This document shows positions 1-64,000 of a DNA stretch of 64,000 nucleotides, one piece after another. Positions within the stretch are counted from its first letter, which is position 1, and every line of letters starts with the position of its first letter. Below the pieces are notes generated by a model. That model did no database searches, was not told the DNA's origin, and worked only from the letters and a program-made list of their open reading frames with translations. The position numbers and the translations under genes are program-made. The stretch lies in the NCBI RefSeq assembly GCF_051903065.1, contig NZ_CP178438.1; one strand, written 5' to 3'. The DNA is from Escherichia coli. GTDB lineage: Bacteria > Pseudomonadota > Gammaproteobacteria > Enterobacterales > Enterobacteriaceae.

Positions 1-1291
1 CCCACATGCTCAACATAGAAACCCACATAGCGTAACGGGCGTCACGAGCCCCCTTAAATCCAGCGGGTAGCACCCATGAGGCGGACCAAATAGGCATAAA
101 TAAAGCATTTAGCCAAATCAGAATCACAACGACATGTTTAACCTGTGGATCCTGGGTGTAAAACGATGCCATAACCCCGGCAAAGGGAGCCGTTAGCCAG
201 GCGATGGCCGTTAATCCAAGAGTGGAAAGCCAGAACACATGCCGCAACTGAATCTCTGCTTGCGCTATCTGCCCTACCCCCAACCTTCGGCCTGTAATGA
301 TCGTAGAAGCAGAGCCGAGCGCACTTCCGGGTAAGTTGATAAGAGCCGCAATTGAAAACGCGATAAAATTTCCGGCAATAACACTGGTCCCCATCCCGGC
401 AACGAACATTTGGGTTAATAACCGACCACTGGTAAATAACACTGATTCGACACTCGCTGGAATACCAATCCCCATGACTTCCCAGATAATGCTAAAATTC
501 AGCGGTTTAAAATAGCTCTTTAACGAAATCCTTAGCGCAGGATTAAAACCAATCGCCAGCACCCACAAAATTGCAACTGCGCCAATATAACGAGAAATGG
601 TTAAACCCAACCCAGCCCCGACAAATCCCAGTCCCGGCCAGGAGAAAAGGCCGTAAATCAATATGCCGCTAATAATAATATTAAGAATATTCAGGCTACC
701 GTTAATCAGTAGCGGTATTTTCGTATTCCCTGCACCACGAAGTGCCCCGCTACCAATTAGAGTGATGGCAGCTGCTGGATAACTGAGTACCGTCAGCTCC
801 AGATAAGTCAACGCCAGTGCTTTAACTTCTGTCGTGGCATCACCCGCGACGAAATCAATAATTTGTTCGCCAAAATGATGAATAAGCGTTGCCAACAGTA
901 CGGCAAACAACGTCATGATCACCAATGACTGCCGCGTCGCCACCCTCGCTCGTCGTCGATCCCGCTTACCGAGACTAAATGCCACAACGACAGTAGTACC
1001 AAGATCGATAGCAGCAAAAAAAGCCATAATGACCATATTGAAGCTGTCCGCCAATCCCACGCCGGCCATCGCATCTTTTCCCAGCCAGCTGACCAGAAAA
1101 GTGCTCAGGACACCCATCAACAGGACACAGGCATTCTCCATGAAGATAGGAACAGCAAGCGGGGTTATCTCGCGCCAGAACAACACTTTGTAGCTCTTGC
1201 GTTTAGCGTGCCAGCGAGTGCCGTGAACAACCTGGCGTAAAGCAGAGGAGATATTCAAAGCCGACCTTAATTGCAAAAAGTGAAACCACAT
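1..1291 (-). CDS. yeeO: MATE-family efflux transporter, partial (C-terminus lies beyond window start)
   Basis: Minus-strand frame open from window edge to ATG at ~1289-1291; N-terminus MWFHFLQLRSALNISSALRQ..., hydrophobic multi-TM translation. Absent from ORF track because it runs off the edge. Confidence 0.8.
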   Translation of the reverse strand, partial: MWFHFLQLRSALNISSALRQVVHGTRWHAKRKSYKVLFWREITPLAVPIFMENACVLLMGVLSTFLVSWLGKDAMAGVGLADSFNMVIMAFFAAIDLGTTVVVAFSLGKRDRRRARVATRQSLVIMTLFAVLLATLIHHFGEQIIDFVAGDATTEVKALALTYLELTVLSYPAAAITLIGSGALRGAGNTKIPLLINGSLNILNIIISGILIYGLFSWPGLGFVGAGLGLTISRYIGAVAILWVLAIGFNPALRISLKSYFKPLNFSIIWEVMGIGIPASVESVLFTSGRLLTQMFVAGMGTSVIAGNFIAFSIAALINLPGSALGSASTIITGRRLGVGQIAQAEIQLRHVFWLSTLGLTAIAWLTAPFAGVMASFYTQDPQVKHVVVILIWLNALFMPIWSASWVLPAGFKGARDARYAMWVSMLSMW

Positions 1292-1451
1292 TTCAAATAA
1301 TGAGGGAGAATCAGCAAAGCTGCAAAGATTTTCGCCAACAAATTGTCTGCAAATGCAACAAACTGTTGATAGAAACGGCAAACAGTTGGGGAATTTAAAA
1401 ATCGGGTTTGACAAAAGATTTTTCGCCGTTAAGATGTGCCTCAACAGCGAT

Positions 1452-1527
1452 TCCTCTGTAGTTCAGTCGGTAGAACGGCGGACTGTTAATCCGTATGTCA
1501 CTGGTTCGAGTCCAGTCAGAGGAGCCA
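1452..1527 (+). tRNA. asnU: tRNA-Asn (anticodon GTT)
   Basis: 76-nt sequence TCCTCTGTAGTTCAGTCGGTAGAACGGCGGACTGTTAATCCG...GGAGCCA matches the E. coli tRNA-Asn cloverleaf with GTT in the anticodon loop. Which asn locus name applies is inferred from neighbours. Confidence 0.93.
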
Positions 1528-1536
1528 AATTTCTGA

Positions 1537-1564
1537 AAAGCCCGCTTTTATAGCGGGCTTTTTG
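1537..1564 (+). terminator. Rho-independent terminator after tRNA-Asn (possibly bidirectional, also downstream of cbl)
   Basis: GC stem AGCCCGC...GCGGGCT followed by TTTTT. Confidence 0.65.
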
Positions 1565-2515
1565 CTATATCTGATAATCAATTTCCTCTTCACTGTTTTC
1601 CATCACCTGCCGCTTGATATCCTCAACTGAAAGTCCTGCATTACAAAGTTCCAGAAAGCGCCAGACATAGTTACGCTGAAGTTGTCCTCGCTTCAGTCCC
1701 AACCAGACAGTATTAGCATCAAAAAGATGCCGCGTATCCAGGCGGATTAAATTCTTTTCCTCTTGTTCACCGCTGGATTGTTCGGCAACTATTCCGATCC
1801 CAAGCCCAAGAGCAACATAGGTTTTAATGACATCAGAATCCTGCGCACTTAATACAATATCTGCCAGCAAACCTTTGCGGGCAAATGCGTCATCAATACG
1901 TGAGCGCCCCGTAATCCCCTGTCGGTAAGTGATTAACGGCCACTTCGCTATTGATTCCAGCGTCAATGGTGTAATTTGCGTCAAGGGATGATCGAGTGGA
2001 ACAAGCAAACTATGGTGCCAACGAAACCACGGGAAGGCGACGAGCTGCGGGTCATTACTCAAACGCTCGCTGGCGATACCAATATCAGCTTCACCATTAT
2101 GCAACAACGTCGCAATTTCCTGTGGCGTCCCCTGGATTAGCTCGAGCCGAACCTCCGGGAAAAGTTCGCGAAAAGCTTTAATGACCTCTGGCAAGCTATA
2201 ACGTGCCTGAGTATGCGTCGTTGCAATAGTGAGAACGCCAGACGTATCGTTGGTAAACAGGTCTGCAAGCCGACGAACATTACTGGCTTCATTGAGAATA
2301 CGTTCTGCAATGACCAGTAATGCTTTGCCCGGTTCAGTCATGCCCAGCAGTCGCTTACCTCGTCGAACAAATATTTCGATGCCAAGTTCATCCTCCAGTT
2401 CCCGAATATGACGGCTGACGCCTGACTGTGAGGTAAAAAGCATATTCGCAACCTCTGTCAGGTTGTAATCCTGACGTGCAGCCTCGCGGATTATCTTTAG
2501 TTGTTGGAAATTCAC
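1565..2515 (-). CDS. cbl: LysR-family transcriptional regulator Cbl (sulfonate-sulfur utilisation)
   Basis: 316-aa ORF with N-terminal HTH (MNFQQLKIIREAAR...) and LysR substrate-binding domain; position beside nac; start codon appears to be GTG. Confidence 0.88.
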   Translation of the reverse strand: MNFQQLKIIREAARQDYNLTEVANMLFTSQSGVSRHIRELEDELGIEIFVRRGKRLLGMTEPGKALLVIAERILNEASNVRRLADLFTNDTSGVLTIATTHTQARYSLPEVIKAFRELFPEVRLELIQGTPQEIATLLHNGEADIGIASERLSNDPQLVAFPWFRWHHSLLVPLDHPLTQITPLTLESIAKWPLITYRQGITGRSRIDDAFARKGLLADIVLSAQDSDVIKTYVALGLGIGIVAEQSSGEQEEKNLIRLDTRHLFDANTVWLGLKRGQLQRNYVWRFLELCNAGLSVEDIKRQVMENSEEEIDYQI

Positions 2516-2616
2516 GGTAAACTCCGGGCAGTTCAGATTTCCCGTTATTGTTAAAGTCTAATGCCCGGCATAACAAATAATAAAAACCCGCATCTTATTC
2601 CATCCCGATATAACGC

Positions 2617-3534
2617 TTAGCTCACCAATTGCCACTGCCTTTTTTCCATCACTGGAGAACTAATCACTGACATTAACAACTCTTTCACTGCCTGTGCCTG
2701 TGGTGACAAGTTCGCTCTGGCGGGTAAATTTAATGACAAAGAGAGACTCATGGAAGGAGTGGTAATGCGTGACATCCACCCGTTTACTGCGCCACATAAC
2801 GAACGCGCGGCCGATTCAGGTAATACTGCAACGCCCATGCCGCTGGCAATCGCTGCGGTAAGCGTGGCAATAGACTCAATTTCACCAATGACTTTTGCCG
2901 TGAGTCGCCGTAGGGAAAACGCCTCATCAACACGAAGTCTAACAGCGCTGTAATCACTGGGGAGAAAGAGGTTCATTTGTGCAATAGCATTAACATCAAC
3001 GCTTTGCCCCGGGCAATCTTGAGTTCCTACCAGGAAAAGATCTTCTTTCAGCAAAGCCTGACTGGATACCCCAGCCACAGGGGAATGCTCATAAATCACC
3101 GCCATATCGAGTTGGTGATTTATCAGTTTTTCGTTAAGCACTGCACCGCTATTTTCATGAAGATAGATAACGATCTCCGGGAATTCAGCGCGAACCGCCT
3201 GTAATAAGGGCATGGTGATGGATGACGCAGCGGTTCCTGGCGCAAAGCCAATCGAGACTTGCCCCGATAATGCCTGACCAACGTTATGCACCGCCAGTTG
3301 GGCCTGCTCACACTGACGTAAAATGGCCCGCGCATGGGTATAGAGAATTTTTCCGGCGTCTGTTGGCGTAACGCCCCGTTTTGTGCGAATCAAAAGTTGT
3401 TGATTTAACTCACCTTCCAGTGTGGCAACCTGCTGGCTGAGCGCTGGTTGTGCGATATGCAATACTTCAGCAGCCTGAGTCAGGCTACCAATATCTACAA
3501 TTTTTACGAAGTATTTCAGGCGTCTGAAGTTCAT
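2617..3534 (-). CDS. nac: Nitrogen assimilation control protein Nac (LysR family)
   Basis: ORF with internal ATG at 3532-3534 giving MNFRRLKYFVKIVDIGSLTQAAEVLHIAQPALSQQV...; the track ORF is extended 10 codons upstream. Confidence 0.88.
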   Translation of the reverse strand: MNFRRLKYFVKIVDIGSLTQAAEVLHIAQPALSQQVATLEGELNQQLLIRTKRGVTPTDAGKILYTHARAILRQCEQAQLAVHNVGQALSGQVSIGFAPGTAASSITMPLLQAVRAEFPEIVIYLHENSGAVLNEKLINHQLDMAVIYEHSPVAGVSSQALLKEDLFLVGTQDCPGQSVDVNAIAQMNLFLPSDYSAVRLRVDEAFSLRRLTAKVIGEIESIATLTAAIASGMGVAVLPESAARSLCGAVNGWMSRITTPSMSLSLSLNLPARANLSPQAQAVKELLMSVISSPVMEKRQWQLVS

Positions 3535-3586
3535 GTTGCCTCCGGTTTTTAAGAATCGGCCCAAGTGCCGCCATTACTTACAACCA

Positions 3587-3606
3587 GATTGCAAGATGCT
3601 TGCCAG
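3587..3606 (-). promoter_or_regulatory. Candidate sigma-54 (-24/-12) promoter of nac
   Basis: Minus-strand reads CTGGCAAGCATCTTGCAAT, i.e. TGGCAA-N5-TTGCA, a close match to consensus TGGCAC-N5-TTGCA, about 50 nt upstream of the nac start. Confidence 0.5.
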
Positions 3607-3860
3607 TTTTATTTTGGCGTTGATGTACAAGCTAACCAACTGTCAAATAAGAGATTATGATAGATTCGTCATTTGCTCCTTTAATCAGCTGTCGCGTTCC
3701 CCTGCCCTATAAAAGGAGGGTATGCACCACGATGGTTCATTACCCAATAAGATTGAAAGCTCACCACTTTGTTGAAATTGACAGCAAACAAACAAAAAAA
3801 TGCATTTCACCCTTTGACATCACCATGCACTGCCATTAATATGCGCCCCGTTCACACGAT

Positions 3861-3936
3861 TCCTCTGTAGTTCAGTCGGTAGAACGGCGGACTGTTAATC
3901 CGTATGTCACTGGTTCGAGTCCAGTCAGAGGAGCCA
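3861..3936 (+). tRNA. asnV: tRNA-Asn (anticodon GTT)
   Basis: Identical 76-nt tRNA-Asn sequence to the copy at 1452-1527. Confidence 0.93.
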
Positions 3937-3942
3937 AATTCA

Positions 3943-3973
3943 AAAAAGCCTGCTTTCTAGCAGGCTTTTTGCT
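3943..3973 (+). terminator. Rho-independent terminator after tRNA-Asn
   Basis: Stem AAGCCTGCT...AGCAGGCTT followed by TTTTGCTTT; a diverged copy of the 1537-1564 terminator. Confidence 0.65.
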
Positions 3974-3991
3974 TTCTAATTACCAACGCTC

Positions 3992-4924
3992 TTAAAACAT
4001 CTGTCTTGAACCAGAACTAATTTGCACAGGCATTCCCGATCGACGTTGCAACGCAGCATTTGCGCGATTCACATCAACTTCTTGCCCGTTGATAAACGCC
4101 CGCAAAGATGGGGTTACCGGCAATGGCACTTTTCGGTCAGACTCATATTCTGCACGATTGCGCGACAACGGCTCATGAACTTCCAGCCAGTTCGAGCCAT
4201 CTGGTTCAGTGGTGTATTTTACTGGCTGGTCGATAATTTGCACACGCGTCCCAACAGGAACATTATCAAACAGATATTTGATATCGTCATTGCGCAGACG
4301 AATACAGCCCTGACTTACCCGAAGTCCAATACCAAAATTGGCATTGGTACCGTGGATGGCATACAACCTGCCAATATAAATCGCGTACAGCCCCATGGGA
4401 TTATCGGGCCCCGCAGGAACAAATGCGGGCAAACTCTCCCCTCGTTTCGCATATTCGCGCCGAGTGTTCGGCGTTGGCGTCCAGGTTGGAGCTTCTTGTT
4501 TACGTTCAACGGTAGTCACCCAGTTACGCGGGGTTTCTCGCCCAGCCTGGCCGATACCAATAGGAAAGACTTCCACAGTATTACTGTCTGGCGGGTAGTA
4601 ATAAAGACGCATCTCAGCGACGTTAACCACAATCCCTTTACGAACAGTGGCGGGCAAAATCAGTTGCTGCGGAATGGTGAGTTGTGAGCCGGACTTCGGC
4701 AAGAAAACATCAACGCCCGGGTTCGCTTCCAGCATGTTACTTAACCCTTGCCCGTATTGTGCGGCAAAAGTCTCCAGCGGCTGGGTATTGTGATCAGGAA
4801 CAGTTACAGTAAGCGACTGCCCCACTAAACGGCTACCCTCTGGAGGTAATGGATAAGTTACCGCCAGGCTAGTATGGCTGGCAAAAAGCAGAGCAAATGA
4901 GCAAAGAATATTTACACGACGCAT
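3992..4924 (-). CDS. ldtA: L,D-transpeptidase (YkuD/ErfK family), signal peptide
   Basis: Translation [21 protein letters not shown]... with the catalytic region ...[20 protein letters not shown]...; lies beside cobT. Confidence 0.85.
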
Positions 4925-4988
4925 CATGTCCCTTTCCTATGTCGCGAAAGCTATCCGTTAAGTATAGCTTTTATCAGACTTTTCGTTT

Positions 4989-6068
4989 TTAACTGTTCAA
5001 ATCAGAAGTCGTATTCCCCGGTAGAACAATATTACTGGCAGCAAGTTCGCCCATGTTGTTATATATCGCACAGGCAGCTTCGATGATGGGCATCGCCAGA
5101 GCTGCGCCACTCCCCTCACCTAAACGCATCTCCATATCGAGATAAGGCTCCAGCCCCAAATGCGACAGCGCTATACGCGCCCCTTTTTCTGCCGACAGGT
5201 GAGAAGGAATGAGATACGGTTTGATTGCAGGAGACATCTGGCAGGCTGCGAGCGCAGCAGCATAAGAAAGAAATCCATCCAGCAACACGGGTAAACCGCA
5301 GGAAGCAGCGCCTAACATCACGCCAGCCATTCCGACCAAATCAAATCCACCCACTTTTGCCAGAACATCAACGCCATCCTGCGGATTTGGTTGATTCAAC
5401 GTAATCGCCCGGCGCACAACATCAATTTTATTAGCCAGTTTATCTGTCGGCAGGTTTGCGCCAATCCCAACCACTTCTTCAGGATCCCGGCCAGTGATTG
5501 TGCTGACTATTGCTGCTGCCGGTGTCGTGTTTGCCATCCCCAGTTCACCTACACCAAACAGCGTGACACCATTTTTTGCCAGCTCCCGCGTATAACATAT
5601 GACGTCCAAAAGCAACTTTTCAGCCTGACGGCGACTCATTGCCGGAGCTGAAGCAATATTGCCGCTACCTCGTGCGACACGCATGTTGATAAGTCCGGGG
5701 ATAGGCTCAGCACTATCAATACCAACATCAACTACGTGGACGTTAGCGCCCGCTTGTGCTGCCAGCACACACACGCCGGTTGTTCCGCGGGTCATATTTT
5801 CAGCCTGAATGGCTGTCACTTCTTTTGGGGAAATAGCGACCCCTTCCTCCCAGACGCCGTGATCGGCACACATAACCAGTACCGCTTTTTTGCCCACATG
5901 CGGTATGCCATTCAACCCCGGCATTCCCGCCAGTTGTATGGCAAGCGCCTCCAGCCTTCCCAGGCTACCAACAGGTTTGAGTAACCCGTCAATATGCCGT
6001 TGTGCACGCGACATAGCGGCAGGATCGATAGCAGGGATCGTATTCAGTAAATCGGCAAGTGTTTGCAT
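4989..6068 (-). CDS. cobT: Nicotinate-nucleotide--dimethylbenzimidazole phosphoribosyltransferase
   Basis: 359-aa [35 protein letters not shown]...; ATG start confirmed on the minus strand. Confidence 0.9.
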
Positions 6069-6079
6069 GTCACGTCTCT

Positions 6080-6823
6080 TTATAGCAGTGCCAGCAGGAA
6101 GACCAGTTCACCAAGCTCTATAGCAGCTCCCAGCGTATCGCCGGTTTGCCCGCCCAGCGTACGTTTGAGAAGCTGACCGAGGATGAAAATCGCCACCATC
6201 GTCACCACCATAGCAGCCACACCATGCATACCCGGCAATAATACGGCAGCAAAAATAGCGGCTAAGCCGAGTGTGACGCAGGTTTGTCGCCCATCAATTT
6301 TGCCAATGAACACATTGCCAAGCCCTTCTTCCCGGGCATAACGATGACGATACATCAATAATGCGGCAGTCCCGCGGCTGACCGCACATGCTGCCGCCAG
6401 CGATGCAAGGATCGGTTCGCCACGCAGAGCCAACTCGCTTAACACCAGAATCTTTGCCAGTACAACAAAAATCAATGCCAGACCGCCGTGGGTGCCTAAA
6501 CGGCTATCACGCATGATTTCCAACATGCGATCGCGGCTACGTGCAGAAAATACACCATCACAGGTATCGGCGAGGCCGTCCAGGTGGAATCCCCCGGTCA
6601 TCAGCGCCAGCACAAGTACGCTAAACAGTGCCGCCAGTGGTACGCCACACCATGCCTGCAGCACCATGAAGACCAGCCCGCTAATCGCGCCAAGCAATAA
6701 TCCAATTAAAGGAAAAGTAATAATACCGCGAGAATAATGCTCGAAATCCAGTCCCTGGGACCAGCGACGCGGTACAGGCAGACGCGTAATAAATGAGAGC
6801 ATCGCCCAAAATAATTTACTCAT
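6080..6823 (-). CDS. cobS: Adenosylcobinamide-GDP ribazoletransferase (cobalamin synthase)
   Basis: Hydrophobic membrane protein [18 protein letters not shown]...; start overlaps the cobU stop (ATGA). Confidence 0.88.
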
Positions 6824-7365
6824 TTGATTTTTACTCCAATACCCGAAACCACCAGCCATACTTCATTAGCCGCAGCGGCCAGCTGCTGATTTACCCGCCC
6901 GGCAATATCACGAAAATGACGTGCCAGACGACTCTCCGGCACAATCCCCATTCCCACTTCGTTAGTCACTAATACAACCTTTGCGGGGCAACGTTGGCAG
7001 GCAGCAATCAACGACTGAATCTCAGCATTAATCGCCTGTTCCAGCGCCTGATAATCCCATTCATCAGGGTCTTTATCGCCGCCATAATCAAACAACAGAT
7101 TAGTCACCATTGTGGTAACGCATTCCAGCAACACAGCCTCATGCGGGTTAATGTCTGCATGAATTAATTGATCAAGATGTTGCCAGCGCTCCACTGTGTG
7201 CCAGTGCGCCGGGCGGCCTTGCCGATGATGTTCTATCCGTGCAGCCATCTCATCATCAAGGATTTGTGAGGTGGCGATATACAGAACCTGTGAAGAATCC
7301 CCAATAAGCGCCTCTGCATGGCGACTCTTCCCGCTCCGTGCGCCCCCCGTCACCAAAATCATCAT
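6820..7365 (-). CDS. cobU: Adenosylcobinamide kinase / adenosylcobinamide-phosphate guanylyltransferase
   Basis: 181-aa ORF with P-loop GGARSGKS; first gene of the cobUST unit. Confidence 0.9.
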
Positions 7366-7498
7366 ACCGACTCCTGATTCAATTGTATGATGGTATTCAT
7401 TGAACAGAACAATGGATCCCCCACCGTTGCTGACCGCAAAACATTTACGCGATTAATACTGCGCGTAATATAATTAAAAATCCAGCATTCTCAATCCA

Positions 7499-7858
7499 TT
7501 ACGAAAGAAGATGGCATTGTGGAATAGCCAGACTTCCTCGTGTTAACGTCCGACAAAATGCGTCATTGACAGCGGTTTCTCTGGAATGACAGATTTCATT
7601 CAGATAATGGATTAATGCTACAGCCCCACCAGCCGGACCAGTCAGTAAACGGGCATTGTGTTCTGCAATCAAAATTACCGTCGTTCCCTCAGAATGAGCG
7701 AGCCATTCTGGTACGGATATCTCGCTTTCAGCTGCTATCAATAGCTGCACTGAATAATCGCTATACGCATCTGATAATGATTGCACAGACCCACCGTTAA
7801 GAGGCTGGAAATCTTGCTGCCAGTCCTCACGGATAAAACCGCAGCCTCTACAGTGCAT
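7499..7858 (-). pseudogene. Unassigned 119-aa ORF in a degenerate region; possibly a remnant of the ancestral cbi/pdu locus, or spurious
   Basis: ORF with ATG start directly upstream of cobU on the same strand; no recognisable motif; in Salmonella this position holds cbiP. Confidence 0.25.
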
Positions 7859-8133
7859 TGTTGGTCAGTGCCTGCGAAGCAGACATTATCGCGCTGGTGC
7901 TTAATGCGGACGCACCGTGGTCACCTTTTTCGCCTGGCTTTATCTCGTCAATGAATCGTCCGATCATTGGAGTAGTCACCAAAGCAGATTTAGCCAGCAT
8001 GGAAGAAATATCTTTGGTGAAAGTTTGGTTACGGGAAGCTGGATCGCACAACGTGTTAGTAACCAGTGCGGTTAATAACAATAGAGTTGCAGAACTTTTT
8101 GCCTTGCTTCATACAGAAGATGTCTGTCGCTAA
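7837..8133 (+). pseudogene. EutP/PduV-family GTPase fragment (C-terminal part only, no P-loop)
   Basis: Translation ...[55 protein letters not shown]... resembles the EutP/PduV C-terminal half; the frame is closed by a TAA at 7834-7836, so the N-terminal Walker A region is missing. Confidence 0.5.
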
Positions 8134-8233
8134 TTTCGATAGGTTATCAGATGGGAATGATGACTGTGATACACAGAAAAGAATCAATGAGCAATGAGGG
8201 TTGCCGGGCAACCCTCATTGAATAAAACAGGAA

Positions 8234-8563
8234 TTACTTCGCTTCGCCGTTTTTCATTTCGCCCATAGCTTTCAGCTTCTTGGAGATATCGCGGCGTTCT
8301 TTGGAGAGCTCGGCATTTTTGATGATGTAATCGTCAACGCGATCTTCATAGTCACCTTTCATGCTAGCGATGATGCCCTGGATTGCTTCAACGCTCATCC
8401 CCGGCTTGATGTAATCACTCAGGTTGTCCAGCAACAGGACGCGCTTCTGGTTGTCACGGATCTTTTTCTCAACGTCCTGAATTTCACGTTGCAGTTTGTT
8501 CTTACGACGGAACAGACGAACAAATTCCAGTACGTCCTGGAATGAAGGCTTGGTAGTTTCCAT
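8234..8563 (-). CDS. yeeX: UPF0265/DUF496 family protein
   Basis: Internal ATG at 8561-8563 gives [38 protein letters not shown]... Confidence 0.85.
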
Positions 8564-8734
8564 TTTTATACCCCTGATAATGTGAGAGTCGGATTCGTTT
8601 AAGCAACCGCTATTCGTTAGGGCCAACATTACTCATAGCTGCCGCAGATGACAATGCTTTTATCCCTTTTCACTATCATACCCTTTATCCTTGCTGAATC
8701 GAAGCAGCAGCAAGATGATTCTGAAGTTCAGGAA

Positions 8735-9793
8735 TTATTTGCGCAAGGCCCGGCAAATCAGATTCGATAGCAACTCAAGCTGATGTGCCGTTTCCATGTT
8801 CAGCCACACATAACCATAGATTGGTGTTTCCACAACCTTCAGGTCATGGTGGTTATTGAGCAACTGACGCAGCTCTTCCACAGCATCGTTCAATTTTTCC
8901 GTATTGGCAAAAACCGGCTGCGGATTACCTTCGTACAGCGCATGAACAAGGCTCAGCAGTATTTGCTGCATCATGTGCTGGGTATCACGAAGTTTTTGCG
9001 CGTTCAATAACACGAAATGGCTGGGGCGCGTGGCCCAGTACGCATTGATTTGCAACTCCAGCATACAAACCAGATTGCGATTAATGGTCTGGATACCTTC
9101 ATATATCGATTTTGGAATACGAGTTTCTTTGCTGGCGGGCGCAATCAGCCCACGCATTTTCACGGCATCGGTCAAGAGTTTTTGTAGATGGCTTTCCAGA
9201 CGTGGGCGTTCGAGTAAGTTCGGTGAGAATGCAGATTGATAGACCCGATTATACTCGGTCAGACTTTTCGCCAGTTGAATACGCCAGTGGATGAACGCCC
9301 GTTGTGGCCAGATACCGGTAAACAACATTGCCAGTAAAGAGCCGAGGATCACATCGCCGCTTCGCCATAACGCCGTATCAATTTCACCTGTCGGGGAACC
9401 CACAACAATTGCCAGCGTCACCCCAATCAATAATCCTTGATACGGTTTCTTGCCCAGCGCCAGCCAACCGCAAAGAAACATAGCCGCCGCGCACCAGACT
9501 AACATCAGCGGTAACGAAATTAACTCCAGTTGCAGAGCGATAAGACCTAAAATCGAACCCAACACCGTACCGCCAATACGTTCGAAGGCGCGAGGGACAA
9601 CGTTACCCCAGAACGAGATTGGCCCCATAATCACCACCATGGTGACCAGCGGCCAGGTGCTTTCCGGGATAGTAAACAGGCGGATAATGAGAAAAGTGAG
9701 CAGGAATGCCAGCGCGACCCGAGTACCATGCACAATGCGGTAATGGCGGTATACCCGGATTTCAAACGGGCTTAATGACTTATCGGCACGCAC
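8735..9793 (-). CDS. yeeA: Inner-membrane protein, putative transporter (FUSC/ArAE-like)
   Basis: 352-aa hydrophobic N-terminal half plus soluble C-terminal domain; apparent GTG start. Confidence 0.8.
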   Translation of the reverse strand: MRADKSLSPFEIRVYRHYRIVHGTRVALAFLLTFLIIRLFTIPESTWPLVTMVVIMGPISFWGNVVPRAFERIGGTVLGSILGLIALQLELISLPLMLVWCAAAMFLCGWLALGKKPYQGLLIGVTLAIVVGSPTGEIDTALWRSGDVILGSLLAMLFTGIWPQRAFIHWRIQLAKSLTEYNRVYQSAFSPNLLERPRLESHLQKLLTDAVKMRGLIAPASKETRIPKSIYEGIQTINRNLVCMLELQINAYWATRPSHFVLLNAQKLRDTQHMMQQILLSLVHALYEGNPQPVFANTEKLNDAVEELRQLLNNHHDLKVVETPIYGYVWLNMETAHQLELLSNLICRALRK

Positions 9794-9991
9794 GCAGAAA
9801 CTCCGTAATGAAGATTAAAAGCGCTCATAACTCATCTGTCGGCCAGAAGGCGCGCCTCTGAATTATCCGACGGACAAACCGGGAACAGTGTAATTTCCCG
9901 GCAGGAGCGAAAAAATTGAAAGGCGCATCTTACTCTTTTCGCTTTCAAAAAAAAGAGTGGTCATCGCGTTAACACACCGCCCTGAGATGAA

Positions 9992-10465
9992 TTAGTGATG
10001 TTTTGGCTGCACAGCAACATACATTTCGATATCCCAGTACCCATCTTCCGCGCCATTGTTCAAATAAACCTCGAAGCAGGGCTTTGGTAACATTTCATAA
10101 GCACTGTCCTGCAAGAGGCTATTAAAGAACTGATACCAGGGTTTAGCAAAATCATCACCGACTACACGAGCTACCGCCACCGCATACTGACCACCTGAAA
10201 TTTCTGTCAGAATGACGCCCTCACTGTTTTCGGGAAGCGTAAAGTAACCCGGCACCGTCACGACGGTGTCGCAGCGTAATTTTTCGGCGGGTGTTTCATC
10301 TGGATTGTCGTAATAGACAGCAACCCACTCCTTCGGCACAATATTTTTACTATCTACCCACATCATCAACTGCTCAAAACCTTTCTTTACCGTCTGTTCC
10401 CACGGGCCAACGAGATGGAAACCTGCAACGGTACGTTTATCTTCCTGCTTAATCTCGTAGTTCAT
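9992..10465 (-). CDS. sbmC: DNA gyrase inhibitor (GyrI/SbmC)
   Basis: 157-aa [36 protein letters not shown]... Confidence 0.9.
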
Positions 10466-10481
10466 GACGCCTCCATTAATA

Positions 10482-10497
10482 CTGTTTTTATATACAG
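10482..10497 (-). promoter_or_regulatory. Candidate LexA (SOS) box upstream of sbmC
   Basis: CTGTTTTTATATACAG fits CTGT-N8-ACAG, 17 nt upstream of the sbmC start codon. Confidence 0.5.
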
Positions 10498-10583
10498 TAT
10501 AGTTGCAATATTAAAACCACAAGGAATGAGTGTTGATTATGCGAGCAGACTCGCACTCCTGCCAGTCTGCTGCAAAAGAAAGG

Positions 10584-11750
10584 TCAGGCCTTATGGTGGA
10601 AATAATCACTCAGGCGAGAAAACATGCTGCCTTCCCCGACAGATTCCAGGGTAACCAGCGGCCAGTGCGCCACCTGTTTATCACGGTCGTAAAGTTCAAT
10701 TTCCCCTACCCGCTGATGGGCGCTAATTGGCGCGGTGAGCTCTTTACCATCAAGGGTATATTTGGCTTTGATATGTGGAATTTCGGCTTTCGGTAGTACC
10801 ATCCAGAACTCTTGTTCTGTTCCCAGGGCGATATTTTCTTTATCGCCATACCAGATGCGTTCCGTACCGACCTTTTTCCCACGGTGCAAAATTTGCACCG
10901 TAGTAAAGTTTTGTTGCCCCCAACGCAGTAATTTTCTTGCCTCTTCCTCACGACCTTTTGCGCTGTCAGCCCCCATTACCACTGCAATGAGACGACGCTG
11001 CCCATCTACAGCCGAAGCAATGAGATTAAACCCGGCACCAGAAGTATGACCCGTTTTCAGGCCGTCAATATTCATGGTTTTATCCCACAATAACCCGTTA
11101 CGGTTTTGCTGGGTGATACCGTTCCAGGTGAGACTTTTCTCACTGTACATATGATAAAACTCGGGCTCGCCGTGGATGATAGCGCGAGAAAGCACAGCTA
11201 AATCATAAGCCGAGCTATGCTGGCCAGGTGCATCCAGACCATGCACTGTTTCAAAATGCGTATCCTTGAGATGCAGCTTCTCGGCATAGTTGTTCATCAT
11301 TTCAACAAACTGCCGTTGCCCACCGGCAATATAGTCAGCCAGAGCAACACAAGCGTCATTTCCGGAATCAACAATTAAACCACGGCTTAAATCACGTACC
11401 GATACGCGATCGCCCTCTTTCAAAAACATCAGTGAAGAACCGACAAACACCGGATTATCTTTCGCCCACGCATCGCGCCCCACGGTGACAATATCGTCTG
11501 GCGTAATGCGATGACTATCGATAGCACGATCCACGACATAGCCCGTCATCAGCTTTGTCAGGCTGGCGGGATTGCGCTGTTGATGCTCATTACCCGCGGT
11601 GAGGATCTGTCCGGTGGTGTAATCCATCAGTACCCAGGACCCGGCATGAATCTCTGGAGGCTGAGGTGAAAAAGGAATGTTTTCCGCCGCAAAACCAGAC
11701 GATAAGTTAAAAACGAACAAAGAAGCAGCAATAATAAGACGGCGTTTCAA
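10584..11750 (-). CDS. dacD: D-alanyl-D-alanine carboxypeptidase (PBP6b)
   Basis: Signal peptide and the penicillin-binding motifs SLTK, SGN and KTG are all present in the translation; probable TTG start. Confidence 0.9.
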   Translation of the reverse strand: MKRRLIIAASLFVFNLSSGFAAENIPFSPQPPEIHAGSWVLMDYTTGQILTAGNEHQQRNPASLTKLMTGYVVDRAIDSHRITPDDIVTVGRDAWAKDNPVFVGSSLMFLKEGDRVSVRDLSRGLIVDSGNDACVALADYIAGGQRQFVEMMNNYAEKLHLKDTHFETVHGLDAPGQHSSAYDLAVLSRAIIHGEPEFYHMYSEKSLTWNGITQQNRNGLLWDKTMNIDGLKTGHTSGAGFNLIASAVDGQRRLIAVVMGADSAKGREEEARKLLRWGQQNFTTVQILHRGKKVGTERIWYGDKENIALGTEQEFWMVLPKAEIPHIKAKYTLDGKELTAPISAHQRVGEIELYDRDKQVAHWPLVTLESVGEGSMFSRLSDYFHHKA

Positions 11751-11958
11751 CAGCAAACCCTCAGGAGTTTCAAATAGCTGTTCTTTTTACGGAAATACTT
11801 ATGAACTGGCTGGAATAAAGTGCAAGAAAATGTGACTACTCTCTCATTTTTATCTGACATGATCTGTTGCCACTCGCTGCCAAATTGTGGCGCTAAAGCT
11901 GATTAGCACGGTGATATTTGATACTCTGGCAGACAGCAGAAATAACGGATTTAACCTA

Positions 11959-13386
11959 ATGATGAATGACGGTAAGCAACAATCTACCTTTTTGTTTCAC
12001 GATTACGAAACCTTTGGCACGCACCCCGCGTTAGATCGCCCTGCACAGTTCGCAGCCATTCGCACCGATAGCGAATTCAATGTCATCGGCGAACCCGAAG
12101 TCTTTTACTGCAAGCCCGCTGATGACTATTTACCCCAGCCAGGAGCAGTATTAATTACCGGTATTACCCCGCAGGAAGCACGGGCGAAAGGAGAAAACGA
12201 AGCCGCGTTTGCCGCCCGTATTCACTCGCTTTTTACCGTACCGAAGACCTGTATTCTGGGCTACAACAATGTGCGTTTCGACGACGAAGTCACACGCAAC
12301 GTTTTTTATCGTAATTTCTACGATCCTTACGCCTGGAGCTGGCAGCATGATAACTCGCGCTGGGATTTACTGGATGTTATGCGTGCCTGTTATGCCCTGC
12401 GCCCGGAAGGAATAAACTGGCCTGAAAATGATGACGGTCTACCGAGCTTTCGCCTTGAGCATTTAACCAAAGCGAATGGTATTGAACATAGCAACGCCCA
12501 CGATGCGATGGCTGATGTGTACGCCACTATTGCGATGGCAAAGCTGGTAAAAACGCGTCAGCCACGCCTGTTTGATTATCTCTTTACCCATCGCAATAAA
12601 CACAAACTGATGGCGTTGATTGATGTTCCGCAGATGAAACCCCTGGTTCACGTTTCCGGAATGTTTGGGGCATGGCGCGGCAATACCAGCTGGGTGGCAC
12701 CGCTGGCGTGGCATCCTGAAAATCGCAATGCCGTAATTATGGTGGATTTGGCAGGAGACATTTCGCCATTACTGGAACTGGATAGCGACACATTGCGCGA
12801 GCGTTTATATACCGCAAAAGCCGATCTTGGCGATAACGCCGCCGTTCCGGTTAAGCTGGTGCATATCAATAAATGTCCGGTGCTGGCCCAGGCGAATACG
12901 CTACGCCCGGAAGATGCCGACCGACTGGGAATTAATCGTCAGCATTGCCTCGATAACCTGAAAATTCTGCGTGAAAATCCGCAAGTGCGCGAAAAAGTGG
13001 TGGCGATATTCGCGGAAGCCGAACCGTTTACGCCTTCAGATAACGTGGATGCACAGCTTTATAACGGCTTTTTCAGTGACGCCGATCGTGCAGCAATGAA
13101 AATTGTGCTGGAAACCGAGCCACGTAATTTACCGGCACTGGATATCACTTTTGTTGATAAACGAATTGAAAAACTGTTGTTCAATTATCGGGCGCGCAAC
13201 TTCCCGGGGACGCTGGATTATGCCGAGCAGCAACGCTGGCTGGAGCACCGCCGCCAGGTATTCACACCCGAGTTTTTACAAGGCTATGCAGAAGAGATTC
13301 AGATGCTGGCGCAGCAGTATGCCGACGATAAAGAAAAAGTGGCGCTGTTAAAAGCGCTTTGGCAGTACGCGGAAGAGATCGTCTAG
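11959..13386 (+). CDS. sbcB: Exodeoxyribonuclease I
   Basis: ATG at 11959 gives MMNDGKQQSTFLFHDYETFGTHPALDRPAQFAAIRTD... (DEDDh exonuclease motif). Confidence 0.92.
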   Translation: MMNDGKQQSTFLFHDYETFGTHPALDRPAQFAAIRTDSEFNVIGEPEVFYCKPADDYLPQPGAVLITGITPQEARAKGENEAAFAARIHSLFTVPKTCILGYNNVRFDDEVTRNVFYRNFYDPYAWSWQHDNSRWDLLDVMRACYALRPEGINWPENDDGLPSFRLEHLTKANGIEHSNAHDAMADVYATIAMAKLVKTRQPRLFDYLFTHRNKHKLMALIDVPQMKPLVHVSGMFGAWRGNTSWVAPLAWHPENRNAVIMVDLAGDISPLLELDSDTLRERLYTAKADLGDNAAVPVKLVHINKCPVLAQANTLRPEDADRLGINRQHCLDNLKILRENPQVREKVVAIFAEAEPFTPSDNVDAQLYNGFFSDADRAAMKIVLETEPRNLPALDITFVDKRIEKLLFNYRARNFPGTLDYAEQQRWLEHRRQVFTPEFLQGYAEEIQMLAQQYADDKEKVALLKALWQYAEEIV

Positions 13387-13428
13387 TTTGAAGCCTCCGC
13401 CGCTGATACGGCGGAGGACAATGTTGGG

Positions 13429-13656
13429 TCAGGCTTTTTGAACGGTGATGCTCCACGCAGCATCGCCAATCTGCTGATAATCGGTGATGGCATGTCCTTC
13501 TTCTGCCGCCCACTGTGGGATTGCTTCAGTTGCCTGGGTGCAATCAAACTCAATTACCAACTCATCGCCGCTGGCCATTTCTGCCAGTGCTGCTTTTGCT
13601 TCTATGAGCGGAAACGGACAGACCTGCGTCACCACATCCAGCTTTTTAATCGCCAT
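13429..13656 (-). CDS. yeeD: TusA-like sulfurtransferase
   Basis: 75-aa ORF with CPFP motif (MAIKKLDVVTQVCPFPLIEAK...), convergent with sbcB. Confidence 0.85.
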   Translation of the reverse strand: MAIKKLDVVTQVCPFPLIEAKAALAEMASGDELVIEFDCTQATEAIPQWAAEEGHAITDYQQIGDAAWSITVQKA

Positions 13657-13669
13657 CTTTACACCTTAC

Positions 13670-14728
13670 TTAATTTGCCGCAGCAGTTGCCAGTCGCGCC
13701 TTACGCTGCGGTCGAACATACACAAGCCAGGACGCAGTCCAGACTCCGAGAATCATAAATACAAGGCCAATCCAGCCCTGCCAGGTCATCATTGCAGTCA
13801 TAACCAGTCCATTACCGATAGAGCAACCACCTGCAATACTGGCACCGAAGCCCATCAGTACACCACCTAACCCGCTACGTACTGTTGTTTGTGCATCAGC
13901 TGCGCGAACGCGGAACTCACGGCTCGCTTTGGCTGCAATAAATGACCCCACGAAGATCCCTAACACCAGGAAAACGCCCCAGTTAATGTATTTCACGTCA
14001 CCCGCGACCAGAAATTGCAGAATATTGGCCGTTGGGGAAGTGATTCCTAACCCAAACATGCGTCCGGTTGCTTCACTCAGGGGCCAGGCTAAAAGCGCAA
14101 TCAAACCGATGAGTACAGCAGTGACAAAGGGATGCCAGCGTTTTTCAAACAGAATATGAGCGATCCCGGTTCGGCGCGGCGGTAAAGTCGCGACTTTCAG
14201 TTTTGGCTTCTTCAACTCTTTCATCACCACCCAGAGCGTTATCACCAGCAAAACGGCGACCAACGGCCACACAGACAAATTAAAAGTCTCAGCAATAGAG
14301 TTATGTTCAGTAGTGTAGTGCTGCAAGGTTTGATTTAAACCACTGGCATGTGGAGAACGCATCACCGCACTCATCACCATATAAGTGAAAAGCGCGATCC
14401 AACTGCCGATCAATCCCTCACCCGCGCGATACCAGGTCCCGGTGGCACATCCACCCGCCAGAACAATTCCCAGCCCGAAGATATACCCACCTATAACAGT
14501 ACCAAGCCACGGGAACGCCCCGGCTTCGTAAGTCAGTAGGCCCGCCTGAATTAACGCAAAAACCCCCACGCTTTGTACCGAAATTGCAATCAGCAGGGCG
14601 TAAAACATGCGATTATTTTTCGCGATATACATATCGCGAAAACCACCTGTCAGGCAAAAACGCCCACGCTGCATGACAAATCCCAGCAGAGCACCACAAA
14701 TTAGCCCGCTTAATATCATTGAAAACAT
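13670..14728 (-). CDS. yeeE: YeeE/YedE-family inner-membrane transporter (thiosulfate uptake)
   Basis: 352-aa hydrophobic polytopic protein immediately upstream of yeeD. Confidence 0.85.
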   Translation of the reverse strand: MFSMILSGLICGALLGFVMQRGRFCLTGGFRDMYIAKNNRMFYALLIAISVQSVGVFALIQAGLLTYEAGAFPWLGTVIGGYIFGLGIVLAGGCATGTWYRAGEGLIGSWIALFTYMVMSAVMRSPHASGLNQTLQHYTTEHNSIAETFNLSVWPLVAVLLVITLWVVMKELKKPKLKVATLPPRRTGIAHILFEKRWHPFVTAVLIGLIALLAWPLSEATGRMFGLGITSPTANILQFLVAGDVKYINWGVFLVLGIFVGSFIAAKASREFRVRAADAQTTVRSGLGGVLMGFGASIAGGCSIGNGLVMTAMMTWQGWIGLVFMILGVWTASWLVYVRPQRKARLATAAAN

Positions 14729-14851
14729 AAATTAATTAACCAGATGAATGTTAATGAGGAAATTATTCATGACTGGTGGAATGCAGACCAATAACCAAAT
14801 TCTCTAAATTAGAACAAATGGTTATTAATGAGGATTTCGATAAAAAAGAAT

Positions 14852-14888
14852 AAAAAAACCGGAGCCAAATGTTCATTCGACTCCGGTT
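14852..14888 (-). terminator. Rho-independent terminator downstream of plaP
   Basis: Minus-strand stem AACCGGAGTCGAATGAACATTTGGCTCCGGTT followed by a T-run. Confidence 0.6.
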
Positions 14889-14906
14889 GATTATTAGAAA
14901 AGATGA

Positions 14907-16265
14907 TTATGCTACGTCTTCGTACTGCGGAACCGGGTTACGGAAGCTCTTGGTGACGCAAGCCAGGTAAATCAGACCGATAGCAGCCCAGATCAGACCC
15001 AGAACCATTGAGCTTTCTTCCAGGTTAACCCACAGTGCACCAACGGTCAGCGCACCACACATCGGCAGGAACAGATACTGGAAGTGATCTTTCAGCGTCT
15101 TATTACGCTTCTCACGGATCCAGAACTGCGAGATGACCGACAGGTTAACGAAGGTAAACGCCACCAGCGCACCAAAGTTGATCAGCGCCGTAGCCATTAC
15201 CAGGTCGAAGTTGATTGCCAGCAAGGCAATCGCGCCAACCAGGATGATGTTCATCGCCGGAGTACGCCATTTCGGGTGTACATAACCGAAGAAGCTTTTC
15301 GGGAACACGCCGTCACGACCCATTACGTACATCAGACGCGCTACGCCTGCGTGCGCCGCCATACCGGACGCCAGTACGGTAATGGTGGAGAAGATCAGCG
15401 CGCCAACCTGGAACGCTTTACCCGCAACGTACAGCATAATTTCAGGCTGTGACGCATCCGGATCTTTAAAGCGAGAGATATCCGGGAAGTACAGCTGCAG
15501 GAAGTAAGTTGCAAAGATGAAGATCATGCCGCCAATCAGCGCGGTAAGGAAAATCGCACGCGGGATCACGCGCTCTGCATCTTTGGTTTCTTCCGACAGG
15601 TTGCTGATGCCGTCAAAGCCGGTAAAGGAGAAGCACAGGATTGTCGCCCCGGTAATCATCGGGATAACATGCGCATCGCCAGACCAGAATGGACGAGTGC
15701 TCGCCAGCGTACCAGCGCCTTCACCTTCAAATACGCCATAAACAACCATGCCCAGAATCACCGCGATCAGCACTACCTGCAACACGACGATTACAGTGTT
15801 GAAGTTCGCTACGGATTTCAGACTACGCAGGTTAAAGGCGGTCATAAAGGCCACCAGCGCCACCACAAACATCCACGATGGGATGGAAGGCACCAGAGCT
15901 TCAAAATAGATTTTCGCCAGCAGAATGTTGATCATCGGCGCGAACAGATAGTCGAGCAGAGAAGACCAACCCACCATAAAGCCGACAGTCGGGCTAATGG
16001 ATTTCTGGGCGTAAGTATATGCAGAGCCAGCAGAAGGATAGCGGCGAACCAGCTTCCCGTAGCTCAGAGCCGTAAACAGGATCGCAATCAATGCGAACGC
16101 ATAGGCTGTCGGCACATGACCATCCGTGAGGCCTGAAACGATACCAAAAGTATCAAACAGCGTCATCGGCTGCATATAGGCAAGACCCATCATTACAACC
16201 GGAACTAACGTAAGCGTTTTACGCAATTCCACGCGAGAGGTGTTTGGAGTAACGTTATGCGACAT
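14907..16265 (-). CDS. plaP: Putrescine importer (APC-family amino acid/polyamine permease)
   Basis: ATG at 16263-16265 gives [16 protein letters not shown]...; 12-TM permease. Confidence 0.9.
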
Positions 16266-16411
16266 GGTCATTCTCCTTTACGGTGATAACCGTCGCGTAA
16301 GCAAAAAATTGCCCCATTTTTTTGGATTCCTCAGCGACAACAACTGTCGATTTTTAGTAAATATCTATCCGGTACGAAGCCCGGCCTCTTGGTATGAATG
16401 ATTGGTTTGAA

Positions 16412-16449
16412 GCAAAAAATAACCGACGCTGATGAAACGTCGGTTTTTA
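16412..16449 (-). terminator. Candidate terminator downstream of yeeY
   Basis: Stem AACCGACG...CGTCGGTT with T-runs on both sides. Confidence 0.5.
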
Positions 16450-16531
16450 GTCATTTTTTGACAGCGGCGCATTGTGCCTAAATGGGGGGGAAATGACAAG
16501 AGAATGAGAGGCTTGTCATAATAATTTTTCT

Positions 16532-17461
16532 TTAAATGGCTGATTTTCCGTCATCAGATTTTGCATAAACACCGGCGATCGCACTATTTGCTAAAATTTC
16601 ATCCCGCCACCAGCCGCTGGCAAGCCCTGCGGTCTGTTCATTCCAGCCAATCCAGACGGGTTCAAAGAGAGTTTGGGCGACCACTTTCTTCTCGATTAAC
16701 GCGCCACTATCGAGAAAACGTTGCGCCAGATAACGGGGTAAATAGCCGCAGCCGAGGCCGCTAATTTGCAGCTCCAGCTTGGTTTTAAAATCGAAAACGG
16801 TAATGGCTTCTTGTTCGTCGAGAAGTTGTGAGGCCGTAGAAGCGCCTGCCTGCGCAGTGTCCCCCACCACAATCGCCCGATATCGCTTAATGATACGACG
16901 GTTTAACGGCTCTTCTTCCTGGGCTAACGGATGATGAGGCGCGACCGCAAAGACTTGTTCCAGATCGCCCAACCGCGAGAAACCAAACTCACTGGAAGAT
17001 GGTGGCTCATGCATCGCGCCAACAATAATATCCGCTCGCCCCTGAGTCAGGGCATCCCATGAACCACCGAGTACGCCATTGATAAACTTCAGGCGCGTCA
17101 CGCTATGATGTTGATAAAAAGCTTCAATGAGTGGCGCAAGCAGAGAAAAAGGAAACGTGTCGTCCACGCCAATCACCAGTTCGTTTTCCCAGCCTTCATG
17201 CAGTTTGATCGCCTGCTTTTCCAGTTCCCGCACGGTATGCAGAACTTCCCGCCCTTTCTCTAATAACATTTTTCCGGTGCGGGTGAATTTAGCGCGGTGA
17301 CCGCTACGATCAAGCAATTGAATATTAAGGTCGCTTTCCAGCTTGTGAACGGTGTAACTCAGAGCGGACGGCGTCTTGTAGAGTTTGGCCGACGCCGCCG
17401 CAAAACTGCCTTCTTTTTCTAAGGCATCGAGGATCATCAACACATCCAGCAGTGGTTTCAT
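16532..17461 (-). CDS. yeeY: LysR-family transcriptional regulator
   Basis: Internal ATG at 17459-17461 gives MKPLLDVLMILDALEKEGSFAAASAKLYKTPSALSYTVHKLE... Confidence 0.85.
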   Translation of the reverse strand: MKPLLDVLMILDALEKEGSFAAASAKLYKTPSALSYTVHKLESDLNIQLLDRSGHRAKFTRTGKMLLEKGREVLHTVRELEKQAIKLHEGWENELVIGVDDTFPFSLLAPLIEAFYQHHSVTRLKFINGVLGGSWDALTQGRADIIVGAMHEPPSSSEFGFSRLGDLEQVFAVAPHHPLAQEEEPLNRRIIKRYRAIVVGDTAQAGASTASQLLDEQEAITVFDFKTKLELQISGLGCGYLPRYLAQRFLDSGALIEKKVVAQTLFEPVWIGWNEQTAGLASGWWRDEILANSAIAGVYAKSDDGKSAI

Positions 17462-17506
17462 ACACGCCCCCTTGCAGTGCATGCGGCGTCCTGCTGGCGT
17501 GATCGT

Positions 17507-18331
17507 TTACTCCAGCGGCATTACCAGCGGATCGGGATACTGGTATTCAAACCCCAGTTCATTACAAATCCGACTGCCATCAATAATCTTACCTTTGCCG
17601 CTGTCCAGACTATTTCTGAACTGCGGAGGTTCCAGCCCCAGTAAACGGGCCATCTGCGGATAGAAAACATTACGCGCAGGGTGAGCTGGCGCACATATAT
17701 TATAGATGTGTCCGCCTTTAGGTGCCTGTAACAACAGAGTGATAGCGCCAATAACATCTTCTAAATGGACTAAATTAACACCATGTTCACCATCAGGCGC
17801 AGTTTTTCCGGCAAAGAAGCGTCCGGGATGACGTCCCGGTCCGACCAGCCCCGCAAGACGCAGAATATCGACCGAAGTACCGGGTAAATTGTGCAGCCAG
17901 TCTTCGAGTTCTTCTAATACTCGTCCACTGTTGGTCACCGGATTACGCGGGGTGGTTTCTTTCACCGTGCCTTGCGCGTCGCCATAGACAGACGTTGAGC
18001 TGGTAAAAATAATGCGGGGAATACGATGGGCCAGCGCGCTATCCACTAACTCTTGTACCGCTTGTAAATAGAACTCATCGCCGGGGCCGCTACGACGTGC
18101 CGGAAGCGTAATGACCAGGGCGTCGGCATCCATCAGGGCATCCAGATCGTCAGAATCGCAAACTAACTCAGGCTCCATGCGAAGCAGATAGCTATCAATG
18201 CCACTCATTCGGGCCGCTTCGACACCATCTTGTGTGGTTTTACTCCCGGTGACTTGCCAGCCTCGCGCTGAAAGTGACATCGCCAGCGGCATGCCTAACC
18301 ACCCTAACCCGACAATTGCGACCTTTTTCAT
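17507..18331 (-). CDS. yeeZ: NAD(P)-binding Rossmann-fold protein (epimerase/dehydratase-like)
   Basis: 274-aa ORF MKKVAIVGLGWLGMPLAMSL... Confidence 0.85.
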   Translation of the reverse strand: MKKVAIVGLGWLGMPLAMSLSARGWQVTGSKTTQDGVEAARMSGIDSYLLRMEPELVCDSDDLDALMDADALVITLPARRSGPGDEFYLQAVQELVDSALAHRIPRIIFTSSTSVYGDAQGTVKETTPRNPVTNSGRVLEELEDWLHNLPGTSVDILRLAGLVGPGRHPGRFFAGKTAPDGEHGVNLVHLEDVIGAITLLLQAPKGGHIYNICAPAHPARNVFYPQMARLLGLEPPQFRNSLDSGKGKIIDGSRICNELGFEYQYPDPLVMPLE

Positions 18332-18435
18332 CCGTTATCTCCTGATACACCTTAGATCTATAAGGCTACGCTAGCGTATCAAAACTGACAATTCATTCTA
18401 TGAATGAAATCGAAACGGTTAGCAAATATACCATT

Positions 18436-18535
18436 GCCTGATGCGCTCCGCTTATCAGTCCTACAAAAACTTCAATATATTGAATTTACGCAACATTTGT
18501 AGACCAGATAAGGCATTCACGCCGCATCCGGCAGG
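18436..18535. repeat. REP/BIME palindromic units
   Basis: GCCTGATGCGCTCCGCTTATCAGTCCTACA ... TGTAGACCAGATAAGGCATTCACGCCGCATCCGGCAGG; same family as the REPs inside the colanic acid operon. Confidence 0.65.
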
Positions 18536-18689
18536 AACAAAGCCCACTTTAGTTACAGAACACAATGTTCTTGAGGGTTTTAAAGACATATTTTCACGAT
18601 TACTTCTCTAACGTAGTCACTCCAGGCCCCCACCTTTCCCCGCTCATTCATTAAACAAATCCATTGCCATAAAATATATAAAAAAGCCC

Positions 18690-18719
18690 TTGCTTTCTAA
18701 CGTGAAAGTGGTTTAGGTT
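18690..18719 (+). promoter_or_regulatory. Candidate his operon promoter (-35 TTGCTT, -10 TAGGTTA-like)
   Basis: TTGCTT, about 17-18 nt spacer, then TTAGGTTA, roughly 40 nt upstream of hisL. Confidence 0.45.
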
Positions 18720-18757
18720 AAAAGACATCAGTTGAATAAACATTCACAGAGACTTTT

Positions 18758-18808
18758 ATGACACGCGTTCAATTTAAACACCACCATCATCACCATCATC
18801 CTGACTAG
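18758..18808 (+). CDS. hisL: his operon leader peptide
   Basis: ATG ACA CGC GTT CAA TTT AAA CAC CAC CAT CAT CAC CAT CAT CCT GAC TAG = MTRVQFKHHHHHHHPD with seven consecutive His codons. Confidence 0.92.
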   Translation: MTRVQFKHHHHHHHPD

Positions 18809-18869
18809 TCTTTCAGGCGATGTGTGCTGGAAGACATTCAGATCTTCCAGTGGTGCATGAACGCATGAG

Positions 18870-18908
18870 AAAGCCCCCGGAAGATCACCTTCCGGGGGCT
18901 TTTTTATT
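18870..18908 (+). terminator. his attenuator terminator hairpin
   Basis: AGCCCCCGGAAGATCACCTTCCGGGGGCTTTTTTATT between hisL and hisG. Confidence 0.88.
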
Positions 18909-18953
18909 GCGCGATTGATAACGGTTCAGACAGGTTTAAAGAGGAATAAGAAA

Positions 18954-19853
18954 ATGACAGACAACACTCGTTTACGCATAGCTATGCAGAAATCCGGCCG
19001 TTTAAGTGATGACTCACGTGAATTGCTGGCGCGCTGTGGCATTAAAATCAATCTTCACACCCAGCGCCTGATCGCGATGGCAGAAAACATGCCGATTGAT
19101 ATTCTGCGCGTGCGTGACGACGACATTCCCGGTCTGGTAATGGATGGCGTGGTAGACCTTGGGATTATCGGCGAAAACGTGCTGGAAGAAGAACTGCTTA
19201 ACCGCCGCGCCCAGGGTGAAGATCCGCGCTACTTTACCCTGCGTCGTCTGGATTTCGGCGGCTGCCGACTTTCACTGGCAACGCCGGTTGATGAAGCCTG
19301 GGACGGCCCGCTCTCCTTAAACGGTAAACGTATCGCCACCTCTTATCCTCACCTGCTCAAGCGTTATCTCGACCAGAAAGGCATCTCTTTTAAATCCTGC
19401 TTACTGAACGGTTCTGTTGAAGTCGCCCCGCGTGCCGGACTGGCGGATGCGATTTGCGATCTGGTTTCCACCGGTGCCACGCTGGAAGCAAACGGCCTGC
19501 GCGAAGTCGAAGTTATCTACCGCTCGAAAGCCTGCCTGATACAACGCGATGGCGAAATGGAAGAATCCAAACAGCAACTGATCGACAAACTGCTGACCCG
19601 TATTCAGGGCGTGATCCAGGCGCGCGAATCAAAATACATCATGATGCACGCACCGACCGAACGTCTGGATGAAGTCATCGCCCTGCTGCCAGGTGCCGAA
19701 CGCCCAACCATTCTGCCGCTGGCGGGTGACCAACAGCGCGTAGCGATGCACATGGTCAGTAGCGAAACCCTGTTCTGGGAAACGATGGAAAAACTGAAAG
19801 CGCTGGGAGCCAGTTCAATCCTGGTCCTGCCGATTGAGAAGATGATGGAGTGA
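18954..19853 (+). CDS. hisG: ATP phosphoribosyltransferase
   Basis: [20 protein letters not shown]...; RBS AGAGGAATAAG upstream. Confidence 0.95.
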
Positions 19854-19858
19854 TCGCC

Positions 19859-22229
<2,371 letters not shown>

Positions 22230-22230
<1 letters not shown>

Positions 22231-23296
22231 TGAGTCAGAAGTATCTTTTTATCGATCGCGATGGAACCCTGATTAGCGAACCGCCGAGTGATTTTCAGGT
22301 GGACCGTTTTGACAAACTCGCCTTTGAACCGGGCGTGATCCCGGAGCTACTGAAGCTGCAAAAAGCGGGCTACAAGCTGGTGATGATCACTAATCAGGAT
22401 GGTCTGGGAACACAAAGTTTCCCGCAGGCAGATTTCGATGGCCCGCACAACCTGATGATGCAGATCTTCACCTCGCAAGGCGTGCAGTTTGATGAAGTGC
22501 TGATTTGTCCGCACCTGCCCGCCGATGAGTGCGACTGCCGTAAGCCGAAAGTGAAACTGGTGGAAGGTTACCTCGCTGAGCAAGCGATGGATCGTGCCAA
22601 CAGTTATGTGATTGGCGATCGCGCGACCGATATTCAACTGGCGGAAAACATGGGCATTAATGGTTTACGCTATGACCGCGAAACCCTGAACTGGCCAATG
22701 ATTGGCGAGCAACTCACCAGACGTGATCGTTACGCCCACGTGTTGCGCAACACCAAAGAGACGCAGATTGACGTCCAGGTGTGGCTGGATCGTGAAGGTG
22801 GCAGCAAGATTAACACCGGCGTTGGCTTCTTTGATCACATGCTGGATCAGATCGCCACCCACGGCGGTTTCCGCATGGAAATCAACGTCAAAGGCGACCT
22901 CTATATCGACGATCACCACACCGTCGAAGATACCGGTCTGGCGCTGGGCGAAGCATTAAAAATCGCCCTCGGCGACAAACGCGGTATTTGCCGCTTCGGT
23001 TTTGTGCTGCCGATGGACGAATGCCTTGCCCGCTGCGCGCTGGATATCTCTGGTCGCCCGCACCTGGAATATAAAGCTGAATTTACCTACCAGCGCGTGG
23101 GCGATCTCAGCACTGAAATGATCGAGCACTTCTTCCGTTCGCTCTCATACACCATGGGCGTGACGTTGCACCTGAAAACCAAAGGTAAAAACGATCACCA
23201 CCGTGTAGAGAGCCTGTTCAAAGCCTTTGGTCGCACCCTGCGCCAGGCCATCCGCGTGGAAGGCGACACCCTGCCCTCGTCGAAAGGAGTGCTGTA

Positions 23297-23297
<1 letters not shown>
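22230..23297 (+). CDS. hisB: Bifunctional histidinol-phosphatase / imidazoleglycerol-phosphate dehydratase
   Basis: [19 protein letters not shown]...; start overlaps the hisC stop. Confidence 0.95.
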
Positions 23298-25375
<2,078 letters not shown>

Positions 25376-25382
<7 letters not shown>

Positions 25383-25987
25383 CAGAACAACAACGCCGCG
25401 AACTGGACTGGGAAAAAACCGACGGACTGATGCCGGTGATTGTGCAACACGCGGTATCCGGTGAAGTGTTAATGCTGGGCTATATGAACCCGGAAGCTCT
25501 GGACAAAACCATCGAAAGCGGCAAAGTCACCTTTTTCTCCCGCACTAAACAGCGACTGTGGACCAAAGGCGAAACGTCGGGCAATTTCCTCAATGTGGTG
25601 AGTATTGCCCCGGACTGCGACAACGACACGTTACTGGTACTGGCGAATCCCATCGGCCCAACCTGCCACAAAGGCACCAGCAGCTGTTTCGGCGACACCG
25701 CTCACCAGTGGCTGTTCCTTTATCAACTGGAACAACTGCTCGCCGAACGTAAATCTGCCGACCCGGAAACCTCCTACACCGCCAAACTGTATGCCAGCGG
25801 CACCAAGCGCATTGCGCAGAAAGTGGGTGAAGAAGGCGTGGAAACCGCACTGGCAGCAACGGTACATGACCGCTTTGAGCTGACCAACGAGGCATCTGAC
25901 TTGATGTATCACCTGCTGGTGCTGTTGCAGGATCAGGATCTGGATTTAACGACGGTAATTGAGAACCTGCGTAAACGGCATCAGTGA
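25376..25987 (+). CDS. hisI: Bifunctional phosphoribosyl-AMP cyclohydrolase / phosphoribosyl-ATP pyrophosphatase
   Basis: [38 protein letters not shown]... Confidence 0.95.
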
Positions 25988-26001
25988 GTTGCGGGGTAAG
26001 T

Positions 26002-26070
26002 GGATGCGATGTTGTTGTCGCATCCGGCAAAAAAAACGGGCAAGGTGTCACCACCCTGCCCGTTTTCTTT
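26002..26070. terminator. Bidirectional terminator between hisI and wzzB (two adjacent hairpins)
   Basis: GGATGCGATGTTGTTGTCGCATCC followed by AAAAAAAACGGGCAAGG...CCCTGCCCGTTTTCTTT, with A/T runs on both sides. Confidence 0.75.
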
Positions 26071-26083
26071 AAAACCGAAAAGA

Positions 26084-27064
26084 TTATTTCGCGTTGTAGT
26101 TGCGTAGAGCATTACGCCCCAGCACAATCCCCGCGCCAACCATGCCGCCCAGCAGCATCGCCAGAATCAAGGTGATTGCCTTTTTCGGACTATCGCGACG
26201 AATAGGTAACGTCGGTTTCATCACATAACGGTAAGCATGAATATCAAGATCATCAACTTTTAAGCTTTCGATATCCAGCAGGTTTTGACGAGTCTGATAG
26301 TAGTTTGGCGAGAACACCAACGGACGGGTCGCCTCATGCTTAATCATCGACTCCAGCGCTTCGCTCCCCAAAAGGAACAACGTATCTTGCGTGATATCTT
26401 CGCCAGTCTGTTGAATTTGCGGTTTTGTCACCTGCGCCTGATTCGCATACTGCAACGCTTCCTGAATCTGACGGATACGCAGATCTTTCTGCTCTTGCGC
26501 GACTACTTCCTGAGTTCTTAAAGAGTCCTGCAAGTTTTTCATACGCAGCGCGATGTTGTCTTTCAGGTCTTTTTCCAGCTCTACGTTTACCTGGTCGTCA
26601 ACTTGCTGGATATACTTCGCCAGCTGCTTCTGAGCACCTTCAGGTGTTTCACCAACATAAGACACCGCTAAAGGTAATGACTGATTTTTAACGGTAGGCT
26701 CAATGGTCAGCTTTTCTGCTTCTTCCTGGTTATCCAGCGTTTCCGCTAATGCTGAGAATGCAGTGCTGTAACGTCCGATAAGCGAAGCCTGAATGTCGGA
26801 GACTTTCGGTACAGCCGGACCGTAAATCACATTCATCGCGTTGGTATAACCAGCGATTTGCCCCACATCAGGTTGAGTAACGATAGCTGTGGAAGTCCAC
26901 TTTTCTTTGGCAACGGCCAGATACCCTATAGCCAGGGCAATAGCCACAATGACAGAGATGATAATTGTCATCTTGCCGCGCCACAACTGCACCAGTAAAT
27001 CAATCAAATCAATCTGTTCCGGGTCATGGTTTTGCCCAGAAACATTATTATTTTCTACTCTCAT
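26084..27064 (-). CDS. wzzB: O-antigen chain-length determinant (Wzz, polysaccharide co-polymerase)
   Basis: MRVENNNVSGQNHDPEQIDLIDLLVQLWRGK... with N- and C-terminal TM segments; the track ORF is extended 19 codons. Confidence 0.9.
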   Translation of the reverse strand: MRVENNNVSGQNHDPEQIDLIDLLVQLWRGKMTIIISVIVAIALAIGYLAVAKEKWTSTAIVTQPDVGQIAGYTNAMNVIYGPAVPKVSDIQASLIGRYSTAFSALAETLDNQEEAEKLTIEPTVKNQSLPLAVSYVGETPEGAQKQLAKYIQQVDDQVNVELEKDLKDNIALRMKNLQDSLRTQEVVAQEQKDLRIRQIQEALQYANQAQVTKPQIQQTGEDITQDTLFLLGSEALESMIKHEATRPLVFSPNYYQTRQNLLDIESLKVDDLDIHAYRYVMKPTLPIRRDSPKKAITLILAMLLGGMVGAGIVLGRNALRNYNAK

Positions 27065-27210
27065 CATTACCCTAACGGACGAAATAATTTTAAGTCGCCA
27101 TAGTTTAGCGATAATCGCCATGAATGCTATAGGATAAATGATAAAAATAATGAATTATTACAAAGGGAACATAAGAGAATCAGGGCGAAAATCGCCCTGA
27201 TAACAGGATG

Positions 27211-28377
27211 TTAGTCACTGCCAAAGAGATCGCGGGTGTAGACTTTGTCTGCCACATCCTTAAGCTCTTCTGCCATACGGTTGGAAATAATGACGTCGGC
27301 TTGTTGTTTGAAGGTGGCGAGATCTCGTTCCAGGCGAGAGTTGAAGAATGAGTCTTCTTTCATCACCGGCTCGTATATGATCACTTCAACGCCTTTCGCC
27401 TTGATACGTTTCATAATCCCCTGAATGGAAGACGCACGGAAGTTATCTGACCCGCTCTTCATAATCAGACGATAAATACCCACCACTTGCGGCTTGCGTG
27501 ACAAAATGGCATCGGCAATAAAATCTTTACGTGTGCGGTTAGCATCGACAATTGCCGAAATCAGGTTATTCGGCACAGACTGGTAGTTCGCCAGTAACTG
27601 CTTGGTATCTTTCGGCAGACAATAACCACCATAACCAAACGACGGATTGTTGTAATGGTTGCCAATACGCGGATCGAGACAAACGCCTTCGATAATCTGG
27701 CGAGTATTCAGACCTAAACTTTCTGCATAGCTATCCAGTTCATTAAAGTATGCTACGCGCATCGCCAGATAGGTATTAGCGAAAAGTTTAATCGCTTCTG
27801 CTTCAGTGGAGTCGGTAAACAGTGTAGGGATATTTTGCTTAATCGCGCCTTCCTGTAACAACGCAGCAAAACGTTCTGCGCGTTCTGAACGCTCACCAAT
27901 GACAATACGTGAAGGATGGAGATTATCGTAAAGGGCTTTACCTTCACGGAGAAATTCCGGAGAGAAAATAAGGTTATCGATACCCAGACGTTCTTTAATT
28001 GATTTGGTGAAACCTACCGGAATTGTAGATTTAATCACCATTACCGCGTTGGGATTAATTTCTGTCACATCACGGATGACCGCTTCCACGCTTGAGGTAT
28101 TAAAATAATTTGTTTTCGGATCATAATCGGTAGGCGTGGCAATAATAACGTAATCGGCATTTTTATACGCGTCATACTTATCTGTCGTAGCGCGGAAATT
28201 GAGATCTTTAGTCGCCAGATACTCTTCAATCTCCTTATCAACAATCGGTGACTGCTTCTTGTTAAGCATGTCCACTTTGGCCTGAACGATATCCAGTGCA
28301 ACCACTTCGTGGTTTTGCGCAATCAGAATACCATTTGAAAGACCAACATAACCTGTTCCTGAAATTGTTATTTTCAT
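27211..28377 (-). CDS. ugd: UDP-glucose 6-dehydrogenase
   Basis: [29 protein letters not shown]... Confidence 0.92.
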
Positions 28378-28625
28378 TAGCTCTGACTTCTTCCGGTTAA
28401 ACATTTAGAGTGGTCATTAATCCACCACCACAGCTTCATCTACTGCGGGATTTTTAACGCTGATGTAGATGAACTGTCAAGGCAGCGATCCTGCTGTGCG
28501 ACTCTGTATTATATCGCTTTTTTAACCATTAATTATAAAAAAAGGCCATAACCTGCCGCTTTGTATAATAAAAAAGCCCGAAGGGTTTCTCCGGGCCTTG
28601 CATTGATTAATTGATTTAAATCAGA

Positions 28626-30032
28626 TTAATCCAGCCATTCGGTATGGAACACACCTTCTTTATCAATGCGCTTATAAGTATGTGCACCGAAATAGTCACG
28701 CTGTGCCTGGATCAGGTTCGCAGGCAGAACTGCGGCGCGGTAGCTGTCATAATAGGCAACCGCAGCGGCGAAGGTCGGAACCGGGATACCGTTCTGTACC
28801 GCATAAGCGACGACATCGCGCAGCGCCTGCTGGTAGTCATCGGCAATTTGCTTGAAGTACGGAGCCAGCAGCAGGTTAGCGATCTGCGGATTTTCGGCGT
28901 ATGCATCGGTGATTTTCTGCAGGAACTGCGCACGGATGATGCAACCAGCACGGAAAATCTTCGCGATTTCGCCGTAGTTCAGATCCCAGTTGTACTCTTC
29001 AGACGCAGCACGCAGCTGAGAGAAGCCCTGAGCGTAAGAAACGATTTTGCCCAGATACAGCGCACGACGAACTTTTTCGATGAACTCAGCCTTGTCGCCT
29101 GCTGGCTGTGCTTGCGGGCCAGAGAGAACTTTAGATGCGGCAACACGCTGATCTTTCAGAGAAGAGATATAACGTGCAAACACAGACTCGGTAATCAGCG
29201 ACAGCGGTTCGCCGAGATCCAGTGCGCTCTGGCTGGTCCATTTACCGGTACCTTTGTTAGCCGCTTCATCCAGGATCACATCAACCAGGTAGTTACCGTC
29301 TTCATCTTTTTTGGTGAAGATATCTTTGGTGATGTCGATCAGGTAGCTGCTCAGTTCACCGTTATTCCACTCGGTAAAGGTCTGCGCCAGTTCTTCGTTG
29401 GTGAGGTTCAGGCCACCTTTAAGCAGAGAATAGGCTTCAGCAATCAGCTGCATATCGCCGTATTCAATACCGTTGTGAACCATCTTCACATAGTGACCTG
29501 CACCATCGGCACCAATATAGGTAACGCATGGCTCACCGTCTTCAGCTACTGCGGCGATTTTGGTCAGGATCGGTGCAACCAGTTCATAGGCTTCTTTCTG
29601 CCCACCAGGCATAATGGAAGGACCTTTCAGCGCACCTTCTTCACCGCCGGAAACACCGGTACCAATGAAGTTAAAGCCTTCTGCAGAAAGCTCACGGTTA
29701 CGACGAATGGTGTCCTGGAAGAAGGTGTTACCGCCATCAATGATGATGTCACCTTTATCGAGATATGGTTTGAGGGAATCAATAGCAGCATCCGTGCCTG
29801 CACCTGCTTTCACCATTAACAGGATGCGACGAGGCGTTTCCAGAGATTCAACAAACTCTTTCACCGTATAGTAAGGAACCAGTTTCTTGCCTGGATTTTC
29901 GGCAATCACTTCTTCCGTTTTCTCACGGGAACGGTTGAAAATAGAGACGGTATAACCACGGCTTTCGATGTTGAGCGCAAGGTTGCGCCCCATCACTGCC
30001 ATACCGACGACGCCGATCTGTTGCTTTGACAT
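28626..30032 (-). CDS. gnd: 6-phosphogluconate dehydrogenase (decarboxylating)
   Basis: 468-aa [27 protein letters not shown]... Confidence 0.96.
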
Positions 30033-30169
30033 TGTTTACTCCTGTCAGGGGGTTACCGCGGGATTTGACGGTTAAAAAGGATAACAGATATAAAATAAGA
30101 CATGCAATAAATGAATGATAGACTCAATTATTATCAATGTTTTAAAATTAAACAAATAGAGTTAAACTC

Positions 30170-30916
30170 TTAAGCGTGTTTTCTTAATGCACGCTGGATA
30201 TAATGCAGAAAATAATACATTGCCTTTACATATCCAAAACCAAGATAATAACGGTAAAACTCCCATTGCGATTTTATTATTTTTATCTTATTCGATGATA
30301 AACTTAAATGACCTTCGCGATAAAATGCTAGGTTTTTATTTAGGCAGTGGGCATAATCTATTTTTTGCAGGATTATTAGCCATAATGCCATATCTTGACG
30401 CTTTCGTATGAGTGGCATATATACTTTACCCACAACTTCCGTGTCATAAATTGCAGTAAGGCATCCGATAACATTGGATTTCAGTAAAGAAGAAAAATCG
30501 ACTTTTGATGGGGGCAGAATATCTTTTTTAATATTACCATATGCATCAATTTTACTATATGCAGTATAAGTAAGGGCGTAGCCATTCATAATCATATAAT
30601 TAATCTGCTCTTTTAGTTTATCGGGTGCCCATAGATCATCACTATCTAAAAAAGCCAAAAATCGTCCACTAGACTCTTTTATTGAGTTGTTTCTTGCTGC
30701 GCCTGCGCCTTTATTTTTATCTGAAACAAAAAGTTTTATCCTGTCATCTTGCTCAACAAATTCTTTAACTATCTGACAAGTTCTATCTGTTGAGCAGTCA
30801 TCAGTAATTAACAACTCCCAATTAGAATATGTTTGTTCTATTACCGATTTTATACTTTCCTTAATTGTGAATTCAGAATTATAACTGGGCATAATAATTG
30901 ACACAAGATAATCCAT
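30170..30916 (-). CDS. O-antigen glycosyltransferase, GT2 family
   Basis: 248 aa, IIMPSYNSEFTIKESIKSVIEQTYSNWELLITDDCSTD (GT-A fold, DxD); AT-rich. Confidence 0.75.
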   Translation of the reverse strand: MDYLVSIIMPSYNSEFTIKESIKSVIEQTYSNWELLITDDCSTDRTCQIVKEFVEQDDRIKLFVSDKNKGAGAARNNSIKESSGRFLAFLDSDDLWAPDKLKEQINYMIMNGYALTYTAYSKIDAYGNIKKDILPPSKVDFSSLLKSNVIGCLTAIYDTEVVGKVYMPLIRKRQDMALWLIILQKIDYAHCLNKNLAFYREGHLSLSSNKIKIIKSQWEFYRYYLGFGYVKAMYYFLHYIQRALRKHA

Positions 30917-30918
30917 TA

Positions 30919-31950
30919 TTATTTCCTCCCTTTATTTTGATCGTAGCCTTTCGGGTTTTTTATTTGCCAATTCCAAGAATCTCGTAGCATATCCTCTAAA
31001 TTTAATTTGGCTGACCAACCGAGTTCATTGAAGGCTAACATTGGATCAGACCAACATTCTGCTATATCTCCATCTCGCCTTGATATAACACACTTATTTA
31101 TTTTTCTAGCTATAATTCTCTCGAAAGTATCAACCAACTCTAATACTGAATATCCTTTACCTGTACCTAAATTATATATCCTGATAGAATTTTCTTTAAA
31201 CTCTGCATTCAAAGCAGCAATATGTCCATCGGCAAGATCCATAACATGAATAAAATCCCGAACTCCATATCCGTCCCTGGTAGGATAATCATTCCCAAAT
31301 ATTTTCAATGAATCTAATTCGCCTATAGCAACCTTAGTGAGATATGGTACAAGATTATTAGGAATCCCATTCGGAGCCTCACCTATCATTCCACTGGGAT
31401 GTGCTCCTACCGGATTAAAGTATCGTAATGAAATAATATCAAAACCATAATTTGCTTTCGCAAAATCACAAAGGATTTGTTCTGCCATTAATTTCGAAGT
31501 GCCATAAGGATTTGTTGTACCACCTACTTTACATTTTTCATTTAATGGAATTTGTTCAGGCTCACCATAAACCGTTGCAGAAGAACTAAAAATAATTTTC
31601 TTGGCTTTGCTATTTATCATAGCACTAAGGACACTAATTGTTCCCTGAACATTATTATTATAATATTCAAGAGGCCTACTGATTGACTCAGAAACAGATT
31701 TCAACCCAGCAAAATGAATGACCGCATCAATATCTTTATTAATAATTACTTCGTGTAATAATTCTGTGTTAAGTATATCCATTTCGATAAAGCAAATGCT
31801 TTTTTGCGTGATATTCTCTACACGCTTAATTACCTCAGATGAAGAATTAACCAAATTATCCACAACAGTAATTTCATTTTCATTTTCTAATAAGCGAAGT
31901 ACCGTATGCGAACCAATATAACCAGCCCCACCTGTTACTAGGATATTCAT
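30919..31950 (-). CDS. UDP-hexose 4-epimerase (GalE/Gne-like SDR)
   Basis: 343 aa, MNILVTGGAGYIGSHTVLRLL... with GxxGxxG and Y..K (YGTSK) motifs; AT-rich. Confidence 0.8.
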   Translation of the reverse strand: MNILVTGGAGYIGSHTVLRLLENENEITVVDNLVNSSSEVIKRVENITQKSICFIEMDILNTELLHEVIINKDIDAVIHFAGLKSVSESISRPLEYYNNNVQGTISVLSAMINSKAKKIIFSSSATVYGEPEQIPLNEKCKVGGTTNPYGTSKLMAEQILCDFAKANYGFDIISLRYFNPVGAHPSGMIGEAPNGIPNNLVPYLTKVAIGELDSLKIFGNDYPTRDGYGVRDFIHVMDLADGHIAALNAEFKENSIRIYNLGTGKGYSVLELVDTFERIIARKINKCVISRRDGDIAECWSDPMLAFNELGWSAKLNLEDMLRDSWNWQIKNPKGYDQNKGRK

Positions 31951-31951
31951 A

Positions 31952-32638
31952 TTACTCCTTACGATATCGCATGATAATTTTTCTTTTAATTCTCTCTAAA
32001 AAAGAAAGCTTCCAACTTTTAGCCCAATGATGGATAGCATAACAATCTTTTGTTATATATCTATAAAGTAATTGTGATCGTTTGGCACTACCATAAGGGT
32101 TATATGGATAAAAATATTTATCAGAGTATATTGTGATATCTTTAATAGTAGAAATATCTTGTGAATCTATTTTTTTTACACCATGTAAGTCCAAAATATT
32201 TTTTAAAAGAAAAGGAATTGTTTGCATACCATTTGCTTTTATGACAGCTGCTTTTAGCTCTTGGAAAAGCCAAAATTTGGGTTCACAACCCAAAATACCA
32301 CAACTAGGCGTATCAATATCTTCTTCGCCGATAAATGCAATATTTTTTCGCAATGCAGAAATATCCCGTACTAATTCCATATCAGTATCGAGATATATAC
32401 CACCAAAACGATATAATACATCACATCGGATCAAATCTGCAGCAAATGCAAACTTTTTCCTTTGGATCATTTCTTCAACAAAATCATTCTGACCAAATTC
32501 CTTTCTATAAGAATCCTCATTCCATAAATAGCAATCGTAATTTACAGCATGTTCTTTCCACGACTCCATACAATCTAAATATATTTTAGGGATTTCACTT
32601 TTACCAAGCCAAATATAATGAATTATTGCTGGTATCAT
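31952..32638 (-). CDS. O-antigen glycosyltransferase (GT32-like, DXD motif)
   Basis: 228 aa, MIPAIIHYIWLGKSEIP... then ...GGIYLDTDME... Confidence 0.65.
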   Translation of the reverse strand: MIPAIIHYIWLGKSEIPKIYLDCMESWKEHAVNYDCYLWNEDSYRKEFGQNDFVEEMIQRKKFAFAADLIRCDVLYRFGGIYLDTDMELVRDISALRKNIAFIGEEDIDTPSCGILGCEPKFWLFQELKAAVIKANGMQTIPFLLKNILDLHGVKKIDSQDISTIKDITIYSDKYFYPYNPYGSAKRSQLLYRYITKDCYAIHHWAKSWKLSFLERIKRKIIMRYRKE

Positions 32639-33501
32639 AACGATTTTCCTTTAACTTTATTCTTGATTTTTACAAGAAAAAGACATGTAATAAATAAAAC
32701 GAAAACAGTAAATTTTGTCTTTTTCTTTACAACTATTAGATTACTAATATTAAAAATGGGAATAAAATGAAAAACGGTTTGTTTAATGACATTAATACCA
32801 AGACCTTTTAGATTCAAGTTATTGATAACAAAAGCCATCGTGCCATTGATGTTTTTCCGCAAAAGATCAGTATAATTAGAAGTTAAACCTCCTGGTAAAT
32901 ATTCACTATAATAGATGATCTCATTGAAATATTTAAAGTAGCCATTTTCTAAAATTGAATTCCAAACCAATGCCTCAGTTATAAAATTTTCACCATCAAA
33001 AACAGGAAATTGATTTTTAAGTAAAGAATCACGTTTTATGATTAATGCTTTATCTCCCTTTGTACCTGCAAACTTTTCCAGAGAAATATTTTCAATTGTT
33101 TCCGCTTTACCTACAATCTCTTTTGTAGTTTTATACCCCCTCAGGAAAACCATCCCTTTACATTTATCATCAACAATTGCCTGGATTTTTTCATTGGCTA
33201 GAGCAATAGCGTTGGGCGTTAATATATCATCACTATCAACAATAAATATCCAGTTAAACGACGAAATTTCTATCCCTATATTTAAGGCTGTGTGTTTTCC
33301 ACCGTTCTTCTTATATCTATATATGATTTTAAATGGGGATGTCGACGCTATTTTGTCAATAACCTCTTTTAAATTATCAGTAGAACCATCATCAATTATC
33401 ACCCATTCAAAATCATAAGATTGTTGTGACATTAAGGATTCATATAATTCATAGACTAACAAAGCTCGATTGAATACAGGAGTAATTACTGAAATTGACA
33501 T
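32635..33501 (-). CDS. O-antigen glycosyltransferase, GT2 family
   Basis: 288 aa, MSISVITPVFNRALLVYELYESLMSQQSYDFEWVIIDDGSTDN. Confidence 0.75.
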   Translation of the reverse strand: MSISVITPVFNRALLVYELYESLMSQQSYDFEWVIIDDGSTDNLKEVIDKIASTSPFKIIYRYKKNGGKHTALNIGIEISSFNWIFIVDSDDILTPNAIALANEKIQAIVDDKCKGMVFLRGYKTTKEIVGKAETIENISLEKFAGTKGDKALIIKRDSLLKNQFPVFDGENFITEALVWNSILENGYFKYFNEIIYYSEYLPGGLTSNYTDLLRKNINGTMAFVINNLNLKGLGINVIKQTVFHFIPIFNISNLIVVKKKTKFTVFVLFITCLFLVKIKNKVKGKSL

Positions 33502-34793
33502 CTAACCCTTCCAAAATCATTAATCAAACGCCATGGGAAAATAATATACTTCAAACTCTGTAATTGCATTTTAAACATATTTTTAGTTTTTGGTATAAAT
33601 ATAAAAATCAAAAAGTTAGCAATAAAATAAGAAAGCAATGATACAGAAGCAGCGCCAACCGCTCCATATTTTGGTATAACAATGATATTCAAAGTTATAT
33701 TCAAAATTGCAGCAATAATGGTTTTTATCACTTCTAAATTAATATAATTCTTACTAAATAACCATTTAGATGAAAATGATCCTAAAAAAACAAAAACACC
33801 ACTCCACATATGAACCATTAATACTTGCGCCGATAAATCCATATTATCGCCATATAGTATTTTTATAATTATAGGTGACAGAGCAATCATAATAATTGCA
33901 CCATATATAGAGATTACACTTACAACTCCGCATATCCATTTCAAAAAGATAAATGATTCTTCCTCTCCTATTTTTTCAAGCTGAACAATTTTTGGAAAAA
34001 AAGCGTTCGCTATCAAACCTCCACACATAAACCAGATGGCTGATAACCTAAGAGCTGCACTAAATGCCCCAGCCTCTTTTGTACCTGTAAGAGACTCTAA
34101 TAAGATAACATCACACTGTGTAAATAGTGATACACTAATAGTTGATACAATGAGTTTACTCCCCATAAAAAAATACATTTTGACTAATTCTAAATCAATC
34201 GTCCATTTTGCTGAATAAGGGAAATAGAATTTGTATATAGTAAAACTAAAAAGAGCTTGAATTAAATAAAAGAAAACATAAGCATAAAAGACATACCAAC
34301 CAAAATATATACAACACCAAAGATAACCATATGAAACGGCCACACTACTTAGAATTGTGATAGCACGATATTTTGATTCAACCAATGCCGAATAATGAAA
34401 AAATATTACTTTAGCATACAAGCTAAAAAAATTAGCAACGATTAATATCGCCACGAATATAAAAGCGAACGGTATATCATAGTAAAAATAAATAACAATG
34501 GTAATAAAAGCAGATGCATATAATAACAGTCCTAAAAACTGTAAGAATAATGCACATCCAATCTCAGTGCCCGTTGATGATGGATTTTCAACAATTCTTT
34601 TAACTACGACTATATCAATGCCAAATAAAAATAACGATAGTAATATTTGTGAGATATTCATTATCGTTGCCCAACTACCCAAGATATCTAACCCATAGAT
34701 TCTTTTGATAGAAGCAAAAAGTGACAGCTGAAATACCAGCATGAACACTCGGTCACTCAACAACCAAAATAGGTTACTTAAGTATTTTTTCAC
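33486..34793 (-). CDS. wzx: O-antigen flippase (Wzx, MOP superfamily)
   Basis: 435-aa polytopic membrane protein, strongly AT-rich, apparent GTG start. Confidence 0.72.
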   Translation of the reverse strand: MKKYLSNLFWLLSDRVFMLVFQLSLFASIKRIYGLDILGSWATIMNISQILLSLFLFGIDIVVVKRIVENPSSTGTEIGCALFLQFLGLLLYASAFITIVIYFYYDIPFAFIFVAILIVANFFSLYAKVIFFHYSALVESKYRAITILSSVAVSYGYLWCCIYFGWYVFYAYVFFYLIQALFSFTIYKFYFPYSAKWTIDLELVKMYFFMGSKLIVSTISVSLFTQCDVILLESLTGTKEAGAFSAALRLSAIWFMCGGLIANAFFPKIVQLEKIGEEESFIFLKWICGVVSVISIYGAIIMIALSPIIIKILYGDNMDLSAQVLMVHMWSGVFVFLGSFSSKWLFSKNYINLEVIKTIIAAILNITLNIIVIPKYGAVGAASVSLLSYFIANFLIFIFIPKTKNMFKMQLQSLKYIIFPWRLINDFGRVRCQFQ

Positions 34794-34796
34794 GTG

Positions 34797-36023
34797 CTAG
34801 TTACCTTCATTGATATAGTTAACACCTTTATCAATTGCCTCCAATATATAATCAATCATACCATACACACCCTCAGTAAATGGATGATTATTTAGGAAAG
34901 TAAACATGTTATTCCCTAAAGACACATTATACATTAAATACAAAAAAGGCACTAAATTTACTACATATAAACAAATAAGTAGGGCATATTTACTCCTACC
35001 TTTTCTCTCAAAAGCTTTTAGATAAGGTAAAATAAAGTAGGGATAAAAACCAAAAATAATCATACCCAATCTATTCGAAAGTGCTGGGAAAGGTAATAAT
35101 ATTAAGAATAGAAAACACTCCTTACAAAATAAAATCTTATTAAAATCATCACATTTACTTCTCTTCCCTATCATTATAATAAAGCATATATTTACGACTG
35201 TAATGATAATATAATTTAACGGCAAACGTGTGAATTTATCGTTCCCAGAAACTGAAGTGAATTTCGATAATAGCACAGAATAAATTGGCGTATTATAAAC
35301 CACAAAAAACACAACTAAAAGTCCAATAAGAATAGAAAAAACAATTTTTGCATATGAGTATTTTTTTGAACCAAAGATCATATAAACTGCATATATAAAA
35401 ACATTAACAACTGCAGACATGTGAAAAAAAACACTCAATAAAAAAAAGATATATTTTTTAAATGAACGCTCATTTATAGCATACAGAAAAACAACCACAG
35501 ATAAAACCTGTCGAAGAAAATATGATGTAACTTCTATAAATCCTAAGTTAAAAAAGAAAAGCGATAATAAAAAAAGTTTATATTTTTTTTCAACATCTTT
35601 AAGAATCTTGGATAAAAAAAAGACGATCAGAAAATAAGTAGAAAGTAAAAATACTTCATCATTGCCATCTGAAATATACCCAATAAATTTCATGATGGCT
35701 AAAAACATAAATTCCAGCCCATCACCAAATCTTGAATAGCCAAAAACATCAATTAAATTATAATTTAACTCATGGTAAACATGAAGATACTCTGCAATAT
35801 CTCCAAATGGTTTTAGTGTGGAAAAAAAAATAATAATAAACACCAATAGTGCATAAAAATAAAAATTACGCAATACTGGGTGTAACAATGGCGAGAGGGC
35901 ACCAATAAATATCAATACAACAAGAGGGTAAAAGAATGTTGCCAATAATAACAAAGGAATAAAATATACAACACAGTTATTATTTGACAATGAATTTTCA
36001 TTGCTGTTTTTATAAATATTCAT
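34797..36023 (-). CDS. wzy: O-antigen polymerase (Wzy)
   Basis: 408-aa very hydrophobic Phe/Ile/Leu-rich protein with about 10-12 predicted TM segments, typical of Wzy; lowest-GC gene in the window. Confidence 0.68.
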   Translation of the reverse strand: MNIYKNSNENSLSNNNCVVYFIPLLLLATFFYPLVVLIFIGALSPLLHPVLRNFYFYALLVFIIIFFSTLKPFGDIAEYLHVYHELNYNLIDVFGYSRFGDGLEFMFLAIMKFIGYISDGNDEVFLLSTYFLIVFFLSKILKDVEKKYKLFLLSLFFFNLGFIEVTSYFLRQVLSVVVFLYAINERSFKKYIFFLLSVFFHMSAVVNVFIYAVYMIFGSKKYSYAKIVFSILIGLLVVFFVVYNTPIYSVLLSKFTSVSGNDKFTRLPLNYIIITVVNICFIIMIGKRSKCDDFNKILFCKECFLFLILLPFPALSNRLGMIIFGFYPYFILPYLKAFERKGRSKYALLICLYVVNLVPFLYLMYNVSLGNNMFTFLNNHPFTEGVYGMIDYILEAIDKGVNYINEGN

Positions 36024-36825
36024 ATCGGGAATATCCTTTTAGCAGAATAAATAATGCAGCTATTTTTTTAATTCTGCCGCATTTTTTTTTAAAAAGAAAT
36101 TTTTTCACCCAGAATATGAAGATATATAGTAACCCTAAATATCTACCACCACAGCGTACAAAAATAGCACTTCTATCAGATAGGGCATCTGTTTCATTAT
36201 AAATTTTTTTACCAGAACTTTCTATTGGATGCACAGTAATTGTGACAGGTATAAAAATAATATTATTTTTTGTTTTCATAAGATCCGTAACAAAAATCGG
36301 TTCTTCACCCGCTTTATATCTAGCCCCCAATCCGAAACACTCATCAAACCAAACATTACATTCCTGTATTTGATTCACATTAAGGCACATTTCTATTGAA
36401 GAAATGTTAAATGCTGACAATCTATTTAGCCTTTTCCTCATTAGCGGATATTTTTTCCTTAGTCTTCCGTCTTGCGTACAACTTTGAATTTGATAATGAT
36501 ACTTGCCTCTATCTTCGATTATTCTATCTTTTAGTTCATAAAGTCCATTAACAAGGTAAGCGACATCATCATCACTTATAATCATATAATCAACGCTTTT
36601 TTGAAATGCAGTAGCCAATAAAATGTTTCTGCTTTTACTTAACCCTTTACAGTATGTCGTTATTATTATTACATTGTTTTTCTTACAAATATCCCCATAT
36701 TGTTTTTGCTTATCAGTCACTTGATGTGAAATTATTATTAAAAATTCATCTGGTATATTTTTTATTTTTTCCCAAACCTGATTTATTCCATTATTTAATG
36801 TTGATATACCTATAGCTATTTTCAT
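36010..36825 (-). CDS. Putative glycosyltransferase (GT-A like), first gene of the O-antigen operon
   Basis: 271 aa, MKIAIGISTLNNGINQV... with ...MIISDDDVAY... Confidence 0.55.
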   Translation of the reverse strand: MKIAIGISTLNNGINQVWEKIKNIPDEFLIIISHQVTDKQKQYGDICKKNNVIIITTYCKGLSKSRNILLATAFQKSVDYMIISDDDVAYLVNGLYELKDRIIEDRGKYHYQIQSCTQDGRLRKKYPLMRKRLNRLSAFNISSIEMCLNVNQIQECNVWFDECFGLGARYKAGEEPIFVTDLMKTKNNIIFIPVTITVHPIESSGKKIYNETDALSDRSAIFVRCGGRYLGLLYIFIFWVKKFLFKKKCGRIKKIAALFILLKGYSRYEYL

Positions 36826-36854
36826 CTCGGTTATCTATTTTAGACCTATGAATA

Positions 36855-36895
36855 TAAATAACGCTACCGCCCCTGGCTTTACAGCTACCAGAGCA
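36855..36895 (-). promoter_or_regulatory. JUMPstart element with ops (RfaH-dependent antitermination) upstream of the O-antigen operon
   Basis: Plus-strand AACGCTACCGCC is the reverse complement of GGCGGTAGCGTT (ops core GGCGGTAG); surrounding CCCCTGGCTTTACAGCTACCA also occurs upstream of wza. Confidence 0.7.
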
Positions 36896-37156
36896 CTGCA
36901 TGCATGTCTACGATGTGACGAGCGTTACCCACTCGCGCTTAACTCGAAAAATTCAAACGCTAATTGTCTTACCAATCCGCTCTGGAAACAAGGAAAATCC
37001 TGGAAAACTTTGACTAAAATCCTATTGCTAACTCGTTGTTATTCTGATTGTTTATATAAAACAACGGCAGGAATATTCGCAACAAATTACTTTCGCCACG
37101 AATCCTCACTGCCGTTATAATTTTCTTATCAACCGTTACATCCGGTCAGATTTTCA

Positions 37157-38050
37157 TTATTCGCTTAACAGCTTCTCAATCCCTTTACGGAACTTCGCCC
37201 CTTCTTTCAGGTTGCGCAGTCCATACTTCACAAACGCCTGCATATAGCCCATTTTTTTACCGCAGTCGTAGCTTTCACCAGTCATCAGCATTGCATCAAC
37301 GGACTGTTTTTTCGCCAGTTCAGCAATGGCATCAGTCAGCTGAATACGCCCCCATGCACCAGGTTGAGTGCGTTCAAGTTCCGGCCAAATATCGGCAGAA
37401 AGCACATAGCGACCAACGGCCATGATGTCTGAGTCCAGCGTTTGTGGCTGATCCGGTTTTTCGATGAATTCAACAATGCGGCTGACTTTGCCTTCACGGT
37501 CCAGCGGTTCTTTGGTCTGAATGACGGAGTATTCAGAGAGGTCACCCGGCATACGTTTTGCCAGCACCTGGCTACGGCCCGTTTCATTGAAGCGCGCAAT
37601 CATGGCAGCAAGGTTGTAGCGCAGCGGGTCGGCGCTGGCGTCGTCGATCACTACGTCTGGCAGTACCACGACAAATGGGTTGTCGCCAATGGCGGGTCGT
37701 GCACATAAAATGGAGTGGCCTAAACCTAAAGGTTCGCCCTGACGCACGTTCATAATGGTCACGCCAGGCGGACAGATAGACTGCACTTCCGCCAGCAGTT
37801 GACGCTTCACGCGCTGTTCAAGGAGAGATTCTAATTCATAAGAGGTGTCGAAGTGGTTTTCGACCGCGTTCTTGGACGCGTGAGTTACCAGGAGGATTTC
37901 TTTGATCCCTGCAGCCACAATCTCGTCAACAATGTACTGAATCATTGGCTTGTCGACGATCGGTAGCATCTCTTTGGGTATCGCCTTAGTGGCTGGCAAC
38001 ATATGCATCCCAAGACCCGCTACCGGTATAACTGCTTTTAAATTCGTCAT
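37157..38050 (-). CDS. galF: UTP--glucose-1-phosphate uridylyltransferase paralogue GalF
   Basis: 297 aa, [43 protein letters not shown]... Confidence 0.95.
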
Positions 38051-38292
38051 TATTTTCCTACCTCTAAGTGGCTGATAGTGCGTAAATTATTGCCATAGAT
38101 TAGCCAAACGGTATGGCTATATACCAAAGCTTAGTTCCGCATAACTTTGATTAAACCTTGCGATAACACTACACACCATCAGCATCTGGGTTACTCGGAT
38201 TACTCGGAATTCCGCATACTGATAATTTAATCAGTACCTCTTTCCGAATAATCGTAGTCCAACCTGGTCCTTTTTTCTCTGACTCTTCTGCA

Positions 38293-39288
38293 TTACTCAG
38301 AAACAAACGTTATGTCGTCTTTTTTGGCATGGACGAATTCATACTGCAGAGTTCGATCCAGACCTTGCGACAGCGTATACGGTGCCACAAAACCTGAAGA
38401 ATGCACTTTCGTTGCGTCAAACTGTGTTGTTGCGCAGAATTTTTTCACGCGCACTGAGCTGACAGCGTATTTTTTGCCCGTAATTTTGCTCAGGATATCA
38501 AAGCAATATCCACCCAGCATTCCTAGTGGGTAAGGCAAGTGCATAGAAGGGATCTTTTTGTTCAGGCTTTGTTCAACTTCAGCAACCAACTGGTTCATGT
38601 TCAAGTCTGGCTTATCAACGTAGTTATAAACCTCATAACCTGCGGCAACATTCTTCAGTTTGTACTTGATAAACTCAACAATGTTTCCAACATACGCCAT
38701 GGACTTATAGTTAGTCCCTGCCCCCACCATCATAAACTTACCGCCAGCGATCTGTTTCAGCAAGTTATAGACGTTACCGCGGTTGCGTTCACCGAAGATA
38801 ACGGTAGGACGGATGATGGTTAATGAACGTTCTGTTGGTGCTTTGTTATACCATTCACGCAGCACTTCCTCTGCCTGCCACTTACTTTTGCCGTAGTGGT
38901 TGAAAGGATCGTGTGGATGGTTTTCGTCAGGGTTGTGTTTGTTCAAACCATAAACAGCAACGGAACTGGTAAAGATGATATTTTTAACGCCTTTTTTTTC
39001 CATGGCCGCCAACACATTGCGGGTACCCTGAACGTTGACATCATAATAGAGAGAAGTAGGGCTGACGTCATCGCGGTGTTCCGCTGCAAGTAGTACAACA
39101 GTGTCAAAACCGGCTAACGCCTGGTCGAGTGCCTGTTGATCACGAACATCGCCAATCTGTGTGATTTCTGGATAAAAGTGGCTCTGCTGTTTGTCCAGGT
39201 TCTTGATATTAAAGTCAGCAATTGCCGTTTCAAGTAGTCGGGTTCCTACGAATCCGGAAGCTCCTATGAGCAAAACGTTATCGTTCAT
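38293..39288 (-). CDS. gne: NAD-dependent sugar epimerase (UDP-GlcNAc/GalNAc 4-epimerase Gne-like)
   Basis: 331 aa, MNDNVLLIGASGFVGTRLL... with Y..K (YGKSK); sits between galF and wcaM, where K-12 has no gene; resembles the Z3206-type gne location remembered from O55/O157. Confidence 0.6.
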   Translation of the reverse strand: MNDNVLLIGASGFVGTRLLETAIADFNIKNLDKQQSHFYPEITQIGDVRDQQALDQALAGFDTVVLLAAEHRDDVSPTSLYYDVNVQGTRNVLAAMEKKGVKNIIFTSSVAVYGLNKHNPDENHPHDPFNHYGKSKWQAEEVLREWYNKAPTERSLTIIRPTVIFGERNRGNVYNLLKQIAGGKFMMVGAGTNYKSMAYVGNIVEFIKYKLKNVAAGYEVYNYVDKPDLNMNQLVAEVEQSLNKKIPSMHLPYPLGMLGGYCFDILSKITGKKYAVSSVRVKKFCATTQFDATKVHSSGFVAPYTLSQGLDRTLQYEFVHAKKDDITFVSE

Positions 39289-39445
39289 AAATCACTTTAG
39301 TCTGGTTGTTACGTAAGAAACACAAGATAAAGATGAGTACCTTCCCTGAGTAGTCAATGCTGCCCAGCCCCAGCTTTAACAGTTAGTGTGAGGATTATAA
39401 TCTTTTAGAACATTATATCCAGTAAGTTTATGAATGGTCGCAAAT

Positions 39446-40840
39446 CTACTCCCTCCGTTCCGGCAATCTAAAGTTAATCTTTTCCACATTAATAATATGG
39501 TGATTAACTCTGTCGATATCGACGGAGCTTTGCCCTTTTTCATTCACCGCATGAACATTTGCAAGAGATAGCAGTGTTTCTTTTTTCGCCATAAAGACGC
39601 CGCGAACGTCTTTGCGCATGTCAAAGTTCATGCTCAATGCGGGTCCAACAGAGGATTCCTGCATCACCTTGATATTACGCATAAAAAGATGTTGCGGTTT
39701 ATTGTGTAGCTCAAGCGACGCACGCTTCATCTCAATGTTAGTCAGTGCCACAAAGGAGACGGCATTCCCGGCGGAGATTTGGATGCCGCGCAATTTATAA
39801 GCAAGATGGGTGTTATCCAGTTGAATATTATTCACTCGGAAATTTTGCGGTATCGAGAGATATTTGCCTTTAATTACCCCATAGCCGATTAACATCCCGG
39901 CGCTATTAATCATTTCAATATTATCAATCACAAAATTGTCACAACCGTAAATAGCGACCGTCGCGTTATCAATACCTGCTTTCTTACTGAAATCCGGCGT
40001 GATATTGCGGGCTTTGATATTACGAATAACAAAATGTTTACCATTTTCAACATGGATCAACTGCCGACAATCCGATCCCGTGATATTCGCCACGACAAAG
40101 TTTTTCACTGCCTGATCTTCTGGGTAATTATTATCGTAAGTGCTTCCCGCAAGGCCTATGCCGATGCCCCAGTTGATTTTGCCGTTAGTACAGTTGATGC
40201 GCTCGATGACATGGTCGGAGATCAAAATATCACTGTCGTTAATTGCCACGTTCCATTCAATGGCGTCGCCCTGTAAGTCGCTGAACTTACAATTGGTGAT
40301 GTTGGCACCGATAATCTGGTTATGAAATCCCTGGCGTAAGATGGCGTAATTAGCGTGGCTAACGGTCAGGTTATCGATGGTCAGGTTGCGCATGACCCGT
40401 TTGTTTTTGCCGCCGATATAAATCTGCGTTACCGGACCAAAGCCGCTCATCGCCAGCCCTTTGATGGTGCAGTCAGAGCCACGCACATCCAGGGTGATGT
40501 TATGCATACTGCCGCCCTCCTCCCCTGTCACCTGGCTGCCGTCCTGTAAGACAAATCGCCCTCTGCCGTTGCCGCGCAGGCTTCCAAGGATGTGTAAAAT
40601 TTTACCGGGAGGGATAAAGATGCCGGTGTTGATATTGTCACAAACCAATCCGCCAGGCACGACGACCGTATGCCCTTCGCTGAAGGCTTGTTTAAATGAG
40701 GCGATCCAGTCGTGAGGGTTGTAGTCGTTAATGTTAACGCTTTGTCGGGCGGGAAGTGCGCGAGCAAAAGGGGTATGGAGGAAGGCAAGCGCGGAGCTTG
40801 CCGTCAGGAAGGTGCGTCGGGAGAGTTTTTTAAATGGCAT
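39446..40840 (-). CDS. wcaM: Colanic acid biosynthesis protein WcaM (Tat signal)
   Basis: 464 aa, [28 protein letters not shown]... Confidence 0.9.
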
Positions 40841-40850
40841 GCGTTCTCCT

Positions 40851-42071
40851 CTATAAAGCCTGCAGCAAGCTGGCGAGTTCTCGATTAATCACCTGCTGGT
40901 TAAAATCGTGTTCGACTTTTTCGCGCGCACGTTTGACAACCGGAGCCAGTTCGTCGGTGTCCAGTTGGCTAAACGCAGCCAGTCGTTGCGCCAGTGCGCG
41001 AGCATCGTTCTCAGGCACCAGCCAGCCGGATTTATCGGCCTCCACCAGTTCAGGAATTCCGCTATGCAGAGTTGAAACCACCGGAATACCGACCGCCATC
41101 GCTTCCATTAGCGCCACCGGAATACCTTCCATATCGCCATCCGCGCCCGTTACCGATGGCAACAGGAAGACATCCGCGTCGTCGAGCATCGCTTTCACTT
41201 CGTGGCTCGGTTTAAAGCCCGGCATCTCCACCACATCTTCCAGTTGATATTGTTCGATGAGGGTGCGCAGGCGTCGTTCCCACGGGCCAATGCCGAGGAT
41301 GCGATAGCGAAATGCCACGCCCTGCTCTTTCAACTGACGGCAGGCTTCGATCGCCACATGCAGGCCTTTTTTCTCGGTTAAGCGTGCGACGGAAATGATT
41401 TCCAGCGGCGTTGCAGGCGCTTTCACCGGACGCGGGCTAAAGCGCGTCATGTCCACGCCCATGCGCGATACGGCGATTTTTTCCCTCGGGCAGCCCATTT
41501 TTTGCAGCCTTCCGGCCCACAAATCGCTTATCGGTAACATCAGGTCGCCACGGCGGAACAGTTGTTGATATTCGGGAGTGTAGTGGTTGAGCACTTCCCG
41601 ACTGGAGATATCAATACCGTGGAAGATGGTGGCAATTTTGCCGCGAATGACACCCAGTTCGCGTAGTTTTGCTGCGGTTACCCCCGCAGGGCCAAAATGA
41701 GCGATAAAGACATCAGCATGAAATGGTGTTGCGACCTGACCGCAAATGGCAGACAAAATCAGGTTCCGCGACTCGGCACCATAGCGTTTGAGGTTGAACG
41801 CCTGCCAGGTATTTTTACGATGAATGCCACGTAACGTCTGGCTGGCGCGGTGGCGCAGTTTCGCCACTTTGCCCGTAGGTTCGTCCTGTAACCAGCGGGT
41901 TCTGGCGGCAAGGTTGTATTTCGTCCATGCCGCGTGGGTGTTCTGGGTGTCGCCTTTTTGCAGCGCGACAATCTCCACCTCAAAGCCCATATCAATAAAC
42001 GCGGTAATTTGATTGAGGACGAAGGTTTCCGACGACAACGGAAATTTCAGTAAAAAGAAGCCGACCTTCAT
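40851..42071 (-). CDS. wcaL: Colanic acid glycosyltransferase (GT4)
   Basis: 406 aa. Confidence 0.9.
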
Positions 42072-43348
42072 TTCACCTCCCCGATGCGTTCAAGCACAGA
42101 TTGCACCATCTGCATTCCTGTATAACGCTCACGACTGACAGCTTCATTAAGTCGTGCGTTCAGCGCCGGAAGTTGACCTAAGGTATCCGCAACCATCGCT
42201 TGCAGGCTACCGTCCAGTAAATGACGGATATCAATTGCCATCTCTGGCAGCCCCAGCTGCTGCATGATCCCGGCGGATTTATGTTCATAGTTGATGGCAA
42301 TCGCCGGAGTAGCAAAGTTCATTGAGATAATGGCTGAGTGCAGGCGCGTACCGACGGTGAGTTCACAGGCACCGAGAATTTTGCCCATTTCCAGATCGTT
42401 GAGTTCATCCATCACTACGTGGTAACGGGCAGGATCGCTGATGTGCTGGCGAAGATTGAGCGCCACCATGCGGTCGTCTTTGTTATAGCTGTCGATGCCC
42501 GTACAGGTGGAGAGCGCAATCACCTGATAGCCTTCGTCGAGAATGCGATTGACCACCCCGGCAAAGGCTTTTTCATACGCTTGTTGAGTGGTGCCGAGAC
42601 GTTTGTCGAACGGTGCCAGTTCGCGCAGGGTAATGGCCACCGTTTTCTGTTGTGCGGCAACGTCCAGCCAGTGTTGAACGGCATAGCTGGCAGTGAAGTC
42701 TTCGGTGTGGTGATCGACCAGCCACGCGGTATCGACGCCATGTTCCACTTTTGCGGTAGTGATATTGCTGCGTTTCATCAGATCAAGACTGACCGATTCG
42801 CGCAGGATCAGCGCGTCACAGTGACCAAAAACGTAGTTCGCCAGTTGGTTAAATTGCTCATCCTGGAAGGGACCGACGCTGTGACCAATCATAAACAGCG
42901 GCTTTTTCGCCATAAACGTGCAAAGCGCATGTTCAAACTGCGGCACGCCGTAGAGATCGACAAAAAACGATCCGCCGACCTGAATAATGGCGTCGTAACC
43001 TGACAGCAGGCGCACGAAGTCGGTGAATCCCTGGGCGATGGCGATATTACGCAGCTTGCCAGTGTCGGTGACGCGTGAGAGCAGTACCTGATGCTGGTAG
43101 CGGCGACGGAGGACTTTTTTAACGCGCCCGACAACGCCCGCCGCGCTGTTGTGTTGTTTCATTTGCAGGAACAGCGGATCGCCCATTACCGGGCGGTTGA
43201 GCAGCCAGGAAGAACTGACCGGATAGCGGCTCATCACGTCCACTTCGGCATGTGGATTGAGGATGTTGATGGCATCAAGTAAGCCGCGCAAGATGGCGCT
43301 GTCGCCACGATTGCCGCAAGTGTGGTTGCCCAGAATAAGTAATTTCAT
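42068..43348 (-). CDS. wcaK: Colanic acid pyruvyl transferase
   Basis: 426 aa, MKLLILGNHTCGNRGDSAIL... Confidence 0.9.
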   Translation of the reverse strand: MKLLILGNHTCGNRGDSAILRGLLDAINILNPHAEVDVMSRYPVSSSWLLNRPVMGDPLFLQMKQHNSAAGVVGRVKKVLRRRYQHQVLLSRVTDTGKLRNIAIAQGFTDFVRLLSGYDAIIQVGGSFFVDLYGVPQFEHALCTFMAKKPLFMIGHSVGPFQDEQFNQLANYVFGHCDALILRESVSLDLMKRSNITTAKVEHGVDTAWLVDHHTEDFTASYAVQHWLDVAAQQKTVAITLRELAPFDKRLGTTQQAYEKAFAGVVNRILDEGYQVIALSTCTGIDSYNKDDRMVALNLRQHISDPARYHVVMDELNDLEMGKILGACELTVGTRLHSAIISMNFATPAIAINYEHKSAGIMQQLGLPEMAIDIRHLLDGSLQAMVADTLGQLPALNARLNEAVSRERYTGMQMVQSVLERIGEVK

Positions 43349-43409
43349 TTTTTCCTCATAAATTTGATGCCAGGTGAGGCTGTGTTTGTTGTGTTCGTTG
43401 CCGTTTTTT

Positions 43410-43597
43410 GCCTGATGCGACGCTGGCGCGTCTTATCAGGCCTACAAGACCCGAGCACAGAACCGTAGGCCGGATAAGGCGTTCACGCCGCATCCGGCAT
43501 TCAGTGCCTGATGCGACGCTGACGCGTCTTATCAGGCCTACAGGTCCCGAGCACAGAACCGTAGGATGGATAAGGCGTTTTACGCTGCACCCGGCAA
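43410..43597. repeat. REP/BIME cluster (about 4 units) between wcaK and wzxC
   Basis: Repeated GCCTGATGCGACGCTGGCGCGTCTTATCAGGCCTACA... / ...GGATAAGGCGTTCACGCCGCATCCGGCA units. Confidence 0.8.
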
Positions 43598-43623
43598 CCG
43601 TTGTCGGAGCCTAAAACAACCAT

Positions 43624-45102
43624 TCACCCCGCCCGTAAAAGCATTTTCATTTTTTCGCTGCGACAAAACTGACGCTTCACTTCCACCACCAGCGGATGGC
43701 GCGACAGCACAATCATCACCACAAACGCCAGCACGCCCGCGGCTATTTGCACCGCCAGCAGCATCCCCAGCGCCAGTTGCCCTTTCAGCACAATGCCCAG
43801 CACATAACTGACCACCAGCGTCGGCAGCGAGAGATAAAACGGCAGCCACAAACTCAGGATGTACTGGCGATAACTGGAACCGAGCACCGGTTTAATCATC
43901 ACGAAATAGCTCAGAATGGTGTTGATAATCTGCACCAGCAGGAAGCCAAGCGTGACGCCGATTGCGCCAGCCATCTGCCCACCAATAACAATCGCCGGAA
44001 TAAACAGAAATGTTTTGAATACGTTGAATTTAAAGCTGATATCGACCCGCGCTTTCGCCATCAGCAGCGAACCAATCGGGTTACCCACTGAGCGCAGTAG
44101 CCCCACCACACACAGCAATTGCAGCACCGGAATAATGCTGTTCCACTTTTCGCCAAATACCAGCGGTACAAAGTTATTCGACACCACCATTAGCCCCAGC
44201 AGCGCCGGAAAGTTAATAATCCCCACCACCGAAAGCAGCTTGTAGAAGTTAATGCGCAGCTTTTCGGTATCGTCCTGAATTTTGGCAAACGCCGGAAACA
44301 ACACCCGGGTGATGATCGGGTTCAGCTTCATCGGCGGTACAACGGCCACGTTGTACGCCAGGTTGTATCCCCCTGCCACGCCCGCGCCGAGAATACGCGC
44401 CAGCACCAGCGTTGAAAGGTTGGTGTTGAGATAGTTGATGATGCTGTCCGCCGTCAGCCAGGCACCAAAGCGTAAGTTCGGTGCCACCGACGCCAGCGAG
44501 AAATGCAGACCGGGGCGATAAATTTTGCGGCCAAAGTAGCCAAACAGCAGCGTTCTCACCGCACTATTGACCAGATAACCGAGGATCGCGGTCATCGCCA
44601 GCGGCCAGAAATGGGCGCTAACCACCGTAAAAGTGAAGCCCGCCAGTACCGCGCTGGTTTCGATCATGCCGATTTTGTTGAACTCCAGCTCCTTTTGCAT
44701 CAACGCGCGGAACTGCTGCCCGTGGGGGATCACCACAAACGCCAGCGACAATGTTTTAATCAACGGTGCCAGGTCCGGGTTGTTCAGCACGTCACCAATG
44801 AGATCACTCAACAAAAACACCGCCACGCACACCACAAGCCCCAGCCCAACGTTCAGCCAGTACAGCGTGGTGAGTTCAAGGTGGCTGATTTCTTTTCGCT
44901 GAATAATCGAGTTAGCAATACCGAAGTCAGAAAGCGTATCTGCCAGCGCGATGATCACCAGCGACACGGTAAGCAAACCGAACTGGTGGTTGTCGATGAT
45001 CCGCGCCAGCACGGTCATCTGCACCAGCCCGAGACCGATGATGATCACCGTGGCAATCGCCGACCACTTCGCGCCGCTGATGGTTTTTTCACGTAAGCTC
45101 AT
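43624..45102 (-). CDS. wzxC: Colanic acid repeat-unit flippase
   Basis: 492-aa polytopic MOP-family protein. Confidence 0.9.
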   Translation of the reverse strand: MSLREKTISGAKWSAIATVIIIGLGLVQMTVLARIIDNHQFGLLTVSLVIIALADTLSDFGIANSIIQRKEISHLELTTLYWLNVGLGLVVCVAVFLLSDLIGDVLNNPDLAPLIKTLSLAFVVIPHGQQFRALMQKELEFNKIGMIETSAVLAGFTFTVVSAHFWPLAMTAILGYLVNSAVRTLLFGYFGRKIYRPGLHFSLASVAPNLRFGAWLTADSIINYLNTNLSTLVLARILGAGVAGGYNLAYNVAVVPPMKLNPIITRVLFPAFAKIQDDTEKLRINFYKLLSVVGIINFPALLGLMVVSNNFVPLVFGEKWNSIIPVLQLLCVVGLLRSVGNPIGSLLMAKARVDISFKFNVFKTFLFIPAIVIGGQMAGAIGVTLGFLLVQIINTILSYFVMIKPVLGSSYRQYILSLWLPFYLSLPTLVVSYVLGIVLKGQLALGMLLAVQIAAGVLAFVVMIVLSRHPLVVEVKRQFCRSEKMKMLLRAG

Positions 45103-45103
45103 A

Positions 45104-46498
45104 TCAATATGCCGCTTTGTTAACGAAACCTTTGAACACCGTCAGGAAAACGATTTTGATATCGAACCAGACGCTCCATTCGCGGATGTACTCAAGGTCG
45201 AACTCGACGCGTTTTTCCATTTTCTCCAGCGTGTCGGTTTCGCCACGCCAGCCGTTAATCTGCGCCCAGCCGGTAATGCCCGGTTTCACTTTATGGCGCA
45301 GCATGTAGCCTTCAATGAGCTGGCGATACTGTTCGTTATGCGCCACCGCGTGCGGACGCGGGCCAACAATCGACATCCCCCCGGTCAGCACATTGATAAA
45401 CTGCGGCAATTCATCCAGCGAGGTGCGGCGCAGAAAGTTCCCCACTTTGGTGACGCGCGGATCGTTCTGCGTCGCCTGAGTCACCACTTTGTCGTTCTCC
45501 ATCACTTTCATGGAACGGAACTTCCACACTTTGATCGGCTTGCCATCCATGCCGTAGCGAGTCTGGCGGAAAATAACCGGCCCAGGTGAACTGAGTTTCA
45601 CCGCCAGCGCAATGCAGCACAGCACCGGGGAGATCAGCAGCAGGATAAGCGTCGCCAGCACAATGTCTTCCGCACGTTTTAGCAAGCGGTTAACCCCGGA
45701 AAGTGGCGTGTCATACAGCGGCACCACCGGAACGCCGTTCATCTCTTCGAGACGTGAATGGAGAATGTTGAAGGTAAAGACGTCGGGGATCAGCAGCACC
45801 GAACAGGTAGTGTCCGCCAATTGATGGACCAGTTTTTTCACTCGCGCGCCGTCGCACATTTGCATCGCGATATAGACGTTATGAATCTTGCCTGCTTTAG
45901 CATCCTCGACCAGCTGTTGCAGGTTACCCGCCCAGTCGTTAGAAACGCCGCCCGGTTTCGGGTCGTGGTAAACGCCCACCACTTCAAACCCTAACCACGG
46001 CTGGTTACGGAAGCTCTCCATCAGCATTTGCCCGGCGGCTAAATCCCCCGCCACCGCGACCATGCGCTTGTTATAGCCATGATTACGCAGCCAGCCCGCC
46101 CCAATGCGAATACACGAACGGCAAACCACCAGTCCGATGCTGGTCAGCCCATACCACGCCAGCCAGATTTTCAGTTGCGTGTCGAAATCATTGTTGAACG
46201 CCACCAGTCCGGCGCTGAAAATCACGCTTAAGGTCCAGTTTTGTAGCAGCAGGGCAAATTCTGTCGCTGCCCGAACACCGCGCCATGAGCGATAAAAATC
46301 GGTGATGCCGCCCAGCATCTGGAACACCACCAGCGTAATCAGCGCCACCAACAGGTGCATGTAGAGGAATGACAGTCCGCTCACTTCGCAAACCAGCCAT
46401 AGTCCGGCAAACATGATGGTGATATCTGAAAAGCGTTGCACCATAGAGATTAACGATGCATTGGTTTTCGCTCGCTCGCGCTTTTTTAGATTTGTCAT
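45104..46498 (-). CDS. wcaJ: UDP-glucose:undecaprenyl-phosphate glucose-1-phosphate transferase
   Basis: 464 aa, N-terminal TM region plus C-terminal sugar-transferase domain. Confidence 0.9.
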   Translation of the reverse strand: MTNLKKRERAKTNASLISMVQRFSDITIMFAGLWLVCEVSGLSFLYMHLLVALITLVVFQMLGGITDFYRSWRGVRAATEFALLLQNWTLSVIFSAGLVAFNNDFDTQLKIWLAWYGLTSIGLVVCRSCIRIGAGWLRNHGYNKRMVAVAGDLAAGQMLMESFRNQPWLGFEVVGVYHDPKPGGVSNDWAGNLQQLVEDAKAGKIHNVYIAMQMCDGARVKKLVHQLADTTCSVLLIPDVFTFNILHSRLEEMNGVPVVPLYDTPLSGVNRLLKRAEDIVLATLILLLISPVLCCIALAVKLSSPGPVIFRQTRYGMDGKPIKVWKFRSMKVMENDKVVTQATQNDPRVTKVGNFLRRTSLDELPQFINVLTGGMSIVGPRPHAVAHNEQYRQLIEGYMLRHKVKPGITGWAQINGWRGETDTLEKMEKRVEFDLEYIREWSVWFDIKIVFLTVFKGFVNKAAY

Positions 46499-46552
46499 CG
46501 TTGTTCCTGTTATTAGCCCCTTACCCGCAATGGGGTAAGGGAAGATCCGACA

Positions 46553-47923
46553 TTACTCGTTCAGCAACGCCAGCAGAGTTCGCGTTCGCGCTTCCATCAG
46601 CGGCACATCACCGCGTGATTCCACATTCAACCGCACCACCGGTTCGGTGTTGGAGGAGCGCAGGTTAAAGCGCCAGTCGGCAAAGGTCATGCTGATGCCA
46701 TCGGTGCGATCCACCGCCAGCGCCTCACGGCTAAAATGCTGTTCCACGCGGTTAATCGCCTCAACGGGTTGCGCCAGTTTGCTGTTGATCTCACCGCTTG
46801 CCGGAAACGCAGCCATCCGGTCGCGTACCAGTTCGCCCAGCGTTTTCTCTTTCAGGCATACCAGTTCGGCTACCAGCAACCACGGGATCATGCCGCTGTC
46901 GCAGTAAGCGAAATCACGGAAGTAATGGTGGGCGCTCATTTCGCCACCGTAGATGGCGTCTTCCTTGCGCATCCGTTCTTTAATAAAGGCGTGTCCGGTT
47001 TTCGACATTACCGGGGTGCCACCTGCGGCAGTCACCACATCAACGGTGTTCCAGGAGAGACGTGGATCGTGGATGATCTTCGCGCCGGGATTTTTTTCGA
47101 GGAATGCTTCTGCCAGCAGGCCGACAATGTAATAGCCCTCGATAAACTGCCCTTTTTCGTCAAACAGGAAACAGCGGTCAAAATCGCCATCAAAGGCAAT
47201 GCCCATATCCGCGCCGTGTTTGATGACCGCATTGCGGGTGTCGTCGCGGCATTCCGGCAGTAGCGGGTTAGGAATACCGTTGGGGAAATTGCCGTCCGGC
47301 GTGTTGTGTACTTTGATTAATTCCACCGGTGCGCCGAGGGCTTTAAATCGGGCTTCGATGGCGTCCACCACCGGCCCCGCTGCGCCGTTCCCGGAGTTGA
47401 TCACCAGCTTGAGCGGCGTGAGGTTTTTGACATTGATATAACCGAACAGGTGATCAACGTAAGCGTCACGCAGGTTGATTTGCTGATAGCGACCGCGTTT
47501 GGTTTCATCGACGGGAGGAAAGTCGTTGGCTTCAGCCAGGCGCTGGACATCGCGCAGTCCGGTATCACCGCTGATCGGGCGAGCCCCTTCGCGCACCAGT
47601 TTCATGCCGTTATAATCCATCGGGTTATGGCTGGCGGTAACTTCGATGCCGCCATCCACGCCGAGATGGAACGTGGCGAAATAAATCTCTTCGGTGCCGG
47701 ACATGCCAATATCCAGCACATCGACGCCCGCATCCTGTAAACCTTTCGCCAGCGCCAGTTTTAAGGTTTCGCTGGTGAGGCGGACATCGCCGCCTAAAAC
47801 AATGGTTTTCGGTTTAAGAAATTCGCCATAGGCGCGACCAATACGCCAGGCAATATCTTCATTCAGTTCTTCGCCTAATTTCCCGCGAATATCATAGGCT
47901 TTAAAGCAAGTTAATTTTTTCAT
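46553..47923 (-). CDS. cpsG: Phosphomannomutase
   Basis: Internal ATG gives [29 protein letters not shown]...; phosphohexomutase motifs. Confidence 0.9.
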
Positions 47924-48012
47924 GTCGTTACCCTTTTTCAGGCAATAGTTGGCCCTGACCGAAGCGGCCAATTTTGTTTTTGTCGTTATTTACACCGCGG
48001 TTTCGCATTCAT

Positions 48013-48115
<103 letters not shown>

Positions 48116-49552
48116 TTACACCCGTCCGTAGCGATCCGCGAAGCGCACCACATCATCCTCTTCGAGATAAGAGCCGGAGCGCACTTCAATTAAATCGAGC
48201 GGAATTTTCCCCGGGTTTTCCAGGCAGTGCGTCGCCCCCAGCGGTATATAAATGGACTCGTTTTCACCAAGCAGTTTGATATCACCGTCAATGGTGACTT
48301 TTGCCGTTCCCGCGACAACCACCCAGTGTTCCGCGCGGTGATGGTGCATCTGTACCGACAAGCCTTCGCCCGGTTTCACGGTGATGCGTTTCACCTGGTA
48401 GCGGTCGCCCGCGTCGATAGAGTCATATTTGCCCCACGGGCGATAGACTTCGCGATGTACCCGATGCTCATGGCGACCATCGGCTTTGATCTGCTCGACC
48501 ACTTTTTTCACATCCTGCACCGCGTTACGGTCGGCAATCAGCACCGCATCTTTGGTCTGCACCACTACCAGATCTTTCACCCCGACGGTGGTTACGAGGC
48601 CAGATTCGGCATACACATAGCTGTTTTCAGTTTTGTGATTAATCACATCGCCATGGCAAACGTTGCCCTCGGCGGTGTGGGCACTGATCTCCCATAAAGA
48701 GGACCAGGAACCGACATCGCTCCAGCCCGCATCCATCGGCACCACAACGGCATCTGCCGTACGTTCCATGACCGCGTAATCCACCGACTCTTCCGGGCAG
48801 GCCAGAAACGCTTCTTCATCCACGCGAATAAAATCGAGATCCGGATCGACGGCGCTCATCGCTTTTTCACAGGCATCGAGAATATCCGGGCGATATTTTT
48901 TCAGTTCTTCGAGATAGCGTCCGGCGCGGAACAGGAACATACCGCTGTTCCAGTAATATTCGCCGCTTGCCACATAGGCCTGAGCGGTTTCCAGATTCGG
49001 TTTTTCGACAAACTGCGCCACTTCAAAGGCCACCGTATCCTGCTCACCCGCCGACACTTCACCGCGACGAATATAGCCATAACCGGTTTCTGGTAGATCC
49101 GGCACGATGCCAAAGGTCACCAGCTTGCCCGCTTCGGCATACGGCATGGCATTACGCACGGCGGCACGGAACGCGTCTTCATCGGCAATCACATGATCCG
49201 CCGCCAATACCAGCATTAACGGGTCGCTCTCCGGGCTATGACGTTTTGCCGCCAGCGCCGCCAACGCAATGGCAGGTGCTGTGTTACGCCCTGCAGGTTC
49301 GAGAATAATGTTCTCGGTGAGTTTGTTCAGTTGACGCAGCTGTTCCGCGACAATAAAGCGGTGCTGCTCATTGCAAATCACCACAGGGCTTTCGCACTCC
49401 ACGCCGTTCAGGCGGCAGATGGTGGTTTGCAGCATGGTGAGATCGCCTTTCAGGCATAAAAACTGCTTGGGATAAAGTACGCGGGAAAGCGGCCATAAGC
49501 GGCTACCGGAGCCACCTGCCATCACAACTGGATAGAGTTTCGACTGCGCCAT
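48116..49552 (-). CDS. cpsB: Mannose-1-phosphate guanylyltransferase
   Basis: 478 aa, [24 protein letters not shown]... Confidence 0.92.
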
Positions 49553-49554
49553 AA

Positions 49555-50778
49555 TTATCCCCGAATATCATTTATAAATTGACGTAACACGTTCTCTTTA
49601 TCGAGCGTGCGTTCGGCATATTCACGTGCCACCGTGTTGTGTTTGGGCAGCAGGAGCGCCTGACGAATCCCCGCCACCAGCGCCTCAACCGATTCCGGTT
49701 CTACGCAAACCGCAATGCCCGGAAAGGTTTCGCAAAGCTGCCCCAGTTCTGTGTGGGCTTCTGCGGTAATCACCGCGTTACCGCCTACTGCCAGAATATT
49801 GGTCAGTTTCGACGGCAATACGGCATCTGCCGCGCCGCGTTTTTGCACCACCAGATGGCAATCGCCCATCTTCAGCAGTGCGGGTAAAGCGTCATACGAT
49901 TGCAGCGGGAAAAATTGCATGTTGTGCAGTCCACGCTGCTGCGCCATTTTTTCCAGCCGCGCTTTGCCGCCGCCCTGCCCGACAATGGCAAAAATCAGCG
50001 GTTCATCACGCAGGCGTTCGGCAGCTTCAATAACGTTTTCCAGCCCCTGCTTTTCACCAATATTGCCGGAGTAAAGAATGATTTTTTTGTTATCCGGCAG
50101 GCCAAGCTGGTTACGAAGAGCATCAACATCGGCGTCTGCAACATGCTGAAAACGGGCGATTTCCGACCAGTTGGGGAAGAAGATGACGTTTTCCGCCGCC
50201 ACGCCTTTTTCGATGGCTTTATTCATCATCGAACGCGAAATCGTGGAGACGTTATCGACGTTATGCAATCCGCTACGCTCAAACGCTGTTGCCAGCTGTG
50301 CCACTTTGCCGCCTTTGCCTTTTCCGGCAAGGCCCAGCCCCAGCATGGCGTCCACTTCGTAATCCTGAATATGCAGCACGGTACGCGCACCAGAGAGTTT
50401 CGCCAGCAGGCGCATTCCCGGCGTGCAAAACAGCGTTGGCACCACGCCGATAATACGATCCGGCTTCCAGCGACGTTGCGCCATCAACGGGAAAAAACTG
50501 CTGACGGCAAAACTGCCGAGATGCAACAGGCGTTTCAGGGTGCTCGGCTGTTTTGGCACATACAGCGGGCAGCGCCACACCGTGGCGGCCCCCTCTTCTC
50601 GTTTGTAGCGCCAGGCGGAATAGTTCTCGCCCACCTGCCACTGCGGGTAGTAAGGCGGTGCGGTAATGACCCGCACCTCATGACCTTGTGCCGCCAGCCA
50701 TTCCACCATCTCGCCGGTGTACTTGCCGATGCCGGTTAACTCCGGCGAGTAGTTAATGCCGTAGACCAGTATTTTCAT
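49555..50778 (-). CDS. wcaI: Colanic acid glycosyltransferase (GT4)
   Basis: 407 aa, [20 protein letters not shown]... Confidence 0.9.
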
Positions 50779-51257
50779 AATCCGGGTACTCCGGCACGCT
50801 TCTCAGCGAGAAAATAGGCGCGGCTGTTAGCGTGAACATTGTCACTGGCGAGCAGTGCGTCCGGCGTCAGCCAGCGGTAATCGTCATGCTGTTCATCCGG
50901 CAGTAACAGCTCTTCTTCAGCGACTCTGAAGCAAAAACCGAGCACCACATAGTGAGTGGTGAAATCCGTGCCAGAGAAGTTATCGTCATAAAAGTGCTGC
51001 CAGACACCGTAAAACTGGCCTGCTGTTATCGGCAGACGCAGCCCCAGTTCCGCCATCGTCAGCCGCTCAAATGCGGCCTCCAGCGTTTCGTCTTTCTGCA
51101 CGCGCCCTCCCGGCACAAACCAGTAACCCTGCGCCGGGCGGTTGGTTCTTTTGCCAAGCAGAAACTCGCCGCGACTGTTCTCAACAATAAAGTCGAGAGA
51201 GACAAGCGGGGTGGAGCGCACTACCGTGGCAAAGTCTTCCTGACGTAAAAACATCAT
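50775..51257 (-). CDS. gmm: GDP-mannose mannosyl hydrolase (Nudix)
   Basis: 160 aa; ATGA overlap with wcaI. Confidence 0.9.
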
Positions 51258-52222
51258 TACCCCCGAAAGCGGTCTTGATTCTCAAGGAACCACTGGTAAG
51301 TGCTGGCAAGCCCCGCTTCCAGTGAGATTTCGTGATACCAGCCAAGCTGATGCAGGCGCGTCACATCCAGCAGTTTGCGCGGCGTACCATCCGGTTTACT
51401 GGCATCAAAAACCACCCGACCTTTGTAACCCACCACTTTGGCGATGGTTTGCGCCAGCTCGCGGATAGTGCAGTCAATGCCCGTACCGACGTTAATGTGC
51501 GACAGCATCGGCTGGGTGTTCTCCAGCCAGACTTCGTGCGCCAGCTCCATCACGTGAATGCTTGCCGCCGCCATATCATCGACATGCAGAAATTCGCGCA
51601 TCGGTGTACCGCTGCCCCACACCACCACGTCCGGTGCATTCTGTGCCGTCGCCTCGTGGAAGCGACGCAGCAATGCAGGGATCACATGCGAATTACTCGG
51701 GTGGAAGTTGTCATGCGGGCCATACAGGTTGGTCGGCATGACTGAGCGGTAATCGCGTCCATACTGGCGGTTGTAAGATTCGCACAGTTTGATCCCGGCG
51801 ATTTTGGCAATGGCGTAAGGCTCGTTGGTCGGCTCCAGCGTGCCCTGCAATAATTCGCTTTCTGCCATCGGCTGTTTTGCCAGTTTCGGGTAGATGCAGG
51901 ACGATCCAAGAAACAGCAGTTTGTTCACGTCGTTCTGATGCGCGGCGTGAATGATGTTGCTCTCAATCATCATGTTCTGGTAGATGAAATCCGCCGGGTA
52001 GGTGTTGTTGGCAACAATGCCGCCCACTTTCGCCGCCGCCAGATAGACCTGGTCAATGCTTTCGCTGGCAAAGAAATCATGCACGGCGCGGCTGTCCAGC
52101 AGGTTAAGCTCGTCGCGGGTGCGTAATACCAGTTCCACATCACCGCGCTGTTCGAGCTGCCGCCTGATGGCGGAACCGACCATCCCGCGATGGCCAGCAA
52201 TAAAAATGCGTTGTCTACTCAT
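51257..52222 (-). CDS. fcl: GDP-L-fucose synthase
   Basis: 321 aa, [21 protein letters not shown]... Confidence 0.92.
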
Positions 52223-52224
52223 GC

Positions 52225-53346
52225 TTATGACTCCAGCGCGATCGCCACGTCGTAGCCGTGAGATTTCAGCAGAGAGTGTTTTTTCGCCGCTTCGAGGTCA
52301 TTAGCCACCATTTCAGACACCATCTCTCTGAGGGTGATTTCCGGTTTCCAGCCCAGTTTTTCGTGCGCTTTGGTCGGGTCGCCGAGCAGCGTTTCAACTT
52401 CTGCCGGACGGAAGTAACGCGGGTCAACGGCGATAATCACATCACCCGGTTTAACGCCCGGCGCGTCATGTCCGGTGACGGAAACCACAATGCCCTTCTC
52501 TTCAACACCCGTGCCTTCAAAGCGCAGTTTGATGCCCAGCTGTGCTGCCGCCATTTCTACGAACTGACGTACGGAGTACTGAACGCCGGTCGCGATAACG
52601 AAATCTTCTGGCTGTTCCTGTTGCAGCATCATCCACTGCATTTTTACGTAGTCTTTGGCATGGCCCCAGTCACGCAGGGAATCCATATTGCCGAGGTACA
52701 GGCACGACTCCAGCCCCTGGGCGATGTTGGCGATTGCGCGGGTGATTTTGCGGGTAACGAAGGTTTCGCCGCGGCGCGGGGATTCATGGTTGAAGAGAAT
52801 ACCGTTACAGGCATACATGCCGTAGGATTCACGGTAGTTGACGGTGATCCAGTAGGCATACAGTTTGGCGACCGCATACGGAGAGCGCGGATAGAACGGC
52901 GTGGTCTCTTTCTGCGGAATTTCCTGCACCAGACCATACAGTTCAGAGGTGGAAGCCTGATAGAAACGGGTTTTCTTTTCCAGACCGAGGAAGCGGATCG
53001 CCTCCAGCAGGCGCAGCGTACCCATCGCGTCGACGTCAGCGGTATATTCCGGTGACTCAAAAGAAACCGCAACGTGGCTCATTGCGCCCAGGTTGTACAC
53101 TTCATCCGGCTGTACTTCACGCAAAATGCGCGTCAGGTTGGAGGTATCACTCAGGTCGCCATAATGCAGATGGAATTTCGGGTTGCAGGTGTGCGGATCC
53201 TGATAAATGTGATCCACGCGCTCGGTGTTGAATGACGATGCGCGACGCTTAATACCATGCACCTCGTAACCTTTTTCCAGCAGAAACTCTGCCAGGTAAG
53301 AACCGTCTTGTCCGGTTACACCGGTGATGAGAGCGACTTTTGACAT
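52225..53346 (-). CDS. gmd: GDP-mannose 4,6-dehydratase
   Basis: 373 aa, [35 protein letters not shown]... Confidence 0.95.
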
Positions 53347-53373
53347 GTCTTATTCCTCTGTATTTTTTTGAAT

Positions 53374-53922
53374 TTATTCAGTTTCAACGCGTTTGCGTAT
53401 CACCACTGCGGGATTCCCCCGGCAAACCACATTTGCCGGAAGCGATTTAAAAACACTGCTTCGTGCACCCACGACGGTGCCGTCGCCAATCGTGACGCCT
53501 GGGGCAACAAAAACATCGGTTGCCAGCCAGCATTTCTCGCCAATCACAATAGGCGTGGCGTTAATGGTGAAATGTTGACTTGCATGGTCGTGGCTCCCGG
53601 TGCATAAATAACTTTTTTGCGATATCACCGAATGTGCGCCAATGGTTATTTCACCGAGGGTATATAAATTGACGTCATCGCCGACCCACGCGTAATCACC
53701 TAAGGTTAATTTCCACGGATAGGTAATTTTTACTGACGGACGAATAACTACGTTTTTTCCTATTTTTGCGCCGAATAAACGTAATAAAAATGTCCGCCAG
53801 CGATACAATACTTGTGGCGACCAGGCAAATAATGTTGCCTGTACTGCCCACCACAATTGCACTTTAATAGCGTTGCCGCCCCGGAACCCTTTCGGCACCG
53901 AGAACCCACTTAAATCCTGCAT
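53374..53922 (-). CDS. wcaF: Colanic acid acetyltransferase (hexapeptide repeat)
   Basis: 182 aa. Confidence 0.9.
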   Translation of the reverse strand: MQDLSGFSVPKGFRGGNAIKVQLWWAVQATLFAWSPQVLYRWRTFLLRLFGAKIGKNVVIRPSVKITYPWKLTLGDYAWVGDDVNLYTLGEITIGAHSVISQKSYLCTGSHDHASQHFTINATPIVIGEKCWLATDVFVAPGVTIGDGTVVGARSSVFKSLPANVVCRGNPAVVIRKRVETE

Positions 53923-53937
53923 CGTTTTTCCTTATAT

Positions 53938-54684
53938 TTAGCTTTTGTTATATAAGGCTTTCGTCTTTGAGGTAGTACGCTGGCGTAAATGCCAGGATAG
54001 TTCTGCCCAGAAGCCAGGCACATGTAATATTTGCCGTTGGACTTTTTTGGCGTCAGCACACAATTCCATATTATTGGTGGTTGATACCCCACCCATAGAA
54101 AATTCAGACACCAGACCATTGAGTTTTTTAAATGCATAACCGGCTTTATACATTTTGGCTGCCAGCGCGTAATCAGAAGAAACTTTATATTCCAGGTCAT
54201 AACGCCATTTTTTCAAACCGGATACCGGGAAAAATATCGCCTGATGACTGGCGGGCAGGCTGTGATAAATATACCAACCCGGTTTGGCGCTACGTTTAAT
54301 TTTATGCCCGTCGCCAAAATCCAGCAGCGCATCGCCGGTGATCATCATGTTATCTTTTTGCATTTTTAACTTACGGACAAAATTTGCGGCATCCTGATGA
54401 AAAATATCGCCCGAGTTGAGAAACAACGCGAACTTGCCTTGTGCCATCGCAATGCCCTTGTTCATGGCGTCGTAGATACCGTTATCTGGCTCGCTGACAA
54501 AGCGTAGGTTATAGATACCATTGAGATTTTCCAGGTACTCACGGGTGCCGTCATTGGAACCGCCATCGACAACAATCCATTCGAAGCTGATATCGTCCGC
54601 CTGCGCCAGATGCGCCAGCGAGGCGTGTGTTTTGACTATCCCTTCGAGGTTACGAAACGCGACAGTGATTATGCTAAGCAACAT
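53938..54684 (-). CDS. wcaE: Colanic acid glycosyltransferase (GT2)
   Basis: 248 aa, [23 protein letters not shown]... Confidence 0.9.
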
Positions 54685-54694
54685 GTTCTTATTC

Positions 54695-55912
54695 TTACCT
54701 CGTAATATTTAACGCTTTTCGCAAAATAAACGGACAGACGATTAAAAATGCATATTCCGGGCTAAATATCGAACCGGTAAAAAACAGCGATACCGGAGTA
54801 AAAAGATATAATTGCACGCGAAAATTGCGGTTATCACCAAAAGCGTTGATCATCATTTTTATCACTTTCCCCATGTACCACAGCGATAAAAACACCGCGA
54901 ACCAGGAAAAATAAATAATCAGCAGATACAAACCATTGTCTATGGTTTTTCCGATATCCGCACCGTTAAATATTCCGAATGATGCGACATATTCATAAAG
55001 TGAGCCAAATCTGACTACACCGTCAATATGGGTCAAAGAATAACCGACCATCACCAGCGGACCGACAATACGATAATACGATGACGATCCTTCCGTACCT
55101 AAATCGCCCAGACGGGTGGAAATATAAGGAAACGCGATTACCACACCAACCAGGAATACAGCCAGAGAAATCAATGCTAACGGTAACTTTTTCTTAATCG
55201 CCTCTTTATTCAGATATTGAAATGCCCACTCCAGCAAATAAAACAGGATAAAGGTCATAACCCCTGAAAACGATCCGGATAATATTATCCCTGCGAGAAT
55301 CATAGCATCTGTTTTAGGCGTTTTGATACCAAACTGTTTGATGCTGAGCCAAATTGAGATTAATGCCAGAGCGAAAAATGCCGGTTCGAAATAAAGTGCT
55401 GTCGTGCGCTTGCCGCCGAATTTAATGAAATTCAGCACATAGCTGTTGCTGTAAATCAGATATTTCGAAATCGACTCCATAATACTGCTGCCACCGGTGA
55501 GGATAATTTGCGCCATCTCCACCGCCGCCAGCGCCACCACCAGCCCGACCACCAGATAAAAGAAACGTAATATCTTGCGATGGTTGTGTGGCGAAATTGT
55601 TTTAAAACGAATACTCCACACCATGCCAATAATGATCACAATATAGACAAACAGCATGGTTGAAGTGACGTATTTACTGGCATCCAGCGACTGACCAAAC
55701 AGATAGTTAAACGCCGTGAGTCCCGCACCAATCCCTAAGGCAATCATCAATTTTTTAACGCTGATGCGTTCTAAAAACAGCAGTAACAAGACAGGTAAAA
55801 AAGTGACGATAGTGATGGGGAAACTTTCACCAAGCTGGGCGATTTTGACGTTAACCAGCAGGTAGATCAGCGGCAGCAGCAGGTAGCTACAGATTCTGAT
55901 AGAAGTTGACAT
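54695..55912 (-). CDS. wcaD: Colanic acid polymerase
   Basis: Internal ATG gives [22 protein letters not shown]...; the track ORF extends 24 codons further into wcaC. Confidence 0.85.
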
Positions 55913-57104
55913 ACTCCTCCAGCATCTGTTGTCCACTGTAGGCGGCGCGGCTGCGCTGGCTGAACTCAGCCAGCGTGGTACCAAATATCGCCTGCGCGAT
56001 TTCCGGTTTGCTTAACTGGACCAGTTGCAGCACGTCTTCTTCGCTGACGGTTTTACCGCCGGATTTTTGCAACACTTCACGCGCCGCGTCGCTATGGGTG
56101 GCAATCACCGGCACGCCAATTGATAACGCCTCACACAAAATCAGCGGGTAGTTATCGACACGAGAACTGAACACCAGCGCATCCATCTGATTGAGCGCGC
56201 TCATCAGCTTACGTTTGTCGGTTTCAAAGCCGTGATTGACCACGTTGCCAGCGGTGAACGGCGAGAACTTACCGAAGGTATGCAGTTCGATTTTGTCGTC
56301 CAGCGCCATCATCTCGCGCACCAGTTGCTGGTTAGTTTTGCCGTCGTAACGCAGGTCATGCGCTACCACCGCGATTTTCGGCTTGCCCTGAGTTTCGCGC
56401 ACCGGAGGCAGATCCGCCAGAATCGCTTCGGTTGCCATATCAATACCGTTATTGATAATCCGGCAACGCCCTGGACCGTACAGGCTATTGAAAGCGTCAG
56501 CCACATGCTGGCTGGGGGAAATAAACTGACAGCCCAGCGCCAGCATCTCAAGGAATAACTGGCGTTTGCCCGCCACCAGTTGGTGTGCGCGATCAATCTT
56601 CACCGGCGGATAATTATTTAAGGTCGGGCATTTCTGGCAGCCCGTTTTCCAGCCTTCACAACCGTCAGTAAAGGCGCAGCGCCCGGTAACGCTCCAGTGG
56701 TCGTGCAGCGTCCAGACCAGAGTGACATCCGGTTTGTGGTTTTTCACCTTTTCGCAAAAGCGCACCACGCTCTTAAGATTCAACCAGTAGCTGTGCAGCA
56801 CATGAAAATGCAGGACCACCGGACCCGGTGTGCGAGTAATGGTGCGATATAACTCATTGAAATTGCCGAACAGATCGCGATTAAACAGACGAAACAGGGC
56901 AATGTTCGCCATCGCAGTCATCCGCGGCGTATGTTTGATGACCTGCGGATAGTTTTGATGGCTGACGCTCTCTTTGCCGCCTTTGCCGTAGCCGTAGACA
57001 AAATGTGACGCCAGCCCCTGTTGCAGCGCACGCTGGTGGAGATCTAACGCCACACCTGCTGCCCCGCCTTCCGCCAGTCGCACATTAAATTGCAAAATAT
57101 TCAT
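55887..57104 (-). CDS. wcaC: Colanic acid glycosyltransferase (GT4)
   Basis: 405 aa, MNILQFNVRLAEGGAAGVALDLHQRAL... Confidence 0.9.
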   Translation of the reverse strand: MNILQFNVRLAEGGAAGVALDLHQRALQQGLASHFVYGYGKGGKESVSHQNYPQVIKHTPRMTAMANIALFRLFNRDLFGNFNELYRTITRTPGPVVLHFHVLHSYWLNLKSVVRFCEKVKNHKPDVTLVWTLHDHWSVTGRCAFTDGCEGWKTGCQKCPTLNNYPPVKIDRAHQLVAGKRQLFLEMLALGCQFISPSQHVADAFNSLYGPGRCRIINNGIDMATEAILADLPPVRETQGKPKIAVVAHDLRYDGKTNQQLVREMMALDDKIELHTFGKFSPFTAGNVVNHGFETDKRKLMSALNQMDALVFSSRVDNYPLILCEALSIGVPVIATHSDAAREVLQKSGGKTVSEEDVLQLVQLSKPEIAQAIFGTTLAEFSQRSRAAYSGQQMLEEYVNFYQNL

Positions 57105-57589
57105 TTGATTACCTTCACTCGCGCTTTTTCTCCCACCACCAGCGCGTTGTCCGGGACAGAATCGAGCACCACGCTGCCCGCGCCCACGGTGACGTTGTTA
57201 CCAAGCGTGATATCACCAAGAATAATGACGTTGGCACCGAGTTCGACGCCGTTGCCAATGTGTGGACATGCCATGTTATCGGCACCACGATTGCCGATAG
57301 TGACGCCGTGGCGAATGGTAAAATCATCCCCCGCTACCACGTTTTTATTGATCACTACGGCGTAACCGTGATGGATAGTAAAGCGGCGGCCAATGGTCGC
57401 GGCAGCCTGGATTTCATAACCGAAAAAGCATTCGGTGATAATGCGATACAGCACCAGCAGCGGGGCCGCCCACAGATTGTTGAGAACGTTCTTTTTGCGC
57501 CACACCGAACAAAAATGAGCGACGCGATAGGCAAGAACCATGCAGCACGGGCGTAAACTCCAGCTGTTGGCGCGTAGATCTTCCAGCAT
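57101..57589 (-). CDS. wcaB: Colanic acid acetyltransferase (hexapeptide repeat)
   Basis: 162 aa; ATGA overlap with wcaC. Confidence 0.9.
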   Translation of the reverse strand: MLEDLRANSWSLRPCCMVLAYRVAHFCSVWRKKNVLNNLWAAPLLVLYRIITECFFGYEIQAAATIGRRFTIHHGYAVVINKNVVAGDDFTIRHGVTIGNRGADNMACPHIGNGVELGANVIILGDITLGNNVTVGAGSVVLDSVPDNALVVGEKARVKVIK

Positions 57590-57591
57590 AT

Positions 57592-58431
57592 TTAGCGCCC
57601 CCGAATACCATCAGCCAGACGTTTGCCGTTACGCACCGACAGCAGCGTCAGCAAAGTGCGCCAGGTCATGCGTTTATTGCGGATCTGGTAGAGGGTAAAC
57701 AGCTGATATTTTTTGCTGGCGCGGTCAAATTTGTCTTTGTGCTTGCGGTAAAAGTGGAAGTATCCGGAGAATTTTTTCGGTGACGAGGTGATCTGCATTT
57801 CACCGTGATTGATATGCAGGATCTGCGTCGCCTCTTCCACTTTCCACGGTTCGCCATACTCCACCACCATCCGCAGGAAGATGTCGTAATCCTGTGCCGC
57901 TTTCAGTTCGGTATCGAACAAACACTCTTTGAAACGCCATGCCCAGGTAAAGACCTGATTGCCAATGATATTGCGTTTATAGAACAGGCGGCGTGAGTAC
58001 GGCGATTTGGGATACAGTGGTAAGCTTGCCGGTTGGGAATAAACTTCTCCCTGGCATACGTAGTCGTTAGCGTACAAAAAGGCGTGAGTGACCAGTTGCT
58101 GTTTATGGGCGAGGAAGACGCTCAGACGGTTGGGTGTCCATTCATCATCATCATCGATCCCGGTGATGTATTCCCCTTGCGCCAGCATAATCGCCTGGTT
58201 ACGTACCGCGCAAGCCCCGCTGTTAATGTCGTTGTGAATGTAGGTAATACGCGGATCGTTGAGGGCGGTGACGTACTGTTGCAGTTGTTCCCAGGAGGTG
58301 GAGCAATCATCCACGATGATCATCTCCCAGTTGCTGTAGTCCTGGCGCATGACCGATTTTATCGCCCGAATCGCCAGTTGTTGGCGGTTCCAGGTCGGCA
58401 TATAGATTGAGATCAGCGGATTGTCTTTCAT
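57592..58431 (-). CDS. wcaA: Colanic acid glycosyltransferase (GT2)
   Basis: 279 aa, ...ISIYMPTWNRQQLAIRAIKSVMRQDYSNWEMIIVDDCST... Confidence 0.9.
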   Translation of the reverse strand: MKDNPLISIYMPTWNRQQLAIRAIKSVMRQDYSNWEMIIVDDCSTSWEQLQQYVTALNDPRITYIHNDINSGACAVRNQAIMLAQGEYITGIDDDDEWTPNRLSVFLAHKQQLVTHAFLYANDYVCQGEVYSQPASLPLYPKSPYSRRLFYKRNIIGNQVFTWAWRFKECLFDTELKAAQDYDIFLRMVVEYGEPWKVEEATQILHINHGEMQITSSPKKFSGYFHFYRKHKDKFDRASKKYQLFTLYQIRNKRMTWRTLLTLLSVRNGKRLADGIRGR

Positions 58432-58465
58432 AGGTTGTTCTCCCGGCTTATGAGCTGGTTTGCTT

Positions 58466-58520
58466 GCCGGATGCGGCGTGAACGCCTTATCCGGCCTACG
58501 GGGCGGTGCGAATGCAGGCG
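58466..58520. repeat. REP element between wzc and wcaA
   Basis: GCCGGATGCGGCGTGAACGCCTTATCCGGCCTACG. Confidence 0.7.
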
Positions 58521-58523
58521 TCG

Positions 58524-60686
58524 TTATTTCGCATCCGACTTATATTCGTATTCGTAATAGCCATAATCCTGATACGCGCTGGCGCGGCGGATGATGGAGT
58601 TCAGAATCACCCCTTTCACCGGAATACCGTTTTGCTCAAAGCGGCTCAGACTGGTTTCCACTTCTTTCAATGTGTTGACCGCATAACGCGCCACCATTAA
58701 CGTGGTTCCGACATGACGACCAACAATTGCGGCATCGGTCACTGCCAGAATCGGCGGCGTATCAATCAACACCAGGTCGTAGTTTTTACTCGCCCAGTTC
58801 ACCAGTTCGGCAAAGCGTTCGCTCATCAACAATTCAGAAGGATTTGGCGGTACCTGACCGCGCGGGATCAGGTCAAATTTGGCAATCGAAGTGGGTTTAG
58901 CAGCGGTAGTAATATCGCCCTGACCAATCAGAATTTCCGACAGGCCATTGACGTTATTGGTGCCCAACAGCTCGTGGGTGTAGCCTTTGCGCATATCGCA
59001 GTCGATCAACAACACGCGTTTATTGGTCTGGCTGATCACCGCCGCCAGGTTGGCGCAGACAAAGGTTTTACCGATTGACGGGCTAACCCCGGTCATCATC
59101 AACACATTGTTCTGCGCCTGCATCATCGCGAAGTGCAAACTGGTACGAAGACTGCGGATGGCTTCAATCGCCAGATCGGTTGGATTCCCCACCGCCAGTA
59201 GCTGGCTCTGTTTATAGCGTTTAACTCCTTTGATGGTTTTGACGCTATCGCGCGCTTTTTGCCACTCCGACAGAGGAATACTGGCATAGACGCTGATGCC
59301 ATGTTCTTCCAGCACCTGTGGGCTTTCGATGCCGCGATTAAACAACGAGCGCAGCAGTACACCCACGATAGAAAGCATCAGGCCGAGGATAATCGCCCCA
59401 AGGATAATCAGCCCTTTCTTCGGTTTCAGTACACCTGGCTGGGTGATTGCCGGGTCAACAATGCGCACATCGCCGACGGTGCTGGCTTCGGTGATTTTCA
59501 GCTCCTGCTCTTTATTCAGCAGTTGCATATAGACCTGCTGACCAGACTCGACATCGCGGGTCAGACGGACAATCTCCTGCTGGGTTTTCGGCATCGCCGT
59601 TACGCGACCGTTAAGTTTGGCTTTTTCGTCTTCCAGCGCCTGACGTTTCTCCAGCAGCGTGCGGTACGCCGGGTGAACTTTGGTGTAAAGTTTGGAGATT
59701 TCCGCCTCTTTAAAGGTTAGTTCGTTCAACTGCGCGTCGATGTTCACCATCGAATCGAGCACCGCTTTCGCTTCCAGCGGCAGATCAACGGAATCTTTAT
59801 CCTGACGGAAGGTATTCAGTTTGTTTTCGGCAACATCGAGGCGGCTACGTACTTCCGGTAACTGTTGCGCGAGGAAAGCGAGGCTTTTCGACGCTTCCGC
59901 CGATTTGCGCTCAATATTTTGTTCCTGATAGTTACGGGCGATGCTGTTAAGAATGTCGCGGATCTGTTCGCGATCTTCACCGGTATAAGTCAGGCTCAGT
60001 ACGCCTGCGTCTTTGCCGTTCTCCGTTACCGTCAGGCTGTTTTGCAGTTGGTTGATCATCCCCAGCGTGGAGTATTTGGTGATGGTAAACTCACTGCCCG
60101 GGCTGGCGTGAATAGCTTCAACCATCAGCGTGACGCCTTCTTTTGTCAGCATCTGGCCCGCTTGCCCACGGGCGCTAAAGCTGCCATCGCTGCTCAGAGT
60201 GTAGTTTTTATCGTCCAGCACATTAAGCGTAAACACCTGGTCCGCCATCTCTTTCGGGCGGTTAAAGGTAGTCACTTTCACCGTCTCGTTCTGCCGTCCC
60301 ATCAGGCGATCCCAGCCCGCACCGAAAATCGGGAACGTGTTTTTGCTCACCGCAATATCGAGGTCGAGATCGTCCACCGTTTTACCAAGCACCAGACGCG
60401 AACGAATCAACTGGATCTCGGCGTCCGATGCAGGCGGTTTGTTGGCTAATGCCGAGCCGATATCCTGTACTAACGAATTGCCGCTGTTTTGCTCGATTTG
60501 TACCAGTGCGTCGGCACTATAAATCGGCGTGGCGAAGAAGGTGTAAACCACGGCACAGACGGCAAATACAGCGGTGATGCCAATCACCCACCAGCGCGCT
60601 TCAATGACGGTGCCGACCAGGCGACCAATATCGATTTCATCACTGCCCGTTACCGGAGCGGCATGTTGTTTTACTTTTTCTGTCAT
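58524..60686 (-). CDS. wzc: Tyrosine autokinase / polysaccharide co-polymerase
   Basis: Internal ATG gives MTEKVKQHAAPVTGSDEIDIGRLV...; Walker A GVSPSIGKT and a Tyr-rich C-terminus YGYYEYEYKSD. Confidence 0.92.
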   Translation of the reverse strand: MTEKVKQHAAPVTGSDEIDIGRLVGTVIEARWWVIGITAVFAVCAVVYTFFATPIYSADALVQIEQNSGNSLVQDIGSALANKPPASDAEIQLIRSRLVLGKTVDDLDLDIAVSKNTFPIFGAGWDRLMGRQNETVKVTTFNRPKEMADQVFTLNVLDDKNYTLSSDGSFSARGQAGQMLTKEGVTLMVEAIHASPGSEFTITKYSTLGMINQLQNSLTVTENGKDAGVLSLTYTGEDREQIRDILNSIARNYQEQNIERKSAEASKSLAFLAQQLPEVRSRLDVAENKLNTFRQDKDSVDLPLEAKAVLDSMVNIDAQLNELTFKEAEISKLYTKVHPAYRTLLEKRQALEDEKAKLNGRVTAMPKTQQEIVRLTRDVESGQQVYMQLLNKEQELKITEASTVGDVRIVDPAITQPGVLKPKKGLIILGAIILGLMLSIVGVLLRSLFNRGIESPQVLEEHGISVYASIPLSEWQKARDSVKTIKGVKRYKQSQLLAVGNPTDLAIEAIRSLRTSLHFAMMQAQNNVLMMTGVSPSIGKTFVCANLAAVISQTNKRVLLIDCDMRKGYTHELLGTNNVNGLSEILIGQGDITTAAKPTSIAKFDLIPRGQVPPNPSELLMSERFAELVNWASKNYDLVLIDTPPILAVTDAAIVGRHVGTTLMVARYAVNTLKEVETSLSRFEQNGIPVKGVILNSIIRRASAYQDYGYYEYEYKSDAK

Positions 60687-60688
60687 TC

Positions 60689-61132
60689 TTATACCTGCTC
60701 TGCGTTCAATGCCTGCGCCCACTGGCGGGCAGACCGTTCAAGTAATGTGTACACCGCTGCAAACGTTTCCCGGCTTTTGCGATACGGATCGGGGATTTCA
60801 CATTCGTTATCCCAGTGACCAAACAGCATCACTTTGCCGCGCATCTCAGGTGCCATCTCGCATAAGCGTTCGATATGGCGCTTTTCCATGGTCAAAATCA
60901 GGTCATAGTTGCGACACAGGCGGCGGCTGATTTGCCGTGCACAGTGACCTTCCAGAGACAGTTGATGCTCTGCGGCAACGCTGATGGCGGTAGGATCAGC
61001 GCCCTTACCGACCAGCGCGCCGAGTCCAGCGGACTCCACTTTCAGCTCCGGGTGATAACGTTGCAGTAAGCGTTCCGCCGTCGGGGAACGGCAAATATTG
61101 CCGACACAGACAACTAAGATGTTGTTAAACAT
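60689..61132 (-). CDS. wzb: Low-molecular-weight protein-tyrosine phosphatase
   Basis: 147 aa, MFNNILVVCVGNICRSPTAERLL (CX5R motif). Confidence 0.93.
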   Translation of the reverse strand: MFNNILVVCVGNICRSPTAERLLQRYHPELKVESAGLGALVGKGADPTAISVAAEHQLSLEGHCARQISRRLCRNYDLILTMEKRHIERLCEMAPEMRGKVMLFGHWDNECEIPDPYRKSRETFAAVYTLLERSARQWAQALNAEQV

Positions 61133-61137
61133 GACGA

Positions 61138-62277
61138 TTACCAGTTATGAATGTCGCTGGCTGTATCCGTCATGTAACGGACACCGCTAATAGTTGGCAG
61201 CAACTGATTGATCAGACGGTTCCAGCGGGAAACCGGGGCGGTGGTGACATACACCACGTCATAAGGTTGCAGGCGGAATTCTGTCGCCATCACCAGCGAC
61301 GTGGCATCGGACATATCCAGCTGGTAGATATTGGCAATCTTGCCGTTACGCCCGCCCTCGCCTTTCAGCGGACGAATGACAAAGATGCCGCTGGCGTTGG
61401 AGGTGGTCATGTCGATGCCTTCAGCATTGCCCAGGGCTTCAGTCAGGGTCATGCCGCTAAAGTCCATTTTCAGGGTGCTCTGTTTCTTCACTTCACCCAT
61501 CACAAATACTTTCAGATCATCATTACGTGGCACGTAGAGAATATCGCCGGGGTAAAGCAGGCGATTCTGGTTGAGGTCGCCGTTTTGCATCAGCGCCTGC
61601 AAAGAAATGCGCTCTTCACGACCATTGTGTGTTAGCACCACGTTGCGCCAGTCAGCGGTGTCGGTCAGGCCACCTGCGGCGTTGATGGCATCGAGAATGG
61701 TCAGTGGTACGTTGGTAATCGCCTGTTGACCGGATTTATTCACCTGGCCGGAGATATAGGCTTTTTGCGAGCGGAAGGCGGCGATATTAACGTCCACCTG
61801 CGGGTCAGCGATGTACGTCGCTAAGCGCCCGGTAATATCACTGCGGATTTCAGCGAGCGTTTTCCCCACGACGTGAACCTTGCCGATATACGGGTAGAAC
61901 ATGGTGCCGTCAGGCTGTACCCAGTTGCCGGTGTCGCTGGAACTGCGGTACTGACCAGCTGGCGTGGTGAGTTCCGGGTGATCCCAGACGGTGACATTAA
62001 GAACGTCCCCCGGCCCGACGCGATACTGGTAATTCGCGATCTCGCTTTCCAGCGTCATATTGGGGCGCGCTACATTCGGGCGTGGGCGTAATTGGTCAAT
62101 CAGGCGCGGGGTCAGCGGATACACATTCACCATTTTGTCGAGATCGAAATCAGCGTCCTGCTGTTTGATGACGTCTTTGCCCATCGTCGACATATTGCTG
62201 CCCGGAAGTACTGTGCAACCGCTTATCAAGGTTACTGACACCAATAATGGCATCAATTTCATTTTGGATTTCATCAT
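61138..62277 (-). CDS. wza: Outer-membrane polysaccharide export lipoprotein
   Basis: 379 aa, lipoprotein signal ...[11 protein letters not shown]... Confidence 0.93.
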
Positions 62278-62439
62278 TGTTTATTTATCACTTTGGCAGA
62301 GTAATTATCCTGTGCACTATTAATAGCAATGTCGCAATGCACATTTACCTTGCAGTTAATTGAATAAAAATTTAACTGGCATCAGTCCTAAAAAAATTGA
62401 TTTCATCCGCAGGCTATTGACAGAATAATTCAGACTGGC

Positions 62440-62495
62440 TTTCAGGCATCCAGACACGCTACCGCCCCTGGCTTTTTAGCTACCAATACACTGAT
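62440..62495 (-). promoter_or_regulatory. JUMPstart/ops element in the wza 5' leader
   Basis: Plus-strand CACGCTACCGCCCCTGGCTTTTTAGCTACCA; reverse complement contains GGCGGTAGCGTG; about 180 nt upstream of wza. Confidence 0.75.
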
Positions 62496-62934
62496 TTAGC
62501 TTAATTTTTAAAACCCTCTCAACATACAGTCGTTGATGAGAAAGGGTTATTGCGGAAATTAACTTCCGAATATAAGGTGACATTATGGTAATTGAATATT
62601 GGCTCTCCAATAATGCAGGAGGAAGTGTTACAGCTAACGGAATAGCAGGCAAGGTAACAATTCGGCAATTGGCTATTTTTAAGAATTATATTAAGTGTCA
62701 TTCAATATGGTTTTTAGGAGTTTCTTTAGGTTGACAATATTTAATATTGCGTCTCCACATGCGATATTTCTTAAATAATGTTTTATTATTACCACTTTTA
62801 ATTCAGGGATAATGTGAGGTTATTACCCTCAAATAATATGAGATAAATAGTGCTACAACATTGCATTTTTGCCCCGATTTATCCATGATCGAATTGTGAC
62901 ATTTGTCATACAACGAATAGGTTTTGTACTTACT

Positions 62935-64000
62935 ATGGAATGGATTGCCGATCCGTCTATCTGGGCCGGGTTAATCACGCTGATTGTGATCGAACTGGTC
63001 CTCGGCATTGATAACCTAGTCTTTATTGCCATCCTCGCCGAAAAACTACCGCCGAAGCAGCGCGACCGCGCACGGGTTACCGGGCTGTTGCTGGCGATGT
63101 TAATGCGCCTGTTACTGCTGGCGTCAATCTCCTGGCTGGTCACCCTGACTCAACCGCTATTCAGCTTTCGCTCGTTTACCTTTAGCGCCCGCGACTTAAT
63201 CATGCTGTTTGGTGGTTTCTTCTTGTTGTTCAAAGCCACGATGGAGCTGAACGAACGGCTGGAAGGGAAAGACAGCAATAACCCCACGCAACGCAAAGGT
63301 GCGAAGTTCTGGGGCGTGGTGACACAAATTGTGGTACTGGACGCCATCTTCTCACTCGACTCGGTGATTACAGCCGTCGGGATGGTCGACCATTTACTGG
63401 TCATGATGGCCGCCGTGGTTATCGCTATCAGCCTGATGTTGATGGCCAGCAAGCCGTTAACGCAATTTGTTAACAGTCACCCGACCATCGTTATTCTCTG
63501 CTTAAGCTTCCTGTTGATGATTGGCTTTAGCCTGGTGGCGGAAGGTTTCGGCTTCGTCATTCCGAAAGGCTACCTGTACGCTGCCATTGGTTTCTCGGTG
63601 ATGATCGAGGCGCTCAATCAGTTGGCTATCTTTAACCGGCGACGTTTTCTTTCCGCTAACCAGACGCTGCGCCAGCGGACTACCGAAGCGGTAATGCGCC
63701 TGCTTAGCGGGCAAAAAGAAGATGCGGAACTGGACGCCGAAACCGCGTCCATGCTGGTGGATCATGGTAACCAGCAGATCTTTAATCCGCAGGAACGGCG
63801 GATGATTGAGCGGGTACTTAATCTTAACCAGCGTACCGTCAGCAGCATTATGACGTCGCGCCACGATATTGAGCATATCGATCTCAACGCGCCGGAAGAA
63901 GAAATCCGCCAGTTGCTGGAGCGAAATCAGCATACGCGGCTGGTGGTTACCGACGGTGATGACGCAGAAGATTTGCTCGGTGTTGTTCACGTTATCGACC
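62935..64000 (+). CDS. yegH: TerC-family membrane protein with C-terminal CBS/CorC domains, partial (runs off window end)
   Basis: ATG at ~62935 gives [34 protein letters not shown]...; open to the window end, so absent from the ORF track. Confidence 0.85.

Follow-up and report, generated by a model that had tools for sequence, protein, structure and literature searches.

In the 64-kb stretch of Escherichia coli DNA analysed here (the window), the genes cbl and nac are flanked by two of four identical, independently transcribed tRNA-Asn (asn) genes, and it is highly probable that these two copies, asnU and asnV, constitute a low-frequency substrate for homologous recombination. The copies occasionally recombine, which is ordinary repeat-mediated genome plasticity, and the recombinant products are found in natural genomes. 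The feature itself is the canonical, already known yeeO-asnU-cbl-nac-asnV-ldtA region of E. coli; the locus is a textbook one, the additions made here are modest and the current view of repeat-mediated rearrangement is unchanged.

Anatomy of the locus and limits of the repeat

Exactly two tRNA genes were found in the window by ARAGORN, both on the + strand: asnU at 1452-1527 and asnV at 3861-3936. Both are tRNA-Asn(GUU) genes with the anticodon GTT at position 34, both are annotated in RefSeq and each scores 72.6 bits against Rfam family RF00005, the gathering score of which is 29; the Rfam scan of positions 1-9000 returned no RNA family besides these two. The neighbouring protein genes are read from the - strand. 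The 5' part of yeeO (1-1291, MATE efflux transporter) is divergent from asnU and was placed by the RefSeq annotation of ECNB21-M121, to which the window stretch is 100% identical and in which the order is yeeO, tRNA-Asn, cbl, nac, tRNA-Asn, ldtA. Between the repeats lie cbl (1565-2515), a CysB-like LysR regulator recognised by the equivalog NF009324 with 685 bits (cutoff 491), and nac (2617-3534), the nitrogen assimilation control regulator, recognised by the equivalog NF008410 with 601 bits; ldtA (erfK; 3992-4927; NF007563, 697 bits) codes for an L,D-transpeptidase and is convergent with asnV, and the annotation agrees for all three genes. The cbl stop codon TAG (1567-1565) abuts the hairpin T_U described below. 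The mechanical open reading frame of nac runs to 3564 and the annotated start is at 3534, the NF008410 match covering residues 11-315 of the long frame. A sigma-54-type promoter motif, TGGCAAGCATCTTGCA, was located upstream of nac by pattern match (3590-3605, - strand), and nac expression is NtrC/sigma-54 dependent. The NtrC regulon list includes both nac and cbl (PMC9853098).

The preliminary description of this DNA spoke of two identical tRNA-Asn genes in direct orientation around cbl-nac, about 2.4 kb apart, and of a repeat of about 110 bp which extends into closely related terminators. All of this was borne out by sequence comparison. The 76-nt genes are direct repeats identical at 76 of 76 nt, and the perfect repeat comprises 84 nt (CGAT, 4 nt, then the tRNA, then AATT, 4 nt) at 1448-1531 and 3857-3940 on the + strand, with a start-to-start distance of 2409 bp. 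Over the 3' flank of ~47 nt the copies agree at 75.5%, four gap positions included; identity over the entire unit of 133 and 129 nt (1448-1580 vs 3857-3985) is 91%, and outside this unit it falls to the background of ~50%; "about 110 bp" is thus a fair description of 84 bp of perfect and ~45 bp of imperfect likeness. The perfect part exceeds the minimal efficient processing segment of ~25-30 bp, the minimum usually quoted for RecA-dependent exchange and reportedly due to Shen and Huang in 1986.

On the 5' side only promoter elements are common to both copies (-35 TTGACA, -10 TAAGAT or TAATAT, GC-rich discriminator), the 60 nt upstream of asnU and asnV being otherwise ~51% identical. The promoter-like site of asnU (1408-1435, +; 10/12 matches in a consensus scan) consists of TTGACA, a 16-nt spacer and TAAGAT followed by the GC-rich discriminator; that of asnV (3814-3842, +; consensus scan), divergent from nac, consists of TTGACA, a 17-nt spacer and TAATAT with the discriminator GCGCCCCG. 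The same architecture as at asnU is present at all four asn genes, and these sites are putative promoters judging from their sequence. In E. coli K-12 the four genes form the cluster asnT, asnW, asnU, asnV near 44 min. A passage of PMC8209727 gives the four E. coli asn genes as 100% identical; in ECNB21-M121 all four carry the same 84 nt, and the terminator is common to asnU and asnV only.

This terminator is a putative hairpin designated T_U after asnU (1535-1563; core GCCCGC/GCGGGC between an A-run and a T-run) and T_V after asnV (3943-3970; core GCCTGC/GCAGGC). The gap-free segments 1536-1566 and 3943-3973 are 77% identical, the likeness runs into the hairpins themselves and the stems differ by one compensatory change. 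Folding on the + strand gave -19.5 kcal/mol (z -5.0) for T_U and -18.0 kcal/mol (z -4.8) for T_V, on the - strand -17.7 kcal/mol (z -5.2) and -17.1 kcal/mol (z -3.5) respectively, and 0 of 200 shuffles folded as well as either. Past both hairpins there is UUUUU on the + strand, and on the - strand UUUU (T_U) or UUUUUU (T_V), so both possess a GC-rich hairpin with a U-run on each strand, as is characteristic of bidirectional intrinsic terminators; a simple terminator scan reported T_V and not T_U. It can be said that T_U probably ends both the asnU (+) and cbl (-) transcripts, and that T_V would be a bidirectional terminator common to asnV (+) and ldtA (-). Each asn copy would accordingly have a stable-RNA-type promoter and a bidirectional hairpin terminator to itself.

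Conservation and the origin of the two copies

Of 5,426 complete E. coli genomes, 5,418 carry the pair cbl-nac, and 4,500 of 5,424 show the whole 6-kb arrangement without interruption. Outside the species, an asn-nac-cbl module is conserved in at least 15 enterobacterial genera: 68 of 77 Enterobacteriaceae loci have an asn gene directly upstream of nac, 24 of 77 have one directly after cbl, and 91 of the 92 asn genes at these nac/cbl loci are identical to the 76 nt of the window. The 3' flanks are 86-100% identical within one genome in Atlantibacter, Enterobacter, Lelliottia, Pseudocitrobacter and Kosakonia, as compared with between-genome medians of 77-82%; the terminators of these genera co-vary within a genome, which suggests gene conversion. 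In Escherichia T_U and T_V are 70-74% identical to each other and each is 88-90% conserved between species, so gene conversion there stops at the tRNA. The two tRNA-plus-terminator cassettes are probably paralogues, the identity of the tRNA being maintained by selection and gene conversion.

The likeness of T_U and T_V could also be a convergence of generic "AAAAGCCCGC...GCGGGCTTTT" intrinsic terminators, the true repeat being the tRNA only. A GC-clamp hairpin between A- and T-runs is a common terminator design, the 3' flanks of asnT and asnW are unrelated, and the separate conservation of the differing Escherichia hairpins points in the same direction. Nevertheless, we consider convergence very unlikely, for the likeness continues beyond the hairpin (GCT..TCTGATAATCA vs GCT..TCTAATTACCA), the sole difference in the stem is the compensatory pair, and idiosyncratic loops are common to both copies within a genome and different between genera (GCTTAAGGAAACTTAAGC in Atlantibacter, GCTTAGGAAACTAAGC in Citrobacter braakii).

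The four asn tRNA genes are a recognised pathogenicity-island hotspot (HPI, pks), and islands with integrases were verified at asnU and asnV in other E. coli strains, in agreement with the preliminary description, which had called asn genes classic integration sites. The same description had seen no integrase or island at either copy of the window, and this holds: no integrase adjoins either tRNA according to open reading frames, profile matches and annotation, the neighbours being cbl and ldtA. An old genomic island inserted in a single asn gene, with the two tRNAs as its duplicated attachment site, is nonetheless conceivable in principle, as these genes are classic island sites and the segment is bracketed by direct repeats which contain the tRNA 3' end. 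This explanation is extremely improbable and was rejected because of the promoters, the wide conservation, the base composition and the lack of mobility genes. The tyrosine integrase expected by a tRNA 3' end, present in the island loci L090, L091 and L002, is missing from the window together with any other mobility gene. Instead of a partial 3'-end repeat of ~17-24 nt, such as the real one at 893-913 of L002, the second window copy is, like the first, a whole gene preceded by a promoter of its own. The GC content of cbl-nac (46-50%) matches the flanks and the pair is near-universal in E. coli, whereas patchy spread and odd composition are expected of an island; the conservation of the module in so many genera also speaks against it. 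Finally, the ends of true islands at these tRNAs are of another kind: they show a 17-nt repeat, and a conserved leader separates the left junction from the integrase gene.

Recombinant products in natural genomes

The 5,426 complete genomes, surveyed as assemblies and not as raw reads, were searched with two synthetic junctions. The deletion probe (asnU upstream flank, asn, asnV downstream flank) revealed a contiguous hybrid junction, continuing through the asnV terminator into ldtA, in 35 of 5,426 genomes; these comprise clean cbl-nac deletions (at least three unrelated lineages), a 30-genome clone and SL112. The precise deletion, annotated as yeeO-asn-ldtA, was confirmed by inspection in MEI3O-23, AH20K059 and Esc20, which carry different yeeO and ldtA protein alleles and so represent at least three independent events; the junction score of CNR20180903 equals that of Esc20. 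In MEI3O-23 the single asn gene has the 5' flank of asnU and the 3' flank of asnV, base for base (alignment A3). Clean deletions amount to ~0.1% of genomes. SL112, a laboratory-strain record, was rejected as a product of asn x asn exchange: in it a cbl fragment of 91% identity is enclosed by two asn genes that lie 200 bp from each other.

In the 30-genome clone, which from its strain names may be ST457, cbl-nac has been relocated to adjoin asnT. The order in MRY15-117 is [T6SS island, asn 3'-end fragment]-T_U-cbl-nac-asn-[island]-yeeJ..yeeN-[island]-asnW-yeeO-(asnU promoter-asn-T_V)-ldtA, and in 2016C-3878 this T6SS island is preceded on its left by mtfA-asnT, while ldtA again adjoins the hybrid. 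The two segments delimited by the three direct copies asnT, asnU and asnV have here changed places.

The amplification probe, nac-(asnV promoter)-asn-T_U-cbl, was contiguous in 0 of 5,426 genomes, a count made on assemblies, which transient unstable duplications could escape. The copy-number survey proposed in the preliminary description thus found cbl-nac essentially single-copy (at most two places per genome, median 1) with rare deletions, and of its proposal that the repeat is a substrate for deletion or amplification only the deletion and relocation half was observed. Capture of an excised cbl-nac circle by a plasmid gained no support from PLSDB: most full-length matches there are megabase or several-hundred-kb records resembling mislabelled chromosomes or chromosome fragments, and a few are smaller (145 kb, 82 kb).

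Species-wide, ~14% of genomes have an interrupted nac-asnV-ldtA junction and ~4.6% an interrupted yeeO-asnU-cbl junction; the observed causes were islands, the asnW x asnV inversion and asnU/asnV recombinants. Such an inversion of a 4.3-kb segment in pks-positive B2 strains is described in a passage of Auvray et al. 2021 (PMC8209727), and clone D i2 was confirmed to have the yeeO-cbl-nac segment (4.3 kb) inverted between asnW and asnV.

It is proposed that the 84 bp of perfect identity serve as a low-frequency substrate of homologous recombination. If asnU and asnV of one chromosome crossed over, T_U, cbl and nac would be released as a circle together with the promoters of nac and asnV, and there would be left in the chromosome one seamless hybrid gene made of asnU promoter, asn and asnV terminator; the excised circle could then re-enter at another asn copy. 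As the crossover takes place within 84 identical bases, homologous and site-specific recombination are indistinguishable from the product, and RecA-dependent homologous recombination, rather than an integrase, is the inferred agent.

It is rather unlikely that the deletions and the relocation are site-specific and were performed not by RecA but by P4-type tyrosine integrases of asn islands (HPI, pks, T6SS/RHS). The attachment site would in that case be the 3' end of every asn gene, and an island-occupied asn gene would recombine with another full asn gene or with a distal att repeat, cbl-nac being excised or moved in a composite element. The 30-genome clone does have P4-type integrase genes abutting asnT, the nac-side asn and asnW, and its T6SS island is separated from T_U by a 17-nt repeat of the asn 3' end; other strains have integrase islands at asnU or asnV; according to a passage of PMC8209727, pks inserts at asnU, asnV or asnW; and in Salmonella Enteritidis an asn x asn excision with a circle accompanies the island ROD21 (PMC3198454). 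In the clean-deletion strains, however, neither the hybrid asn nor asnW is accompanied by an island or an integrase over the ~5-6 kb inspected to either side. Integrases do not canonically recombine two bacterial-type sites with each other, nor a left junction with a bare site, and the perfect identity is well above the usual RecA minimum.

Returning to homologous exchange, it is conceivable, and here our confidence stays somewhat below even, that an asn gene with its bidirectional terminator is a portable homology cassette across Enterobacteriaceae, the copies being homogenised by gene conversion, in many genera into the terminator, and the modules between asn genes being shuffled. If this were true, exchanges would shuffle cbl-nac, yeeO, yeeJ-yeeN and resident islands, and cbl-nac would be in effect an excisable and re-insertable chromosomal module. 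In one Salmonella record yeeO-asn-ldtA is present with no cbl-nac at the site, and no Salmonella is found among the 80 best Cbl loci; Salmonella is not known to carry nac. Deletion by asn x asn exchange is a candidate explanation for the missing cbl-nac of that record; under the cassette proposal the loss would have arisen by this kind of exchange and become fixed. In natural strains the short repeats known for islands are also the points at which two global regulators, Nac for nitrogen and Cbl for sulfonate sulfur, are lost or moved, and this should be kept in mind when gene presence or absence, or synteny breaks, are read in the asn region. It also concerns strain engineering, since the deletion leaves no seam and costs the genome one of its tRNA-Asn genes.

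Relation to known systems

The window has the same genes, order, orientation and spacing as the asnU-cbl-nac-asnV locus of E. coli K-12; nothing structural differs, the strain being non-K-12 with cbl-nac ~98.4% identical to that of K-12. Insertion of pks, HPI and ICE at asn tRNA genes is described in passages of Auvray et al. 2021 (PMC8209727) and Schubert et al. 2009 (PMC2606025). As far as these passages go, the same repeats are the points of integration and of the asnW-asnU-asnV inversion, neither of which is present in the window; the precise cbl-nac deletion and the segment swap between asnT-asnU and asnU-asnV do not appear in them.

Like asnU and asnV, rrn operons and tRNA gene families are direct, identical stable-RNA genes between which DNA can be deleted, duplicated or transposed. 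Multicopy stable-RNA families undergo concerted evolution, and here gene conversion evens out the paralogues and in some genera also their flanks. The homology of rrn operons extends over kilobases, whereas the asn repeat has 84 bp, and with so short a homology events are rare; duplications were not seen at the asn repeat in the 5,426 genomes.

A parallel for excision is found in Salmonella Enteritidis, where PCR revealed that the DNA between two full asn copies can leave as a circle (2011, PMC3198454). There, as here, two complete direct asn genes recombine into a circle and one hybrid asn. The DNA excised in Salmonella Enteritidis includes an integrase-bearing island, and the event was seen by nested PCR only, whereas the E. 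coli products are fixed in natural lineages and the window is island-free.

The asn repeats and their terminators

In the 64-kb window ARAGORN detects exactly two tRNA genes, asnU (1452-1527) and asnV (3861-3936). Each is a + strand tRNA-Asn(GTT) scoring 72.6 bits in Rfam, and their sequences do not differ. The ORFs between them match the regulators Cbl (NF009324, 685 bits) and NAC (NF008410, 601 bits), and the ORF after the second tRNA encodes the L,D-transpeptidase LdtA. Over its first 6 kb the window is 100% identical to E. coli ECNB21-M121, where RefSeq annotates yeeO, tRNA-Asn, cbl, nac, tRNA-Asn, ldtA and cobT; the locus is the canonical asnU-cbl-nac-asnV of E. coli. Two further tRNA-Asn genes of ECNB21-M121, asnT and asnW, lie upstream of this stretch. 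A sigma-54-type motif (TGGCAAGCATCTTGCA, 3590-3605, - strand) was recognised by sequence match upstream of nac, and PMC9853098 counts both nac and cbl as members of the NtrC regulon. The mechanically called nac ORF (2617-3564) begins with TTG ten codons 5' of the annotated ATG (3534); the NAC model matches it from residue 11 only, which supports the annotated start.

The perfect direct repeat comprises 84 nt (1448-1531 and 3857-3940, spacing 2409 bp). With the 3' flank the unit reaches about 130 nt at 91% identity, beyond which similarity drops to the background of about 50%, and on the upstream sides only promoter elements are common. The 84 nt are identical in all four asn genes of ECNB21-M121, which also have a common promoter design (TTGACA, a 16-17 nt spacer, TAAGAT or TAATAT, a GC-rich discriminator), while the 3' hairpin is found only at asnU and asnV. 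These hairpins, T_U and T_V respectively, are 77% identical without gaps (75.5% over flanks of about 47 nt with gaps allowed), and the sole difference in their stems is a compensatory pair (GCCCGC/GCGGGC vs GCCTGC/GCAGGC). Each is placed between an A-run and a T-run, and folding energies on the two strands are about equal (-19.5, -18.0, -17.7 and -17.1 kcal/mol). The cbl stop codon lies directly against T_U and that of ldtA about 20 nt from T_V, and both hairpins are probably bidirectional terminators common to the convergent pairs asnU/cbl and asnV/ldtA. The preliminary description of identical direct tRNA genes with related terminators around cbl-nac is accurate, since repeat, hairpin and flank measurements agree; its statement that neither copy has an integrase or island also holds for the window. 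The segment lacks an integrase, and its GC content is that of the flanks.

Beside cobU, positions 7499-8133 hold a hypothetical ORF together with an EutP/PduV pseudogene fragment. The two resemble what is left of the cbi/pdu region, which is complete at the matching position in the 30-genome clone treated below (pocR, pduF, pduA-T, cobalamin riboswitch; L002 and L093, about 24-41 kb). By colinearity with ECNB21-M121, checked for 1-6000 only, the window from about 9000 to 64000 holds ordinary core genes: sbmC, dacD, sbcB, tsuAB, plaP, the his operon, wzzB-ugd-gnd, an O-antigen cluster of the O38 family, galF, the cluster for colanic acid, and yegH.

Deletion and relocation in E. coli genomes

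The repeats had been proposed as a substrate for deletion or amplification of cbl-nac, with RecA as the presumed agent, and the survey of 5,426 complete E. coli genomes supports deletion and leaves amplification unsupported. A synthetic deletion junction (window 900-1531 joined to 3941-4572) was contiguous in 35 genomes and a synthetic tandem-duplication junction in none; the cbl-nac interior was present in 5,418, at a median of 1 and a maximum of 2 places. The yeeO-asnU-cbl junction was unbroken in 5,177/5,424 genomes and nac-asnV-ldtA in 4,664/5,424, where, among the matches listed, partial ones end at or just past the tRNA 3' end. Broken junctions in inspected examples are explained by an island with integrase at asnV (strain H5) or asnU (CFSAN029787), or by asnW x asnV inversion, reported for pks-positive B2 strains (PMC8209727) and verified here in clone D i2. 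Some PLSDB "plasmids", ranging from several hundred kb up to several Mb (CP148755.1, NZ_OL790696.1, NZ_CP141089.1 and alike), carry chromosomal core genes (cbl-nac, cob operon) and are apparently whole or partial chromosomes under a wrong label.

Strains MEI3O-23, AH20K059 and Esc20 have the order yeeN-asnW-yeeO-asn-ldtA-cobT, with a single asn and no cbl-nac between yeeO and ldtA; CNR20180903 equals Esc20 by junction score alone. The surviving asn has an exact asnU 5' flank and an exact asnV 3' flank (alignment A3). Because yeeO and ldtA protein alleles differ among the three strains, their sequences indicate at least three independent deletions. Strain SL112 (L004 4553-4960, NZ_CP043486.1) was rejected as an asn x asn product: there an asnV-type terminator comes after asnU, then a 150-bp piece from inside cbl that matches the window at only 91%, a second asn without native promoter, T_V and ldtA. 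This structure points to another deletion, older-looking or non-homologous.

Thirty genomes score alike against the deletion junction at 97.7% identity, and two of this clone were inspected. In MRY15-117 the left part (window orientation) reads T6SS island, T_U, cbl-nac, asn, integrase island, the T6SS island ending before T_U in a 17-nt repeat of the asn 3' end; the right part reads yeeJ...yeeN, island with integrase, asnW, yeeO, a hybrid asn (asnU promoter-asn-T_V) and ldtA. In 2016C-3878 the hybrid asn likewise adjoins ldtA, and the T6SS island, the same one, has mtfA-asnT-[integrase...] at its left end. The asnT-asnU and asnU-asnV segments have thus traded places, as expected if an asnU-asnV circle had been excised and had re-entered at asnT. 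Relative to MRY15-117 (L093/L094), 2016C-3878 (L002) is without yeeJ-shiA-amn-yeeN; at the junction stands the same IS3 transposase allele (WP_152895938.1), suggesting a secondary IS3-associated deletion.

Intrachromosomal homologous recombination between the 84-bp direct copies is the simplest explanation of the hybrid products, given the perfect identity and the exactness of the products; the crossover point cannot be seen inside identical sequence. Exchange of asn copies by island integrases instead of RecA is a serious rival, if the less likely one: the relocated clone abounds in asn-targeting P4-type integrases, and excision between two complete asn genes was seen beside an integrase island in Salmonella Enteritidis (PMC3198454). 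The three clean-deletion strains have no island within roughly 5-6 kb on either side of the junction, and integrase exchange would account for the relocation more readily than for these clean deletions.

Related arrangements in other Enterobacteriaceae

The best 80 Cbl loci of species-representative genomes span Escherichia, Citrobacter, Klebsiella, Enterobacter, Kosakonia, Kluyvera, Leclercia, Atlantibacter and other genera, with no Salmonella among them. Where both cbl and nac occur, asn sits close upstream of nac in 68 of the 77 loci and no more than 120 nt past cbl in 24, and 91 of 92 such adjoining asn genes are identical to that of the window. Outside Escherichia, several genera have a tRNA-Ser about 1 kb beyond the asn that follows cbl; this spacing matches asnT-mtfA-serU of E. 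coli and points to an asnT equivalent, on which reading two direct asn copies in Escherichia would enclose about 17 kb of additional DNA (yeeJ...asnW-yeeO). The arrangement of modules around asn copies varies by genus: in Klebsiella, Raoultella and one Enterobacter sp. (L038, L063, L073, L074, L077, L081, L085) the order is asn-nac-cbl-ldtA, with ldtA right after cbl and no asn between, which differs from Escherichia and Citrobacter.

The 3' flanks of both copies within one genome are 86-100% identical in Atlantibacter, Enterobacter, Lelliottia, Pseudocitrobacter and Kosakonia, as against medians of 77-82% between genomes, and Citrobacter has two hairpin types, each found at either position. 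Gene conversion (concerted evolution) reaching the terminator would produce this pattern. In Escherichia, where identity is 70-74% between the two hairpins and each is 88-90% conserved between species, conversion apparently stops short of it.

A single chromosome fragment of Salmonella Infantis, which carries a plasmid label in its deposit, reads asnW-yeeO-(asnU-like upstream flank)-asn-scar-ldtA-cobTSU, with an island-type scar of about 170 nt and no cbl-nac. This fits, and does not prove, a fixed loss at these repeats; another kind of deletion is possible because the asnV-type terminator is missing too. The asnW 3' flank just upstream of the window (L001 19440-19627) and a Salmonella stretch (L092 9229-9400) both align with the leader of the 2016C-3878 P4-type-integrase island (left junction to integrase gene), and are island scars at asn genes without integrase.

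Relation to published asn sites

No description of precise cbl-nac deletions, the segment swap, apparent bidirectional terminator use or terminator concerted evolution was found in the consulted parts of the literature on asn sites. The structure itself is an already known E. coli locus, and both asn genes as island sites and asn-mediated inversion are published; the deletions, swap, apparent bidirectional terminator use and concerted evolution are outcomes to be expected from known mechanisms.

Follow-up and report, generated by a model that had tools for sequence, protein, structure and literature searches.

The nac-asnV intergenic region

The window, by which we mean the whole stretch of 64,000 nucleotides analysed here, is part of an E. 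coli chromosome and displays the gene order cbl-nac-asnV-ldtA-cobTSU. The 1.9-kb segment around the nac promoter, with annotated cbl, nac, tRNA-Asn and ldtA, is matched in 5,424 of 5,426 complete E. coli genomes. Between nac and the divergent gene asnV lies a spacer of 326 nt (3535-3860), and its comparison with that of K-12 MG1655 revealed a single base difference, at 3618, which is located 12 nt upstream of the sigma-54 element and outside every element listed below (on the nac strand, G in the window and A in K-12). Since the two spacers are otherwise the same, binding data obtained in K-12 can be transferred to the strain of the window, and published positions were converted by subtracting 2056423 from the U00096.2 coordinate. 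The features considered are the following.

2617-3534, minus strand: nac coding sequence, 305 amino acids plus stop, encoding a LysR-type nitrogen assimilation control regulator (annotated by RefSeq on identical DNA and in K-12)
3535-3578, minus strand: 5' leader of nac, with the Shine-Dalgarno sequence GGAGG at 3543-3539 and a non-conserved in-frame TTG at 3564
3579, minus strand: A at which nac transcription is predicted to start; downstream distances are 19 nt from the motif centre and 12 nt from the C of the GC
3590-3606, minus strand: sigma-54 (RpoN) -24/-12 promoter element of nac, CTGGCAAGCATCTTGCA, recognized by sequence, matrix score, ChIP-seq identity and conservation
3647-3661, minus strand: Nac autoregulatory site, ATCATAATCTCTTAT (ATC-N9-TAT), centred at 3654, that is -75, between enhancer and promoter
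3703-3719, no strand assigned: probable second, low-affinity NtrC site, CCTCCTTTTATAGGGCA, centred at about -132 and degenerate in E. coli
3723-3739, no strand assigned: NtrC (NRI) enhancer site of high affinity, reading TGAACCATCGTGGTGCA on the nac strand, with one mismatch; its centre is 3731, that is -152
3861-3936, plus strand: tRNA-Asn gene (asnV), divergent from nac

The -24/-12 element and the start of nac

The initial annotation had placed a near-consensus sigma-54 promoter, TGGCAA-GCATC-TTGCA on the minus strand, about 50 nt upstream of nac. The minus strand from 3606 to 3587 reads CTGGCAAGCATCTTGCAATC, and upon re-reading the motif was recovered at 3605..3590, in agreement with the coordinates originally given; the distance is also a fair one, as 56 nt separate the 3' end of the 17-mer CTGGCAAGCATCTTGCA from the A of the nac ATG (3534) and the predicted leader measures 45 nt. 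The GG (3604-3603) and GC (3592-3591) dinucleotides are exactly 10 nt apart, the arrangement found within TGGCAC-N5-TTGCW in members of this promoter class. Relative to TGGCAC-N5-TTGCA the element carries one mismatch, an A instead of the consensus C at -22, and no other sequence of the 64-kb window comes within one mismatch of this consensus.

In order to score the element, a log-odds matrix was derived from 133 sigma-54 ChIP-seq sites, which correspond to the 135 motifs in Tables 1 and 2 of Bonocora et al. 2015 after removal of the nac site and of one other site located inside the window. The matrix score proposed earlier as a check turned out high: the 17-mer reaches 16.5 bits, for a maximum possible of 22.4 and a median of 14.4 among bound sites, and is the top score on both strands of the window, followed by a runner-up of 14.5 bits. 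Its score falls within the range of sites bound in vivo: it would take 19th place among all 133 bound sites, and 10th place when compared with the 41 other sites that are intergenic and in sense orientation. The motif by itself is not significant window-wide: 2.0 one-mismatch matches to the consensus are expected per shuffled window, and in 200 dinucleotide shuffles scores of at least 16.5 bits occurred 0.43 times per window and in 31% of the shuffles. For the 326-nt spacer, read on the nac strand, the expectation for a match of this score is about 0.001, and the runner-up inside the spacer displays 4.8 bits.

The same 17-mer has been found occupied in K-12. Site OS19 of Bonocora et al. 2015 (PMC4591121) is the identical sequence, on the minus strand and assigned to nac, with a ChIP-seq peak at 2060018 (FAT 24), a motif centre at 2060021, a published PSSM score of 11.669 (on a scale of the authors' own), a distance of 45 bp between the predicted start and the nac start codon, and the flag 'C', which denotes experimental confirmation in EcoCyc; in the window, the motif centre corresponds to 3598 and the predicted start to 3579. 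A gSELEX study likewise reports both an RpoN holoenzyme peak and an NtrC peak in the nac/asnV spacer. Occupancy by the sigma-54 holoenzyme is thus taken from published ChIP-seq and gSELEX data together with sequence identity to K-12, and not from an experiment of our own. Regarding function, Bonocora et al. 2015 (PMC4591121) chose nac as the positive control for nitrogen-limited induction, and the gene is described as being off in ammonium and induced about 60-fold once the Ntr response is on. Moreover, the nac core promoter was activated through sigma-54 in hybrid promoters and by NtrC when placed under synthetic enhancers. Published ChIP-seq, SELEX and expression data have shown the occupancy by sigma-54, NtrC and Nac and the nitrogen-limited induction. 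The presence of a sigma-54 promoter is borne out by the in vivo-bound, EcoCyc-confirmed K-12 site, and the known NtrC/sigma-54 dependence cited in the initial annotation fits the reporter data, in which the activity of the core promoter depends on both.

The conservation of the element was assessed by scanning one genome per species, which yielded 80 loci encoding Nac (79-98% identity), all from Enterobacteriaceae. TGGCA and TTGCA are invariant in all 80 orthologous regions, which align to the 17-mer as a gapless block, and the only variable positions of the 17-mer are its first base, -22/-21 and the spacer bases. Columns that carry more information in the ChIP matrix are also the better conserved ones (Spearman 0.79, p = 2e-4), in agreement with the contact pattern of sigma-54, and conservation averages 1.69 bits/column over the 17-mer, compared with 0.53 for the 30 nt preceding it. 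The 171-nt stretch bounded by promoter and enhancer is unusually variable within E. coli, 1,619 of 5,416 records being only 90-95% identical; in the aligned strains the elements themselves are spared and the differences are located between them, most of them in 3662-3702. This segment, which extends from the weak NtrC site to the Nac site, also varies more between species than any other part of the spacer (0.49 bits/column). A separate observation concerns E. coli AR13438 (locus L084), in which an IS3-family insertion lies just after GGTTAG, at the equivalent of window position ~3631. The insertion is located between the Nac site and the -24 position, so that the NtrC enhancer and the Nac site are kept without the adjoining sigma-54 promoter.

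Transcription of nac is predicted to start at 3579, a position obtained by the rule of Bonocora et al. 2015 (PMC4591121), or standard -12 spacing, and the EcoCyc 'confirmed' flag as quoted there. The literature searched, which did not extend to the primary nac promoter papers, contained no mapped nac transcription start. The leader from this start to the ATG would be 45 nt long, equal to the distance in K-12, and predicted leaders range from 43 to 49 nt across species, with 36 nt in Pseudocitrobacter. The promoter had also been invoked in favor of the ATG over a 10-codon-longer ORF. Such an ORF does exist, beginning at the TTG (2617..3564), and the choice of the ATG was right; the argument from the promoter does not stand, because the predicted start lies upstream of both TTG 3564 and ATG 3534 and hence cannot discriminate between them. 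What identifies ATG 3534 as the start codon, on comparative sequence evidence, is of a different nature. GGAGG precedes the ATG by 4 nt, and the conservation of the columns of this Shine-Dalgarno sequence is 60-100%; the 80 orthologues of the nac product can be aligned from residue 1, and the N-terminus MNF/LRRLKYFV is found at this ATG in every one of them. The columns of the TTG are conserved at 40%, under 10% and 90%, so this codon is not maintained, and several species have a stop in the upstream frame within 4-13 codons. The RefSeq start of nac is likewise ATG 3534, giving 305 amino acids.

Upstream NtrC and Nac sites

A search for NtrC sites at 3650-3780, the region in which they had been anticipated, located one at 3723-3739. 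Nowhere else in the 64 kb does TGCACC-N5-GGTGCA occur with one mismatch or none (0.20 expected), and when matches to the NtrC consensus in the 80 species are aligned on the promoter they form a sharp peak at -152. The EcoCyc NtrC site for nac, centred at 2060154 (Aquino et al. 2017, Table S1, PMC5217608), converts exactly to window position 3731, and the NtrC ChIP-seq peak of the same study, at 2060143, 11 bp from the EcoCyc site, converts to 3720. The sigma-54 element is thus accompanied by a conserved upstream NtrC palindrome, at -152, which coincides with the EcoCyc site and the ChIP-seq peaks. Brown et al. 2014 assigned a 59.6-fold NtrC ChIP-seq peak to nac-cbl; its interval, 2059941-2060021, corresponds to 3518-3598 in the window and covers the promoter, not the enhancer, which fits either limited resolution or looping and does not locate the NtrC site.

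The adjacent segment at 3703-3719 is probably a second NtrC site of low affinity. With three mismatches allowed, the frequency of TGCACC-N5-GGTGCA is no higher than chance, so that the E. coli sequence taken by itself gives no basis for calling weaker NtrC sites; in fact, in this species the segment matches the consensus poorly, in 2 of 6 positions of the left half and 4 of 6 of the right half. The comparison across species points to a site nonetheless: the segment forms a conserved island (mean 1.37 bits/column versus 0.49 in the next segment), and a lower peak of NtrC-consensus matches in the 80 species, at -130 to -132, lies over the conserved palindrome TACCCC-TTAT-GGGGCA of other genera. 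In Kluyvera the better NtrC site is the one at this second position, TGCACCGTGAAAGTGCA. The enhancer of K. aerogenes nac reportedly consists of one high-affinity and one low-affinity NtrC site, an arrangement with which the degenerate second position in E. coli would agree. No IHF site (WATCAANNNNTTR, at most one mismatch) was found between enhancer and promoter, therefore looping assisted by IHF is not indicated.

Between the enhancer and the promoter lies the Nac site, in which AT(C/T)-N9-TAT, at 3661..3647, is kept across the species of the 80-species alignment. The EcoCyc Nac site for nac, at 2060077, corresponds exactly to 3654, and the Nac ChIP-seq peak, at 2060104, falls at 3681, 27 bp from the centre of the site. 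An occupied site of the ATA-N9-TAT type is therefore positioned where autorepression of nac would require it, and binding of Nac at this place may be the means by which repression is exerted.

Regulation at the locus and other sites of the window

Taken together, the element is almost certainly nacp, the sigma-54-dependent promoter of E. coli nac, served by an NtrC enhancer about 150 bp upstream. We propose that sigma-54 RNA polymerase would bind 3606..3590 as a closed complex unable to start transcription alone. Under nitrogen limitation NtrC-P would oligomerise on the enhancer, at the strong site 3723-3739 and probably also at the weak site 3703-3719, contact the closed complex via DNA looping and open it by ATP hydrolysis. 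Transcription would then proceed from near 3579 through a 45-nt leader, with a strong Shine-Dalgarno sequence, to the ATG at 3534, and Nac, upon binding ATC-N9-TAT at -75, may damp its own synthesis. Looping and anti-activation by Nac are both described for nac of Klebsiella aerogenes, and it is by analogy with that system, and with the established behaviour of the family, that they may be expected to operate here; the exact start site and the occupancy of the second NtrC site are likewise to be read as predictions.

Binding of sigma-54 does not by itself imply transcription. Bonocora et al. 2015 (PMC4591121) stress that promoter function may be lacking in many of their 135 sites, and the nac start at 3579 is a prediction; one may hypothesize that the site is never productive, like many intragenic ones, and that nac is transcribed from another promoter. 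The element is, however, intergenic and in the right orientation, with a predicted start 45 nt from an ATG preceded by a Shine-Dalgarno sequence, and has an NtrC enhancer at the canonical distance. A consensus scan detected no sigma-70-like promoter on the nac strand of the spacer, in which the sole good sigma-70 match is the asnV promoter, on the opposite strand. Moreover, nac RNA increases under nitrogen limitation from the position of the element, the isolated core promoter drives reporters via sigma-54 and NtrC, and the core bases are invariant in 80 species, all of which makes an unproductive site very unlikely.

Still less probable is a functionless match to the consensus arising by chance. 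The values obtained for shuffled 64-kb windows, about 0.4 such scores or 2 one-mismatch matches in each, would allow for it somewhere in the window, but hardly in the spacer on the nac strand (~0.001 expected); the site is bound in vivo in K-12, and its core is invariant in 80 of 80 species while the flanking columns drift. It is the conservation across 80 species and the published ChIP-seq data that rule out a chance match. Equally negligible is a plus-strand hairpin terminator formed by the inverted repeat GCAAG-ATG-CTTGC (3591-3603) and the T-rich run that follows it, which a consensus scan flags as terminator-like, for it would consist of no more than 5 pairs around a 3-nt loop, no plus-strand gene ends there, and the pairing is lost in many orthologues (e.g. 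CTGGCATTCATATTGCA and CTGGCAAGCAAATTGCA) while the -24/-12 bases are fixed and no compensatory changes that would keep the stem are seen across species; the repeat follows from the GGCA.../...TGCA symmetry of the sigma-54 consensus, and the hairpin was discarded as such a by-product.

The promoter nacp, its NtrC site and its Nac site are already known from EcoCyc and ChIP-seq, and in biological terms nothing new is described here. The nacp of E. coli K-12 (Muse and Bender 1998; EcoCyc; OS19) has the same 17-mer, on the same strand and at the same 45-bp distance to nac, and the same centres of the NtrC site (2060154, or 3731) and of the Nac site (2060077, or 3654); the window represents another E. 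coli strain, which departs from K-12 by the base at 3618 and in nothing of substance. The nac locus of K. pneumoniae (L077) displays the same architecture as the window, with CTGGCAAGCAAATTGCA as the promoter element, a 46-nt leader, an NtrC palindrome at -152 adjoined by TACCCC-TAAT-GGGGCA, and ATC-N9-TAT between enhancer and promoter. It differs from E. coli in the spacer bases of the 17-mer (AA against TC), in the two mismatches of its first NtrC site and in its second site, which is a better palindrome than that of E. coli. The model NtrC/sigma-54 promoter, E. coli glnAp2, shares with nac the -24/-12 element (TTGGCACAGATTTCGCT) and the upstream NtrC palindromes, and the two are alike in activation by looping without IHF. 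In contrast to nac, with its one strong site, glnAp2 has two strong and several weak NtrC sites (five EcoCyc centres), and it lacks the autorepressor site that nac carries; the nac enhancer has been described as weaker than that of glnAp2, firing only at higher NtrC-P. The addition made by the present analysis is a modest one, namely a footprint in 80 species which shows that the promoter, the strong NtrC site (-152), a weak site (near -131), the Nac site (-75) and the tRNA-Asn gene in divergent orientation are all conserved in Enterobacteriaceae, as is the spacing of this whole architecture. The result also confirms that a first-stage reader, given raw sequence, can recognize a genuine sigma-54 promoter together with its enhancer.

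The divergent arrangement of tRNA-Asn and nac is found in 72 of the 80 Enterobacteriaceae species, the remaining loci being mostly cut by contig ends, and in nearly all of those 72 the distance from the end of the tRNA gene to the nac ATG is 307-336 bp (loci L002-L081). The asnV promoter, on the plus strand, is of the sigma-70 type, TTGACA-17-TAATAT followed by a GC-rich GCGCCCC discriminator. Upstream of it, at 3760-3790 within the stretch 3760-3842 that holds both, lies a strongly conserved island whose core, ACAGCAAAC, recurs upstream of asnU and asnW. Owing to this recurrence the island was rejected as a further regulatory site of nac, and it is probably an upstream activating region of the tRNA promoter. 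Relative to the asnV start, the nac sites at -152 and -75 lie upstream by about 120 to 195 bp and are adjacent to this region, and in the supplement of one dataset asnV is at 0.42-fold after Nac induction. We may speculate that so compact a spacer couples both promoters, with NtrC or Nac lowering tRNA-Asn or with factors of the tRNA promoter bending the nac enhancer; we consider such coupling improbable. If true, NtrC or Nac might reduce tRNA-Asn transcription in nitrogen starvation.

Other sigma-54-like sequences were noted in the window. The sequence CTGGTCGATAATTTGCA, at 4226-4242 on the plus strand and antisense inside ldtA/erfK, is the weak sigma-54 ChIP-seq site IA16 (FAT 1; Bonocora et al. 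2015, PMC4591121) and scores 10.0 bits on the 133-site matrix. Within 10881-10901, the minus-strand sequence ACGGTGCAAATTTTGCA scores 14.5 bits and corresponds to IS25, a sigma-54 site already known inside dacD; being a near-palindrome, it also scores 13.9 bits on the plus strand. The third best score in the window, 14.2 bits, belongs to CTGGCACGCTAAACGCA, at 1198-1214 on the minus strand and sense inside yeeO, a 17-mer absent from the high-stringency ChIP-seq list. At 1447-1452, by the K-12 annotation, the start codon of yeeO is 4 nt from the 5' end of the divergent tRNA gene asnU, and consequently the asnU promoter must be located within the yeeO coding sequence.

Follow-up and report, generated by a model that had tools for sequence, protein, structure and literature searches.

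The compact cobU-tmaR interval of an Escherichia coli genome: a probable deletion scar of the pdu cluster

The short interval that separates cobU from tmaR (yeeX) in the Escherichia coli genome analysed here is very probably a non-functional scar left by deletion of the propanediol-utilization (pdu) cluster, and hence derived from a pdu-bearing state. It spans positions 7366-8233 (868 bp) of the window, that is, of the whole 64-kb stretch of DNA that was analysed, and it consists for the most part of two truncated genes, cbiG' and pduV', that are joined at a pentanucleotide. A preliminary description of this DNA had reported about 870 bp between the two genes, free of CP4-44 and IS elements, in agreement with what is found here. 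It had also suggested that the interval approximates the unoccupied ancestral site; that suggestion is abandoned in favor of a secondary deletion of 17,253 bp from a layout common to E. albertii and E. whittamii. The features of the region are as follows.

6820-7365, minus strand: cobU, intact, 181 aa (NF004469, 246 bits for a cut-off of 161, E 1.6e-73); left anchor
7467-7494, minus strand: match to a sigma-70-like promoter (TTGAGA-16-TATATT) in the gap from the cbiG' stop to the cobU start, from a consensus scan alone
7499-7858, minus strand: 119-aa ORF as called, containing the cbiG' remnant; its first 7 codons are antisense pduV
7502-7837, minus strand: cbiG' pseudogene remnant, codons 34-145 of the 145-aa Escherichia cbiG' ORF (tblastn)
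7835-7839, no strand: proposed deletion junction, AAAAC, 5-nt microhomology
7837-8133, plus strand: pduV pseudogene remnant, residues 50-147 of 147 and the stop codon (TIGR02528, BLASTP)
8192-8220, no strand: GC-rich hairpin with a 13-bp stem between the convergent pduV' and tmaR stops; likely terminator
8234-8563, minus strand: yeeX/tmaR, intact, 109 aa (NF003844, 197 bits; NF040881, 187 bits; E 4.7e-59); right anchor

The cobU gene is annotated likewise in NZ_CP083585, a record that is 100% identical, and tmaR is also recognized by RefSeq annotation. Region 7366-8233 as a whole shows 100% identity to E. coli strain ECNB21-M121. The 12.7-kb insert of K-12, which extends from IS5 to CP4-44, gave zero blastn matches across the 64-kb window, and the genes that would signal CP4-44 or the cobU island (agn43/flu, yeeR-S-T, cbeA/cbtA, IS5/IS2) are absent between cobU and tmaR. 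A cobU genomic island is listed for CFT073 (PMC3155842). Among the stop-to-stop frames of at least 25 aa in 7340-8260, those other than the two remnants had no NCBIfam match at E values up to 1. The expectation that an all-frame search would reveal similarity to CbiP and Pdu proteins was therefore borne out for PduV and not for CbiP, PduU, PduW or PduX, of which no remnant was seen among the NCBIfam-scanned frames.

On the plus strand, an open frame directly preceded by a TAA extends from 7837 to the stop codon at 8131-8133, and the C-terminal EutP/PduV-like fragment previously noticed there was confirmed. It matches the EutP/PduV model TIGR02528 over positions 56-141 of 142 with 76.3 bits (E 2.7e-21), below the cut-off of 138.35 bits for full-length members; the intact E. 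coli PduV covers positions 1-141 with 186.7 bits. Descent from pduV is established by BLASTP, in which the fragment is 93% identical to residues 50-147 of the intact E. coli protein. Residues 1-49, including the P-loop/G1 part, are carried by no other frame of the interval, and the P-loop of this family sits in the N-terminal third. RefSeq describes the fragment as 'incomplete; missing N-terminus'. Devoid of its nucleotide-binding third, PduV' is not expected to have any function, as judged from its sequence.

The 119-aa ORF of the minus strand had been left unassigned. It does exist, and it proves to be a truncated cbiG remnant. By tblastn, its portion from 7837 down to 7502 corresponds with 93% identity to residues 34-145 of the cbiG' ORF of the locus taken as pdu-bearing reference (E. 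coli NZ_CM148328, D7; hereafter L004). Protein alignment showed that the first 33 residues of the 144/145-aa form are missing and that seven unrelated residues, MHCRGCG, stand in their place; the ATG and first 7 codons (7838-7858) come from antisense pduV. The 145-aa parent ORF matches the CbiG model NF004463 over profile positions 1-126 of 351 (76.8 bits, E 1.7e-21). It also aligns with an authentic 357-aa CbiG from Pseudocitrobacter, itself scoring 615.7 bits on NF004463, over residues 7-125 with 42% identity (E 1e-22), and 13 of the first 14 residues are identical between the two. The window ORF alone reaches 18.1 bits (E 0.0012, profile positions 40-125), far from what a full-length CbiG of about 351 aa attains (more than 546 bits), yet its descent from cbiG is clear.

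Pfam gave zero matches for the 119-aa ORF or its 145-aa parent, even at E 10, and the CbiG identity rests on the NCBIfam profile together with pairwise alignment. Two word-indexed homologue searches returned Escherichia and Shigella remnants alone and no full-length CbiG. An exhaustive search of 1.8 billion representative proteins gave 29 relatives, the largest of which, 358 aa long and 39% identical, has the size expected of a full CbiG. The relatives are thus few and distant, which indicates that the cbiG' stub is strongly diverged, old and decayed. The 144/145-aa form is present in many E. coli, in E. albertii, in E. marmotae and in cryptic-clade Escherichia. In RefSeq the 119-aa ORF is a hypothetical protein CDS, and its relatives are named 'cobalamin biosynthesis protein'.

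The undeleted allele occupies 18.1 kb in pdu-bearing E. coli and is found in 638 of 5,426 complete genomes (~12%). It comprises, in order, cobT-cobS-cobU, cbiG' (145 aa), a cobalamin riboswitch, pocR, pduF, the divergent genes pduA to pduV and the convergent tmaR. The riboswitch (RF00174) scores 107.8 bits with Rfam in the pdu-bearing locus, and none was detected at the gathering threshold in the entire window. E. albertii has the same layout, from the pdu genes through pocR and cbiG' to cobS, and the run of pdu genes from pduV and pduU through pduA directly adjoins tmaR in E. whittamii, in E. albertii and in one more Escherichia species representative. Between E. coli and E. albertii, the dS of pocR, pduF and pduC is 0.36-0.49 with a dN/dS of 0.01-0.06. 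Such dS values are close to the usual divergence between these two species and are compatible with a long residence of the pdu cluster in the genus. In E. coli, pdu is variably present, with ~77% nucleotide identity to the pdu genes of LT2 (PMC9997745).

When compared with the pdu-bearing allele of E. coli and E. albertii, the window has the same flanks in the same orientation, with arms that are 97.3-97.6% identical, but relative to L004 it lacks a segment of 17,253 bp that contains the 5' end of cbiG', the riboswitch, pocR, pduF, pduA to pduU and the 5' end of pduV. In blastn against L004, the left arm of the window aligns as far as 20474 and the right arm from 37723 onward, with an overlap of 5 nt. 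Direct reading of the sequences places AAAAC at both ends of the undeleted allele (L004 20470-20474 and 37723-37727) and a single copy in the window (7835-7839), the arrangement that is expected of a microhomology-mediated deletion scar. At this point, cbiG' residues 34-145 (7837 to 7502, minus strand) abut PduV residues 50-147 (7837 to 8130, plus strand). Since no insertion could restore homologous ends that two genes lack, the compact junction was derived by deletion.

The shortness of the microhomology fits illegitimate recombination or replication slippage, and we propose the following course. The Escherichia ancestor would have carried the gene order of the pdu-bearing allele with the cbi enzymes already gone. 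In the lineage of this strain, one event of either kind between the two AAAAC pentamers would have removed 33 codons from the start of cbiG', the cbiA' leader, the riboswitch, pocR, pduF, pduA-pduU and 49 codons from the start of pduV, so that what was left of cbiG' became fused directly to what was left of pduV. The direct parent was an allele other than L004, as 3-4 bases just to the left of AAAAC differ (GGAT vs CAAC), and its microhomology could be slightly longer or shorter than 5 nt. The same junction as in the window is present in ST2747, which is 95% identical. This sharing may reflect a recurrent AAAAC deletion, or one old event followed by drift or recombination, and the three-taxon distances fit both. 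Homologous recombination could also move either allele between lineages by allelic replacement.

In K-12, the distance between cobU and tmaR is 13,267 bp, with IS5, IS2, agn43/flu and cbeA/cbtA inside, which is consistent with the IS elements and CP4-44 prophage (flu, cbtA/cbeA) that the preliminary description had given for this junction. K-12 shares with the window the same anchors and the same two remnants, since 7366-7670 lies beside cobU and 7951-8233 beside tmaR, on either side of the insert. Its remnants are nevertheless shorter (144 bp and 183 bp as annotated) and 13.3 kb apart, whereas those of the window are longer and fused at AAAAC. The idea that the interval would simply flank the CP4-44 insertion therefore holds for its two ends and fails for 7671-7950, a segment that includes the junction and is absent from K-12. 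The K-12 breakpoints fall at L004 20305 and 37839, with the IS elements and the island inserted between them. Lacking the junction and broken at other positions, K-12 is thus not the window allele with an insertion, and its layout amounts to more than a prophage in an empty site. In RefSeq, the K-12 fragment beside tmaR, yoeF, is named EutP/PduV family protein, and the remnant beside cobU is a 'cobalamin biosynthesis protein' pseudogene. Two other pieces of the K-12 insert were seen in passing: about 245 bp of unassigned sequence between the left cbiG' breakpoint and IS5 (L006 860-1104), and a transposase fragment just before the PduV' fragment.

Other compact alleles exist in the genus. The avian pathogenic strain APEC O78 resembles the window in being devoid of both pdu and island and in having a compact junction that arose by microhomology-mediated deletion. 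However, its junction measures 458 bp, its breakpoints are at L004 20188 and 37845 with a 7-nt microhomology (CGTCCGA), it is without any cbiG' and its pduV' is annotated over 177 bp, so that it represents an independent event. Among the 5,426 complete E. coli genomes, the exact scar of the window was found in 201 and the ~458-bp scar in about 329 (530 minus 201). The remaining genomes, a class judged from sampled rows, were broken at the K-12 positions in those rows, and in most complete E. coli genomes, as in K-12, an IS or island insert occupies the site. Further scars, each with other breakpoints, were observed in Escherichia sp. E1V33 and MOD1-EC7003. These differing breakpoints imply that pdu loss is recurrent; Escherichia has undergone no fewer than five independent losses, each with its own breakpoints.

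With respect to the cob-pdu block, the slot between tmaR and cobU is variable throughout the family, as illustrated by a TmaR scan that covered one genome per species and gave 80 loci. The cob-pdu supra-operon of Salmonella enterica and Citrobacter (cbiA-P cobUST, pocR, pduF, pduA-X) occupies the same tmaR-cobUST slot and encodes homologous PduV and CbiG. Its gene order is given in PMC5282855. In these genera a full cbi operon is present and pduW and pduX lie between pduV and tmaR, while in Escherichia pduV is the last gene of the pdu operon, at a distance of about 100 bp from tmaR (L004 37578-38121), and only the cbiA' and cbiG' stubs are left. The gap between tmaR and pduV is ~2.2 kb in Citrobacter, Salmonella, Phytobacter and Pseudocitrobacter vendiensis (L074), and in Salmonella diarizonae it encodes PduW, an acetate/propionate kinase of 404 aa, together with an ORF of 300 aa in the position of PduX (L053 10337-12981). 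The earlier proposal of a relic of the cbi-pdu region is upheld, this block being retained by Salmonella and Citrobacter between yeeX and cobU; in the Salmonella loci the genes that follow tmaR are pduX, pduW, pduV, pduU and so on. Pseudocitrobacter faecalis (L067) has a cbi operon with ten ORFs in cbiA-cbiJ positions, of which the family model confirmed CbiG alone, and no pdu genes in the 10 kb beside tmaR. A cbiG-like match at a comparable distance from tmaR was found in three more loci (L058, L060, L086). The loss of cob and pdu in E. coli was reportedly first discussed by Lawrence and Roth in 1995 and 1996.

One may still ask whether the compact junction comes close to the ancestral site before any occupation, with CP4-44 (in K-12) or pdu (in other strains) as a later arrival between cobU and yeeX. 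The interval is indeed short and without mobile elements, its two ends flank the insert in K-12, tmaR directly adjoins cobUST in Kluyvera, Trabulsiella and Kosakonia cowanii, and a study of ST372 reads the patchy distribution of pdu as multiple acquisitions (PMC9997745). This possibility is nonetheless very improbable, since pdu-bearing strains have, precisely at the break, both pduV codons 1-49 and the 33 codons missing from the start of cbiG', those 33 codons are homologous to true CbiG (13/14 of the first residues), the pdu-bearing layout is common to the sister species and K-12 is without 7671-7950 and the junction in it. The direction of change, from a pdu-bearing to a compact interval, follows from the truncation of the two genes and from the outgroups.

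Relative to the pdu-bearing allele, the codon changes of cbiG' are 8 nonsynonymous and 2 synonymous, and those of pduV' are 7 nonsynonymous and 6 synonymous, a sign of decay under relaxed constraint in both fragments. The dN/dS of cbiG' between E. coli and E. albertii (L004 20134-20571 vs L007 10001-10435) is 0.41, compared with 0.01-0.06 for adjacent genes, so that its constraint is relaxed, though its evolution is perhaps not fully neutral. About as improbable as an ancestral site is the view that the 119-aa ORF, the TTG-initiated PduV' ORF of 91 aa, or both, are functional small genes under selection: the 119-aa ORF is open and a RefSeq CDS, and its 144/145-aa parent is open in several Escherichia species with a dN/dS below 1, but its start and first 7 codons are antisense pduV created by the deletion, nonsynonymous changes prevail, the dN/dS is 7-40 times that of adjacent genes, K-12 and most E. 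coli retain 48 codons of cbiG' alone and APEC O78 none, no Pfam domain is found and PduV' has no P-loop. The cbiG' remnant covers about a quarter of CbiG and has a fortuitous new start; neither it nor pduV' can yield the original protein, the pathway of CbiG is absent and no function is expected. As the 119-aa ORF stays open and is called by RefSeq, a peptide may be expressed from it.

Under the deletion-scar reading, cobUST would be released from PocR and riboswitch control, and its transcription would depend on read-through or on a proximal promoter. The promoter match at 7494-7467 may drive cobUST after the loss of the riboswitch and pocR; the scan gave 1 site where 2.8 are expected by chance, and the match lies in the 305 bp that are also kept by K-12. 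At the other end, the hairpin at 8192-8220 is very stable, with a folding energy of -21.1 kcal/mol (z -4.2), and is conserved in every allele aligned, pdu-bearing and scar. It was not flagged by the terminator scan because it has no clean T-tract, and from its predicted fold it is likely a terminator retained from the pdu-bearing layout. The strain would not be able to build the Pdu microcompartment and is predicted to be unable to use 1,2-propanediol by way of it.

In L004 20134-20964, the riboswitch is followed by a conserved cbiA leader, a start codon and about 15 cbiA-like codons (MAASFSSFIAVPTGT vs CbiA MAAKHHAFILAGTGSG). The TGA of this 43-codon cbiA' ORF and the ATG of the 145-aa cbiG' ORF overlap (ATGA), and cobU begins 133 nt past cbiG'. 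The cbi enzymes are all lost and the regulated leader and two stubs are kept. It seems doubtful, although not to the same degree as the two alternatives above, that cbiA' (43 codons) and cbiG' (145 codons) were kept open as translated spacers carrying riboswitch and PocR control to cobUST. If they were, the deletion would not be neutral, and cobUST salvage would have been uncoupled from the sensing of B12 and propanediol repeatedly in E. coli.

The interval is an ordinary pseudogene scar at a locus already known as variable, with both remnants annotated in RefSeq, and its significance is small beyond annotation, in that a 119-aa 'hypothetical protein' and a PduV fragment are to be read as pseudogene remnants of a deleted pdu cluster. 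It does provide a tidy case of a large metabolic operon that E. coli has lost repeatedly through microhomology-mediated deletion. Distinct breakpoints could mark lineages and separate independent losses in pdu surveys of pathogenic and host-adapted E. coli.

Several observations concern the surroundings of the locus. An Rfam match to the STnc230 sRNA (74.8 bits) lies between pocR and pduF at L004 22028-22111. No cobT separates cobS from ldtA in E. albertii (L007 10435-11877) or in Escherichia sp. MOD1-EC7003 (L011 5352-7126); no cobU is called in the ~520-bp space left in E. albertii, and cobU of MOD1-EC7003 has an internal deletion. Some Escherichia lineages, even where they keep pdu, thus seem to be losing their cobalamin salvage genes to decay. 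Between E. coli and E. albertii, cobS and ldtA (L004 16627-19458; L007 10958-12812) have a dS of 1.0-1.3, compared with 0.1-0.5 for the adjacent pdu genes and pocR, and this unusually divergent cob/ldtA flank is possibly due to recombination with a distant allele. Finally, two tRNA-Asn (GTT) genes are located in the window at 1452-1527 and 3861-3936, 2.3 kb apart, upstream of ldtA-cobTSU; the asn tRNA cluster is a usual feature there and a known region of island integration.

Follow-up and report, generated by a model that had tools for sequence, protein, structure and literature searches.

The question raised by this locus is whether a short palindrome of the form CTGT-N8-ACAG, lying just ahead of the DNA gyrase inhibitor gene sbmC (gyrI), is a LexA operator (SOS box) or merely resembles one. 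The window, by which is meant the whole 64 kb stretch of DNA that was analysed, is E. coli chromosome, judging from its sequence. We assign the palindrome to the E. coli sbmC/gyrI promoter as its LexA operator, with a probability of roughly 97 %. The features of the gene and its upstream region are:

9992-10465, minus strand: sbmC (gyrI) coding sequence, 157 aa, DNA gyrase inhibitor; an open reading frame that agrees with the RefSeq annotation at 100 % DNA identity
10470-10474, minus strand: ribosome-binding site GGAGG, 4 nt before the ATG, as read from the sequence
10480-10499, minus strand: 20-mer taken as the SOS box (LexA operator), gene-strand sequence TACTGTATATAAAAACAGTA, + strand sequence TACTGTTTTTATATACAGTA
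10482-10497, no strand assigned: core CTGT-N8-ACAG palindrome, + strand sequence CTGTTTTTATATACAG
10584-11756, minus strand: dacD, the next gene upstream of sbmC and co-oriented with it

The start codon of sbmC (ATG, 10465 to 10463) opens a protein with a Pfam GyrI-like domain (2.6e-32), of which 155 of 157 residues are identical to K-12 SbmC and two differ. The GGAGG sits between the box and the ATG and is close to invariant in the orthologue alignment, while the dacD stop codon at 10584 bounds a sbmC regulatory region of 118 bp. As in K-12, four minus-strand genes (tmaR, yeeA, sbmC, dacD) are followed by sbcB, which is encoded on the plus strand. An 801-bp stretch enclosing the box, with sbmC and dacD as its annotated features, is matched in 5418 of 5426 complete E. 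coli genomes.

Several other features of the window were noted in passing. Two tRNA-Asn(GTT) genes are located close to its start (1452-1527 and 3861-3936), and the cryptic prophage CP4-44, whose place in MG1655 is directly ahead of tmaR, seems to be missing here (window region 7400-8234). Rfam matches elsewhere in the window (16412-16486, 18784-18907, 36860-36898, 43468-43538, 47928-47977 and 62455-62493) comprise STnc240 sRNA, a histidine operon leader, two JUMPstart elements, naRNA4 and an algC RNA motif; the JUMPstart pair may be a sign of polysaccharide gene clusters.

The palindrome lies exactly where the original prediction had placed it (10482-10497, + strand CTGTTTTTATATACAG) and its description as immediately upstream of sbmC also holds, the gene being on the minus strand and the 20-mer lying on its upstream side with a gap of 14 nt to the start codon. 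The first explanation to be weighed is that this is a chance AT-rich palindrome with no regulatory role. The 16-mer pattern itself leaves room for such a view: it occurs once in the 64 kb window, at this site only, against a chance expectation of 0.51 per window, and 38 of 100 shuffled windows contain at least one match. The CTGT-N8-ACAG pattern by itself is thus weak evidence, and the signal resides in the full 20-mer. Positions 10480-10499 match the consensus TACTG(TA)5CAGTA at 18 of 20 positions (2 mismatches), both arms, TACTGT and ACAGTA, being perfect, whereas in the 100 shuffled windows no 20-mer comes as close as 3 mismatches to the consensus.

The heterology index (HI) points the same way. 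The matrix was rebuilt as Berg-von Hippel counts from 18 K-12 boxes (PMC3009722 Table 4), or from 17 with sbmC left out, and the HI was taken as the sum of ln[(n_consensus+0.5)/(n_observed+0.5)]. Read on the gene strand, the window box has an HI of 0.27 when the matrix includes all 18 sites, 0.58 when sbmC is omitted and 0.95 when both sbmC and umuD are omitted; read on the opposite strand it scores about 4 with the rebuilt matrix. When each of the 18 known K-12 sites is left out in turn their HI values range from 0.58 to 12.8, the sbmC box being tied with that of umuD(C) for best. The published value for the K-12 sbmC box, which has the same sequence, is 2.8 (Courcelle 2001 values as quoted in PMC11228462), and a working limit of <15 has been used for LexA-repressed genes (PMC11002266). 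The index against the LexA consensus, whether 0.27-0.95 with the rebuilt matrix or 2.8 as published, therefore falls well inside the functional range, which lies below about 15. For comparison, the lowest HI among 30 first-order Markov resamples of the window is 7.4, with a median best of 11.3, so that a chance origin would have to account for an HI of 0.58 against a random best of 7.4. The second-best site in the window has an HI of 9.8. This and other low-HI sites (27721, 38217, 55637 and others; HI 9.8-12.2) are within the range of random sequence; they include weak LexA-like dyads at 27721-27740 (TTCTGCATAGCTATCCAGTT, HI 9.8) and at 38217-38236 (TACTGATTAAATTATCAGTA, HI 10.3).

Comparison with the K-12 promoter shows that the box is already known and ordinary. 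The MG1655 sbmC box (2081277-2081296) is the same 20-mer, also lies 14 nt from the ATG, and shares with the window box both the GGAGG and the upstream CRP-S site. The two 118-bp intergenic regions differ at 2 bases, both of them flanking the box: position 10478 is A here and G in K-12, and position 10509 is T here and A in K-12. In a five-sequence Escherichia alignment K-12 is the sole deviant at 10509 and the sole carrier of G at 10478. The description of the site as LexA-box-like is accordingly borne out both by an HI in the functional range and by identity of the 20-mer to the K-12 box. Box positions 1-19 are invariant among the most divergent of the E. coli copies that were retrieved; position 20 is A or G, and the flanks are more variable. 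A 50-mer megablast against 5,426 complete E. coli genomes returned 770 exact matches and 3592 at 95-99 % identity; these figures are identity bands only, which miss genomes with scattered flank changes and give no count per box.

The same 20-mer, TACTGTATATAAAAACAGTA, is also the K-12 umuDC box (PMC3009722 Table 4). Because the 20-mers are identical, LexA affinity for the sbmC box would be expected to be similarly high. The umuDC box nevertheless serves another gene and promoter, in other flanks, and the CRP-S site is absent from the umuDC promoter in the data examined. Salmonella enterica has a sbmC SOS box at the orthologous position upstream of the gene, present in subsp. diarizonae and arizonae, yet its sequence is different (HI 3.5-3.7 with the rebuilt matrix) and it lies 16 nt from the ATG rather than 14 nt. 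For S. enterica, induction of sbmC by nalidixic acid and a box HI of 6.32 have been reported (PMC8072944 Table 1).

Function has been documented for the K-12 site. A published list of SOS genes with their own LexA box includes sbmC (PMC6590174), and the gene is UV-induced, with this box upstream (PMC3009722), and induced by ciprofloxacin (PMC11002266). At the K-12 site induction by AZT is 5.7-fold and dependence on LexA cleavage is 9.5-fold (PMC11228462 Table 1). The statement in the original prediction that sbmC is known to be SOS-inducible agrees with this published, LexA-dependent induction in K-12. In the present account the sequence, the score, the identity to K-12 and the positional conservation were established here, and the LexA-dependent induction and the CRP/Sxy dependence are taken from the literature. 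These data also bear on the idea that another protein recognizing the same palindrome, such as a LexA-like repressor of a prophage or plasmid, is the main regulator. The site is chromosomal core DNA found in 5416 of the 5426 complete E. coli genomes, and induction of sbmC depends on cleavage of LexA itself (PMC11228462); that explanation can be given next to no weight.

Conservation of the box position was assessed in a footprint sample of 80 Enterobacteriaceae sbmC loci, one genome per species, covering Escherichia, Citrobacter, Salmonella, Enterobacter, Lelliottia, Kluyvera, Klebsiella, Raoultella, Atlantibacter, Leclercia and other genera. The region from -60 to -1 relative to the sbmC ATG contains a site with HI <=12.6 in 77 of the 80 loci and with HI <=8 in 71, the median best HI being 4.2. 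In five control regions of the same loci, situated farther upstream or within the coding sequence, the corresponding figures are 0-1 of 80 each for HI <=12.6 and 0 of 80 for HI <=8, with a median best HI of about 19-21. The distance from box to ATG is 14-22 nt in nearly all loci. A position kept in 77 of 80 species against 0-1 of 80 in the controls is not what a chance palindrome would give, nor is the LexA-dependent induction published for the identical K-12 site (PMC11228462); together with the shuffled-window and HI comparisons, this makes a chance origin improbable in the extreme.

The geometry of the promoter is more conjectural. The features considered are:

10494-10502, minus strand: candidate -10 region, overlapping the upstream half of the box, proposed from the sequence
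10517-10522, minus strand: candidate -35 hexamer TTGTGG, with its TTG conserved across genera and a putative -35 role
10537-10558, no strand assigned: CRP-S site, with the core TGCGA-N6-TCGCA at 10540-10555 (TGCGAGCAGACTCGCA), a perfect dyad

Two -10 elements are candidates. The first is C-TATACT (10502 to 10496), which is sigma-S-like and begins 15 bp after TTGTGG (10522 to 10517); the second is TACTGT (10499 to 10494), 17 bp after the same hexamer. CTATACT presumably fits the sigma-S -10 preference, and hexamers of the TAnAnT type occur in the same register in Citrobacter (TACACT/TATACT), Enterobacter (TATAGT) and Kluyvera (TATACT). The consensus promoter scan called no proximal sbmC promoter on the gene strand, where the hexamers are weak matches. 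Likewise, no sigma-70 promoter was predicted for sbmC in a published study, in which the response to UV was biphasic (PMC5999292). A tiling-array transcript start, derived from a 100-mer in PMC3009722 Table 8, corresponds to about 10491, inside the box. On this evidence the box may span roughly -13 to +7 and would overlap the likely -10 and the transcription start, as is common for operators whose repressor acts by RNA polymerase exclusion. The geometry of any occlusion is provisional, since the exact -10 and transcription start are themselves putative.

A further possibility is that the sequence is mainly core promoter, an AT-rich -10 and discriminator, or else an antisense promoter reading into dacD, and not a repressor site. 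The half-sites TACTGT and TACAGT do resemble -10 hexamers, and a scan of the + strand finds a promoter-like TTAATA-16-TATAGT across the box. However, the scan gives 3 hits where 1.4 are expected, which is not significant, and conservation across genera falls on the CTGT/ACAG dyad and on no single hexamer. In the orthologue alignment these arms are the best-conserved columns of the box, with the spacer and flanks drifting. Moreover, promoter and operator roles are compatible, LexA repressing through just such an overlap. A mainly promoter role, on either strand, is very improbable.

Upstream of these elements, a block at about 10536-10565, some 40 bp from the LexA box, is more strongly conserved in the orthologue alignment than the box itself. 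It contains the CRP-S site. sbmC has been described as CRP-regulated by a class I mechanism, its induction requiring both cAMP-CRP and Sxy, and the element has been identified as CRP-S (PMC1635313). The half-site TGCGA in the window core has C in place of T, as is required of CRP-S sites, which are 22-bp dyads of the CRP type, and the element at 10537-10558 has this TGCGA core in common with the CRP-S sites of the competence regulon. A CRP-type core is kept in 71 of 81 promoters (TGCGA...TCACA in 38, TGCGA...TCGCA in 18 and TGTGA...GCACA in 15), so that 56 of the 71 conserved cores start with TGCGA; the Klebsiella/Raoultella group has the TGTGA...GCACA core rather than the TGCGA type. In the conserved promoters the centre of the core is 76-87 nt from the ATG, and the distance between the CRP-S centre and the conserved TTG of the candidate -35 stays at 25.5 bp. 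If transcription starts at about 10486, the CRP-S centre would lie at -61.5, which fits the class I mechanism published for sbmC.

Other readings of the conserved block were considered and set aside. As an RNA element it gave only chance lncRNA matches in Rfam, whether at the gathering threshold or at E<=10. As a dacD terminator it has no run of T after the hairpin, and the terminator scan made no call. As a sigma-54 promoter it would require a GG-to-GC spacing of 11 but has one of 9. The sequence CTGGCA-18-CATAAT could be a distal sigma-70 promoter, although the conservation is better accounted for by the published CRP-S site.

Three of the 80 loci lack a proximal box (L079, L082 and L085 in the footprint sample), and Rfam gave no match on any of them. 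In Escherichia sp. MOD1-EC7003 (L085) a short deletion at about 660-700 of the locus removes the box (CATACTGATTGGAGG); the match to sbmC is restricted to residues 1-82, and this gene is probably a decaying copy. In Intestinirhabdus alba (L079) the best box is 166 nt upstream. In Klebsiella michiganensis DSM 25444 (L082; locus positions 1-677) an insertion ends exactly at the expected box position, and homology to K. oxytoca restarts just past the box; the other end of the insertion lies beyond the fetched flank. The insertion carries a reverse-transcriptase-like ORF with a YADD motif, of the group II intron type, the ORF being the sole basis of the group II reading.

Rearrangements near the box also occur within E. 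coli. In strain MSB1_9I (L002, NZ_LR890508.1; 600-2515) an ISL3-like element, ISEc53, with a ClbS/DfsB-family gene is inserted in the middle of the LexA box, one half-site alone remaining beside sbmC. The insertion is flanked by an 8-bp target duplication, TTTTATAT, equivalent to window positions 10486-10493, in the single case examined. In strain MS 115-1 (L003; 2572-4700) phage-like genes, among them those for a Gp27-family protein and a HicB antitoxin, replace dacD upstream of sbmC; the breakpoint is upstream of the candidate -35, with the CRP-S site lost and the LexA box kept.

A different arrangement is apparent in a group comprising Klebsiella, Raoultella, Pseudocitrobacter and Pluralibacter (loci L047, L050, L057, L062-L070, L073 and L075-L078), in which the box, at about 620-700 of the locus, is some 13 bp nearer the CRP site. 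Its distance from the ATG in this group is 20-22 nt, compared with 14-16 nt in the other loci. It seems that the box has moved with respect to the core promoter, the other half-site possibly serving as the -10. A tentative and rather doubtful generalization is that across Enterobacteriaceae the CRP(-S) site and the LexA box of the sbmC promoter are retained together as a unit, with the box about 13 bp nearer the CRP site in Klebsiella, Raoultella and Pseudocitrobacter, where TACAGT and not TACTGT may be the -10, and with the AT-rich centre or edge of the box as a recurrent landing site for mobile DNA (ISL3-family in E. coli, group II intron-like in K. michiganensis). If this were true, sbmC would escape SOS control in the strains with mobile-DNA insertions at the box.

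For the window itself, a mechanism in keeping with these data would have a LexA dimer occupying the 20-bp box through its two CTGT half-sites. Bound LexA would most likely bar RNA polymerase from the promoter, because the box overlaps the likely -10 and transcription start. DNA damage would lead to RecA-stimulated self-cleavage of LexA, freeing the promoter so that the gyrase inhibitor SbmC could be made. cAMP-CRP together with Sxy would activate the same promoter through the CRP-S site about 40 bp upstream of the box.

The significance of the finding beyond annotation is small. The sbmC box is among the strongest LexA boxes of the regulon and has the same sequence as that of umuDC, and the strain most likely keeps the standard SOS control of SbmC, a protector against microcin B17 and quinolone-type gyrase poisons.

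What the first reader, a model, noticed from the sequence alone, without database searches (positions are those of the whole stretch)
18332..18757. yeeZ-hisL intergenic region lacks the yefM-yoeB toxin-antitoxin pair
K-12 has the yefM-yoeB type II toxin-antitoxin operon between yeeZ and hisL. Here the interval is about 425 bp with no ORF of 60 aa or more, and instead holds a REP/BIME pair (18436-18535) followed by the his promoter and leader. Presence or absence of this TA module is a strain-level polymorphism.
Basis: partly seen in the sequence, partly recalled or inferred. Interest (0 to 1): 0.4.

Follow-up and report, generated by a model that had tools for sequence, protein, structure and literature searches.

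The report
Known E. coli allele lacking yefM-yoeB
This E. coli strain carries the common, already described version of the yeeZ-hisL spacer that has a short repeat element (BIME-1) where K-12 has the yefM-yoeB toxin-antitoxin genes, so the finding is correct but ordinary.

Summary
The yeeZ-hisL spacer (18332-18758, 427 bp) has no ORF of 60 aa or more. Nothing in the 64-kb window resembles YefM or YoeB. The spacer holds a REP pair, then the his promoter, hisL and the His leader.

The difference from K-12 is a replacement, not a simple deletion. Both alleles share 77 bp next to yeeZ and 132 bp before hisL. Between these, the window has a 217-bp block containing a BIME-1 (Z1 REP, L linker, inverted Y REP). 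K-12 has an unrelated 658-bp block with yoeB, yefM and their promoter.

Among 5,426 complete E. coli genomes, 1,192 carry the window's allele and 4,209 the TA allele. About 22 carry something else. The K-12-type module is almost never found elsewhere in genomes that lack it here.

The TA-less block is also present, at 85-91% identity, in E. albertii, and in two other Escherichia lineages. Other Enterobacteriaceae have neither block. Plasmid copies of yefM-yoeB share homology exactly from the yoeB stop codon to 64 bp upstream of yefM. The TA-less allele is therefore probably the older state in Escherichia, and the TA module a later insertion.

Iguchi et al. 2011 already reported this difference for O157 Sakai. 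Interest is low.

The parts
17507..18331 (-). yeeZ (SDR-family oxidoreductase), the left-hand core gene
   Evidence: 274-aa ORF. It is annotated yeeZ in the near-identical strain ECNB21-M121 and is 98.9% identical in nucleotides to K-12 yeeZ.
18332..18408 (.). 77-bp left flank shared by both alleles. It holds a likely yeeZ promoter on the minus strand: -35 TTGTCA (18386-18391), a 17-nt spacer, and -10 TAGCCT (18363-18368).
   Evidence: The flank is 100% identical to K-12. The motifs AAGGCTACGC and CTGACAATTCAT are conserved across Enterobacteriaceae. The promoter assignment is my inference; the consensus scan did not call it because it scores 8 of 12.
18409..18625 (.). Allele-specific 'TA-less' block of 217 bp, which stands in place of K-12's 658-bp yoeB-yefM block. 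The true right junction is probably near 18615/18616.
   Evidence: There is no blastn match to the K-12 spacer. Local alignment to the TA block scores no better than shuffles. The block is orthologous in E. albertii, Escherichia sp. E1V33, Escherichia sp. MOD1-EC7003 and E. coli E69. It is absent from Salmonella, Citrobacter, Enterobacter and others.
18436..18464 (+). Z1-type REP (palindromic unit), GCCTGATGCGCTCCGCTTATCAGTCCTAC
   Evidence: 2 mismatches to the Z1 consensus, with 0 matches in shuffles.
18465..18498 (.). L-type linker of the BIME-1, with the 14-bp palindrome TTCAATATATTGAA and an IHF-like site at 18473-18485 (-)
   Evidence: Palindrome I3. The IHF consensus matches with 1 mismatch, which is not above chance on its own. 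IHF binding by L linkers is a family property taken from PMC3333891.
18499..18532 (-). Y-type REP, inverted relative to the Z1 REP
   Evidence: 3 mismatches to the Y consensus, all C-to-T, with 0 matches in shuffles. It forms inverted repeats I1 and I5 with the Z1 REP.
18626..18757 (+). 132-bp right flank shared by both alleles. It consists of about 55 bp of Escherichia-specific sequence, then the his promoter (-35 TTGCTT 18690-18695, -10 TAGGTT 18714-18719).
   Evidence: 99.2% identical to K-12. The first ~55 bp are absent from outgroups, and the promoter part is conserved in them. The hexamer assignment is read from the sequence and from my knowledge of the his promoter.
18759..18809 (+). 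hisL leader peptide with 7 consecutive His codons
   Evidence: Sequence and annotation in ECNB21-M121.
18784..18907 (+). His operon leader/attenuator RNA
   Evidence: Rfam RF00514, 131.6 bits, E = 1.7e-23.
18954..19853 (+). hisG, the first structural gene of the his operon
   Evidence: ORF and annotation. It is 98.1% identical to K-12 hisG.

Best explanation
The window carries the TA-less allele of the yeeZ-hisL spacer. The yeeZ promoter and the his promoter, each conserved in both alleles, flank a 217-bp non-coding block whose core is a slightly decayed BIME-1 (Z1 REP, L linker, inverted Y REP). K-12-type strains instead have a 658-bp block with yoeB, yefM and their promoter/operator, oriented in the same direction as yeeZ. 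The likely history has three steps, all inferred. First, other Enterobacteriaceae have the two promoters almost back to back. Second, the ancestor of Escherichia gained about 270 bp including the BIME-1. Third, in one lineage a compact promoter-yefM-yoeB module of plasmid type replaced about 210 bp of that sequence by illegitimate recombination. Both alleles have since moved between lineages by homologous recombination through the flanking core genes, which lie next to the O-antigen recombination hot spot. The practical consequence is that this strain makes no YefM or YoeB from this locus. yeeZ cannot be co-transcribed from a yefM promoter here. The his control region is unchanged up to about 100 bp upstream of its start site. 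The confidence of 0.78 is for the whole account including the direction of change; that the allele is TA-less and holds a BIME-1 is close to certain.
For: - Shown: YefM/YoeB coding sequence is absent from the window.
- Shown: the shared flanks and the non-homologous middle blocks are mapped.
- Shown: the REPs are Z1 and Y types in inverted orientation with a 34-bp linker. This is the published BIME-1 architecture (PMC1187871, PMC3333891). The element is dispersed at 25-40 or more copies per genome.
- Shown: 1,192 genomes carry this allele and 4,209 carry the TA allele.
- Shown: the TA block occurs in 4,218 genomes, always on chromosomes, with a median of one copy. At most about 9 genomes could hold it away from this locus.
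- Supports the direction of change: E. albertii, two unnamed Escherichia species and E. coli E69 have the orthologous TA-less block. The albertii block is 85-91% identical, as expected for old, vertically inherited spacer.
- Supports the direction of change: 75 other Enterobacteriaceae loci have a 363-407 bp yeeZ-hisG gap with neither block.
- Supports the direction of change: plasmid yefM-yoeB copies (Salmonella, Citrobacter, E. marmotae; 83-86% identical) match positions 5/6-572 of the block. That runs from the yoeB stop codon to 64 bp upstream of yefM. The chromosomal block starts only 5 bp beyond that module end.
- Supports the direction of change: the TA block has 44% G+C against 52-54% in the flanking genes.
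- Published: Sakai lacks yoeB/yefM here and has REPs in yeeZ-hisL (PMC3158064). Chromosomal TA modules are described as horizontally transferred promoter-plus-ORF units inserted in intergenic regions (PMC5120126, citing Ramisetty and Santhosh 2016).
Against: The direction of change is not proven.
- E. whittamii has the TA allele with the same junctions, and its block is 96.7% identical to K-12. The TA allele is therefore also old or has crossed species.
- E. fergusonii, E. marmotae and E. ruysiae chromosomes were not recovered, so the genus sample is thin.
- The TA-less block is itself low in G+C (41%; 36% outside the BIME), so base composition does not separate the alleles well.
- A BIME-1 between two divergent promoters is an unusual position. 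RIB/BIME-1 elements are described at the 3' ends of transcription units (title of Boccard and Prentki 1993, cited in PMC3333891).
- The IHF site is only a 1-mismatch consensus match, which is at chance level.
- The rest of this strain's genome could not be searched.
Confidence: 0.78

Rival explanations
1. Secondary loss. The ancestor of Escherichia had yefM-yoeB at this site, and the window's lineage lost it, with the gap filled by unrelated DNA carrying a BIME-1.
For: The TA allele is the majority form in E. coli (4,209 of 5,426). It is also present in E. whittamii with identical junctions. BIME-1 elements are known to be present or absent between isolates (PMC1187871). About 55 bp of Escherichia-specific sequence to the right is shared by both alleles and could have arrived with either block.
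Against: The TA-less block is orthologous, and diverged to a species-typical degree, in E. albertii and two other Escherichia lineages. It holds no trace of yefM or yoeB. A loss would have had to cut within 5 bp of the end of the mobile module as defined by plasmid copies, and at the same time bring in 217 bp of new DNA.
Confidence: 0.17
2. The module is not missing but relocated. This strain carries K-12-type yefM-yoeB elsewhere in its genome, on the chromosome or a plasmid.
For: Only 64 kb of the genome is visible. Plasmid-borne yefM-yoeB relatives exist in Enterobacteriaceae, including an E. marmotae plasmid.
Against: Of 5,426 genomes, 4,218 have any match to the TA block and 4,209 have it at this locus. 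All 4,225 places are chromosomal, none is on an E. coli plasmid in that collection, and the median is one per genome. At most about 9 genomes could carry it elsewhere. More distant YefM/YoeB-family pairs (below about 80% nucleotide identity) were not tested.
Confidence: 0.03
3. Assembly or sequencing artefact: the TA module was collapsed out of the spacer.
For: None.
Against: The same spacer occurs at 97.6-100% identity in 1,192 independently finished genomes, including E. coli B and O157:H7. It also occurs in other Escherichia species.
Confidence: 0.01

Closest known systems
yeeZ-hisL spacer of E. coli O157:H7 Sakai and E. coli B (the TA-less allele)
   Same: Same architecture and 97.6-98.7% identity over 626 bp, with nothing annotated between yeeZ and hisL. 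Iguchi et al. 2011 state that Sakai lacks yoeB and yefM between yeeZ and hisL and that REP sequences lie in yeeZ-hisL (PMC3158064).
   Different: Only a few SNPs. In the window one of them (A to T at 18471, inside the L linker) makes the central palindrome perfect and weakens the plus-strand IHF-like core that the other Escherichia copies have.
yefM-yoeB locus of E. coli K-12 MG1655 (b2017/b4539)
   Same: Same chromosomal site and the same flanks: 77 bp on the yeeZ side and 132 bp on the hisL side, 99-100% identical.
   Different: K-12 has a 658-bp block with yoeB, yefM and their promoter. The window has an unrelated 217-bp BIME-1 block.
BIME-1 / RIB / RIP elements of E. coli (Y + L + Z1)
   Same: One Z1 and one Y palindromic unit in inverted orientation, a single copy, a long 34-bp linker with an IHF-like core, extragenic, and a member of a dispersed family (PMC1187871, PMC3333891).
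   Different: It lies between two divergent promoters rather than at a 3' end. Both REPs are slightly decayed (2 and 3 mismatches). IHF binding is untested.
ccdO157 at folA-apaH and other chromosomal type II TA modules that are present or absent between E. coli strains
   Same: A small TA module occupies an intergenic site between core genes in some strains and not in others. Reviews state that no TA system is conserved across four reference strains (PMC7167474).
   Different: A different TA family and site. The comparison with ccdO157 rests on my own recollection of Mine et al. 2009, which appears only in the reference list of PMC7167474.

Membership tests
YefM-YoeB type II toxin-antitoxin module | An ORF encoding a Phd/YefM-family antitoxin (~83 aa) | tested here: not met
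   tblastn with K-12 YefM against the whole window gives a best E-value of 0.36, outside the spacer. Pfam finds nothing in the spacer ORFs.
YefM-YoeB type II toxin-antitoxin module | An adjacent, overlapping ORF encoding a YoeB/Txe toxin (~84 aa) | tested here: not met
   tblastn with K-12 YoeB gives a best E-value of 0.28, outside the spacer. No ORF in the spacer exceeds 56 aa.
YefM-YoeB type II toxin-antitoxin module | Nucleotide similarity to the K-12 yoeB-yefM-promoter block | tested here: not met
   blastn with word size 7 finds only the two flanks. The local alignment score of 20 is matched by 154 of 500 shuffles on the plus strand and 166 of 500 on the reverse strand.
BIME-1 (REP pair with L linker) | One Z1-type and one Y-type palindromic unit | tested here: met
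   Z1 at 18436-18464 with 2 mismatches and Y at 18499-18532 with 3 mismatches; no shuffle produced a match. The consensus sequences were recalled from memory. The Y consensus is validated by exact copies elsewhere in the window (43465, 58466).
BIME-1 (REP pair with L linker) | The two units are in inverted orientation, present as a single pair, and separated by a long linker | tested here: met
   Inverted repeats I1 and I5, with a 34-bp linker at 18465-18498. The definition is from PMC3333891.
BIME-1 (REP pair with L linker) | The linker carries an IHF binding site | tested here: inconclusive
   ATTCAATATATTG at 18473-18485 (-) has 1 mismatch to WATCAANNNNTTR. The window has 86 such sites against 68 expected by chance. 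Binding was not tested.
BIME-1 (REP pair with L linker) | Member of a dispersed, extragenic repeat family | tested here: met
A match covering at least 80% of the element is found in 5,425 of 5,426 genomes. Here it is intergenic.
His operon leader / attenuator (RF00514) | A leader peptide with a run of His codons, followed by the attenuator structure | tested here: met
   hisL has 7 consecutive His codons. The covariance model scores 131.6 bits against a gathering score of 49, over model positions 1-126.

The most novel reading that the evidence does not exclude
The two alleles might be an old polymorphism kept by selection across Escherichia species rather than neutral drift plus hitch-hiking with the O-antigen region. 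The TA-less block might also carry a function of its own. One candidate is the 29-codon ORF at 18565-18654. It is open in all five Escherichia copies, and the only three substitutions in its first 12 codons are synonymous. Another candidate is the BIME-1 acting as an IHF-bound insulator between the divergent yeeZ and his promoters.
Probability: 0.05. Interest if true: 0.4.

Novelty: already known. Interest (0 to 1): 0.1.

Why it matters
It matters little beyond correct annotation. The strain should be recorded as lacking the YoeB toxin and YefM antitoxin at this locus. yefM-yoeB deletion mutants were outcompeted by wild type in a mouse bladder model of uropathogenic E. coli (PMC3464220), and the module has been implicated in Lon-dependent mRNA cleavage (PMC7167474). 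The case is also a clean example for two general points. First, chromosomal TA modules behave as compact promoter-plus-genes cassettes that replace spacer DNA. Second, describing an allele as 'missing relative to K-12' can hide the fact that the K-12 state is the derived one.

Tried and rejected
- I looked for a decayed remnant of yefM or yoeB in the 217-bp block with tblastn, blastn (word size 7), Smith-Waterman with shuffles, and Pfam on the small ORFs. All were negative.
- I looked for an sRNA or other RNA family in the spacer. Only the His leader passes. The weak naRNA4 and ES036 hits (about 20 bits, below their cut-offs) merely reflect the REP sequence.
- Folding the BIME as RNA gives a z-score of -0.73, so it is not exceptional.
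- The promoter/terminator scan found only two weak promoter-like sites inside the BIME, at chance level. It missed the his promoter, so it was uninformative.
- The IHF consensus search is at chance level.
- I considered target-site duplications or flanking repeats at the junctions. None were found, apart from a 10-bp hairpin across the right junction in K-12 that is only partly kept in E. whittamii.
- I could not obtain E. fergusonii, E. marmotae or E. ruysiae chromosomes. The single genome-contig scan did not return them.
- One paper search failed on term length and one paper look-up failed on a term that was too short.

Full report
**What is at the coordinates**

The window is ordinary E. 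coli chromosome. It differs from strain ECNB21-M121 by 8 mismatches over 38.9 kb. That strain's annotation gives the gene order plaP, yoeI, yeeY, yeeZ, hisL, hisGDCBHAFI, wzzB, ugd, gnd, then an O38-type O-antigen cluster.

- yeeZ lies at 17507-18331 on the minus strand, and hisL (MTRVQFKHHHHHHHPD) at 18759-18809 on the plus strand.
- The spacer is 427 bp, and its longest internal ORF is 56 aa.
- The His leader (RF00514) is found at 18784-18907 with 131.6 bits.
- In K-12 MG1655 the same interval holds yoeB and yefM on the yeeZ strand.

**Is yefM-yoeB really absent?**

Yes. tblastn with the K-12 proteins against all 64 kb gives best E-values of 0.36 and 0.28, none of them in the spacer. blastn with the K-12 spacer at word size 7 finds only two stretches: 18332-18408 (77 bp, 100% identical) and 18626-18757 (132 bp, 99.2% identical). 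Pfam finds nothing in the five small ORFs of the spacer.

**Anatomy of the difference**

The two alleles share both ends and differ by a non-homologous middle. The window has 217 bp (18409-18625). K-12 has 658 bp (L001 2707-3364). Local alignment of the two blocks, in either orientation, scores no better than shuffled sequence. This is therefore a replacement, not a clean deletion. Comparison with other TA-less copies suggests the true right junction is about 10 bp further left, near 18615/18616. The apparent boundary at 18626 comes from a few SNPs specific to the window.

**The repeat element**

- A Z1-type REP lies at 18436-18464 on the plus strand, with 2 mismatches to consensus.
- A Y-type REP lies at 18499-18532 on the minus strand, with 3 mismatches, all C to T.
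- Neither consensus is matched at that stringency in shuffled sequence.
- The two REPs are inverted and separated by a 34-bp linker with the palindrome TTCAATATATTGAA.

One Y and one Z1 unit with a long L linker is the published definition of a BIME-1, whose linker often binds IHF (PMC1187871, PMC3333891). The IHF-like site at 18473-18485 has one mismatch, which is no better than chance. IHF binding is therefore inferred from family membership only. As RNA the element does not fold unusually well.

**What is unchanged**

The 77-bp left flank contains TTGTCA, a 17-nt spacer and TAGCCT on the minus strand (18391-18363). These lie inside motifs conserved across Enterobacteriaceae. I read this as the yeeZ promoter, which is an inference.

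The right flank contains the his promoter (TTGCTT at 18690-18695, TAGGTT at 18714-18719). It is conserved in all the genera compared. The allele difference starts about 100 bp upstream of the his start site.

In TA-bearing strains yeeZ has been proposed to be co-transcribed with yefM-yoeB as well as having its own promoter (PMC5120126). That extra input cannot exist here.

**Population frequency**

| Class, among 5,426 complete E. coli genomes | Genomes |
|---|---|
| Window's allele over at least 80% of a 626-bp probe (97.6-100% identical; includes E. coli B and O157:H7) | 1,192 |
| K-12 (TA) allele over at least 80% of a 1,066-bp probe | 4,209 |
| Neither | about 22 |
| Any match to the TA block alone | 4,218 |

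All 4,225 places that match the TA block alone are chromosomal, with a median of one per genome. Genomes with the TA-less spacer therefore almost never carry the K-12-type module elsewhere.

One of the rare other forms is SY3626_hybrid. It has a yeeZ-like gene only 178 bp from hisL, no yeeY, and a his leader 88.8% identical. This looks like a segment imported from another genus.

**Which state is older?**

A scan of one genome per species returned 80 loci.

- E. coli E69, E. albertii, Escherichia sp. E1V33 and Escherichia sp. MOD1-EC7003 have a yeeZ-hisG gap of 621-623 bp, like the window's 622 bp.
- E. whittamii has a gap of 1,063 bp, with YefM and YoeB 100% identical in protein to K-12.
- 74 loci from Salmonella, Citrobacter, Enterobacter, Klebsiella, Kluyvera and other genera have gaps of 363-407 bp with neither block. 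One further short contig lacked hisG.

The four Escherichia TA-less spacers align base for base with the window. Against E. albertii the block is 85-91% identical, while the promoters and leader are 96-97% identical. That pattern is what an old, vertically inherited, weakly constrained spacer would show.

The outgroups lack the whole 217-bp block. They also lack about 55 bp to its right, which both Escherichia alleles share.

Plasmid copies of yefM-yoeB in Salmonella, Citrobacter and E. marmotae are 83-86% identical. They match positions 5/6-572 of the K-12 block. On a Citrobacter IncF plasmid this runs exactly from the yoeB stop codon to 64 bp upstream of the yefM start. The chromosomal TA block begins only 5 bp beyond that module end.

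The TA block has 44% G+C against 52-54% in yeeZ and hisG.

Together these results favour the following order: short ancestral spacer, then gain of about 270 bp with the BIME-1 in the Escherichia ancestor, then replacement of about 210 bp by a compact TA cassette.

The counter-evidence is the TA allele in E. whittamii. It has the same junctions and is 96.7% identical in the block, against 93.2% in yeeZ and 95.4% in hisG. The TA allele is therefore also old or has crossed species. The genus sample is incomplete. I put the insertion order at roughly 0.75-0.8 and secondary loss at roughly 0.17.

**Comparison with what is known**

The polymorphism is published. Iguchi et al. 2011 state that O157 Sakai lacks the two small genes corresponding to K-12 yoeB and yefM between yeeZ and hisL. 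They also list yeeZ-hisL among the intergenic regions that hold REP sequences (PMC3158064).

Work from Ramisetty and colleagues describes E. coli chromosomal TA modules as horizontally transferred promoter-plus-ORF units inserted between core genes (PMC5120126). A review notes that no type II TA system is shared by four reference strains from different phylogroups (PMC7167474). BIME-1 elements are known to be present or absent between isolates (PMC1187871).

This analysis adds only detail: the exact junctions, the frequency in about 5,400 finished genomes, and the outgroup argument for polarity.

**Verdict**

The finding is already known, and interest is low.

Noticed in passing
window 18565-18654 (+): A 29-codon ORF (MFLRVLKTYFHDYFSNVVTPGPHLSPLIH) lies inside the TA-less block and is open in all five Escherichia copies. 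The three substitutions in its first 12 codons are all synonymous, while its C-terminal half changes freely. It has no Shine-Dalgarno sequence and no Pfam hit.
   Followed up: partly
window 18363-18391 (-): TTGTCA, a 17-nt spacer and TAGCCT lie within motifs (AAGGCTACGC, CTGACAATTCAT) conserved from Escherichia to Klebsiella and Kluyvera. This is probably the yeeZ promoter, and it is kept in both alleles.
   Followed up: partly
L001 (K-12) about 3344-3366: A perfect 10-bp hairpin, GCTAAGAGGA-CAG-TCCTCTTAGC, spans the right junction of the TA block. One arm is TA-specific and the other lies in shared sequence. It is only partly kept in E. whittamii.
   Followed up: partly
L083 (E. coli SY3626_hybrid, NZ_CP059283.1): A rare third allele has a yeeZ-like gene only 178 bp from hisL, no yeeY, and a his leader 88.8% identical. 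It looks like a his-region segment imported from another genus.
   Followed up: partly
H41 (E. coli TUM1509, NZ_CP195093.1): This is a TA-bearing allele with an IS1A insertion in the yeeZ-hisL region.
   Followed up: no
window 43410-43541, 48014-48094, 58466-58499: Further REP elements lie downstream in the window: a Z2-Y-Z2 cluster, a Z2 plus Y pair, and a single Y unit. These are typical BIME-2-like arrays. By position beyond galF they are probably in the colanic-acid region.
   Followed up: no
window 1-38857: The window differs by only 8 mismatches from E. coli ECNB21-M121 (meat isolate, Zhejiang). Annotation of that strain places an O38-family wzx/wzy O-antigen cluster downstream of the his operon.
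   Followed up: partly
window 18471: A SNP in the L linker (T here, A in the four other Escherichia copies) makes the central palindrome TTCAATATATTGAA perfect. It also removes the plus-strand ATCAA core of the IHF-like site.
   Followed up: no

Follow-up and report, generated by a model that had tools for sequence, protein, structure and literature searches.

How does the short stretch upstream of hisG in this Escherichia coli chromosome control the histidine operon, and do the helices usually described for it cover all that is conserved there? The window, meaning the whole 64,000-nucleotide stretch of contig NZ_CP178438.1 that was analysed, contains at 18758-18908 an element that a sequence-only reading had described as a well-known case of translation-coupled attenuation control of hisGDCBHAFI. 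Textbooks have treated the his attenuator as a standard example since 1978-1980. The his leader and attenuator of E. coli K-12 and Salmonella are the subject of Di Nocera 1978, Barnes 1978 and Johnston 1980. Our analysis agrees with this description: 18758-18908 is the textbook his-operon leader with its attenuator, already known and base-for-base that of K-12.

The identity of the element was established by family, genome and operon comparisons. The Rfam model RF00514 (His_leader) matched the plus strand at 18784-18907 over its full length (model positions 1-126 of 126), with 131.6 bits against a gathering score of 49 and E = 1.4e-21; the span given by the sequence-only reading was correct, as it begins at the ATG and ends 1 nt beyond this match. 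Of 5426 complete E. coli genomes, 5423 contained the 401 bp around the leader that served as a query, and the matching DNA carries the annotations hisL (his operon leader peptide), His leader region and hisG. In a RefSeq record that was 100% identical over the 401 bp, the gene order was yeeY, yeeZ (opposite strand), hisL, hisGDCBHAF-IE, wzzB and ugd. The eight open reading frames between 18954 and 25987 correspond to HisG, D, C, B, H, A, F and IE, all scoring above the NCBIfam equivalog cut-offs. The earlier assignment to hisGDCBHAFI is thus backed by the Rfam match, the RefSeq annotation of hisL and hisG, and the NCBIfam operon genes.

Positions 18633-18913, which include the promoter, the transcription start (A18727), the leader ORF, all stems and the terminator, were identical to K-12 MG1655, in which the element was originally characterised. 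The only nearby substitutions were A instead of G at 18914 and G instead of C at 18950, both past the terminator, together with one upstream at 18632. The peptide, the segments A-F, the operon and the location after yeeZ are the same as for the K-12 his leader, and the element is well known, as had been claimed. As an anchor, it places the window in the E. coli chromosome at yeeZ-his-wzzB-ugd; its value for discovery is small.

The flanks of the locus were also compared. K-12 has a 658-bp stretch with the yefM-yoeB toxin-antitoxin pair between yeeZ and hisL, which is absent in the window; the 217 bp found instead at 18409-18625 have no long ORF and contain REP-like palindromes, e.g. GCCTGATGCG...CTTATCAG and CAGATAAGGCATTCACGCCGCATCCGGCAGG. 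The allele lacking yefM-yoeB was present, with at least 80% query coverage, in 1196 of 5426 complete E. coli genomes. On the other side of the operon, the longest ORF of wzzB (26084-27121, minus strand) encodes 345 aa, of which residues 20-345 align with the NCBIfam WzzB model (325 positions), and the RefSeq protein of a related strain has 325 aa; the true start is probably about 20 codons inside the longest ORF. Elsewhere in the window, we noticed two tRNA-Asn (GTT) genes with identical Rfam scores, 2.4 kb apart on the plus strand (1452-1527 and 3861-3936), a match to the STnc240 sRNA between the plaP/yoeI region and yeeY (16412-16486, minus strand; 68.2 bits), one to the REP/BIME-derived naRNA4 (43468-43538, plus strand; 79.7 bits), and one to the Rfam "algC RNA" motif (47928-47977, minus strand; 77.3 bits against a gathering score of 33.8). 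Two JUMPstart elements were found on the minus strand downstream of his-wzzB-ugd, at 36860-36898 (58.8 bits) and 62455-62493 (57.3 bits). Judged by map position only, each presumably belongs to the leader of a long polysaccharide operon, the two being the O-antigen and colanic acid clusters.

Table 1. Features of the his leader and attenuator in the window, with positions and the basis of each assignment.
Feature	Position	Strand	Basis
his promoter (as read): -35 TTGCTT 18690-18695, 18-nt spacer, -10 TAGGTT 18714-18719	18690..18719	+	sequence reading
Transcription start (+1), A18727; leader RNA of ~180 nt	18727	+	residue-numbering fit to PMC10989985
hisL leader peptide ORF, product MTRVQFKHHHHHHHPD followed by stop	18758..18808	+	translation; hisL in identical RefSeq DNA; exact match to K-12 hisL
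Seven His codons in a row (sensor)	18779..18799	+	CAC CAC CAT CAT CAC CAT CAT
Predicted long-range helix: GCGUUCA 18765-18771 with UGAACGC 18858-18864, and CACCA 18779-18783 with UGGUG 18851-18855	18765..18864	+	minimum-energy fold
Helix A:B, 18791-18804 with 18813-18826, 12 bp	18791..18826	+	Rfam structure line, minimum-energy fold; -12.2 kcal/mol
Helix B:C, 18809-18816 with 18827-18834, 8 bp including one G.U; first helix of the antiterminator state	18809..18834	+	-8.2 kcal/mol
Helix C:D, 18827-18834 with 18843-18850, 8 bp	18827..18850	+	Rfam structure line, minimum-energy fold; -11.0 kcal/mol
Predicted position of the RNA polymerase pause, 3' U of ...GAUGUGUGCU, followed by G	18828	+	G-10/Y-1/G+1 consensus at 18819/18828/18829
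Helix D:E, GAUCUUCC 18841-18848 with GGAAGAUC 18879-18886, 8 bp; antiterminator proper	18841..18886	+	-9.9 kcal/mol
Helix E:F, intrinsic terminator, core 18868-18883 with 18889-18904, loop AUCAC	18865..18907	+	Rfam structure line, minimum-energy fold; -29.5 kcal/mol
Regulated genes: hisG 18954-19853, hisD to 21163, hisC to 22230, hisB to 23297	18954..25987	+	NCBIfam equivalog, RefSeq gene order
Regulated genes, continued: hisH to 23887, hisA to 24624, hisF to 25382, hisIE to 25987		+	NCBIfam equivalog

The leader ORF opens with the ATG at 18758, closes with the TAG at 18806-18808 and comprises 16 sense codons, so that translation confirmed both the 16-codon frame and the run of histidine codons proposed earlier. 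A run of seven in-frame CAY codons occurred a single time in the 64-kb window, both strands counted, compared with 0.00 expected from 100 dinucleotide-preserving shuffles. The ORF lies on the same strand as hisG, and AGAGA, a Shine-Dalgarno-like sequence, is located 5 nt upstream of its ATG; its translation is predicted. The 154-nt leader folded with -68.4 kcal/mol, whereas the shuffled sequences gave -37.2 +/- 3.9 (z = -7.9) and none of 200 shuffles was as stable. The combination of a seven-His-codon leader with a hairpin far beyond chance was therefore confirmed.

Upstream of the ORF, we take TTGCTT and TAGGTT to be the -35 and -10 hexamers, from what is known of the his promoter of Salmonella and E. 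coli; an A+T-rich discriminator, AAAAGAC, is found 3' of the -10 hexamer. Neither this promoter nor the terminator was called in a consensus promoter/terminator scan of 18300-19100. We rejected this result as evidence of their absence, since TTGCTT matches the -35 consensus at only 3 of 6 positions and since the terminator stem takes up the first U's, leaving fewer than five T's after the maximal stem. For the transcription start, A18727 was the sole offset that placed residues U49, G127, U128 and G129 of PMC10989985 on T, G, T and G. That paper gives the his leader RNA as 180 nt and describes the attenuation mechanism; counted from A18727, such an RNA would stop at 18906, where the U run ends.

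We presume U18828 to be the exact pause position, from what is known of the his pause. The pause hairpin corresponds to the top of A:B (18800-18817, 5 bp with an 8-nt loop), and the K-12 hisL pause studied in PMC9291695 is identical in sequence. That study gives the pause consensus as G-10/Y-1/G+1, and its mutations show that the hisL pause needs the hairpin.

The leader can form five helices, A:B, B:C, C:D, D:E and E:F, arranged in a chain in which neighbours share bases. Segment A includes His codons 5-7 and the Pro and Asp codons. GGAAGA is common to C and E and UCUUCC to D and F, so that D can pair with C or E, and E with D or F. The mutually exclusive hairpins on which the sequence-only reading relied are present: B:C overlaps A:B at 18813-18816 and C:D at 18827-18834, whereas D:E overlaps C:D at 18843-18848 and E:F at 18879-18883. 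The GC-rich hairpin with a U-run that had been noticed after the ORF was located at 18865-18907. The terminator hairpin, AAAGCCCCCGGAAG-AUCAC-CUUCCGGGGGCUUU, has 14 bp and extends to 19 bp (18865-18883/18889-18907); six U's (18900-18905) follow or overlap its stem, and it ends 47 nt before hisG. RNase III has been reported to cut the terminated leader within the E:F stem and to clear this RNA (PMC5371410).

The response of these helices to a ribosome was modelled by folding with the 5' part of the RNA masked up to the 3' edge of the ribosome (A-site codon plus 12 nt); different polymerase positions were represented by different 3' ends. In transcripts ending at 18886-18892, which offer E but not yet F for pairing, the unmasked RNA was predicted to form A:B (0.97) and C:D (0.92), with B:C and D:E both at 0.00. 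With the A site on His codons 2-5, A:B and C:D fell to about 0, and B:C (0.95-0.96) and D:E (0.89-1.00) were formed instead; with the A site on His 6, A:B was again about 0, B:C reached 0.63-0.88 and D:E 0.67-0.94. Taking His 2-6 together, D:E amounted to 0.86-1.00 for 3' ends at 18888-18892 and to 0.67-0.99 for a 3' end at 18886. According to masked folding, a ribosome stalled on His 2-6 thus leads to B:C and D:E, with the 5' arm of the terminator sequestered, whereas the untranslated RNA adopts A:B and C:D.

However, the equilibrium models did not reproduce the switch at every step. With the ribosome at the stop codon and the transcript ending before F, D:E (0.78-0.96) was predicted rather than C:D; in these models this contradicts the expected termination, unless C:D persists, having been completed about 35 nt before E emerges. 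Elf and Ehrenberg assign just such a role to this extra hairpin of the his leader, which keeps basal read-through low (PMC1183508). In equilibrium folds of the full-length leader, the antiterminator never formed, whatever footprint was masked, and the terminator always did; C:D with E:F has -40.5 kcal/mol, compared with -18.1 for B:C with D:E. The suggestion that a fold of 18808-18910 would display both pairings was thus borne out for the terminator state but not for the antiterminator, which was absent at equilibrium and appeared only in transcripts stopping before segment F. Since the full-length RNA always ends in the terminator at equilibrium, the switch must be a kinetic one: D:E would have to forestall E:F during the short time in which the polymerase is still on the U run. 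As far as these models go, anti-termination would rest on this kinetic argument and not on equilibrium thermodynamics.

The reading frame, the codon run, the five helices with their overlaps, the footprint-dependent switch in thermodynamic models, the RNA family, the identity to K-12 and the downstream operon were all observed at this locus, and the best explanation is almost certainly ribosome-mediated attenuation of transcription in the his operon of E. coli. For pausing, coupling, the order of folding and the response to histidine, we infer the course of events from established knowledge, which for the response to charged tRNA-His consists of published work on this very sequence. Transcription would begin at A18727, and the polymerase, having transcribed hisL, would pause near U18828 behind the A:B pause hairpin, which would give time for a ribosome to load on hisL. 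When charged tRNA-His is scarce, the ribosome would stall at 18779-18799 and cover segment A. B would then pair with C, leaving D free to capture E on its emergence, and E would be kept from F, so that no terminator forms and the polymerase reads through into hisGDCBHAFI. When tRNA-His is plentiful, the ribosome would reach the stop codon at 18806-18808 and cover B; C:D would form fast, followed by E:F, and the terminator with its U run would release the transcript of about 180 nt. If hisL is not translated at all, A:B, C:D and E:F would form together, closed by the long-range helix, and termination would be maximal.

To find out which pairings are maintained in related bacteria, we collected further his leaders. 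One genome per species was scanned for seven CAY codons followed by CCNGAY, which gave 120 loci; in about 70 of them a TAG followed, and 53 complete distinct leaders were aligned. These came from some 25 genera of Enterobacteriaceae, including Salmonella, Citrobacter, Klebsiella-group relatives, Enterobacter, Kluyvera, Leclercia, Kosakonia, Atlantibacter, Mangrovibacter, Trabulsiella and others. Nine further leaders were obtained via HisG homologues (from Yersinia, Serratia, Pectobacterium, a second Pectobacteriaceae genome, Symbiopectobacterium, Rahnella, Rouxiella, Photorhabdus and another enterobacterium) and one from a metagenome, giving a total of 63 other Enterobacterales leaders, in which both alternative structures were about 99% paired; the ten added sequences scored 96-118 bits on RF00514. 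A set of 33 leaders covered Enterobacteriaceae, Yersiniaceae, Pectobacteriaceae and Morganellaceae.

The remaining loci of the CAY scan were discarded as unrelated His-rich or antisense sequences. In Kluyvera, for instance, the seven-CAY pattern at L025 5460-5486 (minus strand) is the antisense of a Gly-rich GGDGGDGGDGG motif in an Obg GTPase gene. The same 30-mer was seen in L024, L027, L032, L067 and L085; with L025, these loci belong to unrelated taxa (Tolumonas, Kluyvera, Granulosicoccaceae, Desulfuromusa, Ignatzschineria and Oceanobacter).

The length of the His run varied among leaders (examples at L120 1183-1345, minus strand, L127 501-640 and L130 529-679). Trabulsiella odontotermitis TbOT1.10 has 10 His codons, owing to a 9-nt CACCATCAT duplication, compared with 7 in another strain (L114). 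The run comprises six codons in Yersiniaceae and Pectobacteriaceae (NHHHHHHPD) and reads H-Y-H-H-H-H in Photorhabdus; a Symbiopectobacterium leader has only 3 His codons (MLRVLSNHHHLD).

Among 54 Enterobacteriaceae sequences, the mean column entropy was 0.41 in loops and spacers and 0.10 in stems (Mann-Whitney p = 5e-4), both alternative structures were 99.4-99.5% paired, and two-sided pair changes were absent. The only common stem polymorphism, A18831G (16 of 54), gives G.U pairs with both U18846 in C:D and U18812 in B:C. In the 33 leaders, the terminator-state and the antiterminator structures were each 98.7% paired, compared with 38-55% and 42-56%, respectively, when partners were slid by 1-3 columns; by helix, pairing was 100% for C:D, 99.2% for B:C and 98.1% for D:E. 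Compensatory pairs were found in E:F, where C-G changed to U-A in five sequences and G-C to A-U in two, and these seven cells were reached by none of 500 shuffles. For B:C and D:E together, only one compensatory cell was found, 183 of 500 shuffles did as well, and all one-sided changes were compatible with wobble pairing.

As each of these segments has two partners, the stems are nearly frozen, and covariation in this sample neither supports nor refutes B:C and D:E. The GGAAGA/UCUUCC motif of C, D, E and F is essentially frozen over the four families; it varies only in ways that still allow wobble pairing with either alternative partner, as expected for segments with two partners. A metagenome scan for a leader with C = CUGGGAGG returned one locus (L123), in which D was unchanged and the two new G's wobble with U, so that compensation was absent. 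With the nine distant HisG-linked leaders, E:F and the long-range helix gained compensatory changes, but B:C and D:E did not. We read the alignments as indicating strong conservation of the alternative pairings, none of the tolerated changes being in conflict with them.

The minimum-energy fold also contained a pairing that lies outside the Rfam model, which starts at 18784. The 5' strand of this long-range helix corresponds to hisL codons 3-5 and the 3' strand to the spacer between D and E, and in the untranslated leader it closes A:B and C:D into a multi-arm structure. The long-range pairings add roughly 12 kcal/mol (-35.6 for a 3' end at 18866, compared with -23.2 at 18852). RNAalifold predicted the helix independently on the 33-leader alignment, and when the leaders were folded singly its mean pair probability was at least 0.77 in 31 of 33. 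In total, 94.9% of cells were paired, compared with 19-36% when the partners were slid. Three compensatory pairs were noted, one sequence each, a number reached by 4 of 500 shuffles. In Photorhabdus, a G-C pair became A-U, as Val GUU changed to Ile AUU and GAACGC to GAAUGC, and in ESL0689 a G-C pair likewise became A-U. CGUUC remained fixed while the encoded peptide varied (RVQ, NVL, CVQ, HVQ), which suggests a constraint at the RNA level. The comparative evidence for the helix is modest, as each change occurred in a single lineage.

What this helix might do is a separate matter. In 1983, Ames et al. suggested that the his leader resembles tRNA-His, and the helix may be the stem of this tRNA-His-like fold. 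A further reaching proposal is that the helix, together with the pairing of the His codons with GUGGUG, is a selected and functional part of the attenuator that was omitted by Rfam and by the A-F description, that it locks the untranslated leader into the terminating form (super-attenuation) or forms a tRNA-like platform, and that it explains the "DnaA box" conservation. We regard this proposal as rather unlikely. The long-range pairings overlap or adjoin the proposed rDnaA boxes 1/2 and 3, so the helix offers an RNA-level explanation for the conservation that PMC10989985 (2023) gave to DnaA sites.

The latter study provides a different view of the same nucleotides, namely that rDnaA boxes of the leader RNA, at about 18772-18782 and 18852-18860, are bound by DnaA, which together with tRNA-His would hold the A:B/C:D/E:F form; attenuation would then be DnaA-dependent, additionally or instead, and not governed by ribosome position alone. 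The leader RNA was immunoprecipitated with DnaA-FLAG and deletion of nt 48-54 or 128-134 caused de-attenuation (PMC10989985), and in our alignments both box stretches were conserved across genera. However, its authors saw no DnaA binding in vitro and concede that they cannot conclusively show the binding to be direct; each box has two mismatches to the DNA consensus, and the 128-134 deletion also alters the predicted RNA fold (PMC10989985). Moreover, box 1/2 lies just 3' of GCGUUCA and includes the first bases of the CACCA strand, while box 3 shares bases with UGGUG and with the beginning of UGAACGC, so that the long-range pairings, with their compensatory changes, explain much of the box conservation without a protein. 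We consider a DnaA-dependent attenuator improbable. The outer helix could alternatively serve a function of the terminated leader of about 180 nt itself, as a tRNA-His-like decoy or a trans-acting small RNA, rather than attenuation. The 1983 comparison with tRNA-His (Ames et al.) would fit such a role, and so would the closed multi-arm structure (outer helix, A:B and C:D) predicted for the untranslated leader in 31 of 33 species. The terminated leader is a discrete RNA species, as it accumulates in an RNase III mutant (PMC5371410). The same work shows, however, that RNase III actively clears it. Neither a target nor an experiment was found for a trans role of the leader RNA, and all conserved leader features are also explained by the mechanism in cis. 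A role in trans therefore appears very doubtful.

The equilibrium fold of the full leader, which is the terminator state only, would also be expected of an ordinary intrinsic terminator beside a chance short ORF, without any switching. Yet yeeZ, the upstream gene, is on the other strand, and the terminator therefore ends no upstream gene. If it acted constitutively, at 47 nt from hisG, an essential biosynthetic operon would be shut down. Furthermore, conservation over four Enterobacterales families extends to the ORF, the His run and each of the six segments, and the alternative helices exist and respond to footprint masking. A terminator without a switch deserves next to no credence; in practice, this conservation and the genetics published for the same sequence in K-12 refute it.

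Attenuation by the translating ribosome, the preferred reading, can finally be set beside known systems. The DnaA "riboswitch" proposal of PMC10989985 concerns the same RNA, whose boxes are unchanged here as the leader is that of K-12, and adds a protein ligand whose direct binding is unproven. T-box leaders of amino-acid operons in Firmicutes resemble the his leader in that they sense tRNA charging and choose between terminator and antiterminator; unlike the his leader, they bind uncharged tRNA directly and need neither a leader peptide nor a ribosome, and the window contained no T-box match at Rfam gathering scores. The trp attenuator (trpL) shares with his a leader peptide with regulatory codons, a pause hairpin and mutually exclusive antiterminator and terminator helices, and in both the position of the ribosome decides the outcome. 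However, trp also has a repressor, whereas his regulation combines attenuation with ppGpp control of the promoter, according to PMC10989985. The trpL leader has two Trp codons and four segments (1-4), while that of his has seven His codons and six segments, with the additional hairpin C:D, by which basal read-through is kept low and the dynamic range large (PMC1183508).

Follow-up and report, generated by a model that had tools for sequence, protein, structure and literature searches.

The convergent genes hisIE and wzzB are in all probability separated by a single bidirectional Rho-independent terminator at positions 26029-26070, formed by one hairpin (hairpin 2) together with the A8 tract before it and the T-rich tract after it; the neighbouring hairpin 1 would be no part of this terminator but a diverged REP-type palindrome (we put the probability of this reading at about 0.88). 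Positions are those of the window, the whole stretch of 64,000 nucleotides of Escherichia coli DNA that was analysed. Gene names and coordinates come from a mechanical list of open reading frames (ORFs) and the RefSeq annotation of the identical genome NZ_CP083585 (strain ECNB21-M121), to which a 701-nt stretch around the site is 100% identical, the identity to K-12 being 96%.

In the orientation of the window, yeeZ and the his operon (hisLGDCBHAF-hisIE) on the + strand are followed by wzzB, ugd, gndA, an O38-type O-antigen cluster, galF and the colanic-acid genes on the - strand. The last gene of the his operon, hisIE (25376-25987, + strand, stop codon TGA at 25985-25987), converges with the gene for the O-antigen chain-length determinant, wzzB (26084-27064, - strand, 326 aa in the RefSeq annotation, stop codon at 26084-26086; the mechanical ORF reaches 27121), and this leaves an intergenic spacer of 96 nt. 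Mechanical ORFs of 52 and 63 aa cross the spacer and overlap both hairpins. An Rfam E-value scan of 25000-27500 returned chance-level matches only (E 0.11-2.9, all far below the gathering scores), so that no known RNA family is present in that interval. In the MG1655 record no feature is annotated in the hisIE–wzzB spacer, and REPs were not seen annotated elsewhere in that record either. We also note that the yefM-yoeB toxin-antitoxin genes, which lie between yeeZ and hisL in MG1655, are absent from the window strain, and that between yeeZ and hisL a 217-nt segment (window 18409-18625) with a REP pair (18436-18532) replaces a 658-nt MG1655 segment (L098:707-1364).

Structure and scoring of the two hairpins

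A preliminary description of this DNA had placed two hairpins between hisIE and wzzB in the interval 26002-26070, and both are present there (26002-26025 and 26037-26062). The 96-nt spacer folds with -38.7 kcal/mol on the + strand (z -4.5) and -46.6 kcal/mol on the - strand (z -7.5), and on either strand the fold consists of exactly these two hairpins. Taken alone, hairpin 1 reaches -15.3 (+) and -13.2 (-) kcal/mol and hairpin 2 -16.3 (+) and -21.7 (-) kcal/mol; for the spacer on each strand, and for each hairpin, 0/200 shuffled sequences were as stable. A riboswitch- or attenuator-like alternative pairing of the two hairpins was considered and rejected, as each forms independently in the MFE and centroid structures of both strands.

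Hairpin 1 starts 14 nt past the hisIE stop codon and is a perfect 8-bp palindrome of 24 nt overall, in which the arms GGATGCGA (26002-26009) and TCGCATCC (26018-26025) enclose the 8-nt loop TGTTGTTG (26010-26017). Hairpin 2 is separated from it by 11 nt and consists of CGGGCAAGGTG (26037-26047), the loop TCAC and CACCCTGCCCG (26052-26062); on the + strand it has a GC-rich stem with an internal A·C mismatch and a 4-nt loop, and on the - strand 11 uninterrupted pairs, one of them G·U. The preliminary description had given both hairpins A-runs upstream and T-runs downstream, which proved correct for hairpin 2 alone. This hairpin is bracketed by the A8 tract (26029-26036), which read on the - strand is the U8 of the wzzB terminator, and by TTTTCTTT (26063-26070, + strand), the U-tract of the his operon terminator (tail score nT 4.06). 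Hairpin 1 has no such runs: on the + strand GGGGTAAGT stands before it and GGCAAAAAAAA (GGC, then an A-run) after it, with no T-run, and on the - strand the next sequence is ACTTACCCC / ACUUACCCC, with no U-tract.

We scored every T-rich tail of the window on both strands with a value d that combines hairpin energy and tail, using the modern energies of ViennaRNA in a formula of the type of d'Aubenton-Carafa et al. 1990, so that the absolute values are approximate. On this scale d exceeded zero at only 13 of about 800 distinct candidate sites in the whole window. Hairpin 2 on the - strand (tail UUUUUUUU, score 5.14) ranked first of the approximately 800 sites with d +57.2, and on the + strand (tail UUUUCUUU, score 4.06) it had d +17.3; the his attenuator at 18873-18899 gave 53.7 for comparison. 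Hairpin 1, lacking a U-tract, was strongly negative on both strands, at -62 (+) and -59 (-). A built-in consensus promoter and terminator scanner, the stem model of which disallows internal mismatches, called the - strand site alone, with a shortened stem; it missed the + strand site because this model rejects the A·C mismatch of hairpin 2. The check by terminator prediction on both strands that had been proposed is thus positive for hairpin 2 on each strand and for hairpin 1 on neither.

On both strands, therefore, hairpin 2 has the features of an intrinsic terminator, a GC-rich stem with a short loop and a U-rich tract immediately 3′ of it, and it also has those of a bidirectional one, with an A-tract that mirrors the T-tract and convergent genes on either side. 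The element is asymmetric, being strong toward wzzB and moderate toward his.

Two other sites in the window carry hairpins that score on both strands and look like further bidirectional terminators, one at 3948-3965 between ldtA and a tRNA-Asn gene and the other at 1540-1558 between cbl and a second tRNA-Asn gene. Past ugd, the hairpin TCAGGGCGATTTTCGCCCTGA (window 27180-27200, - strand) has a weak T-tail (score 3.5), so that some ugd transcripts may continue into wzzB.

Transcript ends at the site

In the mechanism that we propose, a polymerase arriving from the his side would transcribe hairpin 1, the A-tract and hairpin 2 and be released in UUUUCUUU, at a predicted position of approximately 26069-26071. 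A polymerase arriving from the wzzB side would transcribe AAAGAAAA, the same palindrome (here as a perfect stem) and U8, and be released at approximately 26033. With these two release points the his and wzzB mRNAs would share about 40 complementary 3′-terminal nucleotides. Hairpin 1 would be confined to the his 3′UTR when wzzB termination is efficient, would be a remnant or partner of the REP pair (BIME) that other lineages carry between it and the terminator, and would at most act as an extra 3′-exonuclease barrier for the his mRNA.

The - strand release point agrees with published data for K-12. The MG1655 Term-seq list in supplementary file 1 of Adams et al. 2021 (PMC7815308) has a dominant 3′ end at 2097270 (-), for which the sequence TCTTTTCGGTTTTAAAGAAAAAGGGCAGGGTGGTGACACCTTGCCCGTTTTTTTGCCGGAT is given, running ...GGGCAGGGTGGTGACACCTTGCCCGTTTT/TTT. 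Coordinate transfer puts this end at the fourth residue of the homologous U7 tract after hairpin 2, or approximately position 26033 of the window. It is entered twice, and by the order of the tabs apparently for LB at OD 0.4 and for M63 glucose, without LB at OD 2.0 (PMC7815308). It should be noted that the end is labelled there as ‘antisense to hisI’ because its distance from the wzzB stop codon is 51 nt and the limit used by the authors for ‘primary’ ends was 50 nt.

On the + strand, the MG1655 Term-seq lists of the same publication call the his attenuator end at 2090132 (+) but no 3′ end at the his terminator. This missing end is weak evidence because in those media his transcription mostly ends at the attenuator, and it may reflect a low level of full-length his mRNA rather than a lack of termination. 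Judged by the sequence, and by analogy with Salmonella, his transcripts would also be terminated at this site in E. coli. The TERMITe supplements hold no hisI or wzzB entry. Two further Term-seq ends at 2098243 and 2098289 (-) (approximately window 27006 and 27052) fall in the first 60 nt of wzzB and may be premature ends or sites of processing near the beginning of this gene; 2098243 (-) has a Rho score of 0.6 and an intrinsic-terminator score of 1.9 (PMC7815308).

Conservation of the terminator and variation beside it

A HisIE scan of 100,044 species genomes produced 80 loci, with no Salmonella locus among them, and in 13 of these wzzB is convergent and directly follows hisIE (Citrobacter, Enterobacter, Pseudocitrobacter, Pseudescherichia, Rahnella, other Enterobacteriaceae and a second E. 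coli). Each of the 13 loci (13/13) has one element consisting of an A-run, a GC-rich hairpin and a T-run, in spacers of 38-116 nt, as exemplified by AAAAAAACCGGGCAAGCCCGGTTTTTTT in Pseudocitrobacter and Pseudescherichia and by AAAAAAGGCCGCTAATGCGGCCTTTTT in Enterobacter sp. Ag1. The stems cannot be aligned from genus to genus, and an architecture that is kept while its sequence turns over is as expected of a functional terminator. No second hairpin was found in the non-Escherichia spacers among the 13 loci, and in the hisIE/wzzB spacers compared hairpin 1 occurs only in Escherichia. Among species with a scoring his terminator (n = 37), the opposite strand also scored as a terminator in 24/27 cases where the next ORF is convergent and in 3/10 where it is co-directional (Fisher p ~0.001, with heuristic ORF calls and species that are not independent).

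Within E. coli, the stretch upstream of the A-tract varies freely and the terminator core does not. The core beside wzzB, GGGCA[A/T]GGTGTCACCACCCTGCCC, is unchanged in all E. coli alleles read, and in hairpin 2 the bottom pair C26037-G26062 alone varies (e.g. G to T in K-12). One variant is a long form with a spacer of 185 nt, carried by 1197 or more of the 5426 complete genomes (at least 22%) including Nissle 1917 and O25:H4 strains, in which a REP pair of approximately 89 nt (Z2-like + Y) lies between hairpin 1 and the A-tract, the insertion point corresponding to window 26027/26028. Long-form loci were read in Nissle 1917 (L003:588-774), in the O25:H4 strain 18044 (L093) and in one further locus (L092), and E. 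albertii (L006) has the same REP pair. In strain 18044 the 10-nt direct repeat TCGCATCCGG stands on both sides of the REP pair and doubles as the hairpin 1 3′ arm and the tail of the Y unit, so that the short form of the window is the expected product of a deletion between the repeats, or the long form that of the matching insertion. Strain 2009C-3133 (L086) combines the 5′ arm of the Nissle type with a REP-tail 3′ arm, and from its sequence this hybrid looks like the expected product of such a deletion from a long form.

Hairpin 1 itself also varies. E. coli SCPM-O-B-8794 (L007:2612-2708) has the 8-nt loop exactly inverted, CAACAACA in place of TGTTGTTG, with the arms unchanged; this form occurs in at least 29 complete E. 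coli genomes at 99% identity or more, and the sequence suggests what looks like a palindrome-mediated (template-switch) inversion polymorphism. Counts of short-form variants (megablast with 121-141-nt queries) are lower bounds only, probably because low-complexity masking hides the A-run and an exact seed of 28 nt is frequently lacking, and the long-form count is more reliable. In the Nissle-type hairpin 1, GGTGTGA/TCACACC, both arms differ from the window and pairing is kept, whereas the stem is degraded in 2009C-3133 and in the E. albertii locus. We note that the inversion and the paired changes are no proof of selection on RNA structure because both are typical of template switching inside palindromes.

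Insertion sequences have entered the same stretch in single strains. In AST215 (L094, NZ_AP043621.1 2294300-2296300) the IS110-family element IS621 lies in the first REP of the pair, at GGGCCT^CTAC, and approximately 1.3 kb now separate hisIE from the terminator; IS621 is known to target REPs and this insertion fits that preference. In M21170 (L095, NZ_CP133919.1 2063300-2064700) an IS200C is located within the A-tract, GGCAAA^IS200^AAAAAAACGGGC, between hairpin 1 and the terminator. This IS200C carries its own hairpin and T-run motifs at both ends.

The sequence of hairpin 1 suggests a REP origin. It is identical to the Y-type REP units of the window (43467-43501 and 58465-58500) at 19 of 28 positions without gaps and has GGATGCG...CGCATCCGGCA in common with them, the terminal CGCATCCGGCA being exact, and its 3′ arm and flank, (G)TCGCATCCGGCA, correspond to the end of a Y-type unit. 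Counting one-mismatch relatives, the 10-mer CGCATCCGGC is present 17 times in the window where 5.9 are expected, and the matches sit at canonical REPs near 18436-18532, 43410-43515, 48014-48111 and 58466-58539. Hairpin 1 is therefore best described as REP-derived and not itself a REP. It shares Y-unit sequence with REPs and BIMEs of the Y and Z types, and in other strains is adjoined by a canonical Z2-like + Y pair; however, a REP has a GTAG/CTAC flank and an imperfect palindrome of approximately 35 nt, whereas hairpin 1 has the upstream flank GGGTAAGT, is perfect and is shorter (24-28 nt). It is also single-copy where REPs have many copies: the 121-nt spacer has a single match in each genome, compared with a median of four matching places for the long-form REP pair.

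Alternative readings and significance

The preliminary description had regarded the tandem hairpins together as the terminator, in which case both would work in both directions, with hairpin 1 backing up the stop when wzzB transcription reads through and giving his transcription an initial stop or pause. Both hairpins are indeed stable, and their 11-nt separation would place them in a catalogued class of terminators with hairpins less than 50 nt apart (the ‘U-shaped’ class of WebGeSTer), but we consider a tandem terminator very improbable. Hairpin 1 lacks a U-tract on both strands and scores accordingly (d -62/-59), is absent from the non-Escherichia spacers among the 13 loci and thus dispensable elsewhere, is split off from hairpin 2 in at least 22% of E. 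coli genomes by the REP pair and in single strains by IS, and has a degraded stem in some strains. What holds of the earlier claim is the two-way action, and for hairpin 2 only, where it rests on the d values for both strands (+17.3/+57.2), the Term-seq end on the - strand and the recurrence of the element across species. A quite different possibility is that transcription stops mainly by head-on RNA polymerase collisions or by Rho, and not by hairpin and U-tract. A collision model has been proposed for bidirectional terminators of convergent E. coli genes (bioRxiv 10.1101/2022.10.23.513370), and bicyclomycin data identify a Rho-termination region antisense to hisF/hisI at MG1655 2096632 (-), approximately window 25394 (PMC7815308). 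This region is consistent with antisense transcripts inside the his operon, which could be wzzB read-through that gets past the terminator and is later halted by Rho. Against this, the site has the complete anatomy of a canonical intrinsic terminator on both strands, the measured - strand end lies exactly within the U-tract, no Rho-termination region was found at the hairpin 2 site in PMC7815308 file 2, and the wzzB 3′ end is sharp in rich medium though his is weakly transcribed there. Neither mechanism is needed to explain the site, and we hold it to be highly unlikely that either is the main one.

A third reading concerns hairpin 1 and not the terminator: it might be a functional REP-like element of the his 3′UTR which blocks 3′→5′ exonucleases once the tail has been trimmed, with variants that tune his expression, and which could also influence hisIE translation termination because it starts so soon (14 nt) after the stop codon. 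The gap-free match to Y-type REPs and the position beside a REP pair in other strains are consistent with this, as is the pairing kept in the Nissle-type variant despite changes in both arms, and REPs are reported to make the mRNA upstream of them more stable and to go together with higher expression where gene pairs converge (bioRxiv 10.64898/2026.03.23.713779). However, paired changes and the loop inversion in SCPM-O-B-8794 also arise by template switching without RNA selection, some natural variants have a degraded stem, and a recent preprint describes REP effects as context-dependent with no general effect on half-life. On balance we regard such a function as possible but rather unlikely, and prefer to see hairpin 1 as a diverged REP-type palindrome beside a single terminator.

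The terminator formed by hairpin 2 has close counterparts. tonB/P14 is one of the bidirectional intrinsic terminators that lie between convergent genes of E. coli. Bidirectional intrinsic terminators form the ‘X-shaped’ class of WebGeSTer, and a genome-wide SEnd-seq class of bidirectional terminators was described by Ju et al. 2019, as summarised in bioRxiv 10.1101/2022.10.23.513370. Hairpin 2 resembles such E. coli terminators in having one GC-rich palindrome flanked by an A-tract and a T-tract, converging transcripts and overlapping 3′ ends, and nothing essential is different. Its own trait is the asymmetry, with a perfect stem and U8 for wzzB and an A·C mismatch and interrupted U-tract for his. 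The his terminator of Salmonella typhimurium carries the title description ‘Convergently functional, Rho-independent terminator’ (Carlomagno, Riccio and Bruni 1985, J Bacteriol 163:362), and in one of two papers that cite that work a figure legend calls the Salmonella histidine operon terminator (His-T) the strong terminator of an engineered construct. The likeness to hairpin 2, as far as these descriptions go, lies in the position at the end of the his operon, the Rho-independent class and the two-way working. The Citrobacter stem, CCGGGC..GCCCGG, is shorter than and different from that of E. coli, and the E. coli stem therefore probably also differs from that of Salmonella. REP/BIME sites have long been recognised as a major source of intergenic polymorphism in E. 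coli. The his–wzzB terminator is already known, and neither it nor the adjoining polymorphic REP/BIME site is new in kind.

Transcripts of the his operon and of wzzB would both end at this site, which would thereby shield histidine biosynthesis from transcription coming from the O-antigen region. What can usefully be corrected is the role of the two hairpins: only one is the terminator, and the other belongs to a REP/BIME hot spot that differs by E. coli lineage, which is relevant to the design of his and wzzB 3′ constructs and to the use of the spacer as a typing or recombination landmark beside the O-antigen cluster; it matters little beyond the correct annotation of the his–wzzB spacer. We can also imagine, though we think it quite doubtful, that the hypervariable sequence leading from the hisIE stop codon to the A-tract acts as a lineage-specific dial for the 3′ stability of his mRNA, for hisIE translation termination or for antisense RNA produced by wzzB read-through. 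Were this so, the gain or loss of REPs would alter histidine-pathway expression or the expression of O-antigen chain length between phylogroups.
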